Source: Entomomonas sp.
GTDB lineage: Bacteria > Pseudomonadota > Gammaproteobacteria > Pseudomonadales > Pseudomonadaceae
Direction: 5' to 3'
Length of the DNA stretch: 37,442 bases
Assembly: GCA_040391985.1 (NCBI GenBank)
Contig: JBEBWU010000001.1
Coordinates: 1 to 37,442 of the forward strand
Positions 1 through 37,442 of the stretch are shown here, one piece after another. The notes under the pieces were generated by a model. It saw only the letters and a program-made list of their open reading frames with translations, was not told the origin of the DNA and did no database searches. The position numbers and the translations under genes were made by a program. Each line of letters opens with the position of its first letter. Within the stretch, counting starts at the first letter, position 1.

Positions 1-715
1 GTCTTACAACAGAAAATTCACGGCGTGGTTCGACATGGATATCACTGGCACGTTGTTGGAAAGCGTATTGGAATAACCAGTCTACAATTTTAATAATGTG
101 AGAATCATCAGCATTAGGATCATCTGCGTTACTGGTAAGGCTGACAAGTTGTTCAAAACTACTATTTGAAATATTACCAGCGAGATTTTCACCTGATGCT
201 TCAGTAACTGAACTACTTAGATTATAAAACTCATTAGTTAAGCGTTGAATATCTGCTGGGTTAATTACAATTCGTTCTATTGGGCGTTTTAATACATGTT
301 GTAAATTTTGCTCCCATGCTTTAACAAGTGGTTGCACACTAGCAATGACAACTTTTTCAGGAGTAGATTCAACGGCTAAAATTTGATTGCGTTTAGCAAA
401 GGCATATGACATAACGGATGTAACAGAATTTACATCTACTTTTAGGGGGTCAATACGACGGTAAGGCTGTTTTACATAATCTGCTAACCAGATTGATAAG
501 GTTTCAATATCTAGCTTTTTACCAGGGCGACTTAAGTCATCTATTTTTTGATTAGCAATCACTTCTAAAGGGCTTTGGATGGCTAAAGGTGTATCTGCCT
601 GTGTCATATAGCAGAGATCTTTAGCCCGTTTAGTGATACGCTCTTGTGCGAGAAGCTCATTTAATAGATCGCTTAGTGTCAGAATCCGATCTGGAGTAGA
701 AGTGTTAATAGCCAT
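1..715 (-). CDS. Host GspE/PulE/PilB-family secretion/pilus ATPase, N-terminal part (runs off the window start)
   Basis: Manual translation from ATG at 715: MAINTSTPDR...PYRRIDPLKVD...IIKIVDWLFQYASQQRASDIHVEPRR. The ASDIHxEP motif is typical of GspE/PilB. Not in the ORF track because it is truncated. Confidence 0.88.
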   Translation of the reverse strand, partial: MAINTSTPDRILTLSDLLNELLAQERITKRAKDLCYMTQADTPLAIQSPLEVIANQKIDDLSRPGKKLDIETLSIWLADYVKQPYRRIDPLKVDVNSVTSVMSYAFAKRNQILAVESTPEKVVIASVQPLVKAWEQNLQHVLKRPIERIVINPADIQRLTNEFYNLSSSVTEASGENLAGNISNSSFEQLVSLTSNADDPNADDSHIIKIVDWLFQYAFQQRASDIHVEPRREFSVVR

Positions 716-842
716 ATTGAGAAATCGATCTGTTTGTTAATTGAATGTAATATCATAGCGAATATTTGTTAATAAAACTTGTTTTAGAACTAATTTTAAT
801 AACAAAATTATATTACGAATTTTAATTAGACATTAAAAATAC

Positions 843-870
843 TTGACAGTTTGTTGGTTCAGGTTAAAAT
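843..870 (+). promoter_or_regulatory. sigma70 promoter of the tRNA gene
   Basis: TTGACA (843-848), 16 bp spacer, TAAAAT (865-870), AT-rich upstream sequence; ends 14 nt before the tRNA. Confidence 0.8.
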
Positions 871-884
871 TCACAACCCTATAT

Positions 885-961
885 AGGCATATAGCTCAGC
901 TGGTTAGAGCATCACCTTGACATGGTGGGGGTCGTTGGTTCGAGTCCAATTATGCCTACCA
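885..961 (+). tRNA. tRNA-Val (anticodon GAC), integration target
   Basis: Acceptor stem AGGCATA/TATGCCT, D arm GCTC-AGCTGGTTA-GAGC, anticodon arm TCACC-TTGACAT-GGTGG, T loop GTTCGAGT, encoded ACCA end; 77 nt. Confidence 0.97.
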
Positions 962-1002
962 AATTAAGATTTAATAAATCTCTTGAAACCCCTATAAAGT
1001 CC
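948..1002 (+). repeat. attL core direct repeat (at least 55 bp)
   Basis: AATTATGCCTACCAAATTAAGATTTAATAAATCTCTTGAAACCCCTATAAAGTCC is identical to 37388-37442. Confidence 0.95.
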
Positions 1003-1028
1003 TTGATAAATGGCTTTTAGGGGTTTTT
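986..1028 (+). terminator. Putative intrinsic terminator after the tRNA
   Basis: AAACCCCTA-T-AAAGTC pairs with GGCTTT-TAGGGGTTT and ends in a T run. Confidence 0.65.
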
Positions 1029-1084
1029 CATTACTTGCAATTGCTCCACAATTAAGCTACTTTATACCCACTTTTACCCCATTC

Positions 1085-1113
1085 AAGACGACAAAAAGAC
1101 GACTATGGCGACT
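1085..1113 (+). promoter_or_regulatory. Putative integrase arm-type sites (left arm)
   Basis: AAGACGACA (1085), AAGACGACT (1096), ATGGCGACT (1105). The same motif pair, also 11 bp apart, recurs at 37316-37335. Confidence 0.65.
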
Positions 1114-2118
1114 ATCAGAAAGCGTAGTAAAGGCTGGCAAGTTCAAATAAAAAAGAAAATTAACGGTCAAGTTATTAGAGAATCTAAAACATTCTCAACT
1201 AAAGCAGAGGCCCAAGCATGGGAGATTATGCGAGAAGCTGAGTTAATGGAATCTGATAGAAAAGGGTTAATAGTTGGCAATAAGCATTCTTTGTATGATG
1301 CCTTAGTAAAATATCGTGATGAAGTGGCAAATAAAAAGAAGAGTGTTAAATGGCTAACAACTAAAATAAATAACTTTATAGATACATTGCCTTTTAAGGG
1401 TGATCTGATAACAAGTATTAAGCCTATCAAGTTTGCAGAGTTTAGAGATTACAGATTGCAAACTGTCAAAGAATCTACAGTAATAAAAGAGCTAGGCATA
1501 CTTTCAGTTGTTTACAGTAAAGCTATAAAAGAATGGGGATGGTGTTCGTTTAATCCTATTAGTCATGTTGAGAAACCAAAGAAACCAAAACATAGAAACA
1601 GATTAATATCAGGTGATGAAATAGAATCAATATTATCTATCTTAGATTATAAAGAGGGTGAGCCGCCAAAAACCAAAAAACAAGAGCTTGCTTATGCGTT
1701 CCTATTAGCCATAGAAACAGCTATGAGACAGGGCGAGTTATTAAGCCTTACCTATGATAGTGTGTATTTGAACAAAAGTTTTGTTCATCTTGATAAAACT
1801 AAGAACGGTGATACAAGGGATGTACCATTAAGCAATAGAGCTAAATTTTTATTTGAACAGATTATTAAAAACAGCAATGAAAATAATAAACTATTTACTT
1901 TAAATTCTGCCAGTGCGGACGCTTTATTTAGACGCTATAGAGATAGGATAGGGTTAAAAGATTTACATTTTCACGATACTAGACACGAAGCAACAACACG
2001 ACTAGCTAAGAAATTACACGTATTAGAATTAGCTAAAACAACAGGCCATAGAAATATAAATGAGTTAATGACTTACTACAACGAAACAGCCGAGAGTATA
2101 GCTAGTAAGCTGGATTAA
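1105..2118 (+). CDS. int: Tyrosine recombinase / phage integrase
   Basis: Catalytic residues: TAMRQGEL (R), KTKNG (K), FHDTRHE (HxxR), TGH, MTYY (Y). N-terminal arm-binding MATIRKR..WQVQI. Next to attL. Confidence 0.96.
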   Translation: MATIRKRSKGWQVQIKKKINGQVIRESKTFSTKAEAQAWEIMREAELMESDRKGLIVGNKHSLYDALVKYRDEVANKKKSVKWLTTKINNFIDTLPFKGDLITSIKPIKFAEFRDYRLQTVKESTVIKELGILSVVYSKAIKEWGWCSFNPISHVEKPKKPKHRNRLISGDEIESILSILDYKEGEPPKTKKQELAYAFLLAIETAMRQGELLSLTYDSVYLNKSFVHLDKTKNGDTRDVPLSNRAKFLFEQIIKNSNENNKLFTLNSASADALFRRYRDRIGLKDLHFHDTRHEATTRLAKKLHVLELAKTTGHRNINELMTYYNETAESIASKLD

Positions 2119-2417
2119 ATGCTACCAGTATCTAATAAGTTAAATATTTCAGCATCAAAATTAATATCAGGATTTGCATCTTGTTTTATTTTTATTTCCA
2201 TTAAGTTTTCTAATAGATTGGCTTCTATTGGGGTATTATTACCAATGTTACCCCAACAAAAAACAAGTCCGTCACTAGGTTGGTCAAGAATAAAAATAGG
2301 GTTATCCTCATAAGTTGGCATCAGTTCATTTATTTCATTAAAACAAGATTCAAGTTTACTGAATGCTTTTAATGTTTTATCTTGCAGTCTTTTGGCTAGT
2401 TTCTCTATATCTTTCAT
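2115..2417 (-). CDS. Hypothetical phage protein (end of early leftward operon)
   Basis: 100-aa ORF converging on int; no motif recognised. Confidence 0.65.
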   Translation of the reverse strand: MKDIEKLAKRLQDKTLKAFSKLESCFNEINELMPTYEDNPIFILDQPSDGLVFCWGNIGNNTPIEANLLENLMEIKIKQDANPDINFDAEIFNLLDTGSI

Positions 2418-2498
2418 TTTACTACTTCCGTTTTTTCGACTTCATTTGAGGTTATAAAATCAATAAGTTATGAAATCCTAGGTAGAATAAGTAAAATT

Positions 2499-2852
2499 CT
2501 ACCCAGTATTTTTAGCTCTAAACTCATCAAGTGCATTAAGCATTATTTCTATTTCTGCATCAGTTACCTTTAAATCTCTAAATCTATATCTATTATTCTT
2601 ATATTTTTTATTCAGTAAAATCTGTTTTTCTTCTTCTATTGTCCATTGCTTTAATGACCTAGTATGAAAACTGTAACTATTATAAGGTACTTTTTTACCA
2701 TCTTTTCGACTGTATTTTTCTTCAATACTAAATTTTGGATATTTAATTAAAACTAAGGTCTTTGTAATTCTTGATACAGTTGCAATATCATTTTCTTTAT
2801 AATTACCTACAATAACCTTATCGCCTATTTTTAATTCATCTAACCAACTCAT
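2499..2852 (-). CDS. Hypothetical phage protein (SH3-like beta-barrel N-terminus)
   Basis: LKIGDKVIV...ATVSRITKT...EKYSRKDG pattern seen in small phage proteins; packed into the operon. Confidence 0.7.
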   Translation of the reverse strand: MSWLDELKIGDKVIVGNYKENDIATVSRITKTLVLIKYPKFSIEEKYSRKDGKKVPYNSYSFHTRSLKQWTIEEEKQILLNKKYKNNRYRFRDLKVTDAEIEIMLNALDEFRAKNTG

Positions 2853-2855
2853 AAC

Positions 2856-3152
2856 TTAAACCTTATTCTTATGAATGTTATAGTGGGCTAAAACTTTAGC
2901 ACTTGACCAAGGTCCCACCTTATATTTACCGCATCTACCTAGTTCAGATTGTGGAAAGTTAGGCATGTTTTTTAGCCGTTGAGCTTTTTTCTTACTACAG
3001 TTTAAAAACTCGGCAATATCATCTAACGTATGCAAAAGTATCTCAGGCCGTTCTTCTGGTTGTTGTGCTTTAATCATTGCCTCAATGCTATTCATCTTTT
3101 CAAGAAGTGTTATAAAATCTTGCTTAGTCATTGGTTCGGTGTTTGTTTGCAT
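2856..3152 (-). CDS. Excisionase / AlpA-like HTH protein
   Basis: LHTLDDIAEFLNCSKKKAQRLKNMPNFPQ...WSSAKV fits a Xis/AlpA winged helix; close to int on the opposite strand. Confidence 0.65.
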   Translation of the reverse strand: MQTNTEPMTKQDFITLLEKMNSIEAMIKAQQPEERPEILLHTLDDIAEFLNCSKKKAQRLKNMPNFPQSELGRCGKYKVGPWSSAKVLAHYNIHKNKV

Positions 3153-3153
3153 G

Positions 3154-3582
3154 TTACTTAACCTCTGGTACTGTTAATTCAGCAAAATAGGTAATATTTC
3201 TATCCTTAATAAAAACAATAAGTTCATCATGGTTTAGGGTACAAAGACCGTCTACGGTATAGGTAAATGACTGGAAATTTACATAAGTATTTTGCATTCC
3301 TATAACTATCGTATAAACCTTTGGCCCCTCTGTGTCAGTATCGCTATAAAATAGCCAGTCGTTTACTTCAATATCCTTTATACTGTCAGCAGTAAATTCC
3401 TCTATAGGCTGCCAGTTATTAACTGGTTGGCGAGTGTTCCACGTTGATATAATGTAATCAATATCTTCAGCTTTATCTGTTATAACAGAGCATTTCTTAC
3501 ATTTAACATGGTTAGTAAATTTATCATAAGAAAATATATATGCTTCACCCCCACAAAAAGGGCATGGTTTAAGTCCTGTCAT
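3154..3582 (-). CDS. Lar-family restriction alleviation protein with C-terminal extension
   Basis: LKPCPFCGG...VKCKKC...ISTWNTR zinc-ribbon signature, followed by a WQPIE segment. Confidence 0.8.
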   Translation of the reverse strand: MTGLKPCPFCGGEAYIFSYDKFTNHVKCKKCSVITDKAEDIDYIISTWNTRQPVNNWQPIEEFTADSIKDIEVNDWLFYSDTDTEGPKVYTIVIGMQNTYVNFQSFTYTVDGLCTLNHDELIVFIKDRNITYFAELTVPEVK

Positions 3583-3593
3583 TCTGTTATCTC

Positions 3594-3824
3594 CTAAAAA
3601 TTAAATGCTTCTTCAATCCAAATGTTACTAGTTCCCCATTTATTACCACGCCTAAATGTATAAGCACCTGATGCTGCTGGCTCAGCTTTACAAACAACTT
3701 TTGGATGTGGCGAAAGTTCAGTAATTTTTCCTTTGTAGCGTTTACCTGTTTTACTATCGTAAATTATTACTTCATCACCTATTTTTTTATTACTACACCA
3801 AAATAAAGGTATTTTATTTTCCAT
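3594..3824 (-). CDS. Hypothetical phage protein
   Basis: 76-aa ORF overlapping the csrA stop; operon context. Confidence 0.6.
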
Positions 3825-3996
3825 TTCCTTGTTTCTCCCTCTGAATACGTTTATAAATTTCCTCGCGGTGTACTGCCACCTCTTTAGGTGCGTTCACACC
3901 AATACGAACATTTTTACCTTTAACACCTAAAACAGTAATAGTTACATCGTCACCTACTGTTATAGCTTCGTCCACGTTTCTAGTTAGTATTAGCAT
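3814..3996 (-). CDS. csrA: Phage-encoded CsrA/RsmA RNA-binding protein
   Basis: [50 protein letters not shown] is near-canonical CsrA, including the Arg44-equivalent in HREE. Confidence 0.95.
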
Positions 3997-4249
3997 TGTT
4001 TTGATTCCTTTTTGTTTTATAAAACCTATCTCTATTGAATGAATACTGGCAAGATTGAGCTAATGCACTTTGCCAATCATTATGTGTTTTTTTAACATTA
4101 GGTTTGTTAATCCAAAACTCTTTAAACTCTTGTAATACGGATGGCTTAACATTTTTATCTGTTACTCCTAACTTAATTAGATAATCAGGAAAAGATTTAT
4201 CAGGTATCCAGTTTTCATGCATTGAGAAAAGCGCATTAATCATTCTCAA
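3980..4249 (-). CDS. DnaT-like ssDNA-binding domain protein
   Basis: [11 protein letters not shown]...LQEFKEFW...[12 protein letters not shown] matches the DnaT C-terminal domain pattern. Confidence 0.7.
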
Positions 4250-4281
4250 ACTCCAAGCCTACCGCGAGGGTAGGCGGTTTA

Positions 4282-4977
4282 TTATTTCTTAATAATGTTG
4301 TAAACGTTGTTATCTGGGTTATCATCTTCTAGCTGTAATTCGATGATCTTGTCATCAAGTAACCTTAGAATTACCCGTCGTGCTTCATCTTGTGTTAATT
4401 CAAAAACATCAATTAAGGTTAAAATACTGGTGGTTGAGTATGCGTCTGGCAAGGTAAGAGCATTTACAATTTCTTGATAGGTTGCATTGCTATAAATATC
4501 AGCTTGATCTATAACGGTTTCAGGTAATAGTTTTTCTTCGTCAGTTATTGGTAAATCTGGCTGATCTTTGTCAGGTTTAACAGCGTGTAAATTACCCATG
4601 TTTTCGGCTGCGTCAGCTAAGATAATTAAACAATTACCACCGCCTGAATGTTCGATTAGTTCTAATTTGTCATCACTGCTACACTTGGTTACATCTACTT
4701 TTAATTCAATACCACCTTTAACGGTTGCTTGTTTAATAACTCCATCAATAACAGGCTTATTTTCACTTGATAGTAAATGAACAGCACGACCAACCATTTC
4801 CTTAGTTGCACGTCTAGCGCGTTCTATTACATCATCTTGCTTAACTTCGTTTAGTTTCTGCCATACATCAGGTAAGGCTTTTATTTCTTGAACAATAAAA
4901 GCAATAAATGATTCCCCAATATTGGCGGCTGTCATTGTTTTTAAGATTGCTTTTTGTTCTTCGGTTAATTCAGACAT
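4282..4977 (-). CDS. Conserved phage protein with a possible C-terminal FtsK-gamma-like winged helix
   Basis: N-terminal EIKALPDVWQKLNEVKQDDVIER is recalled from proteobacterial prophages. C-terminal EARRVILRLLDDKII resembles the FtsK gamma domain. Confidence 0.55.
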   Translation of the reverse strand: MSELTEEQKAILKTMTAANIGESFIAFIVQEIKALPDVWQKLNEVKQDDVIERARRATKEMVGRAVHLLSSENKPVIDGVIKQATVKGGIELKVDVTKCSSDDKLELIEHSGGGNCLIILADAAENMGNLHAVKPDKDQPDLPITDEEKLLPETVIDQADIYSNATYQEIVNALTLPDAYSTTSILTLIDVFELTQDEARRVILRLLDDKIIELQLEDDNPDNNVYNIIKK

Positions 4978-5013
4978 TGTTTAAATCTCCGTTGTTAAAA
5001 ATAAACGACTAGG

Positions 5014-5916
5014 CTATTTGCCCTTGTCGTAGGTTGGTTTTGTTGCTGGTTCTGGTTGTAGAATTTCACCTGTTGCAAGGTCTACTTGTTCGCCTTGCTG
5101 GTGTTCTAGTTCTTGGGTTTGCTCGGTTACTTCATCTAATACACTGTAATCAACATCATCTATAAACTTATCGTTATCTTGGCTTACACCAGCCTCCGCC
5201 AATTCGTCATAAGTAACGGCTTTAGTCATTTCAACGCTAACAGGTAAGTATTTAAATAAGCGTCTAATAACTGTTTTCTTTGCCATTTCTTCATAGTGAG
5301 TTGACCAAGGGCTATAAGTTGAGCCAGCCGCCTTAGATTGTGCTTTCACTTTGTCTACTTGGGCTTTGCTCATTACTTCAAATTGCACGCCACCATCTTT
5401 AAGATTTGCCACAGCGTAAACAAAAATTAATGCGCCTCTATCGGCTTCAAATGATGGTTTGTGTTTAATGGTAGGATTTAGGCCAAGTTCATAATCAAAA
5501 TGATCTTTCTCATAAACGGCAAACGCTGAAAGGCTAACCATTTGACCCGAACGCCTAGCAAGGTCGATCATGCCGCGATAACCGATAATAAATTGACACT
5601 CTGTAATACCTTTCTTATTGTTCTTAAAAGGTAATAAGTAGGCTTGTCCTAGTCCGTTGCTAGGTTCTAAACCTAATTGAGCGCATTGCATAATCGCACC
5701 TAAGAAACTTAATTGGTCGCACTTCTTAAGCTCTGGTACTCTGTTAATTTCAGTAATAGCAACACGCGATAAGCGTTCGGCTGTTACGTGTTTAGGCAAT
5801 GCTAAAGCTATTTGTTTTTTAACATTGTCACTAGCTAATAAAGCGGCTAATGTTTTTGGCTTTTGTTCCTCTGGTGTTTTACCAGTTGCAACGGCTTTTA
5901 ATGCTTCAGTTGACAT
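5014..5916 (-). CDS. recT: RecT single-strand annealing protein
   Basis: ALPKHVTAERL, AQLGLEP..GLGQAYLLPF, QFIIGYRGMIDLARRSG, EEMAKKTVIRRLFKYLPVS. Confidence 0.96.
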   Translation of the reverse strand: MSTEALKAVATGKTPEEQKPKTLAALLASDNVKKQIALALPKHVTAERLSRVAITEINRVPELKKCDQLSFLGAIMQCAQLGLEPSNGLGQAYLLPFKNNKKGITECQFIIGYRGMIDLARRSGQMVSLSAFAVYEKDHFDYELGLNPTIKHKPSFEADRGALIFVYAVANLKDGGVQFEVMSKAQVDKVKAQSKAAGSTYSPWSTHYEEMAKKTVIRRLFKYLPVSVEMTKAVTYDELAEAGVSQDNDKFIDDVDYSVLDEVTEQTQELEHQQGEQVDLATGEILQPEPATKPTYDKGK

Positions 5917-5930
5917 GGGTGTTACTCCTA

Positions 5931-6833
5931 TTATTTGAGTCTAAAAACTCTACTTTGTGAAGATTTAACGAATTGATTAAATAATTCGGGGTGCTGTGCT
6001 TTAAACTCAGTTTGATTAAAGCGGTTGGCGGCTTGTGTTTTCCAAGTAGCAACGGGCGAGCCGTCAATAGTTAGAATGGCGTTATCTTGCATAAACATTT
6101 TTAAACGTTCTTCGGCTTCATCTATTAGCACAGATAAACTTTTAGATTGTGCTTTGAGATCGCGTAAGTTATTAAATACATCAATAACTTTGCTATCAGC
6201 TTCTATAGCTGTACCAGCATCATTTCCATAAAGCCTTAATATGTCGCTAGTCTTTATTGCTTCTGGCGGTGTAAGTGTTTGTACACACTCCCAAAATTGA
6301 ATTTCTTTCTCACGAATAGCTGCAATAGTTTCGTTGTCTCTTTCTACTTGGTATATTCTGAAATCATCAGCACCAATAAGAACACCTAAAACACAAATAT
6401 CCTTACCCGTAACCATAAGGCCATGCATAACTTGTGCTGTGTAATAAACTGGTATTGAATCGGTTTGTACTTCTCCCCACTCTTTAGCCTTGAATGGTGA
6501 AACTGTTTTAATCTCTACGTTTTCGCCTGTTTTGGCTTCTGCATCAATTTCGGCTGCTATAAAGTCCAGTTCTTTATCTTTATAACGTTGACCACGTTTA
6601 ATAATTTCTAGTCCTGTTTCCTCTTGTAGAAGATCAATAACATAAGGTTCCATGCGTGTGCCACGTGCAAAGATTTTTCTTTGCTGTTCGGTTAATTCAA
6701 TATCCTGTTTGCGTGGTTGTGTTTTATCCAAGAAAACATCTAACGGAGTACGCCAAGGGCTTATTCCTAAAATCGGGGCTATATCACTACCACCAATGTA
6801 TTTAGTTCTGTCTAGTTGTTGAGTTGCTTGCAT
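5931..6833 (-). CDS. YqaJ-like viral recombinase exonuclease
   Basis: RTKYIGGSDIAPILGISPWRTPLDV, EIKT, YYTAQVMHGL; adjacent to recT. Confidence 0.93.
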   Translation of the reverse strand: MQATQQLDRTKYIGGSDIAPILGISPWRTPLDVFLDKTQPRKQDIELTEQQRKIFARGTRMEPYVIDLLQEETGLEIIKRGQRYKDKELDFIAAEIDAEAKTGENVEIKTVSPFKAKEWGEVQTDSIPVYYTAQVMHGLMVTGKDICVLGVLIGADDFRIYQVERDNETIAAIREKEIQFWECVQTLTPPEAIKTSDILRLYGNDAGTAIEADSKVIDVFNNLRDLKAQSKSLSVLIDEAEERLKMFMQDNAILTIDGSPVATWKTQAANRFNQTEFKAQHPELFNQFVKSSQSRVFRLK

Positions 6834-6842
6834 GATTAACTC

Positions 6843-7412
6843 CTAAAATGGTATTCCGTCATTGTCGATTACGTCAGGATAGACGCTTTTATTTTCTAAA
6901 ACATAGAAATTGGCTTGCGGTACAATAGAAGCAAGGCGTTTAGCTTCTTTCTGTGCGCTTTCAAATGTGTAATGTTTATGTTTTGGTGGACTGTCTCCAC
7001 TAGGCGACCAAACAAGATAAAAGTTATTTTTCTTGTCGTTTATGTACTTTCTAACTCTATTTAAAAATTCGGTATAATGATCGTCGTTTACTGTTGAGGT
7101 GGTGGCAGTAAACTTTTCTACTATCTCACCTTGATCTGTAAAAATGCGAAGATCAAAGAAACTAAAGCCATTTGCTACATGGCTTTCCAGTTTATAGATT
7201 AAGCCTAATTCTAATAACTGTTCAGCAAGTTTAAGCGTTTCAATTTTAAGGTCAGTAAAGTTAGTTAAAGGGTCGTAATTTAAAGAGCAATTTAACTTGT
7301 TGGCTAAATCTTCCGCTTCTTTTTGTGGGCCTAGAAAGCCACCTAACCATTCGTTATTAGGTGTAAGTACGCCATAACGGCCACTAGCTTTATGTATTGC
7401 TTTATAATTCAT
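6843..7412 (-). CDS. Hypothetical phage protein with an acidic SSB-like C-terminal tail
   Basis: Likely ATG at 7412 with a GAGG RBS (the ORF track extends to 7433). Contains FYLVWSPSG..PKHKH..ESAQKEAKRLA and ends NDGIPF. Confidence 0.7.
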   Translation of the reverse strand: MNYKAIHKASGRYGVLTPNNEWLGGFLGPQKEAEDLANKLNCSLNYDPLTNFTDLKIETLKLAEQLLELGLIYKLESHVANGFSFFDLRIFTDQGEIVEKFTATTSTVNDDHYTEFLNRVRKYINDKKNNFYLVWSPSGDSPPKHKHYTFESAQKEAKRLASIVPQANFYVLENKSVYPDVIDNDGIPF

Positions 7413-7438
7413 AAAAACCTCGTTTACTAACAATCGTT

Positions 7439-7759
7439 TTATTGGTCTACTTCGTTAATGTTTAAGATGATGTCATTAGTAAAATAAACGCCTTGATAAC
7501 CATTTTTTATATCTATATCTATAACTTGGTTGTCAGGCATTTTTACCCTTATCTCAGAGGGAAAATTACTATCTAACTTTTTAAGCTCTCTGACGGTTTC
7601 TACTATTTCTTTTTTGATATTGTCTAAAAGTTCTGCACTTGCCTTAAGCTCTTGTTCAATATTTGCTACTGTTAGCTTTTGGTTCTTAACTAAGAACAAT
7701 AGTTTTTTTAAGTGCTTTCTTTTTTCGTTTATTTCGCTTGAATTATTTTGTGTTGTCAT
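7439..7759 (-). CDS. Hypothetical coiled-coil phage protein
   Basis: 106-aa ORF with an AAGGA RBS, in the leftward operon. Confidence 0.65.
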   Translation of the reverse strand: MTTQNNSSEINEKRKHLKKLLFLVKNQKLTVANIEQELKASAELLDNIKKEIVETVRELKKLDSNFPSEIRVKMPDNQVIDIDIKNGYQGVYFTNDIILNINEVDQ

Positions 7760-7792
7760 GATGTAGTTCCTTGTGTGTTACCTGTTTAATTA

Positions 7793-7838
7793 ACCTTTTC
7801 TCGTTATCCCACTCTAAGAATGGGATAAGGGGAGAGGG
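7793..7838. other. Long intergenic stem-loop in the early leftward transcript (processing site or terminator)
   Basis: CCTTTTCTC-G-TTATCCCA...TGGGATAA-G-GGGAGAGGG inverted repeat. Confidence 0.55.
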
Positions 7839-7841
7839 CTA

Positions 7842-8162
7842 TTAAATGCGCCCTTGTTTTTTATTAAATTCCTCTTTACTGAATAACTTTTTAAATAGTT
7901 CAAATCCTTTTTTTGTAAAATCAATAGTGTTTCTATCCTTTTCTTGGTTTTCTATCGTTACGATTACTAATTCTTTTTTTACTAAGCTGGTTACAATTCC
8001 TTTTACCTGGCTAACGTTTATATCTTTTGTTGTAAAATCTTCTATCCAGTAGAAAGTACCTGTTTCTTCTATAGTTTCAGGATAAGAACCGTTACTATGT
8101 GAATATTCATGTTGAGCAATTTGAAATAAAATCTCTTTTTCTAAATCCGTAATGTGTTCCAT
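7842..8162 (-). CDS. Hypothetical protein, probable winged-helix fold
   Basis: ITDLEKEIL...SQVKGIVTSLVKKELV...IDFTKKG resembles a MarR-type winged helix; AGGAG RBS. Confidence 0.65.
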   Translation of the reverse strand: MEHITDLEKEILFQIAQHEYSHSNGSYPETIEETGTFYWIEDFTTKDINVSQVKGIVTSLVKKELVIVTIENQEKDRNTIDFTKKGFELFKKLFSKEEFNKKQGRI

Positions 8163-8171
8163 GATTAACTC

Positions 8172-8273
8172 CTAATAACCTGATAAATGTCCTAAAATCA
8201 TTACTAAATAGAGCAGGGCGAAAATTCCAGCACATGCTAGAAATTCGCCTATATACTCGATTAACTGTTTCAT
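8172..8273 (-). CDS. Small hydrophobic peptide (33 aa), absent from the ORF track
   Basis: MKQLIEYIGEFLACAGIFALLYLVMILGHLSGY. ATGA overlap with the upstream stop; its TAG overlaps the next RBS. Confidence 0.65.
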   Translation of the reverse strand: MKQLIEYIGEFLACAGIFALLYLVMILGHLSGY

Positions 8274-8542
8274 GCTGCCGCCTTGCTTAAACTTTCTAAC
8301 AGTTTGCGTAGTGTTTCCACGTATTCGGCTGCATCTTCATCGGTTGAAGATTTAAGACTTATGGTTTCAACTTTTGAGTTAATTGTAGTAATCACATAAG
8401 AGCTAGCATTGCATGAATGCTCACCTAAACAGTTGAATCCGATAGTTGTGGTTAAACTACAAATGATTTCATTAGCTTTTAATTCAGCTATTGAATTAGT
8501 TAGCTGGAATAACTGTGCTAGTTTCATAACTGCCACTCCCAT
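8270..8542 (-). CDS. Hypothetical phage protein
   Basis: 90-aa ORF ending KAAA, coupled to neighbours; true start may be the second Met. Confidence 0.6.
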   Translation of the reverse strand: MGVAVMKLAQLFQLTNSIAELKANEIICSLTTTIGFNCLGEHSCNASSYVITTINSKVETISLKSSTDEDAAEYVETLRKLLESLSKAAA

Positions 8543-8748
8543 GCGTCAGCATTTTGTTTATTAACTTGTTTTAACCAAATATCAAAGGCACTCTCAAAGC
8601 TAATACTCATATCATCAGCGATTGCTTGTACTTCTTCGCATTCGCTACCTGTAAGCATTTCAATACCTGCGGTATCCCATTCTTTAGGGCTTGCGTTGTC
8701 GTATTGGATTTGTGAGTTATGCATTTTTGAATTGCCCGTAATTCTCAT
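8524..8748 (-). CDS. Hypothetical protein, first gene of the leftward (PL) operon
   Basis: Immediately downstream of PL; start may be the second ATG at 8724. Confidence 0.6.
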   Translation of the reverse strand: MRITGNSKMHNSQIQYDNASPKEWDTAGIEMLTGSECEEVQAIADDMSISFESAFDIWLKQVNKQNADAWEWQL

Positions 8749-8800
8749 TTATGAGAATAATACAATTATCATTTGTGAGAATCAATACATAAATGAGAAA
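8741..8800 (-). promoter_or_regulatory. PL promoter with three OL operators
   Basis: 18-bp sites ATTCTCATTTATGAGAAT (8741-8758), ATTATCATTTGTGAGAAT (8765-8782) and CAATACATAAATGAGAAA (8783-8800). Minus-strand TTGATT (8785-8780), 17 bp spacer, TATTAT (8762-8757). Confidence 0.82.
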
Positions 8801-8850
8801 TTTTTGTTATTTTTTTATAAGTGATTGAAAAGTATTAAATTAAATTTTGT

Positions 8851-8973
8851 TTATTTGAGGAGGATATAGAGTAGAGGGCCAATTAATAAAGCAAAGCAAA
8901 GCCACAGAAGAAAAAGACTTAATTCTCTTTTTCTTCCACGCGAGAGATTATCAAAGAATTTAAGCCAGTTCAT
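8851..8973 (-). CDS. Small membrane protein (40 aa) in the cI operon, absent from the ORF track
   Basis: MNWLKFFDNLSRGRKRELSLFLLWLCFALLIGPLLYILLK; ATGA overlap with the upstream stop at 8970-8973. Confidence 0.7.
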   Translation of the reverse strand: MNWLKFFDNLSRGRKRELSLFLLWLCFALLIGPLLYILLK

Positions 8974-9428
8974 TTAATAGCGTTACAACTATGTTTGTCT
9001 ACTTTAAATGATGATATTAACTTACCATCATTACCATAATGATTAATATTAAAACTTAAATCTTGATTTAAATATTTTTTAGCAAGAGGGTCGTCACATG
9101 CTCTATTTTTAAATATTTCATTAATAATATTCATATCATATTTTTGAAAAAATTCATTTTTAGAATAATTAATAAAAGTGTAGTCAACAAAAGCATCTTT
9201 ATCTTTATAATCAAATCTATCAAGTCTACGGTCTTTATCTACCATTAAAGGTATCACTTTATCAATTCTTGTTTTAGTCAAATATAATCCATAATGAATA
9301 CTTGAGTCATTTTCTATTACTTCTGCTCTTAATTTGTTACGCTCTATATTGCATCTTATGACAACTAAAAATATAGTTAATAAAAATAGATAACCAGCGA
9401 ATTTTAGTATTTTCTTTAGTGCTGCCAC
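8970..9428 (-). CDS. Membrane-anchored periplasmic protein cotranscribed with cI (superinfection-exclusion candidate)
   Basis: GTG at 9428 with a GGAGG RBS, N-terminal TM helix, and C-terminal PLMVDKDRRLD...ACDDPLAKKYL...HYGNDGKLISSFKVDKHSC. Strongly AT-rich. Confidence 0.7.
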   Translation of the reverse strand: MAALKKILKFAGYLFLLTIFLVVIRCNIERNKLRAEVIENDSSIHYGLYLTKTRIDKVIPLMVDKDRRLDRFDYKDKDAFVDYTFINYSKNEFFQKYDMNIINEIFKNRACDDPLAKKYLNQDLSFNINHYGNDGKLISSFKVDKHSCNAIK

Positions 9429-9429
9429 G

Positions 9430-10092
9430 CTAAACCCTCCGTCCATTCCATGCATAAATAACCTTTCCGATAACAGATAAGTTTTTAATCATTTCTTTAT
9501 CAAAGGTGTAAGCATCATAGTTATTATTATCAGCTATCATTTTTAGTTCATTTGTAAGTGATAACTGAAAACGCCTTAAATATTCTTTGTTGTTATAGTT
9601 AATTAAATAAATACCATCTTGAGCTATTTTATTTATTACCTGATCTATTAAAAGCCAGTCACCAGCATTGAAAGTAATGCTCATTGAATCGTCAGGCATA
9701 GAGTAAGCGGCTAGTTTTTGCGGATTGGTAAAATTCACTAAAGTTTTTAAATTTTCTATATTCATATTTAGACCCGTCAATACATCAAAGTAATTTCTAT
9801 TTTGAGTATTTTTGTCTAATAAGACGGGTATTGAAATAGTATTATGATCTTGTATTTTATCCGTTTTTATCGGTACAAGATGGCTAGCCTTTGACTCTTT
9901 ACCTGTTACTAACCAGTCTATAGAAACCTGTAGAACTTTTGATAAAATTGGCAAATTCTCAGCTCTTGGGCTTTTTATTTCACCATTAATTATTCTATAA
10001 ACAGTTGCTGTAGGAATCTTTGTTTTTTTAGCTAGCTCAAGGGCTGACATGTCCAATTCTGCTAATCTTTGAGTAACTCTATCACTAATCAT
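9430..10092 (-). CDS. cI: CI-like repressor (XRE HTH plus S24 peptidase-like domain)
   Basis: HTH MSALELAKKTKIPTATVYRIING...VSIDWLVTG and S24-like DDSM..TFNAGDWLLID...DGIY...VIGKV. Divergent from cro; ATG at 10092. Confidence 0.92.
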   Translation of the reverse strand: MISDRVTQRLAELDMSALELAKKTKIPTATVYRIINGEIKSPRAENLPILSKVLQVSIDWLVTGKESKASHLVPIKTDKIQDHNTISIPVLLDKNTQNRNYFDVLTGLNMNIENLKTLVNFTNPQKLAAYSMPDDSMSITFNAGDWLLIDQVINKIAQDGIYLINYNNKEYLRRFQLSLTNELKMIADNNNYDAYTFDKEMIKNLSVIGKVIYAWNGRRV

Positions 10093-10104
10093 AATCAATA
10101 ACCT

Positions 10105-10175
10105 ATTTGCATTTATGGGAATAGTATTGTATTTGTTTTCTCATTTGTGTAATATTTATTCGCATAAATGAGAGG
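10105..10175 (+). promoter_or_regulatory. OR operators and PR promoter
   Basis: ATTTGCATTTATGGGAAT (10105-10122), TTTCTCATTTGTGTAATA (10137-10154) and ATTCGCATAAATGAGAGG (10158-10175) share the OL consensus. TTGTAT (10127), 17 bp spacer, TAATAT (10150). Confidence 0.82.
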
Positions 10176-10180
10176 TTATT

Positions 10181-10378
10181 ATGAAAATATTAGAGATGCT
10201 TAAATTTTTAGTTATAGAAAAAGGAATGAAACAAGTTGAAATATCAGAAAAGACAGGTGTTTCAATATCAACTATATCAAGAAGTTTACAAGGAAAATTT
10301 AACCCTAATTATGAAAACGGAAAAGCCATAGAAGCCTTATACAACGAAGTTGTAGAAAAACAACAACAGGTTAGTTAA
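10181..10378 (+). CDS. cro: Cro-like HTH repressor
   Basis: GMKQVEISEKTGVSISTISR...PNYENGKAIEALY; divergent from cI; GAGG RBS. Confidence 0.88.
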   Translation: MKILEMLKFLVIEKGMKQVEISEKTGVSISTISRSLQGKFNPNYENGKAIEALYNEVVEKQQQVS

Positions 10379-10380
10379 TT

Positions 10381-11238
10381 ATGGCTAATTCATGGTTGAG
10401 GCTTTGGCATGATATGCCTAACGACCCAAAATGGAGAACAATCAGCAGATTATCTAAGCAACCTATTAGCTTAGTTTTAGCTGTCTATGTTCACATTCTT
10501 GTTGATGCGTCACGAAATGTCACGCGCGGTCACGTCGATGTCACGACGGAAGATTTAGCAAGTGCATTAGACGTGACAGAAGATCAAATTCAATCAATTT
10601 TTGATGCAATGCAAGGTCGAGTTTTAGACAAAAATGTTGTTGCTGGATGGGATAAAAGACAGCCCAAAAGAGAGGACTTAGGAAGCTCTGAAAGTGGTGC
10701 TAAATCAGCTGCACAGAGAAAAAGAGAGCAAAGAGAAAGAGAGAAACAAAATCAATCCGTCACGAAATGTCACGACGAGTCACAAGAAGTCACTACAGAT
10801 AAAGATAAAGATAAAGAATATATATATATATACCCTATATCCCCCTTAGGTGAAAATTCCCAAAAAACAAAACCGAAAAAGTTTGACCCGTTGACGGCTA
10901 ATCCTGAAAACGTATCAAGCGAGGTGTGGGCTGAATGGATTAAATACCGCAGAGAGCGAAAGGACAAAATTACCGAATCCACTTGCAAGGCCCAAGCTAA
11001 GAAACTTAGCGGTTTGTCACGACATGACGCTGAAAGCGTTATCAAGAGATCAATCGAAAACGGTTGGACTGGTTTATTTACCGAAAAGGTAGCGAATTAT
11101 GAAAACAATCACAGACCTAACAAGCCACTTGTCGAAAGAGTTAACGACGACCTCGCAGCATTTGAGCGAGCAGGGCAGCAGTCAAGTGAGCCAATCGACA
11201 TTACGCCAAAATTCAAAGACGAAGATATACCCTACTGA
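10381..11238 (+). CDS. Phage replication initiator (lambda O-analogous replisome organiser)
   Basis: MANSWLRLWHDMPNDPKW N-terminus, SAAQRKREQRERE, internal iterons, C-terminal WAEWIKYR...SIENGWTGLF. Confidence 0.88.
   Translation: MANSWLRLWHDMPNDPKWRTISRLSKQPISLVLAVYVHILVDASRNVTRGHVDVTTEDLASALDVTEDQIQSIFDAMQGRVLDKNVVAGWDKRQPKREDLGSSESGAKSAAQRKREQREREKQNQSVTKCHDESQEVTTDKDKDKEYIYIYPISPLGENSQKTKPKKFDPLTANPENVSSEVWAEWIKYRRERKDKITESTCKAQAKKLSGLSRHDAESVIKRSIENGWTGLFTEKVANYENNHRPNKPLVERVNDDLAAFERAGQQSSEPIDITPKFKDEDIPY
10509..10831 (+). repeat. Replication origin iterons inside the initiator gene
   Basis: GTCACG at 10509, 10519, 10529 and 10540; GTCAC(G/A/T) at 10759, 10769, 10779 and 10789; then (GATAAA)x3 and an AT dinucleotide run. 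Confidence 0.78.
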
Positions 11239-11833
11239 TCGCCAGCGCAGGGTAATCTCAAGGTTTTGGAAAAAAATGTTTGAGCTTTACGACACGAAAT
11301 GGACTAGCAAACATGGAACAGCACCAGAGGACGATAGTGTTTGGATTGTTCTGCTTTGCTCGACACCTGAACAGCTTATTGCTGAAGGGTTAAAGACTTT
11401 GATTCAAAAGGGTATGGAATGGCCGCCAACGGTTATTGAGTTTAGAAATATTTGTTTTGAAAATACGGCTAAAGCCTTTGGAGTACCGAGTTTTGAAAAT
11501 GCTTGGATTGAAGCGTTAAAGGGTGTTTATTCGCATGAAGTTGTGGAAATTGCAGCAATCAAAACGGGTGTTTTTGAGCTTCAACGCTCTAAGGCTGATA
11601 ACGTACAGCTTAAAAAGCGTTTTAATTATTACTTTGAAGTGATTTTAAATCTCTTTTCAGAGGGTAAACCGTTAGATGAAGTTAGACCTGCTTTAGAAAA
11701 TAGCTCTAAAAACGCCTCAGAGGGGTGTAATGACGTTTTAATTAATGAGGTAATGCGTTTGTATGGGTTAGATGAAAAAAACGGTTATACGGGCTTTTTA
11801 GAGGCTAAACATAATTTAAGGGGTAGAGCATGA
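11099..11833 (+). CDS. Replication protein P-like helicase loader
   Basis: FWKKMFELY..KW.SKHG...W...L...TPEQLIAEGL...EWPPTVIEFRNIC...FGVPS..AW.EA; follows the initiator gene. Confidence 0.8.
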   Translation: MKTITDLTSHLSKELTTTSQHLSEQGSSQVSQSTLRQNSKTKIYPTDRQRRVISRFWKKMFELYDTKWTSKHGTAPEDDSVWIVLLCSTPEQLIAEGLKTLIQKGMEWPPTVIEFRNICFENTAKAFGVPSFENAWIEALKGVYSHEVVEIAAIKTGVFELQRSKADNVQLKKRFNYYFEVILNLFSEGKPLDEVRPALENSSKNASEGCNDVLINEVMRLYGLDEKNGYTGFLEAKHNLRGRA

Positions 11834-12225
11834 TTCAAACTACAAGACAGCAAAGGCGACAGCTTAAAAGAGACAACCAAAAACAACCATCAAAATTAAT
11901 CGAGGTTCCAAAAGAATTATGGCCCAACACAATAGTAACAAATAAACCTATTAAAGTATGGCGTTCAAAGTTTTTCTTTGCACAACTCTATAACGAATCT
12001 AACGGCTATCAACGTTTAAGTGTTTGTAAGTCTAGTTTAAATGATGTTGGTCGTTGGGATGATGGCATAACTTGGGATGAATTAATGCAAGTAAAGCGTG
12101 AATGTGGTTTTGCTGATATAGACGCATTAGAGATTTTTCCAGCAGATAAAGACATTGTAAATGTAGCTAACATGAGACATTTATTTATTCCACCAGAGCC
12201 TATTAATTTTGCATGGCGTAAATAA
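11830..12225 (+). CDS. Conserved phage hypothetical protein
   Basis: RLSV...DGITWDELMQVKRECGF.D..ALEIFP..DIVNVANMRHL is a widespread phage motif. Confidence 0.8.
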   Translation: MIQTTRQQRRQLKRDNQKQPSKLIEVPKELWPNTIVTNKPIKVWRSKFFFAQLYNESNGYQRLSVCKSSLNDVGRWDDGITWDELMQVKRECGFADIDALEIFPADKDIVNVANMRHLFIPPEPINFAWRK

Positions 12226-12389
12226 TGCTAATCAATAATCAGCCACAACAGGACGTTAATACAAAGGAATTTTACGCATTTATTAATCACTTAATGAGTA
12301 ATAAGGGCGGTTGTTGTCATGGGCCTAGTAAGCGTTATTGTGAAACAGGTTTGAAACTAAAGAGAGAGTATGAGGAAAGCAAAAGATGA
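12225..12389 (+). CDS. Small His/Cys protein (54 aa), absent from the ORF track
   Basis: MLINNQPQQDVNTKEFYAFINHLMSNKGGCCHGPSKRYCETGLKLKREYEESKR. TAATG and ATGA overlaps fill the gap exactly. Confidence 0.7.
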   Translation: MLINNQPQQDVNTKEFYAFINHLMSNKGGCCHGPSKRYCETGLKLKREYEESKR

Positions 12390-12784
12390 TTGAATTTAAT
12401 GGATTTGAAAATATTTTAAAAACGCTTAAAGAATTTTTTAAAGATAATGAGATATTTGTATTCGTTTCAGTTGAATACTTTAAATATTTAGAAAAGCCAT
12501 TTAAAGAAATTTCTAGCTATGAGCAAAAATTAGCAATTATAAACAATAATAACTGTTATAGATGGTATGGCATACCAATTATAAAGGAATATACAGCAAA
12601 ATCATTAATTGCAATAAGAATTGATATTGATAGAGAGGCTTATATTTTGCTATTTAACCATTATGAAGATTTTTTTATTGAGTTAGCGCGTTTCTTTAAT
12701 AATAGGGCCACAGAGTTAAAAAATAAAGTTGATTTATTAGAGATTAATAACAGAAATCTTTGTACTTTGGCGTTTACAAAATGA
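12386..12784 (+). CDS. Hypothetical protein (AT-rich)
   Basis: 132-aa ORF with ATGA coupling at both ends. Confidence 0.65.
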   Translation: MIEFNGFENILKTLKEFFKDNEIFVFVSVEYFKYLEKPFKEISSYEQKLAIINNNNCYRWYGIPIIKEYTAKSLIAIRIDIDREAYILLFNHYEDFFIELARFFNNRATELKNKVDLLEINNRNLCTLAFTK

Positions 12785-13125
12785 GCGAACATGACGAACA
12801 AGTAGCATTAGTCAAATGGTTTGATATGGCTTATCCCAAGTATGCAGAGCGTTTAGTAGCAACGCCCAATGGCGGGGCAAGGAATATTGTTGTAGCCAAA
12901 AAGCTAAAAGCAGAGGGAACAAGGGCAGGGTATCCAGATTTATTTCTACCAGTAGCAAGGAAAGGTTATCACGGGCTTTATATTGAGCTTAAAAAGACTA
13001 AAGGCGGCAGATTGTCGGAAAGTCAAAATGATTGGTTACAGTTTCTAAATAGTGAGGGTTATCAAGCTGTTTGTTGTCACGGTTGGGATGAGGCAAGAGC
13101 CGTTATTATTGATTATATGAGGTGA
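12781..13125 (+). CDS. VRR-NUC domain nuclease (resolvase-like)
   Basis: SEHDEQ, TPNGGAR, EGTRAGYPDL, GLYIELK, GRLSESQNDW; ATG at 12781. Confidence 0.92.
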   Translation: MSEHDEQVALVKWFDMAYPKYAERLVATPNGGARNIVVAKKLKAEGTRAGYPDLFLPVARKGYHGLYIELKKTKGGRLSESQNDWLQFLNSEGYQAVCCHGWDEARAVIIDYMR

Positions 13126-13126
13126 T

Positions 13127-13351
13127 TTGATGATCTTTAATACTGTTTTAGGATATGTAAGTAAGCAGGGAGAAAAGTATTATTTTAGTGAAAAGCCAAA
13201 TACCAATATTGTTGTTCAATTTGATTGGTTAGAAATTCCAAAGTCATTAGCTAGTACGTTTATCAATCAGCAAGATAAGTTTAAAAATCCTATTTATGCA
13301 GATAGCGCAAAACATTTATTAAGTCGTATTAGAAAGGCTAGAGGTATTTAA
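13127..13351 (+). CDS. Hypothetical phage protein
   Basis: 74-aa ORF with a GAGG RBS, in the operon. Confidence 0.6.
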   Translation: MMIFNTVLGYVSKQGEKYYFSEKPNTNIVVQFDWLEIPKSLASTFINQQDKFKNPIYADSAKHLLSRIRKARGI

Positions 13352-13352
13352 C

Positions 13353-13610
13353 ATGTCTAGGCGTTGCGTTACTGATTGGTTTAGGGTGCTTGTTGATCTT
13401 GACTATTTGGGTGTTAAGACTACCGCTGTCTCAAGAATGATAAACGTACCTAGATCGACGGTGGCAGAATGGAAATATGGTAGAGAGCCAAAACATTCAG
13501 ACGGTGAGAAGTTAATAGTTTTGTGGTGTCATTCAATGAAAAAATCAAGAAAGCAATTACCTGTAATTGATCGTAAATCATCTAAAGCATTATTAAGCAA
13601 TCATTTCTAA
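13353..13610 (+). CDS. HTH protein, candidate late-gene activator
   Basis: DWFRVLVDL...VSRMINVPRSTVAEWK.G.EPKHSDGEKLIVLW HTH; last gene before the virion operon. Confidence 0.7.
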   Translation: MSRRCVTDWFRVLVDLDYLGVKTTAVSRMINVPRSTVAEWKYGREPKHSDGEKLIVLWCHSMKKSRKQLPVIDRKSSKALLSNHF

Positions 13611-13639
13611 TCTAAATAAAAACAAAACAAAAATCGAAA

Positions 13640-13673
13640 TGTCGGGAAGTCGTCAGTAATTTTCTATTACCTT
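13640..13673 (+). promoter_or_regulatory. Putative late promoter 1
   Basis: TGTCGGGAAGTCGTCA, with TACCTT 28 nt after the motif start; motif recurs at 17267 and 34168. Confidence 0.65.
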
Positions 13674-13753
13674 TTGGGAGAAAGGGGATTATAGGGGAAA
13701 GAGGGAAATTTCTTAATCTGTAGTTATATTCTTTACTCATAGAGGTAATTCTA

Positions 13754-14128
13754 ATGTTTACAGTACAAAGAACTGGTAACCAGTACGGTGTTGTTGATAG
13801 TAATGGCGAATTTACTGGTTTTATTGGCAAAAAGGCAGAAGCACAGGAAGAAGCAGACCGTTTAAATAAACTTGCTGATGGTGGAAATGCTGATGATGAA
13901 GCTAATAAATCTAGTGATAAAGTTGTTGGTGAAGTGTCTAGTGAAAGTGAAGAAACCAACAAGATCGAGGGCAATGCTCACGCGCGCGCGCCTTTTGGCG
14001 AATCTAAGGACAAAGAAGATCCTGATACTGCTCAAGGTGCTAAATCATCAGATACTAAACCGCAAGCAGGTGAAGCAGTGGGTGGGGTAAAGCGTCCACA
14101 ATTAACCGACAAAGGTTGGTTAGTTTAA
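13754..14128 (+). CDS. Hypothetical acidic low-complexity protein, first late gene
   Basis: GAGG RBS; 124 aa ending LTDKGWLV. Confidence 0.75.
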   Translation: MFTVQRTGNQYGVVDSNGEFTGFIGKKAEAQEEADRLNKLADGGNADDEANKSSDKVVGEVSSESEETNKIEGNAHARAPFGESKDKEDPDTAQGAKSSDTKPQAGEAVGGVKRPQLTDKGWLV

Positions 14129-14153
14129 TTATTTAAAATATTGAGGTGATGAA

Positions 14154-14414
14154 ATGGGTGTAGAAACAGCAATCGCGGTAGGTGTTGGTGCTTTGGCAGG
14201 TGCGGCAAGTTCTGGCATGATGGGAGGCAAACAAAGTACCCCGAAAGTAGTGCAACAAGACCCCGAAGCCGATGCACGTGCTGCCAAAACAAAAGCAGAT
14301 GAAGCAGCAGGTAAAGCAGCAGCACAAGCAAAGAAAAACAGAAAAGCCAGCTCTTTACTATCGACAGGTGGTGAAAGCGGTTTAGATGCTGGTAAAAACA
14401 CATTAGGCGCATAA
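14154..14414 (+). CDS. Small Gly/Ala-rich virion protein upstream of portal (T7 gp7.3-like position)
   Basis: GAGG RBS; MGVETAIAVG...SSLLSTGG...KNTLGA. Confidence 0.75.
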   Translation: MGVETAIAVGVGALAGAASSGMMGGKQSTPKVVQQDPEADARAAKTKADEAAGKAAAQAKKNRKASSLLSTGGESGLDAGKNTLGA

Positions 14415-14415
14415 T

Positions 14416-16038
14416 ATGAGTAATCTATCTGCATCTGAAATTGTACAACGATTAGAAACACTACAATCATTGCGTAAGCCACACGAGCAAGTTTGGAAAG
14501 AGTGCTTTGATTATTCGTTTCCAATTAGAGGAAATGGTATAGACGGCAGTATTGCCAATACTGATGATATTCAACGTAAAAAATCCAAGCTATTAGATTC
14601 TACTTTAACCGATGCGGCCAAGACTCAAGCAAGTGCTATTATCAGCGGTTTAACACCTGCTAATTCATTATGGTTTGATTTAGAGGTTAATGATTCAACC
14701 GATGAAGAAAAGCGATGGTTAAATAAATCAGCTAATGCAATATGGCGTAATATTCACAACTCTAATTTTGACTCATGTGTTTATGAGGGAAACCTTGATC
14801 TAATGGCCGCTGGTTGGTTTGCTTTATACATTGATGTTGATAGAGCAAGAGGCGGTTTTACTTTCCAGCTGTGGCCCATTGCTAGCGTTTATTGTGACAG
14901 CAGCAGAGCCGACCAAGTTATTAATATTGTTTATCGTTGTTATGAATTAACAGTGCAGCAGGTAGTCAATGAATTTCCTGATACTGTATCAGAGAAATTA
15001 ATAAAGAAAGCAGCAGAAAAGCCAAACGATAAAATGAAGATGGTACACGCTATTTATCCGCGCAAGTTTGGCAAGGCTGGGAGTGAAGCAAAAAACAAAC
15101 CTATCGCTTCTGTCCATGTGCTAATGGATGAAAGGGAAATTTTGCGCGAGAGCGGCTATGAAGAAATGCCCGTCGTTGTTCCTCGCTGGATGTTAATACC
15201 TGATAGCGTGTATGCGGTTGGCCCTGTTTCTGATGCGTTACCTGATGCTAAAACACTAAACAGCATTAGAAGAATGGAATTAGCCAATGCTGATCTAGCT
15301 ATTAGCGGCATGTGGATAGCACAAGATGACGGTATTCTAAACCCTAGAACAATTAACATAGGCCCTCGAAAAGTTATTGTAGCCAACTCAGTTGATAGCA
15401 TGAAGCCATTAATAACGGGTGCTGATTTTAACGTGTCTTTTACCAAGTGCGAACAACTGCAAGCACAGATTAGAAAGATCATGTTAGCCGACCAGTTACA
15501 GCCTGATAATGGGCCAGCTATGACCGCGACAGAGGTCAACATGCGTCAACAACTCATTAGGCAGTTATTAGGGCCTATCTATGGACGTATGCAAGCCGAG
15601 TATTTGCAACCCCTTATAGATCGTTGTTTTGGTATTGCTTACCGTGAGGGTGTATTAGGTGACGCACCTGAAAGCATTGTCGATAGGATGATAAACATTA
15701 AATATGTAAGTCCTTTAGCAAGATCGCAAAAGTTTGAAGAAGTGACAGCGATTCAAAACTTTGTAGGAATGACTATGCAAAGCTCACAGGTAAATCAAGA
15801 AGTTTTAGACAACATCGATTTTGATAAAGCTGTCCGTTTCACAGGTGAAGCGTTGGGTGTTCCTACTGATATTATCAGATCGAAAGAGGATGTAGATCAA
15901 TTAAGGAAAGACCGAGTAGAGCAACAGAAGAAAGCCCAAGCTGATGCAATGGCTAATCAAGCTATACAGCAAGGAGCTGACGCTTACGCTCAAACTGGTG
16001 GCAAACAACTAGCAGAGCAGCAGGTGAACAATGCCTAA
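14416..16038 (+). CDS. Portal / head-tail connector (T7 gp8-like)
   Basis: SGLTPANSLWF, ESGYEEMPVVVPRW, MTATEV, LGPIYGRMQAEYLQPLIDR, YVSPLARSQ; 540 aa. Confidence 0.93.
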   Translation: MSNLSASEIVQRLETLQSLRKPHEQVWKECFDYSFPIRGNGIDGSIANTDDIQRKKSKLLDSTLTDAAKTQASAIISGLTPANSLWFDLEVNDSTDEEKRWLNKSANAIWRNIHNSNFDSCVYEGNLDLMAAGWFALYIDVDRARGGFTFQLWPIASVYCDSSRADQVINIVYRCYELTVQQVVNEFPDTVSEKLIKKAAEKPNDKMKMVHAIYPRKFGKAGSEAKNKPIASVHVLMDEREILRESGYEEMPVVVPRWMLIPDSVYAVGPVSDALPDAKTLNSIRRMELANADLAISGMWIAQDDGILNPRTINIGPRKVIVANSVDSMKPLITGADFNVSFTKCEQLQAQIRKIMLADQLQPDNGPAMTATEVNMRQQLIRQLLGPIYGRMQAEYLQPLIDRCFGIAYREGVLGDAPESIVDRMINIKYVSPLARSQKFEEVTAIQNFVGMTMQSSQVNQEVLDNIDFDKAVRFTGEALGVPTDIIRSKEDVDQLRKDRVEQQKKAQADAMANQAIQQGADAYAQTGGKQLAEQQVNNA

Positions 16039-16276
16039 AAATAGACCAGCAAACGAATTTGATTATCAAGACTTATTTGAAAAGAATCCTTATGGTCAAA
16101 TAATTTTAGATGATTTAGTAAGTCGCTTTTCATTACCCCCATCTTTTGACGAACATAATGCAGAAATCAAAACCTACTACCGAGCAGGTCAACGTAGCGT
16201 TATCGATTTTATCCTTTCCCGTATTAACAGAGCCAACGGAGTACAAGACAATGACCCCAAACAAGAGAATGATTAA
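16031..16276 (+). CDS. Small conserved post-portal protein (Bbp19-like)
   Basis: YQDLFE..PYGQIILDDL..RF...TYYRAGQRSVIDFI. Confidence 0.75.
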   Translation: MPKNRPANEFDYQDLFEKNPYGQIILDDLVSRFSLPPSFDEHNAEIKTYYRAGQRSVIDFILSRINRANGVQDNDPKQEND

Positions 16277-17138
16277 TTTATTACCTTTCTTAATGAATGA
16301 AGCCGACGAACATGGCGGTGATGGTGGCGGTGGCAATCCACCACCAGTAGTCGAAACAACTAGATCAATCCTAGAGGGTGGTGGAGTAGATAGCAGCACA
16401 GACGCACCACCAGCTGATAAGGCAGATAGTAAACCTGTTGATGATGAAGAACAGGGTAACTATGGTTTTATGCCTGATAAATTCAAAGTACTTGATGCTG
16501 ATGGTGAGATCAATTTAGAGCTATCAGCTAAGAAAATGGCCGATAGCTATGCTGGCTTATCTAAACGTTTAGGTACTGGTGACGTTCCACCTAAGTCAAT
16601 TGATGAATACGATGTAAAAATTGAATCTGATTTTTTACAGTTTGACGAATTTAAAAAAGACGTAGAGAACAAGGCATTTTTAGAAAGAGCCAAAGAACAT
16701 GGTCTAACTTCTTCACAGCTGCAATTTGTATTAGGTGAATATGCGCGTGTATTGCCAGAATCATTTAAGAAATATGAGGGCCTAACAGTTGAACAGGCAA
16801 GGGAAGAACTAAGCCAATCATGGCAAAATGAAGATGAATACAAAGCCAACTTAAAAGATGCCTTTACTGCTTTCAACAAATACGCAGCACCAGAAGATAA
16901 GGAACGCATGGGTGAGATAGGTAACAACCCAGTTGTCATTAGAATGCTGGCTAATATGGGGAAAAACCTTAGAGAAGATGCACCACCTGTTAAAGCAGTA
17001 GTATCACGTGATGATATACAGCAATTAATGCGTAGTGAATCATATAGCAACCCTAATCATCCAGACTACAAAGCCACACATCGCAAAGTTAAGGCTTACT
17101 ATCAACAAGCTTACGGCAATACTCCCGTTATTAGTTAA
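16269..17138 (+). CDS. Capsid scaffolding protein
   Basis: Acidic protein between portal and capsid with HGLTSSQ, IGNNPVVIRML and YSNPNHPDY. Likely start at 16269 (the ORF track extends to 16146). Confidence 0.82.
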   Translation: MINLLPFLMNEADEHGGDGGGGNPPPVVETTRSILEGGGVDSSTDAPPADKADSKPVDDEEQGNYGFMPDKFKVLDADGEINLELSAKKMADSYAGLSKRLGTGDVPPKSIDEYDVKIESDFLQFDEFKKDVENKAFLERAKEHGLTSSQLQFVLGEYARVLPESFKKYEGLTVEQAREELSQSWQNEDEYKANLKDAFTAFNKYAAPEDKERMGEIGNNPVVIRMLANMGKNLREDAPPVKAVVSRDDIQQLMRSESYSNPNHPDYKATHRKVKAYYQQAYGNTPVIS

Positions 17139-17160
17139 GTGATCAAGTACAACAGATAAA

Positions 17161-17219
17161 ACACAATATATAGTATTTATTATTCATGGTACCTAGAAAT
17201 TAAACACAATATATAGTGT
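17161..17219. promoter_or_regulatory. Tandem NrdR-box-like sites
   Basis: ACACAATATATAGTAT (17161-17176) and ACACAATATATAGTGT (17204-17219), 43 bp apart; match the NrdR consensus acaCwAtATaTwGtgt. Confidence 0.75.
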
Positions 17220-17225
17220 GATCAG

Positions 17226-17251
17226 AAACCGCCAACTAAGGCGGTTTTTTT
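17226..17251 (+). terminator. Intrinsic terminator between scaffold and capsid genes
   Basis: AAACCGCC-AACTAA-GGCGGTTT followed by a T run. Confidence 0.88.
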
Positions 17252-17266
17252 ATGGCTATAACCGAA

Positions 17267-17300
17267 TGTCGGGAAGTCGGAAGAATAAACATGTTAAAAC
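17267..17300 (+). promoter_or_regulatory. Putative late promoter 2 (capsid)
   Basis: TGTCGGGAAGTCGGAA, with TAAAAC 28 nt after the motif start, just past the terminator. Confidence 0.65.
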
Positions 17301-17443
17301 ACTACAAACAGCCCCGTTTATTGGCGCATGGGATAACTGGTCTAGCCCGTCAACCACAGCCCGAAAGGTTGATGATCTAGCGGCCTGTAGTACAGATAAC
17401 CGCAAAAGCAAGGGTAATTTATTGTTTTTAAAGGTTATTTATT

Positions 17444-18346
17444 ATGTCACAAGATTTCGCTACTAATGAAGCTACGCTAACCGCTGCCTTTGTGCAGCAA
17501 TTCCATGACACTTATGACCTCGCAGCACAACAAAATGAATCGCGTTTAGTTGCTGCTGTTGAAAGTCGAGGCGATGTAGAGGGGGCATCATTTACTATTA
17601 ATGATATGGCTGCTGTTGAAATGGAAAAAACTACCTCACGTTTCCAAGATACTAAGTGGAGTTTGCCAGAAGTAGGTACACGTATCGCTTTTATGGAAGA
17701 TTTTGATTTACATATTCCTATTGAGCCACGTGATCTCTACAAGTTAAAAGCAGAGCCACAAAATGCTTACATTAAGCAAATGATTTCAGCTAATAATCGT
17801 TGTAAAGACCGCATTGTTTACCGCGCTTTAATAGATGCAGTCATGCGTAAAACAGAGAACAACGCAACACCTGCGCCTGTTTCTTTACCTGCAAGCCAAA
17901 TTATTTTAGATGGTGGTGCAAATATCACTAAAGCCAAGCTAACTAAAGCTAAAGCACTTTTCCGTAAAAATGAGTGTGACGAAAAAAATGGCGAACAGCT
18001 ATTTATTGCTTATAACGCGGACATGTTAGAAACCATTTTGAACGATACCACTTTAACCAGTGCTGACTTCTTAAAGGTGGAAATGCTACAAGATGGTGCG
18101 GTAGCTACTAACTGGTTAGGCTTCACATGGATTCCATACGAAGCATTGGATTTAGATACTGATGTTTATACTACGGTGGCATGGTGTAAATCTGCCGCAC
18201 ACTTTGGCACTGGTATTGCTGGAAATTCTGTAGATATTGGTAAACGTCGTGATAAAAACAACACGATTCAAATTTCTTTATCTTCTGCATACGGTGGTGG
18301 CCGTGCTAATGAGCAGAAAGTAGTTGGTGTTAAATTCAAGGTTTAA
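17444..18346 (+). CDS. Major capsid protein
   Basis: TAAFVQQFHD..LAAQQNESRL, LNDTTLTSADF, NWLGFTWIPYE; 300 aa, after the scaffold, followed by a terminator. Confidence 0.9.
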   Translation: MSQDFATNEATLTAAFVQQFHDTYDLAAQQNESRLVAAVESRGDVEGASFTINDMAAVEMEKTTSRFQDTKWSLPEVGTRIAFMEDFDLHIPIEPRDLYKLKAEPQNAYIKQMISANNRCKDRIVYRALIDAVMRKTENNATPAPVSLPASQIILDGGANITKAKLTKAKALFRKNECDEKNGEQLFIAYNADMLETILNDTTLTSADFLKVEMLQDGAVATNWLGFTWIPYEALDLDTDVYTTVAWCKSAAHFGTGIAGNSVDIGKRRDKNNTIQISLSSAYGGGRANEQKVVGVKFKV

Positions 18347-18361
18347 CCGCCTTATAACAAC

Positions 18362-18386
18362 AGGGCGGTTTAGGCCGCCCTTTTTT
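18362..18386 (+). terminator. Intrinsic terminator after capsid gene
   Basis: AGGGCGGT-TTAG-GCCGCCCT followed by TTTTT. Confidence 0.88.
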
Positions 18387-18397
18387 GAGGGTTCACT

Positions 18398-18973
18398 ATG
18401 CAAACGTCTACATCTGATGTTTCTATATGTTCAAATGCTCTTTTAGAGCTTGGCGCGCAAGTTATCAGTAGCTTTGATGAAAATACAGATAGAGCGCGAT
18501 TAGTATCTAACTTATACCCAAGTACACGCGATGAAGTATTAAGGCAACACTTGTGGAAATGTGCCACTAAAAGAGAATTAATAGCACCTGATGCTGTTAA
18601 GCCTGTTTTCGGTTATGCCAATGCTTTCACATTACCAGCTGACTTTATAAGGGTAGTAACAATAAATGATTGTGAACGCCCTGATTACGTGATTGAAAAC
18701 GGTAAGATTTTAATTAATGCCAATCAAATTCAATTAGTCTATGTGTTTAAAAACTACAACGCCTCCACCTATGACGCGGATTTAATCAAATTATTAAAAC
18801 TATCCATTAAATCACGTATTGCTTATGCAATTACTCAATCAACCACATTGGCCCAAGCAGCAAAAGACGAATATGAGTTTGAGTTAAAACGTGCTAAGTC
18901 GGTTGATTCCCAAGAAACACCGCCTAATCGTTTTGGCGAATCTCCACTATTAGAGGATAGAATGCGTGGCTAA
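18398..18973 (+). CDS. Tail tubular protein A / adaptor (T7 gp11-like)
   Basis: SDVSICSNALLELGAQVISSFDE, H.WKCATKR, FTLPADFIR. Confidence 0.87.
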   Translation: MQTSTSDVSICSNALLELGAQVISSFDENTDRARLVSNLYPSTRDEVLRQHLWKCATKRELIAPDAVKPVFGYANAFTLPADFIRVVTINDCERPDYVIENGKILINANQIQLVYVFKNYNASTYDADLIKLLKLSIKSRIAYAITQSTTLAQAAKDEYEFELKRAKSVDSQETPPNRFGESPLLEDRMRG

Positions 18974-21167
18974 GGTCTCATTGATTCAAACGAATTTCAC
19001 CGCTGGCGAATTATCGCCTTTAATGAAAGGTCGTGTAGATATATCACGCTACCACAATGGCGCACAGCGTATAGAAAACGCCTTGATTGCTGTACAGGGT
19101 GGACTTATGCGTACATGGGGAACAAAATTTATTGCCCATGCTAAATACGATGATAAAAAGAGTCGTTTAATCCCTTACGTGTTTAACCGTGAACAAGCCT
19201 ATATTGTAGAGTTTGGTGATAAGTATTGTCGTATTTATAAAGATGGTCAGTATCAAGCAGAGATTGAAAGCCCTTACACAGAAGAAATGTTATTTAAATT
19301 AAATTATGTGCAGGGTGCTGATACGATGTTTTTAGCGCATATGAGCGTACCTGTTCATCGTTTAAGACGGGTTAGCGATACCGAATGGACGCTATCAAAA
19401 GCACCTTTTATCGTTGAGCCTTACGATGAAGTTGGCGAGTACCCCGACTTTACTATAAACCTGACTGAATATGAAGCAGGTAAAGAGGCAACAGCAACAG
19501 TTTACAAAGGTGATGACATATCAACCTTAGGCAGTTTTTGGTTAGATGCTGATGTTGGTAGAACAATAACCAGCGGAACAGGTATTGCGGAAATAACAGC
19601 GGTTACAAGTGCCTCCGTTGCTAAAGTAAAAATCATAACATCATTTAAAGAATACTGGATATGGAATGGTAACTGGCATTTAGAGGGTTCACCACTTACC
19701 ACTATTAAACCTACCAATGGAGCAGAGGGAACAGCAACAGAAGGAGACATAACGGTTGGCGATGAAGTTACTTTGACGTTGACCAATAACGGTTGGCGTG
19801 CAACTGATGTAGGTAAGTATGTAAAGATTTACAAGGGCCTTTATCAAATAACAACTGTATCCAGTGCTAAAGCAGTTAAAGCGCAATGTATCACTGCACC
19901 AGAAACCAAAGCGTCCGCTATTGCGTGGGGTTGGTCGCTTATGTCTAGCGTTTGGAATGAAAGGTTTGGCTATCCTAGTGCTATTACACTATGCGAGCAA
20001 AGGCTTTTTTGTGGTGGAACAGCAAACAATCCACAAACAATATGGATGAGTAAGGTCGGTGAATATTTAAACTTTCAGATTTCAACAGAAAACGCCGACG
20101 CTGGTAGTTTTACCATGTCATCAGATCAAATTAACCCCGTTGTGCATTTAACACAAGCCACAGTTCCCATTATATTGACCTATGGGGGCGAGTTCTCATT
20201 AGTAAGTGCAGCGACACAAGCGGCCATTACACCAGAAAGTACAGGCATTAGAAACCACTCGACTTATGGGTGTAACAGCGTTAGACCTGTTCGCATTGGT
20301 ACAGAAGTATTTTACATGCAACGGGCAGGTACGAAACTGTTAGCAATGGGATTCAGTGCCGCCGATGATTCTTTTCTATCACAAAACGTTACGGTTTTAT
20401 CTGAACATATTACTAAAACGGGTATAGTCGATATGGCTTATCAGCAAGAGCCTTACTCTATTTTATGGCTAGTTCGTGCTGATGGTCAGATTGCCACCAT
20501 GACCATCGACAAAGATCAGGAAGTAATAGGCTGGTCAAGACAGATCACAGATGGTTATTTTGAATCAGTGGCTACTATTCCAAGTGATGACGGTTCAATT
20601 GACGAAATGTGGTGTGTAGTACGTCGTGAAGTAAATGGTAATACAGTCCGTTATATTGAGCAGTTTAATCGTGATATTTACAGCCATTCAGCTAAAAGTT
20701 ATGAGCATCAAACGGCTATTGATACCTATAACGAATTAGAGCATTTAGAGGGTAAAGAGGTAGCCGTCTTAGCCGATGGTGTACCGCTGCAATCACGCAC
20801 TGTTAAAAATGGCAGTATTACCTTAGAGCGTAAAGCTAACAGTGTAGTTATTGGCCTACCTTACAAGACCCTAGTCGAAACCTTAGATATTGAAATACAG
20901 GGCGCAGTAGGTACAGCACAAGGAAACCAGAAGCGAATAGGCGAAACAGTGTTACGTCTTTTTGAAACCACAGGCTGCAAAGTAAACGGTGATGATACGG
21001 CTTTCCGTCAGGCTGGTATAGGCATACTAGATAAGCCACCTGTTAAGTTTACAGGCGATAAACGAACGGAGAATCTAGGCTGGAATAACACCATAACCAT
21101 CGAACAAGATCAGCCTTTACCTTTTACCCTATTAGCCGTTATTAGAAAGGTAACTGTCAATGATTAG
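18966..21167 (+). CDS. Tail tubular protein B / nozzle (T7 gp12-like)
   Basis: QTNFTAGELSP.MKGRVD, GYPS...EQRL, AYQQEPYSILW, IEQDQPLPFTLLA; 733 aa. Confidence 0.9.
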   Translation: MAKVSLIQTNFTAGELSPLMKGRVDISRYHNGAQRIENALIAVQGGLMRTWGTKFIAHAKYDDKKSRLIPYVFNREQAYIVEFGDKYCRIYKDGQYQAEIESPYTEEMLFKLNYVQGADTMFLAHMSVPVHRLRRVSDTEWTLSKAPFIVEPYDEVGEYPDFTINLTEYEAGKEATATVYKGDDISTLGSFWLDADVGRTITSGTGIAEITAVTSASVAKVKIITSFKEYWIWNGNWHLEGSPLTTIKPTNGAEGTATEGDITVGDEVTLTLTNNGWRATDVGKYVKIYKGLYQITTVSSAKAVKAQCITAPETKASAIAWGWSLMSSVWNERFGYPSAITLCEQRLFCGGTANNPQTIWMSKVGEYLNFQISTENADAGSFTMSSDQINPVVHLTQATVPIILTYGGEFSLVSAATQAAITPESTGIRNHSTYGCNSVRPVRIGTEVFYMQRAGTKLLAMGFSAADDSFLSQNVTVLSEHITKTGIVDMAYQQEPYSILWLVRADGQIATMTIDKDQEVIGWSRQITDGYFESVATIPSDDGSIDEMWCVVRREVNGNTVRYIEQFNRDIYSHSAKSYEHQTAIDTYNELEHLEGKEVAVLADGVPLQSRTVKNGSITLERKANSVVIGLPYKTLVETLDIEIQGAVGTAQGNQKRIGETVLRLFETTGCKVNGDDTAFRQAGIGILDKPPVKFTGDKRTENLGWNNTITIEQDQPLPFTLLAVIRKVTVND

Positions 21168-21627
21168 CGTAAGAGAAGCCAAACAACAAGATATAAACCA
21201 GCTGGTTTTATTGTGTGAAGCATTGCACAGAGAAAGCGACGTATACCAGTTACAGCCATTTCTTGCCGACCAACTAGCGGTCAAGATAGCGCACGGCATG
21301 AGTTTTCAGCATAACCTTGTACTGATAGCAGAAGATGACAGTGGTGTGATTGGCTACTTTATGGGTGGTATAACAGAGGGATTTATTAACCATCAGCGCA
21401 CAGCATTCGATTATTCCGTTTATGTACTTCCTAATAAACGTAACGGCAGGGTAGCCATTAAATTATTTAAAGCCTTTGAAGCATGGGCCATAGATAACAA
21501 CGCTAGTTATTTTAGAGTAGGGATAACTACCGATATTCACACCGAAAAAACAAGCAAATTCTATCAGTGTCTAGGCTTTAAACAAGCAGGTGTTTCATTT
21601 GAAAAGGTGTTAAAAAATGGGCGTTGA
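21160..21627 (+). CDS. GNAT-family acetyltransferase (T7 gp13 position)
   Basis: VREA...YVLPNKRNGRVAIKL..AFEAWA...FYQCLGF. Confidence 0.85.
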   Translation: MISVREAKQQDINQLVLLCEALHRESDVYQLQPFLADQLAVKIAHGMSFQHNLVLIAEDDSGVIGYFMGGITEGFINHQRTAFDYSVYVLPNKRNGRVAIKLFKAFEAWAIDNNASYFRVGITTDIHTEKTSKFYQCLGFKQAGVSFEKVLKNGR

Positions 21628-22153
21628 AACGGCTTTATTAGTGGGTAGTGCTGGCTTACAAACTTTTGGCGGTCTACAGTCAGCGAAAAGTGCTAAAGCA
21701 TGGGGTAACTACCAAAACAAACAAGCTCAAGCCGATGCTTATGCGCGCATTGGTGAATCTAATGTTGAAGCTCAACAAATTAGAAACAGAGCAGCACAAG
21801 AACGTAGTAGTGCAGTGGCGGCCACCGCTGCCAATGGTGTTGTCGTCGGTGAGGGAACAGCGGCAGAAATTGAAAGAACCATCACCAGTCGAGGCGAATA
21901 TGATGCACAGGTCGAGTTAGCTAATGGCCGTGATGCAGCTAATCGTATTCTAGCAGAGGGTGAAGCTGCCAAGTTAAGAGGTAAACAAGAGGCAAAAGCG
22001 GCCTATATTAGTACCGCTGGCTCACTGTTAAGCACGGCCTATATGGGTAGTAAGTGGTCTAGTTCTTCCAATAGCGCGCCCGTTGTTGATAGATCAACGC
22101 AAGCAGGGCCTAGATCAAGTGTTATTAAAAATAAACCGTTTGGTTTTTATTAG
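21617..22153 (+). CDS. Internal virion / ejection protein (T7 gp14-like)
   Basis: Ala/Gly/Gln-rich with AANGVVVGEGTA; first of three ejection genes. Confidence 0.78.
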   Translation: MGVETALLVGSAGLQTFGGLQSAKSAKAWGNYQNKQAQADAYARIGESNVEAQQIRNRAAQERSSAVAATAANGVVVGEGTAAEIERTITSRGEYDAQVELANGRDAANRILAEGEAAKLRGKQEAKAAYISTAGSLLSTAYMGSKWSSSSNSAPVVDRSTQAGPRSSVIKNKPFGFY

Positions 22154-22166
22154 TAGGTGGTAACAA

Positions 22167-24326
22167 ATGCCAATAGTACCCAAAGGTGACAATCTTGGAA
22201 ATGCGAGATTACAAGCAGGTCGTACCAATATAAGAGGTGGTAATGACCCCGTAGCCGAAGCCGTTTCAGGTTTAGGTCGTGAAGCGGCTGGTATTGCTTT
22301 TGATATAAACCGCGAAAATCAGAACGCTAACCGTGTCAATATGAGCAATGGTTTTTTACAAAGGCAAAAACAGATTGATAGCGCGCGTAACGATTTAGAA
22401 CAACGCCTTAAAATGGGTGATACCGACCCTGATAATGCAATAGAAGATTACCGTAAAACTATCCTAGCTTTACCTAAACCACAAGTTAGCGGTTTATCAG
22501 GTGTTCAGCAACAAGAGTATGACCATCAGCTTAATGTAATTGATTACACGGGTGAAAAGCAGGTTGTAGGCTTACAAAAAACAGCGGTGACGTATAAAGC
22601 ACAAAACGCCCTAGAAGATACTTTTAATCTAAACCAAGAGGAATTACTAGACCCTAACAGTAACTTTCAAGTGGTGCGTAGTGCATGGGATAGTGACGCT
22701 GTTACCAAAACAGGTCGTGAAGCCTATGGTGAAAAATGGGGCAAGGTTAAGCAACAGTATTTAACCCAACTTAGCCAAAACTATTTACAAAACAGAATTA
22801 ACTACGCCACAGATCAAGAGAATGGCTACCAGCTGCAACAACTTAAAAATGATCTGCTAGATGATAAAAAATACACAGACCTAGACGCATTAAAACGTAG
22901 GCAATTAATCAACCAGATAGACCCCGTACTAGATCGTACCATTGGCATAAATTACGGCAGATCACTGTCAACTAACCTAACAGACCTAACCGCTTTAACG
23001 GGTAACTATGAAGCGGCCAACGTATTTAACGCCATGATACAAAGGGAAAGCGCAGGCAAACAGTTTGATGCTAATGGTCAGCCACTAACGTCAAGTGCTG
23101 GCGCAATTGGTAAGGCCCAAGTGATGCCTGAAACTGCTAAAGCAATGGCTAAAGAACTAGGTATAGCCTTTGATGAAGATCGTTATAAAAATGATGCTGA
23201 ATACAATGTCATGCTTGGTCAAGCCTACTTTACTAAAAACCTTAAAAAATACGGTAGTCCACTAATGGCAGCAGCTGCTTACAATGCAGGTGATGGAGCC
23301 GTTGACAAATGGATTAAACAGTTTGGCGACCCACGTAAGGGAGAGATCAGCGAGGGCGAATTTTTAGCCAAGATACCCTACAAAGAAACACGGGAATATG
23401 TGCAAAATGTAGCTGGTCGTGTTAATCGTGGCCGTAAAACTAAAATAGATAAATCCAGTGCATTAGCGATAATTGATAACAGCGATAACCTAAGCTATGA
23501 ACAAAAGCAATACGCCCGTTCTGAATTGTCTAAAAACATTGCTATTCAAGAACAACAGGCGCAAGCACAATATACCGCATTACGTAATAGTGTTTGGGAA
23601 GATGTGTATTTAAATGGTGTGGCAGTAGACCAGATCGACCCACAACGCTATGCAGCTTTAACCGTAGATGATCGTATTAAATTAAAAAAAGAAGCTGTTA
23701 GAGAGCTAGATTTACCTGTATGGAAAGAGGCCAGAGGCAGAGTTAAAGCAGGTGAGAGCTTTGATATTCTTAACGAATACAGTGCTAAATTACCGCCTAA
23801 CAACTTAAAAACATTGCTTGATATGCAGCAAGACCTCGCCAACAGTGCTGATGGTGCAGCTGGTCGAGCCAGATCAGAAGCCTTTAAAATATTCTCTTTA
23901 GATATTCAAGAGCAAGGCATTAAGAACAAAGGCGAGTTAGCTAAAATATGGGATGATGTTTATAGCGAGTTAGACGACTTTGAACAGAAAAATAAACGTA
24001 AAGCTACCCGTCAAGAAATATTAAATATTACCCGTAGGCAATTCCTAGATGTACAGCTGGATAACGGTAAAACTGAAACCTATCGAAAACTAACGGATGA
24101 CCAACGCAACAGAATAACAGGCTTTGATGTGTTTGGCCGTACTACTGGCGAAAGACAGGCCGCTGCTAGTTACTTTGGATTAACTGCCAGTAATGACCAA
24201 GTTAAAAGCGTTAAGGATATACCACCAGCTGATAAGCGAGAAATTGAAACCGTCCTTAAATCCTTAAACGTTCCTATCACTGACGACACGATTTTAAAAT
24301 ATTATTACGATGGGCTTAATCAATGA
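22167..24326 (+). CDS. Internal virion protein with a lytic transglycosylase (SLT) domain
   Basis: MIQRES (catalytic Glu), GAIGKAQVMPETA, AAAYNAGDG, IPYKETREYV at about 23030-23410. Confidence 0.9.
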   Translation: MPIVPKGDNLGNARLQAGRTNIRGGNDPVAEAVSGLGREAAGIAFDINRENQNANRVNMSNGFLQRQKQIDSARNDLEQRLKMGDTDPDNAIEDYRKTILALPKPQVSGLSGVQQQEYDHQLNVIDYTGEKQVVGLQKTAVTYKAQNALEDTFNLNQEELLDPNSNFQVVRSAWDSDAVTKTGREAYGEKWGKVKQQYLTQLSQNYLQNRINYATDQENGYQLQQLKNDLLDDKKYTDLDALKRRQLINQIDPVLDRTIGINYGRSLSTNLTDLTALTGNYEAANVFNAMIQRESAGKQFDANGQPLTSSAGAIGKAQVMPETAKAMAKELGIAFDEDRYKNDAEYNVMLGQAYFTKNLKKYGSPLMAAAAYNAGDGAVDKWIKQFGDPRKGEISEGEFLAKIPYKETREYVQNVAGRVNRGRKTKIDKSSALAIIDNSDNLSYEQKQYARSELSKNIAIQEQQAQAQYTALRNSVWEDVYLNGVAVDQIDPQRYAALTVDDRIKLKKEAVRELDLPVWKEARGRVKAGESFDILNEYSAKLPPNNLKTLLDMQQDLANSADGAAGRARSEAFKIFSLDIQEQGIKNKGELAKIWDDVYSELDDFEQKNKRKATRQEILNITRRQFLDVQLDNGKTETYRKLTDDQRNRITGFDVFGRTTGERQAAASYFGLTASNDQVKSVKDIPPADKREIETVLKSLNVPITDDTILKYYYDGLNQ

Positions 24327-27300
24327 ATGAATTTTTAGATGTTAATCCTGATGATTTAAAAACCGCGCTAGCTAATAACAGCAGCACCTTAACCGATGAA
24401 GAACAGCAGCTTGCAAAAAATAGCAAGTACCGTTCTTTAGTGGTTGAAGATATTAGGGCGCAACGTAAACAAGAGAATCAACTATTAGCGGCTGAACAAC
24501 AAAAACAAGCCGATGCTGATTATCGCAATAACTTATTCCCTAAGTTTGACACTGAAACAGAGCGACCCATCGCTACCATAAAAAAAGAAGAAGAACAGCT
24601 ACGCCAAGAAACAGCGAGCCAACAGTTTTCTGAGGGAGTGGCCGAGTATGGTCAAGCATTAGGGCCTGACTATCAACAGCTAATTACTAACCAAGTAGCA
24701 CGGGAAAGAGTCGGAAGAACCTTTGATTTATTAGCGGCTGAAAATAGAACACCTGAACAGTGGAAAGAATTATTTGATATAGCCAAAATAACAGGGGCTA
24801 AACCGTCTTTTATACTAAGGGCCACAGGGGAAGATCAAGCCAAAATAAACCAGCTGGTAAAAGAAAGATCATTTAAATTAGCGGATTTAGACACGCCTAT
24901 TGTCTTTGATATTTTTACCGATAAACGTATACATGCATTAGCCAGCGATAGCATTCAAAATATGCAAGTGGTAGAGGATAGGCTATCAAGACAAAGACTG
25001 GTAACAGAACAAGCAAAACAAGCACGGATTCAGTCCAATAATCTATACGATAACTTTAGGTATGGACAGCTACAATTAGAGACATTACTACAAGCGGTAT
25101 CCTTTTGGGGAATGGATAAACTAGATGCTGACCCACAACGTCAAAGCCGACGCGATTGGCAATTACTAAGTTTAGCGCAACAAGCCGAAGAAAGTCCGCA
25201 CGATTTACGACTTGGTAAATTTATAGAAGAATACGACAATAATGGTTTAGGGGCAGCCTTATATTATGGTTTAAGCAATCCCACCATAGGCAGCAGTATT
25301 TTAGCACAAGCATTGCCGTCGATTGGTGCAGGTGGCCCTTTTGGTAAAGGTGTCACCTCGATAGGTGGCAGATTAGCACAAGGAAGAATAGCTAATTTAG
25401 CAGTACGTGAATGGGCGGTTAAAGCTGGTAATGTTGGGGGTGTTGGCTTTTTTTCTACCGCTAGTATGGGGTATCCAGTTAGTTTAGTACAGGGCTTTGA
25501 AAAAACAGGCGATATAAAACAAGCATTAAGCAGAGCCAAAACACAAACGTCCATAGATTCAGCTTTTGGTTTTTTAAGTGGAACACTGCCAGCACCTGCT
25601 ATGCTAACGAATCGTTTTAGTGGTCGTTTGGGGAATATATTATATGTGGGTACAGAGTCAACCGCGCAAGGGATAGGTAGTGCAGGTGGTGCTTATTATT
25701 CAGCAAAAGCGGTAGGTGATGAAATAACAGGCGGTGAAATTTTTGCTAACTTTGCATTAGGCTATATTACAGCACCTTTAGATTTATCTGTTGCTAGTTT
25801 ATCAAATGGCAAAAACTTTGATTTTACCACGCGCTCAAATTTAGAAACGACCAGAGCCGTAGCTGATGAAATTAAAAATAGTCCTATTGCAAGCCGTGAC
25901 CCTGATACAGCCAAGCAAGTTATCGCACGTATCAAAGAACAATCCGACAGTCCTGTGCAAGACGTTTATTTGCCTGTTGAAGAATTTAACCGTTATTTTC
26001 AAGAACAAGGCATTGACCCCATCGCATTAGCTGACCAAGTAACAGGTAAGCAGGGCGCATTAGAGGAAGCATTAGCCACAGGTGCGGATTTACAAATTCC
26101 CCTAGAAAACTATTTAGTTGATATTGCTGCACGGGGCCACGATGCGGTTTTTGCTAACGAATTAAGAACGGCACCTGATGCCATGAATGCCAGAGAGCTA
26201 GCCGAGTTTGATAATACAATCAAAGAACGGGCGGAAGATATTACCAGCCAGATCAATGAGGCTGTACAAAAAGGGGCTAAGACATTACAAGATAATCGTG
26301 TTTATAACGATGTGTATGGTCAATTAGTAGGGATTAATCGAGACAAGGCCACAGCTGAAAAAGAGGCCTTAATCTATGGTTCACTGTTTAATACATTGGC
26401 CGAACGTTTAAACATTGACCCGATGGAGTTATACAACCGTTATAGTTTACAGATCAAAAGAAACTTACCTGATATTCTGACCCAAGCAAGAAACTCAGAT
26501 AATTTAGATTTATTAATTAATCGTTTAAGAAGTGGCGATATACCAAGCGAAACATCAGCCAGAGGTAAAACACTGTTTCAACGCATTAAAGAGCTTGGCG
26601 GTATTAGAGACGAGGGCGGTGAGTTAGCCAATAGAGATATTGATAAAGGTAAGAAAGGCAAGGCCAGAATAACCAATAATAAAACAGGTAAGTCGTTAGA
26701 TGATATTGCTAGCCAATTGGCTAGAGAGGGTTATCTATTTGACCAAGAAACCAACTTGGCAGATATTGCCGAAATGGATAAACGCTATACAGGCGTTGAT
26801 CTTGTTAATATTCTACTGGATAAAATAGATGCAGAATCTAGGGGTGAATTACAATACTCACCTTTAACAATGAATGATGATCTATTTAGTATTAGGCAAC
26901 AACTAACAGAGTTAAGTGATCTAGTTGATCGACAAGGCTTAGATTTAAATAACCTAACCAATCAACAGGTCAAAGACTTATTACTGAATGACAGCCAACG
27001 TTACAACCAAGAAGATACTAAGCTATCTGCTATCCATAATCTTGACCAATCTAATTTAGCCTATGCGGATAACTTAGGCGGTTTAGCTGTGCCGTCAATT
27101 GGAATTGTTACCCGTGATAAGGGGGCAGTTGCTGGCTTTGGTGATGTTACCCTAATAGGTACTAGAAACTTAGCAGACCCTAGACAAGTACCAGCCTATA
27201 GTAGCGACGCTTATAGTCCGCGCTTTCCCCGTGAAGAATTTGAACCTATTAAAAATGCTAAACGGTTAGAGTCTATTGTTAGTGATATTGAACCAGAAGC

Positions 27301-30300
27301 CATAAGAACAGGCGATGATAGAGTTGTTGGTAGTACGTGGGATTACCTGCAAAGTGGAGATTTTAGAGAAAATGTTTTTCGATGGGAAAACTCACCAGCT
27401 ATTAAATCTTTGTTCTTAAAAGAGCAGGGTGTTGAGGTAAAACCTGCTTATAAAGAGCCAACATTTCAGACAGGTTTAAACAGAAACGAGATCACTAAAG
27501 CATCTAAATTAAATGATGATCTTAGTAAGATAATAGAGGTAGATGAATATTTTAGTAATAATGCTGAGGCGTTTGTTAATGAAAAAATAAAGCCATTAAT
27601 TGAAAAGTCTTTAGATCGTCGCTATTCAGATCGACCAGAGTTATTAAGTAAATTTAAAGAAAAGTTAATAAAAGAAGATGCTTATTCGCTTCTTCAAAAA
27701 ATCAGAGGTGATATTAAAAAACTCGATAACCTAATTGGTAACAAAGAAATTGATACAGAGGCAACCGTTAAGCGTATTGATAGCAAACTCAATAAACAAA
27801 AGGCTGATTTTGAGCAATGGGTTAATAATAAATTACGTGCTATTTATGGTGAGCCATTTGTTAAGTTAGGTAATAAAAAAGTACCTTTTAACCTTGATAA
27901 TGTGGTTAAAGCCATGACCAGAGGCAGCGTTAAAGGGGCAGAGCAAACAATGGGTTTCGGTACTGGTAAAGCCAAAGCACAAACCAGTACCAAGTTTAAC
28001 AGCCTTAAACAAATGCGTGAAGCGGCTAAACGTTATATTGAGTCGCCAGCTGAGTATGAAAAGGCAGTAGCAGAAGCCGAAAAGGTGCAAGATCAATATC
28101 GAGAGGTATTAAGTAAATTTAGCAAAATGACTAATATATTTGATGCGTTCGATGATGCGACTCAAGCAATGGCCGATATTGCAACACGTGGCAATTATTC
28201 AGAGACAGCCATTAAATCAATCTTAGAAAAAAATTATTTTGATACCGCTAAACTTGAACAAGCGATTAAGTCAGGAGAGGTTAAGGACTTTTATAAACTG
28301 GCCGAAAATGCTGCACGTTCTTTATTAGAGACACCAGTCCCTTACTTTGAAAGCAAGCCACAGCGAGCCGTAGGATTAGATGAATTTGCTGGTGCAGTTA
28401 TTCCAGATAATGCCAGCAAGCAAACAATCGATATTTTAAAGAAAAATAACATACCCTATGTTAAATATAAAAAGGGCGAGGCTGGCAGTCGTGAAAATAC
28501 AGTTAGACAGTTTACAGAACAGCTATCAAATAAAGGTTTAGATACTTTATTCCAAAAACAAAACGACCAAGTGCGCGGTTTTATTGATATAGCCAAAGAT
28601 GGTAGTGTCAGAATTAACCTAACTGAAAATGCTAACCTGTCAACGTTCCTCCATGAAACAGGGCATTTTTTCCTTAATGTGATTGGTGATATTGAGAAAG
28701 TACCCCAAGCAGGGGCAGACGTTAAGGAAATGGCTAGCGTTATCAAAAAATGGTTAAAAGCCGATGACCTTAATAGTTTAACCGTAGCACAACATGAAAA
28801 ATTTGCGCGTGGTTTTGAAGCCTATTTATTTGAGGGTAAAGCACCCACCATAGAATTACAAGGGGCTTTCTCACGGTTTAAAGCATGGTTAACACAAGTA
28901 TACAAAATCATTAAAAACCTTAATGTTAAGTTAAATGATGATGTGCGTCGTGTGTTTGATCGTATGCTAGCCACTGATGACGCAATAGAAGTCGCTAAAG
29001 CACCTTACAATGAATTGTTTACCACAGCCGAACAAATGGGTGTTACTCCTGAAGAATTTGCGGTCTATCGTGAAACAGCTGAAAAGGCCAGCGTAGAAGC
29101 TAAAGACAAACTACTCAGTGATTCACTAAAAGAGATCAAGCGCGAAACCGAAAGCTGGTGGAACGATGAAAAAGCAAAACTAAAAGAACAAGTAACCCAA
29201 GAAGTAAATAACCAACCTGTTTATAGAGTACAGGACTATTTAAGGAAAGGGATACAAACGGATGGCGTACAAGGTGAACCTGTTAAATTAAACCGTGATG
29301 TGCTTATTCAGCGTTACGGTAAAGGCATAGTTAAAGACCTTAAGGGTCTAACCGCGAAAGAGGGTGTTAACCCTGAATCTGTTTCTATGATGTGGGGCTA
29401 TTCATCGAGTGATGAAATGGTTAAAGCGTTGCAATCTGCACCTGATAGAAACGCCCTAATCAATGCTGAAACCGATGTACGTATGCGTGAAATTTATGGC
29501 GATATTCTAAACGATGGAACAATGTCAGCTAAAGCTATCCATGCTTTTGAAGATAACGCCAACAGAGCCAAAGTCATTAGGGCCGAATTAGCGGCTATTG
29601 AAAAATTACGCAAGGCAGCCGAACAAGTATCAACCATTAGAGAACGTAACGATAGAGCGGCTAGTCGTGACGCATTGGATGCTATTCCTAGCAATACCCT
29701 ATTACGGGATGTAGCACAGCGTACCATTGGCGATACTAAGCTAATGAATATAAACCCTAACCTTTATCTGCAAGCGTCCAGAAAAGCCAGTAGGGAAGCC
29801 GTAGCCTATGCTCGTAATAAAGACTGGTATAATGTTTCACTGTCTAAACAAAAAGAGTTAATTAATCATTTTCTGTATTTAGAAGCCAGCAAAGCCAGGC
29901 AAACAGAAGCCAAGATATTTAACTACTTTAACAAGTTTGATAAAAAAGCTACCCGTGAACGGATTGGTAAAGCAGAGGGCGGTCACTTAGAACAGATCGA
30001 CGCACTGCTTGCTGATTATGAATTTAAACGTGTTAGCAACAGAGCCATAGCCAGAAGAAAAAGCCTAGCTAGTTATGTGGCAGAGCAACAAGCACAGGGT
30101 AATATTGTCGCTATAGATCAGGCGATTATTGATAATGCCAACGTGGTTAATTATCGTGAGCTTACCTATGAGCAATTGCAAGCCTTACGCGATGCTGTTA
30201 AAAATATTGAAACCATTGCTAGCTTAAAAAATAAATTAATCTCAGCACAAGGAAAGCGTGATCTACAGGAAACTAAAGACGCACTAATTAGCCAGCTGAA

Positions 30301-32293
30301 CAGTACCGTTAAGGAGGCGGCCAGAGTTAAACCACTGTCTAAAAGTAGCCGTACAAACACAGAAGTGTTTAAAGACATGGGTAGCAAAATAGATGCCTCG
30401 CTAATCCGTATGGAACACTTAATTAGCAACCTAGATCGTGGTGATGTTGACGGGATTTTTCATCAAGTATTTTGGAATCCTTTAGCTGATGCACAAGCCA
30501 ATGAAAAAGCCATGTTTAAGGCTGATATGCTGGATATTATGCAAAAGGCTGATGTATTAGAGGGCCTTAATGATACCCACTATATCAATTCATTAGGTCG
30601 CTCATTCGCTACCCGTGAATTGATAATGATCGCTTTAAATACAGGTAATGAATCCAATAAAGCAAAATTATTAAAAGGCGGTATAGATGGCTTACAACTA
30701 CAACCTGCACAGCTGGCCGATATACTTGCACCATTAACCAAAGATAAATGGGATTTTGTGCAAGAAGTATGGAACAAGTTTGATAATCGTTGGCCTGATA
30801 TTGCGGCCATGTATAAACGACTTTCGGGTGTAGAGCCACCAGCCATAGAAGCCACCCCAATCAATACCCAATACGGGGAATATAAAGGCGGTTATTTTCC
30901 TATTATTTACGACAGATCAAGACAAAATGCACCTGATGCGTTTCTTGGTGGTGAGCTATTTAATGGTGATTTTGAGGGTGCGCTACCTAGTAATGGCTTT
31001 ACTAATGCCCGTAACGACAACGTAACAGGCCCATTAAAACTAGAAATTGAATCCATTAGTCAACACATGATGATGCAGATTCACGACCTAACCCATAGAG
31101 AGGCCTTACAAAATGCTTACCGTTTAGCTAAAGACCGCGATATTAGAAACGCTTTAATTAAAAAGTTAGGCAGTGAGCAAGCCGATTTATTTATTAACTG
31201 GTTAAAAAATATTGCTAATGATGCTAACCCTGCTGGCGGTGGTGTAGGTAGTCGCTTAATTAATGCAGTAAGAAATAATACTAGCGTGGTTGGCTTGGGC
31301 TTTTCTACGACTACCATGTTGGCGCAAATTGGCGGTGTTGTACCTGTTATTCGTTATGCTGGTGCTAAAGACTTTGCAGGTGGCTTAATTCAATTAATGC
31401 AACACCCATTAGACACACCACGCTTTATTATGGAAAACTCGCCAGCCATGCGTGCCCGTTGGGATACAACGCAATCAAGAATAGAGGCGAGTTTTGACAG
31501 ACTCAAAGGTAAAAACGAATTTTTCAGACAGAAAGAACGGGTAGTTAGATTTGCTTTTGATCTACTCAATTATATTGATCGTTATGTAACTGGGGCTGGC
31601 TGGATGGCCGCCTACAATAGAGCCATAAGAGAGGGCAAAAGTACAGAGGTAGCCGTTCGTGCAGGTGATGCGGTTGTCAGAAAATCACAGGGCGGTTTTG
31701 GTGCGATGGATAGGGCCGCCATTCAATACGGTGACGATGGTAAAGTCATGGCCATGTTTACCATGTTCTATACACCATTTTCAGCATTCTATAATCAAGG
31801 CAGGGATTTACATTTTGAAGTCAGAAACGGCATAACCAGCAAGTCAAAAGCGGCCGCTATTATTTTAGCGACAGCGTTCTTTCAGGGTGTTATTGGTGAT
31901 CTGCTAACAGGTCAGGGGCCAGATGATGACGAAAATACCCTAGCATGGATGGGTAAAAGCACATTAGGCTTTGGTACGTCAGGCTTTCCTATTGTTCGTG
32001 ATGTGGTCAGTGCATGGACGGGTGGCCGTGTTTATTCCTTATCGCCATTAGCTCAGACCATTAACAAAGTGACCAGCCTACCAACTACCGTCAAAGGATT
32101 GGCAGAAGGTAAAGAGGGCAAAGGTAAGCAAGTAATTGAAGCTGGCGGTTTAGTTTTAGGTGTACCCGTTAAACCATTAACCCGACAAGGCGATGCTTTT
32201 TATCAAATGGCTACTGGTGAATATGACCCTAAAGATGCTGGCGGTTTTGTGAAAGCGTTAATTTATGGTGTACGTAAAAAGGATAAAGAGTAA
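24323..32293 (+). CDS. Giant internal virion / ejection protein (2656 aa), polyvalent type, with a zincin metallopeptidase motif
   Basis: T7 gp16 position; STFLHETGHFF...HEKFARGFEAYL; Gly-rich hydrophobic segments at both ends; central inserted domain. Confidence 0.85.
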   Translation: MNEFLDVNPDDLKTALANNSSTLTDEEQQLAKNSKYRSLVVEDIRAQRKQENQLLAAEQQKQADADYRNNLFPKFDTETERPIATIKKEEEQLRQETASQQFSEGVAEYGQALGPDYQQLITNQVARERVGRTFDLLAAENRTPEQWKELFDIAKITGAKPSFILRATGEDQAKINQLVKERSFKLADLDTPIVFDIFTDKRIHALASDSIQNMQVVEDRLSRQRLVTEQAKQARIQSNNLYDNFRYGQLQLETLLQAVSFWGMDKLDADPQRQSRRDWQLLSLAQQAEESPHDLRLGKFIEEYDNNGLGAALYYGLSNPTIGSSILAQALPSIGAGGPFGKGVTSIGGRLAQGRIANLAVREWAVKAGNVGGVGFFSTASMGYPVSLVQGFEKTGDIKQALSRAKTQTSIDSAFGFLSGTLPAPAMLTNRFSGRLGNILYVGTESTAQGIGSAGGAYYSAKAVGDEITGGEIFANFALGYITAPLDLSVASLSNGKNFDFTTRSNLETTRAVADEIKNSPIASRDPDTAKQVIARIKEQSDSPVQDVYLPVEEFNRYFQEQGIDPIALADQVTGKQGALEEALATGADLQIPLENYLVDIAARGHDAVFANELRTAPDAMNARELAEFDNTIKERAEDITSQINEAVQKGAKTLQDNRVYNDVYGQLVGINRDKATAEKEALIYGSLFNTLAERLNIDPMELYNRYSLQIKRNLPDILTQARNSDNLDLLINRLRSGDIPSETSARGKTLFQRIKELGGIRDEGGELANRDIDKGKKGKARITNNKTGKSLDDIASQLAREGYLFDQETNLADIAEMDKRYTGVDLVNILLDKIDAESRGELQYSPLTMNDDLFSIRQQLTELSDLVDRQGLDLNNLTNQQVKDLLLNDSQRYNQEDTKLSAIHNLDQSNLAYADNLGGLAVPSIGIVTRDKGAVAGFGDVTLIGTRNLADPRQVPAYSSDAYSPRFPREEFEPIKNAKRLESIVSDIEPEAIRTGDDRVVGSTWDYLQSGDFRENVFRWENSPAIKSLFLKEQGVEVKPAYKEPTFQTGLNRNEITKASKLNDDLSKIIEVDEYFSNNAEAFVNEKIKPLIEKSLDRRYSDRPELLSKFKEKLIKEDAYSLLQKIRGDIKKLDNLIGNKEIDTEATVKRIDSKLNKQKADFEQWVNNKLRAIYGEPFVKLGNKKVPFNLDNVVKAMTRGSVKGAEQTMGFGTGKAKAQTSTKFNSLKQMREAAKRYIESPAEYEKAVAEAEKVQDQYREVLSKFSKMTNIFDAFDDATQAMADIATRGNYSETAIKSILEKNYFDTAKLEQAIKSGEVKDFYKLAENAARSLLETPVPYFESKPQRAVGLDEFAGAVIPDNASKQTIDILKKNNIPYVKYKKGEAGSRENTVRQFTEQLSNKGLDTLFQKQNDQVRGFIDIAKDGSVRINLTENANLSTFLHETGHFFLNVIGDIEKVPQAGADVKEMASVIKKWLKADDLNSLTVAQHEKFARGFEAYLFEGKAPTIELQGAFSRFKAWLTQVYKIIKNLNVKLNDDVRRVFDRMLATDDAIEVAKAPYNELFTTAEQMGVTPEEFAVYRETAEKASVEAKDKLLSDSLKEIKRETESWWNDEKAKLKEQVTQEVNNQPVYRVQDYLRKGIQTDGVQGEPVKLNRDVLIQRYGKGIVKDLKGLTAKEGVNPESVSMMWGYSSSDEMVKALQSAPDRNALINAETDVRMREIYGDILNDGTMSAKAIHAFEDNANRAKVIRAELAAIEKLRKAAEQVSTIRERNDRAASRDALDAIPSNTLLRDVAQRTIGDTKLMNINPNLYLQASRKASREAVAYARNKDWYNVSLSKQKELINHFLYLEASKARQTEAKIFNYFNKFDKKATRERIGKAEGGHLEQIDALLADYEFKRVSNRAIARRKSLASYVAEQQAQGNIVAIDQAIIDNANVVNYRELTYEQLQALRDAVKNIETIASLKNKLISAQGKRDLQETKDALISQLNSTVKEAARVKPLSKSSRTNTEVFKDMGSKIDASLIRMEHLISNLDRGDVDGIFHQVFWNPLADAQANEKAMFKADMLDIMQKADVLEGLNDTHYINSLGRSFATRELIMIALNTGNESNKAKLLKGGIDGLQLQPAQLADILAPLTKDKWDFVQEVWNKFDNRWPDIAAMYKRLSGVEPPAIEATPINTQYGEYKGGYFPIIYDRSRQNAPDAFLGGELFNGDFEGALPSNGFTNARNDNVTGPLKLEIESISQHMMMQIHDLTHREALQNAYRLAKDRDIRNALIKKLGSEQADLFINWLKNIANDANPAGGGVGSRLINAVRNNTSVVGLGFSTTTMLAQIGGVVPVIRYAGAKDFAGGLIQLMQHPLDTPRFIMENSPAMRARWDTTQSRIEASFDRLKGKNEFFRQKERVVRFAFDLLNYIDRYVTGAGWMAAYNRAIREGKSTEVAVRAGDAVVRKSQGGFGAMDRAAIQYGDDGKVMAMFTMFYTPFSAFYNQGRDLHFEVRNGITSKSKAAAIILATAFFQGVIGDLLTGQGPDDDENTLAWMGKSTLGFGTSGFPIVRDVVSAWTGGRVYSLSPLAQTINKVTSLPTTVKGLAEGKEGKGKQVIEAGGLVLGVPVKPLTRQGDAFYQMATGEYDPKDAGGFVKALIYGVRKKDKE

Positions 32294-32631
32294 TGAATGA
32301 TAAACAGTTAAAAGAGCTTAAAAAATTATTAGATTACTCTTTTGAAGCGGTCAAGATAGATTGCGACGCTAGGAATTGGAATGGTCATGGTAAAAAACCC
32401 GAACAAATGACCAAAGAAGAAAGAGGGGGTAGATACTTTGATATGAAAAATGCGGATAAATCTATTTCTATCTATGCCAGATTAACCAATATTATTGATG
32501 CCCACGAAAAACCAGTACAAGGTAATACTAAACCAGATGATAGTTTAAAAGATGAAACCGCAGCAGTAACCAAAGAAGCAGCTAAACATTTAAAGCGGTT
32601 AGGTCTTGATGACAATGGCAAATACCATTAA
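32293..32631 (+). CDS. Probable terminase small subunit
   Basis: 112-aa gene directly upstream of and overlapping terL; assignment mainly positional. Confidence 0.6.
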   Translation: MNDKQLKELKKLLDYSFEAVKIDCDARNWNGHGKKPEQMTKEERGGRYFDMKNADKSISIYARLTNIIDAHEKPVQGNTKPDDSLKDETAAVTKEAAKHLKRLGLDDNGKYH

Positions 32632-34246
32632 AAAGAAAAAGCTATCACTGTTAGAGTTTTTTTTGATGTGGGCCAAGCGACAAGGTTGGCAAGTACCAGA
32701 CATTCATATTATTGCTTGTCACTGGTTAGAACATCGTGGAGATATAGCGGTATTGCGCTGTTTTCGTGGCTTTGGTAAAAGTACCATTTTAGCTATCTAC
32801 AATGCGTGGCGATTCTATAACGACCCCACTTATAGAATACTGCACCAATCTGAAACCGATGGAACAGCCTATAAAACTAGCCGTGATACTCAAAACGTAT
32901 TGCGTAAACACCCTTTAACTAGGCATTTACTACCACAGCGACAGGGTACAGTTGGCCAGTGGTGGGTAGATGGGGCAAAAGATAGCCGTAATGCGTCGAT
33001 GTTTTCCAGAGGTATATTATCTAATGTAACCTCAGCCCGTGCCGATGAAGTACAGAACGATGACGTAGAAGTGCCACGTAATACCCAAACAGAAGAAGCA
33101 CGGGAAAAAATGCGCGAGCGTTTAGATGAACAAACGCATATTTTAGTACCTGATGGGAAAACCTTATACGTAGGTACGCCACACACTTTCGATAGTCTCT
33201 ACGAACGCATTGAAGCAATGGGCGCGGATTGTCTTACTATTCCCATGTTTGCCCAAGAATACCGAATCAGTGTAGCCGGTGAAGAAAGCTATAAACTACC
33301 GTTTAAGGCTGAATATATTTTTTATGGTATTGGTAAAGGGGCGAAAGTATTAGAGGAAAATGTAGATTACCAGATCACAGAAGATAACACGCTAATCTTT
33401 AGCGAGCCACCTAAAGTCCTAATTGATTGCTATGCAGGTATTGCATGGCCTAATAGATTCACTATTAAAGAATTAGCAAGCCGTAGAAAGAAAACAGAAA
33501 CAATTAACAAATGGGATTCACAATATCAACTACATGCAAAACCAGTTAATGAAATTCGTTTAGACCCTGATAAATTAAAACGTTATAGCGATATACCAAA
33601 ACTTAAAACGGTTAATAAAACGGTTACCATGTGGCTAGGTAATAATCAGATCGTCGGGGCGGTGGCCTATTGGGATTGCTCACTTGGTAAAGTTAAAAGC
33701 GATGCTTCTGCATTAAGCCTAGTGTTAACCGATGCACAAGGACATTTATATTGGCAATTTGCAGAGGCCATGCTAGGCGAATTAGTAGAGTTTGGCGATG
33801 ACGATAAAGTCATTGGCGGACAGGTTAAGCAGGTTCGTGATCTTGTTCTTAAATACAATATTCCGTGTGTCGTGGTAGAAACTAACGGTGCTGGCGGTTT
33901 TGTGCCGCCTATTCTACGTAAGGCATTACAAGGTACTGGTTGCGCGGTAAGAGAGCAACACGTACTCACCAATAAACAAAGGCGTATTTTAGATGCCTTA
34001 GAGCCACCGTTAAAATCAGGTTTTCTACACGCCCACGATAATGTTTTTGATAGTCCTGTCATCGATCAAATGCGCTCATTTAATCCAGAAGCAACAAACG
34101 ACAAAGATGACTATGTAGATAGCGCAGCAGGTGCAATTCTACAAACGCCTGTACGCATTGCCAAAATTGTCGGGAACTCGGAAAGCAATCCAGATAATAA
34201 TTGGATACCTAACGGGGGAACTTATGAAGTACATACTGATTATTAG
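32615..34246 (+). CDS. terL: Terminase large subunit
   Basis: Walker A CFRGFGKST, Walker B QNDDVE, VGTPH, nuclease YWDCS / VETNGAG / DDYVDS. Start could also be 32606 or 32609. Confidence 0.93.
   Translation: MANTIKKKKLSLLEFFLMWAKRQGWQVPDIHIIACHWLEHRGDIAVLRCFRGFGKSTILAIYNAWRFYNDPTYRILHQSETDGTAYKTSRDTQNVLRKHPLTRHLLPQRQGTVGQWWVDGAKDSRNASMFSRGILSNVTSARADEVQNDDVEVPRNTQTEEAREKMRERLDEQTHILVPDGKTLYVGTPHTFDSLYERIEAMGADCLTIPMFAQEYRISVAGEESYKLPFKAEYIFYGIGKGAKVLEENVDYQITEDNTLIFSEPPKVLIDCYAGIAWPNRFTIKELASRRKKTETINKWDSQYQLHAKPVNEIRLDPDKLKRYSDIPKLKTVNKTVTMWLGNNQIVGAVAYWDCSLGKVKSDASALSLVLTDAQGHLYWQFAEAMLGELVEFGDDDKVIGGQVKQVRDLVLKYNIPCVVVETNGAGGFVPPILRKALQGTGCAVREQHVLTNKQRRILDALEPPLKSGFLHAHDNVFDSPVIDQMRSFNPEATNDKDDYVDSAAGAILQTPVRIAKIVGNSESNPDNNWIPNGGTYEVHTDY
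34168..34200 (+). promoter_or_regulatory. Putative late promoter 3 (tail fibre/lysis), inside the terL 3' end
   Basis: TGTCGGGAACTCGGAA, with TAATAA 27 nt after the motif start; 90 nt upstream of the fibre ATG. Confidence 0.55.
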
Positions 34247-34257
34247 AGGTTTAAGCC

Positions 34258-35520
34258 ATGACAGTCGAAGCAGCACCAAACTATACCGAATATCAAGCCG
34301 ATGGTATTGCTACTAGCTACACCATACCATTCAAGCTACTAGCTATACAGGATTTAACTGTTTATTTAGAGGGGCAACTAATAACATCAGGTTATAGTAT
34401 TGATGGAATTGGAAACCAACAGAGTCAAATTATTTTCGATGTAGCACCTAATGGTTACTTACTTTTACAGCGTTCTGTAGCTGTAGTAAGAGAAACCGAT
34501 TATCAAGAGAATGGTGATCTTAGAGCCGAAACCTTAAACAATGATTTTGATCGCCTTGTAATGATGATGCAAGGTTTTGACCAAGACAATACAAAATCAT
34601 TAAGAGTGTCAGACCCACAGGGTATTAATGCGCTACCTATAGCTCAAATTAGAGCTAATAAGATGCTCGCCTTTGATGAAAACGGACAGCCAACATTATT
34701 TATTGTTGAAGCTGGTTCAGCCGTTGACCTCGCTAAAGCATTACTAAATACCGATAATCCAGATAAAGGGGCTGGCATGGTAGGGTGCAATGAATTACTT
34801 GCTTACCCTGATAAAACCGTTGGCGATGCGATTAAAAAACTTAATCAGCGAATTGATAATTTTGATACGGGCGTCCCTGTTTTTTCTGTTATTTGGTGGC
34901 CATTAAGATCAAGTATTCCCAATGGTTTTATTGCTGGCGATGGTCAAGAGTTATTAATAGCTGATTATGCGAGGGCCTATCAAGGGATAGCTGATGGACA
35001 AGTACCAACTTGTACAGAAACAGATTGGCAAAATTCTTACAGTGCGCCAAACAATACCAATAAACGGGGTTGTTACGTTCTAAATTCAAGTGATGGTAAA
35101 TTCAGAATACCAGACTATAACGGTGTTAATACTGGATTTATACAAGCAACGGGCGCGTTTTTAAGAGGTGGTATTAATGATAATGAGGCTGGTGTTGGCC
35201 GTACTAATCAAATGCCAATGCACAACCATGAATCAATGGCCATACCTACAGCTACATTAAGCGCGAGCGGTGCTAACGATATTATGAATGATAATCCTGA
35301 TTATTGGGATACAAGCATTCAAACAGCTACAGGTAGATTTACGATTACTAAGCCTAATACAACAGTTGCAGGTTACAGAATTTCAACAGGTACGGCATTA
35401 ATTCCGACCTCTCTTGGCGGTAGTAGTGTATTGCCAGATAAGTATGATATTTCAAATGATAAACCAACAGAAACGTACCCTAATCATTATTCGGGAGTGT
35501 GGATAGTTAAGATTAAGTAA
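34258..35520 (+). CDS. Tail fibre (T7 gp17-like N-terminus, collar-like domain)
   Basis: YQADGIATSYTIPF...RETDYQENGDLRAETLNNDFDRL; collar IPNGFIAGDGQ...FRIPDYNG. Confidence 0.88.
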   Translation: MTVEAAPNYTEYQADGIATSYTIPFKLLAIQDLTVYLEGQLITSGYSIDGIGNQQSQIIFDVAPNGYLLLQRSVAVVRETDYQENGDLRAETLNNDFDRLVMMMQGFDQDNTKSLRVSDPQGINALPIAQIRANKMLAFDENGQPTLFIVEAGSAVDLAKALLNTDNPDKGAGMVGCNELLAYPDKTVGDAIKKLNQRIDNFDTGVPVFSVIWWPLRSSIPNGFIAGDGQELLIADYARAYQGIADGQVPTCTETDWQNSYSAPNNTNKRGCYVLNSSDGKFRIPDYNGVNTGFIQATGAFLRGGINDNEAGVGRTNQMPMHNHESMAIPTATLSASGANDIMNDNPDYWDTSIQTATGRFTITKPNTTVAGYRISTGTALIPTSLGGSSVLPDKYDISNDKPTETYPNHYSGVWIVKIK

Positions 35521-35524
35521 ACAT

Positions 35525-35630
35525 AGAGAAGAAAGCGACTCAACTAGATACTCGACATATCTAATTAAGCCGCAATTACGCAGGTGTATCTGCATAACCG
35601 CCTAGACTTTCCCCTCTTGCTCACGTGAGC
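35525..35630 (-). ncRNA. Candidate ~100-nt structured antisense sRNA
   Basis: Minus-strand promoter TTGCAC (35666-35661), 18 bp spacer, TGnTATTCT (35642-35637). The 16-bp terminal stem pairs fully only on the minus strand (3 G-U) and is followed by UUUCUUCUCU. Confidence 0.55.
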
Positions 35631-35665
35631 GGTGAAAGAATAGCAAGCATAAATGAGGTTGTGCA

Positions 35666-36010
35666 ATGAAGATTAGACGAAAGGATAATAAATTGCCCGA
35701 CAAAGACCCGAATTTTATACAGACCGTTATAACTGTATTTCGTGAATACGGTTTTATTATGGTTATTACTTTTATACTAAGTTATTTATCAATGTCTCGT
35801 GATGGTAAAGAGCCGAAAATAATTTACAGATTACGCGACTCTATTATTGGTTCAATAATCGTTTTAATTGTTGGCATGGCTTGCAATGAGTTTGGTATTT
35901 CGCTTGGTTGGACTTATGTAATAGCTGGCTTTGTAAGCGTTTACGGTTTAGACGCTATTAAAGAGTTAGCTAAAAGATGGGCTGAAAAGAGGATAGATAA
36001 TGACAAATAG
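35666..36010 (+). CDS. Holin (lambda S-like, 3 TM)
   Basis: Three hydrophobic segments, PDKDPNF N-terminal motif, basic C-terminus; precedes the endolysin. Confidence 0.85.
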   Translation: MKIRRKDNKLPDKDPNFIQTVITVFREYGFIMVITFILSYLSMSRDGKEPKIIYRLRDSIIGSIIVLIVGMACNEFGISLGWTYVIAGFVSVYGLDAIKELAKRWAEKRIDNDK

Positions 36011-36452
36011 TTATCAATTAACAAAAAACTTTAGTTTAAGTGAGTTAGAGGCTTCAAGTACAGCAAAAGCAAAAGGAATTGATAACAGTGTACCATTTGA
36101 ATTAATGCCTAATATTCACAAATTAGCCGATGGCTTACAACTCGTTAGAGATTTATTAGGACAGCCTATGATTATTTCATCAGGTTATAGAAGTCCAGCA
36201 TTAAATAAAGCTGTTGGCGGTGTTCTTAATAGCTCACATGCTAACGGTGAAGCTGTCGATTTTATCAGTCCTAAATTTGGTAATACTCAAAAGATTTGTG
36301 AAGCCATTATTAAATCAGGTATTAAGTTTGACCAGTTAATCAAAGAGCGAAATTTAAAGGGTAGCGAATGGGTACATATTGGTTTTGGTTCACAGATGCG
36401 ACAAGAGGTATTAACTTATAAAGGCGGCAGATATTACAAGGGCTTAGTCTAG
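36000..36452 (+). CDS. Endolysin, peptidase M15 family
   Basis: LTKNFSLSEL, ISSGYRSPALNKAVGG..NSSH..GEAVDF, FDQLI, WVHIG. Confidence 0.92.
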   Translation: MTNSYQLTKNFSLSELEASSTAKAKGIDNSVPFELMPNIHKLADGLQLVRDLLGQPMIISSGYRSPALNKAVGGVLNSSHANGEAVDFISPKFGNTQKICEAIIKSGIKFDQLIKERNLKGSEWVHIGFGSQMRQEVLTYKGGRYYKGLV

Positions 36453-36453
36453 T

Positions 36454-36921
36454 ATGGAAACAGTTAAAAACTACGCCCTTATTGGCCTAATTATCATGCT
36501 AGTTGTTGTTAGTGGCTTTTTGATTTATGTTGAAAATAAGCTAGAAAATACACAGATAAGCCTTGACCTTGCCAATAAAAATATAGATTCACTTAATGCA
36601 AGTATTGAGAGAACCAAGCAAGAACAAAAAACTATCAATGATATTGATAAGGAATATCAGGAGAAGTTAAAAGATGCAAAAACTGAATATGACAAGTTGC
36701 GTGATAGTGTTAATAACAACATTAAGCGCGTGTACGTCAAAGCCGATTGCCCAGCCTTGCCAACCACACCAGCCACCACCAGCGGCATTAATGCAGGAAC
36801 CGCCCAACTTACAGGAGAGGCTAGACAGGATTATCTATATCTCAGATTAGAGATACAACAGACGATAGACCAAGTTAAGGGCCTACAAGATTATATTAAT
36901 AACGTGTGTTTAAAGGATTAA
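36454..36921 (+). CDS. Rz: Rz i-spanin
   Basis: N-terminal TM, coiled coil, RVYVKADCP, ARQDY..LR..I...LQDYINNVC. Confidence 0.9.
   Translation: METVKNYALIGLIIMLVVVSGFLIYVENKLENTQISLDLANKNIDSLNASIERTKQEQKTINDIDKEYQEKLKDAKTEYDKLRDSVNNNIKRVYVKADCPALPTTPATTSGINAGTAQLTGEARQDYLYLRLEIQQTIDQVKGLQDYINNVCLKD
36674..36850 (+). CDS. Rz1: Rz1 o-spanin lipoprotein embedded in Rz (+1 frame), absent from the ORF track
   Basis: MQKLNMTSCVIVLITTLSACTSKPIAQPCQPHQPPPAALMQEPPNLQERLDRIIYISD; LSAC lipobox, Pro-rich. Confidence 0.88.
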   Translation: MQKLNMTSCVIVLITTLSACTSKPIAQPCQPHQPPPAALMQEPPNLQERLDRIIYISD

Positions 36922-36953
36922 ACACAGAAACTAACTGCAAAATATTCCTAAAA

Positions 36954-37247
36954 TTATTCTAACAATGCTATCAATTCTTGTTTACGACGCTCTAATCTTT
37001 CTAAACCGTCATTAATAGCCATATTCTTATTTGCAAATAATAATTTATATTTAAACGGTGTTATTGCTTTAAAGTCGTCTTTGCTTGGATGGGTATATTT
37101 ACTTGATACTTCTTTTAGTTTAACTAATATTTCATTTTCTGTTTTACCCATTACAATAAATTCTACTAAGGGGATTTCTATTCCTATATGTGTAACAGAA
37201 TACACACTATCACCAATTTGTAATTTTCTAAATTCGTCCTTTTTCAT
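36954..37247 (-). CDS. Hypothetical protein, moron-like, next to attR
   Basis: 97 aa on the opposite strand, AGGT RBS, own extended -10 TGCTATTAT (37287-37279). Confidence 0.7.
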   Translation of the reverse strand: MKKDEFRKLQIGDSVYSVTHIGIEIPLVEFIVMGKTENEILVKLKEVSSKYTHPSKDDFKAITPFKYKLLFANKNMAINDGLERLERRKQELIALLE

Positions 37248-37315
37248 AATTGGTCAACCTTGAGCATGATTTTAATTTATAATAGCACAATATAGTTTAG
37301 GTGTATTAAATAGCA

Positions 37316-37369
37316 AGGGCGACAATAAGACGACATTAAAAAATAAAGTTATTTAATATCAATAGGTTA
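37316..37369 (+). promoter_or_regulatory. Putative integrase arm sites and IHF site (right arm)
   Basis: AGGGCGACA (37316) and AAGACGACA (37327); TATCAATAGGTTA (37357-37369) matches IHF WATCAANNNNTTR. Confidence 0.68.
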
Positions 37370-37387
37370 ATTTAGTTAATTGGTAGT

Positions 37388-37442
37388 AATTATGCCTACC
37401 AAATTAAGATTTAATAAATCTCTTGAAACCCCTATAAAGTCC
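37388..37442 (+). repeat. attR core direct repeat (cut by the window end)
   Basis: Identical to 948-1002; includes the last 14 nt of the tRNA. Confidence 0.95.

Follow-up and report, generated by a model that had tools for sequence, protein, structure and literature searches.

The scaffold-capsid gap of a prophage without any ribonucleotide reductase gene carries two tandem boxes that very probably form a genuine operator of the host repressor NrdR. The best reading of this operator, to which we assign a probability of about 40%, is that of a non-coding decoy titrating host NrdR during phage replication rather than a switch on a phage promoter. The decoy is preferred since the copy is consensus-strong, stands off any promoter, lies behind a terminator, and occupies a sponge-gene slot. 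About 370 phage stretches with strictly phased pairs, compared with 4 for a control pattern and nearly all off nrd genes in the sample checked, point to phages that read or drain the dATP sensor of their hosts. New here are the off-promoter layout in the sponge slot, the conserved operator of a sister clade, and the comparison with phage SpSL1 as a control.

The NrdR-type operator and its host

The window, i.e., the whole stretch of 37,442 nucleotides that was analyzed, represents a complete prophage of about 36.4 kb between copies of a 55-bp repeat (Table 1). Its genes encode an integrase, a repressor, a cro-like protein, O-/P-like replication proteins, podovirus-type head and tail proteins, a terminase, and lysis proteins. 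Gene annotation bore out the preliminary description in that the prophage lacks nrd genes, so the boxes do not lie at the promoter of a ribonucleotide reductase operon. The terminase genes (window 32293-34246) are placed after the internal virion genes and not before the portal gene.

Both 16-mers were recovered with one and no mismatch to the consensus, respectively, as the preliminary description had reported, and the 43-bp separation given there holds from start to start. Each 16-bp box is partly palindromic, has an AT-rich core, and shows C4, A6, T11, and G13, the features described for NrdR sites in PMC13584703, and the 27-bp spacer falls within the ranges (14-17 or 24-27 bp) that place two boxes three or four helical turns apart, a spacing that NrdR accepts according to PMC12051234. 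In the affinity data of that study (Table 5), E. coli NrdR bound consensus boxes with a KD of 27 nM at a 27-bp spacer versus 82-91 nM at 15-16 bp, whereas the 27-bp spacer was bound poorly by the NrdRs of S. coelicolor (3.5 µM) and S. pneumoniae (3.2 µM). Within the host assembly (2.39 Mb scanned; 406 contigs, 70% complete), the two boxes are the sole matches with at most one mismatch, and the only other close pair is one of 31 bp on contig C383. It immediately precedes a gene whose product has its best N-terminal match in an anaerobic reductase model. A pair of such quality is expected about 3e-8 times per window from base composition.

An intact nrdR gene, the presence of which the preliminary description had made a prerequisite, was found in the host (TIGR00244, 231.6 bits, no stops). 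The encoded protein has D15 and R17 and is identical to E. coli NrdR (structure chain 9FXK; PMC12176259) at 101 of 149 positions (about 68%) in a colinear, gap-free alignment. The host encodes class I and class III reductases, and its class I nrdA is present, with the nrdA promoter missing from the 70%-complete assembly. The class I reductases of this host and of P. aeruginosa presumably fall under the same NCBIfam model type, and we assume a kinship with Pseudomonas. Comparison with the host nrd boxes, as proposed in the preliminary description, could be made for the nrdD-type pair, which is the weaker one (32.4 versus 40.4 bits for the window pair, the best in the genome); the scoring matrix was built from viral sites chosen by consensus, so that these scores favor consensus boxes. 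The intact repressor gene and the weaker host pair together give the identification as a host NrdR operator good support at the sequence level.

The recJ-nrdA intergenic region of four same-genus genomes contains box 1 or a one-mismatch version of it. This divergent region (L093, L094, L097, L098, and L102) has a pair in its center and, close to each of the two start codons, single boxes about 320 bp apart, a layout that suggests recJ co-regulation or looping. The capture of the window pair from a host nrd promoter was considered and dropped, because only box-length matches were obtained and an unrelated phage locus matched equally well, the host nrdA promoter being missing from the assembly.

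It is very unlikely that the pair is something other than a site for host NrdR, e.g., a chance palindrome that was locally duplicated or the site of a phage-encoded protein. The two boxes do have 16 identical bases in common, flanking A's included, and a single chance box that was subsequently duplicated is expected 0.006-0.013 times per window (about 0.01 per 37 kb). The similarity of the box flanks is not significant, however (P 0.08-0.12), which also led us to reject an ancient tandem duplication with boxes retained by selection. Of 137 viral spacings, 122 fall into the same phased class as that of the window pair; in three genomes of the genus, boxes with the exact sequence of box 1 precede nrdA; and a matrix scan of the window found the motif nowhere else in the prophage and no further strong box or pair. 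An RNA hairpin predicted between the boxes (z = -2.85) is a consequence of the palindromes and the terminator and was not taken as evidence; a search against Rfam found no family above its gathering score (best hit, 28.5 bits versus a threshold of 55, driven by the terminator). Among sequencing runs, none with RNA was listed, and the single contig obtained from a DNA run stops at 17021, ahead of the boxes, so that neither outcome bears on the pair.

Table 1. Positions of the operator, its surroundings, and the sister-clade counterpart
Feature	Position	Strand	Remarks
Left att repeat copy, 55 bp	948..1002	+	Overlaps 3' end of tRNA-Val(GAC) (885-961)
Small HTH gene	13353..13610	+	Directly upstream of first late element; weak HTH match
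Late-promoter element (predicted) before head operon	13642..13653	+	No NrdR box in 300 bp upstream
Scaffold-like gene	16146..17138	+	phrog_3742, phrog_458; stop codon 22 bp before box 1; scaffold role suggested by position
Non-coding cassette in scaffold-capsid accessory slot	17139..17224	.	Delimited by sequence and slot comparison
NrdR box 1	17161..17176	.	15/16 versus consensus; C4, A6, T11, G13 present (critical positions as in PMC13584703)
NrdR box 2	17204..17219	.	16/16 versus consensus; 27-bp spacer after box 1 (spacer tolerance as in PMC12051234, Table 5)
Intrinsic terminator-like hairpin, 7 T	17226..17251	+	Between boxes and capsid promoter; starts 7 bp past box 2
Predicted activator-dependent capsid late promoter	17269..17300	+	TCGGRA-N3-CGG (17269-17280) and -10-like hexamer (17295-17300); putative function
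Conserved capsid leader	17301..17443	+	Hairpins, each followed by GATA(A/C)C; no Rfam family at threshold
Major capsid gene	17444..18346	+	PF19821, phrog_3437
Late-promoter element (predicted) before tail-fibre gene	34170..34181	+	No NrdR box in 300 bp upstream
One-mismatch late-promoter element (predicted) before lysis genes	35491..35502	+	No strong box there
Right att repeat copy, 55 bp	37388..37442	+	Repeat search
Sister-clade pair and near-consensus sigma70 promoter	L310:5072-5155		Separated from the head genes by about 650 bp of conserved non-coding DNA
15 loci related to L310 with the same layout	L311-L313, L315-L320, L322, L324-L326, L328, L331		

The accessory slot and the relatives of the prophage

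The boxes lie in a cassette bracketed by a 7-bp direct repeat (17139-17145 and 17218-17224), which is suggestive only. In relatives of the prophage, the corresponding slot between the scaffold and capsid genes is a site of rapid exchange. Both genes are present at 140 loci; the gap is absent from 40 of these, comprises just a terminator and the leader in 34, and is filled in 66, with gap sizes ranging from none to 1.5 kb and cargo in both orientations. Of 100 slot open reading frames, 71 were scanned, leaving aside those that overlapped the leader, resembled shadow frames, or duplicated another locus. Genes of the Acb2 (11 proteins), Tad2 (8), or PF13876/Acb4 (25) families were found in 40 of the 66 filled slots, counts that are not independent since many loci are close kin. 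The slot proteins match solved Acb2-type and Tad2 chains and, weakly, Acb4 chains; p26 and Vs.4 are here taken to be Acb2. PF13876 is the Acb4 family (bioRxiv 10.1101/2024.12.30.630793). The slot of L005-L075, L248, L278, L279, and L304 is an anti-defence hotspot with Acb2-, Tad2-, and Acb4-family genes.

None of these relatives has the operator. Neither a pair nor a strong single box was present in 142 capsid-related loci (80 from IMG/VR, 40 from metagenomes, and 22 from genomes), in 13 stretches around seven capsids of same-genus prophages (two of them shortened by contig ends), or in 40 portal-related loci, and the closest relatives that cover the region share only about 60-77% identity in capsid or portal. 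Maintenance of the pair by selection in related phages was accordingly not observed (0/142, 0/13, and 0/40 loci). The best score in the slot of relatives, with or without cargo, was 9.7 bits in 140 loci.

The lability of the slot raises the question of a relic, i.e., an operator that was left behind by deletion of the promoter and reading frame of an accessory gene under NrdR control and that would still bind NrdR without a selected purpose. We regard this as unlikely on its own, and it comes close to the decoy in weight since the slot turns over fast and operators before defence-type genes exist, e.g., before a CBASS operon of the same genus (L092) and, with a 43-bp spacing as in the window, before an Abi-alpha gene (L114). 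The capture of two phased boxes should also be easier than their stepwise evolution, and the -35 hexamer of a sister clade (see below) starts 6-7 bp past its second box, about where the terminator of the window starts. Against a relic, the cassette contains no open reading frame of at least 60 amino acids and no remnant longer than a 5-codon frame, and no relative has a box in the slot, be it with cargo or without. As the boxes are nearer to the consensus than the host nrdD pair, a relic would furthermore require a very recent loss or continued selection.

Phased pairs in other phages and the possible gating of late genes

A survey of IMG/VR for a strict tandem pattern with spacings of 20-50 bp matched 120 loci in the 21 of 64 parts scanned, from which the total of about 370 is estimated, whereas a complemented control pattern gave 4 matches in the collection, corresponding to an enrichment of the phased boxes of about 90-fold. 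Of 137 viral spacings, 102 measured 30-33 bp and 20 measured 41-43 bp. An nrd gene was found within 3 kb of the pair at only 3 of the 80 loci fetched with flanks; the orphan paired boxes that the preliminary description had proposed to look for are thus widespread in phages and mostly stand away from nrd genes. The neighbors of the pairs include terminase, portal, integrase, antirepressor, Mor-family, sigma-like, and Abi-alpha genes (116 of 155 flanking open reading frames scanned). Overall, the interpretation given in the preliminary description received partial support. The feature is not unique, phased boxes being widespread in phage contigs, and no paper on NrdR boxes at non-nrd phage loci was found in the literature searched.

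Among 105 distinct IMG/VR pairs, 35 overlap a sigma70-like promoter, a share that compares with 21% in shuffled sequences, and a terminator within 60 bp is missing from all 105, which makes the layout of the window unusual. A search for the same architecture elsewhere (a four-turn pair followed by GCGG) returned 4 matches, none of like layout.

Several of the surveyed pairs deserve mention in their own right. The pair at L114:2803-2861 (43-bp spacing) abuts a 12/12 promoter match before the Abi-alpha gene, and this operator possibly serves a dATP-sensing abortive infection. In a same-genus genome, a pair 32 bp apart (L092:1469-1516; G003:C1:422192-422239) covers divergent promoter-like sites, with a CBASS nucleotidyltransferase (SMODS) gene on one side and an HNH-SAVED effector gene on the other; a CBASS-type SMODS gene was not found in the host assembly of the window phage (70% complete). 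At L379:2500-2580, a pair brackets a TTGACA promoter between terminase-like and portal-like genes.

One match of the survey, L156, belongs to the same phage family as the window phage (portal 40% identical) and led to a sister clade in which 16 of 18 loci with enough upstream DNA have a 31-32-bp NrdR-type pair 830-950 bp before the portal gene. The promoter that faces the head genes has an invariant TTGACA and an extended -10 (TTGACA-17-TATA(G/T)T); the pair either overlaps this TTGACA or stops 6-7 bp short of it. The boxes vary (12 distinct pair sequences) with the phase kept, a pattern that, as far as sequences can tell, marks a repressor site under selection at a promoter. This putative operator provides the best evidence for gating in the family and is the leading candidate for late expression gated by NrdR. 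A forward terminator was not found between promoter and portal gene in L310, nor a class I or II reductase in 4 sister-clade records, nor a match to the region among named phages. A homologue of the window HTH gene was likewise not found in 4 sister-clade records, in a search run without a positive control. In the same clade, a conserved single strong box lies 75-98 bp after a tail tubular B-like gene (L314:10228, L325:10382, L326:10523, L329:6043, and L330:5540).

For the window itself, the preliminary description had raised the alternative that NrdR gates capsid transcription, in which case bound NrdR would tune head-gene expression in cis and heads would be timed by dATP status. To this end, NrdR could bend the DNA close to the site of the capsid activator, stop RNA polymerase where the portal-scaffold transcript ends, or repress a weak leftward promoter. 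We consider gating in the window improbable. The pattern in other phages speaks for it, with the sister-clade promoter facing the head genes and pairs that precede genes for Mor-family or sigma-like regulators, terminase, or portal, as do the distance of 63 bp (six turns) from center to center between box 2 and the activator element and the activation of topA by NrdR in P. aeruginosa (PMC4409342). The local geometry speaks against it: as the preliminary description had stated, the pair is followed by a terminator, a hairpin that the consensus terminator scanner did not list, and precedes the putative capsid promoter beyond it. From the end of box 2 it is 50 bp to the activator element and about 88 bp to the predicted transcription start, and the terminator lies between, so that the pair neither overlaps nor abuts the -35, -10, or start region of a regulated promoter. 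A stem similar to the terminator is also present in the box-less genus relative L088.

Over the boxes, promoter-like sequence is confined to one leftward 9/12 match, which overlaps box 2. It is a weak one, because the scan that contained it found 6 sites versus 6.2 expected and because a -10-like hexamer is inherent in every NrdR box; under a stricter promoter scan, no promoter overlapped the boxes. The TCGGRA-N3-CGG element is conserved upstream of the capsid gene in relatives and recurs before late gene blocks, and its copies are predicted to be activator-dependent late promoters, with the small HTH gene as a candidate for the late activator. Since there is no other strong box in the window, the other three late elements are devoid of boxes, which likewise argues against gating. 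In sum, the capsid claim fits poorly here, yet gating looks usual in other phages, and the sister clade is the cleaner case for late-gene gating.

The leader that follows the capsid promoter has two hairpins (window; L003-L090 and L272-L288). In a rough alignment, 5 of the 6 predicted pairs show double-sided changes, and this structured leader might possibly be a translational operator.

Proposed titration of the host repressor

According to the decoy reading, the lysogen would have a single extra operator with little effect. After induction, tens to hundreds of phage copies would each bind one dATP/ATP-loaded NrdR tetramer, NrdR would be drawn off the weaker host nrd operators, and dNTP synthesis would rise and feed the host-dependent (O/P-type) replication of the phage. 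The benefit should be largest when dATP stays high and NrdR would otherwise remain bound, e.g., when another dNTP is limiting. If NrdR binding is real, some titration during replication is to be expected on physical grounds. The range is illustrated by a toy model in which the KDs are those published for E. coli and the repressor numbers are assumed: with 100 active tetramers, the unrepressed fraction of host operators rose from 0.33 to 0.60 at 100 phage copies, and with 300 tetramers, only from 0.14 to 0.19, i.e., with little effect. No copy-number figure for NrdR was found in a literature search.

Apart from the higher score of the window pair over the host nrdD-type pair, the decoy is favored by phage arrays of 6-9 phased pairs (L149 and L121), more than would be needed at one promoter. 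Circumstantial support comes from the slot context and the absence of a convincing promoter over the boxes. The boxless state of the other three late elements and the affinity of E. coli NrdR for the 27-bp spacer also speak for the decoy. Against it, the boxes are not conserved in relatives and the architecture is atypical of the 105 IMG/VR pairs; the sister-clade operator abuts a promoter instead. In lytic infection by the temperate phage SpSL1, the NrdR regulon comprised the most induced host genes (PMC6755750), and our scan of the SpSL1 genome found no phased box pair (best single site, 12.8 bits, inside a gene). A decoy is therefore not needed for induction, which weakens the need for a sponge. 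The case of SpSL1 also suggests that NrdR occupancy falls during phage replication, as a gate would read.

The arrays are found in two related phages and comprise nine phased NrdR-type pairs at L121:2969-3440 and six at L149:2739-3320, in long intergenic regions with terminase-like genes downstream. They are strong sponge candidates.

NrdR has been described as almost specific for reductase operons. The operators of these operons (E. coli nrdAB, nrdHIEF, and nrdDG; S. pneumoniae, with 25-26-bp spacers), as presented in PMC12051234, PMC13584703, and PMC12176259, share with the window pair the 16-bp boxes, the C4/A6/T11/G13 positions, the whole helical turns, and an NrdR-encoding host. The window pair differs in that it resides on a prophage, without an nrd gene and off-promoter, and has a 27-bp spacer versus the usual 15-16. 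Boxes of phage nrd operons (nrdI/nrdE-type and nrdD/nrdG loci L157, L171, and L170) are likewise phage-borne pairs that match the host NrdR consensus, but they flank the phage's own reductase genes (the 3 of 80 loci mentioned above), of which the window phage has none. The topA gene of P. aeruginosa has an NrdR box outside an nrd operon as well; it is a single chromosomal box with a demonstrated activating effect (PMC4409342), whereas the window has a predicted pair on a phage.

With respect to sequestration, the Acb2, Tad2, and Acb4 sponge proteins occupy the same genomic slot in relatives and act by this principle, but they are proteins that bind immune nucleotides, whereas the window cassette is DNA predicted to bind a host repressor. 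Temperate phages also carry host LexA boxes on phage promoters, by which DNA damage is sensed; the window pair would resemble them as the operator of a host repressor on a phage and would sense or drain the dATP sensor. The datA locus and the multicopy lac operator are decoy or titration sites. Synthetic decoy sites for transcription factors have reportedly been described as well (PMC7826281). The likeness to the window pair is that binding sites in many copies would draw a regulator away from the sites it controls. Our literature search, mostly of open-access main texts, found neither a metabolic repressor with a natural decoy on a phage nor a paper on an NrdR decoy; supplementary site tables could list phage entries. 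The main texts of the recent NrdR-site papers PMC12051234, PMC13584703, and PMC12176259 do not contain the word "phage," and in PMC13670838, nrdR is merely named among transposon hits for phage resistance.

A more specific version of the decoy is doubtful: the cassette might be a selected, protein-free anti-defence module, a DNA sponge that would remove NrdR at high dATP, force reductase expression, and thereby blunt nucleotide-depletion immunity. It would then represent the decoy branch of a widespread use of NrdR by phages, the other branch of which gates late genes. If the decoy reading is true, a stretch of about 60 bp would take over part of what a phage-encoded reductase does, and non-coding cargo would have to be looked for in anti-defence hotspots along with genes.

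The gene cargo of the slot offers leads as well. Unannotated cargo, e.g., in L027, L014, L244, L246, L247, L084, and L090, comprises candidates for new anti-defence or defence genes. A 63-amino-acid slot protein at L284:9564-9755, from the same prophage as L088, has no Pfam or PDB match, and one Atlas neighbor cluster, with the Acb2/Tad1 hairpin family in 18% of its members, makes it a lead for an Acb2-like sponge.
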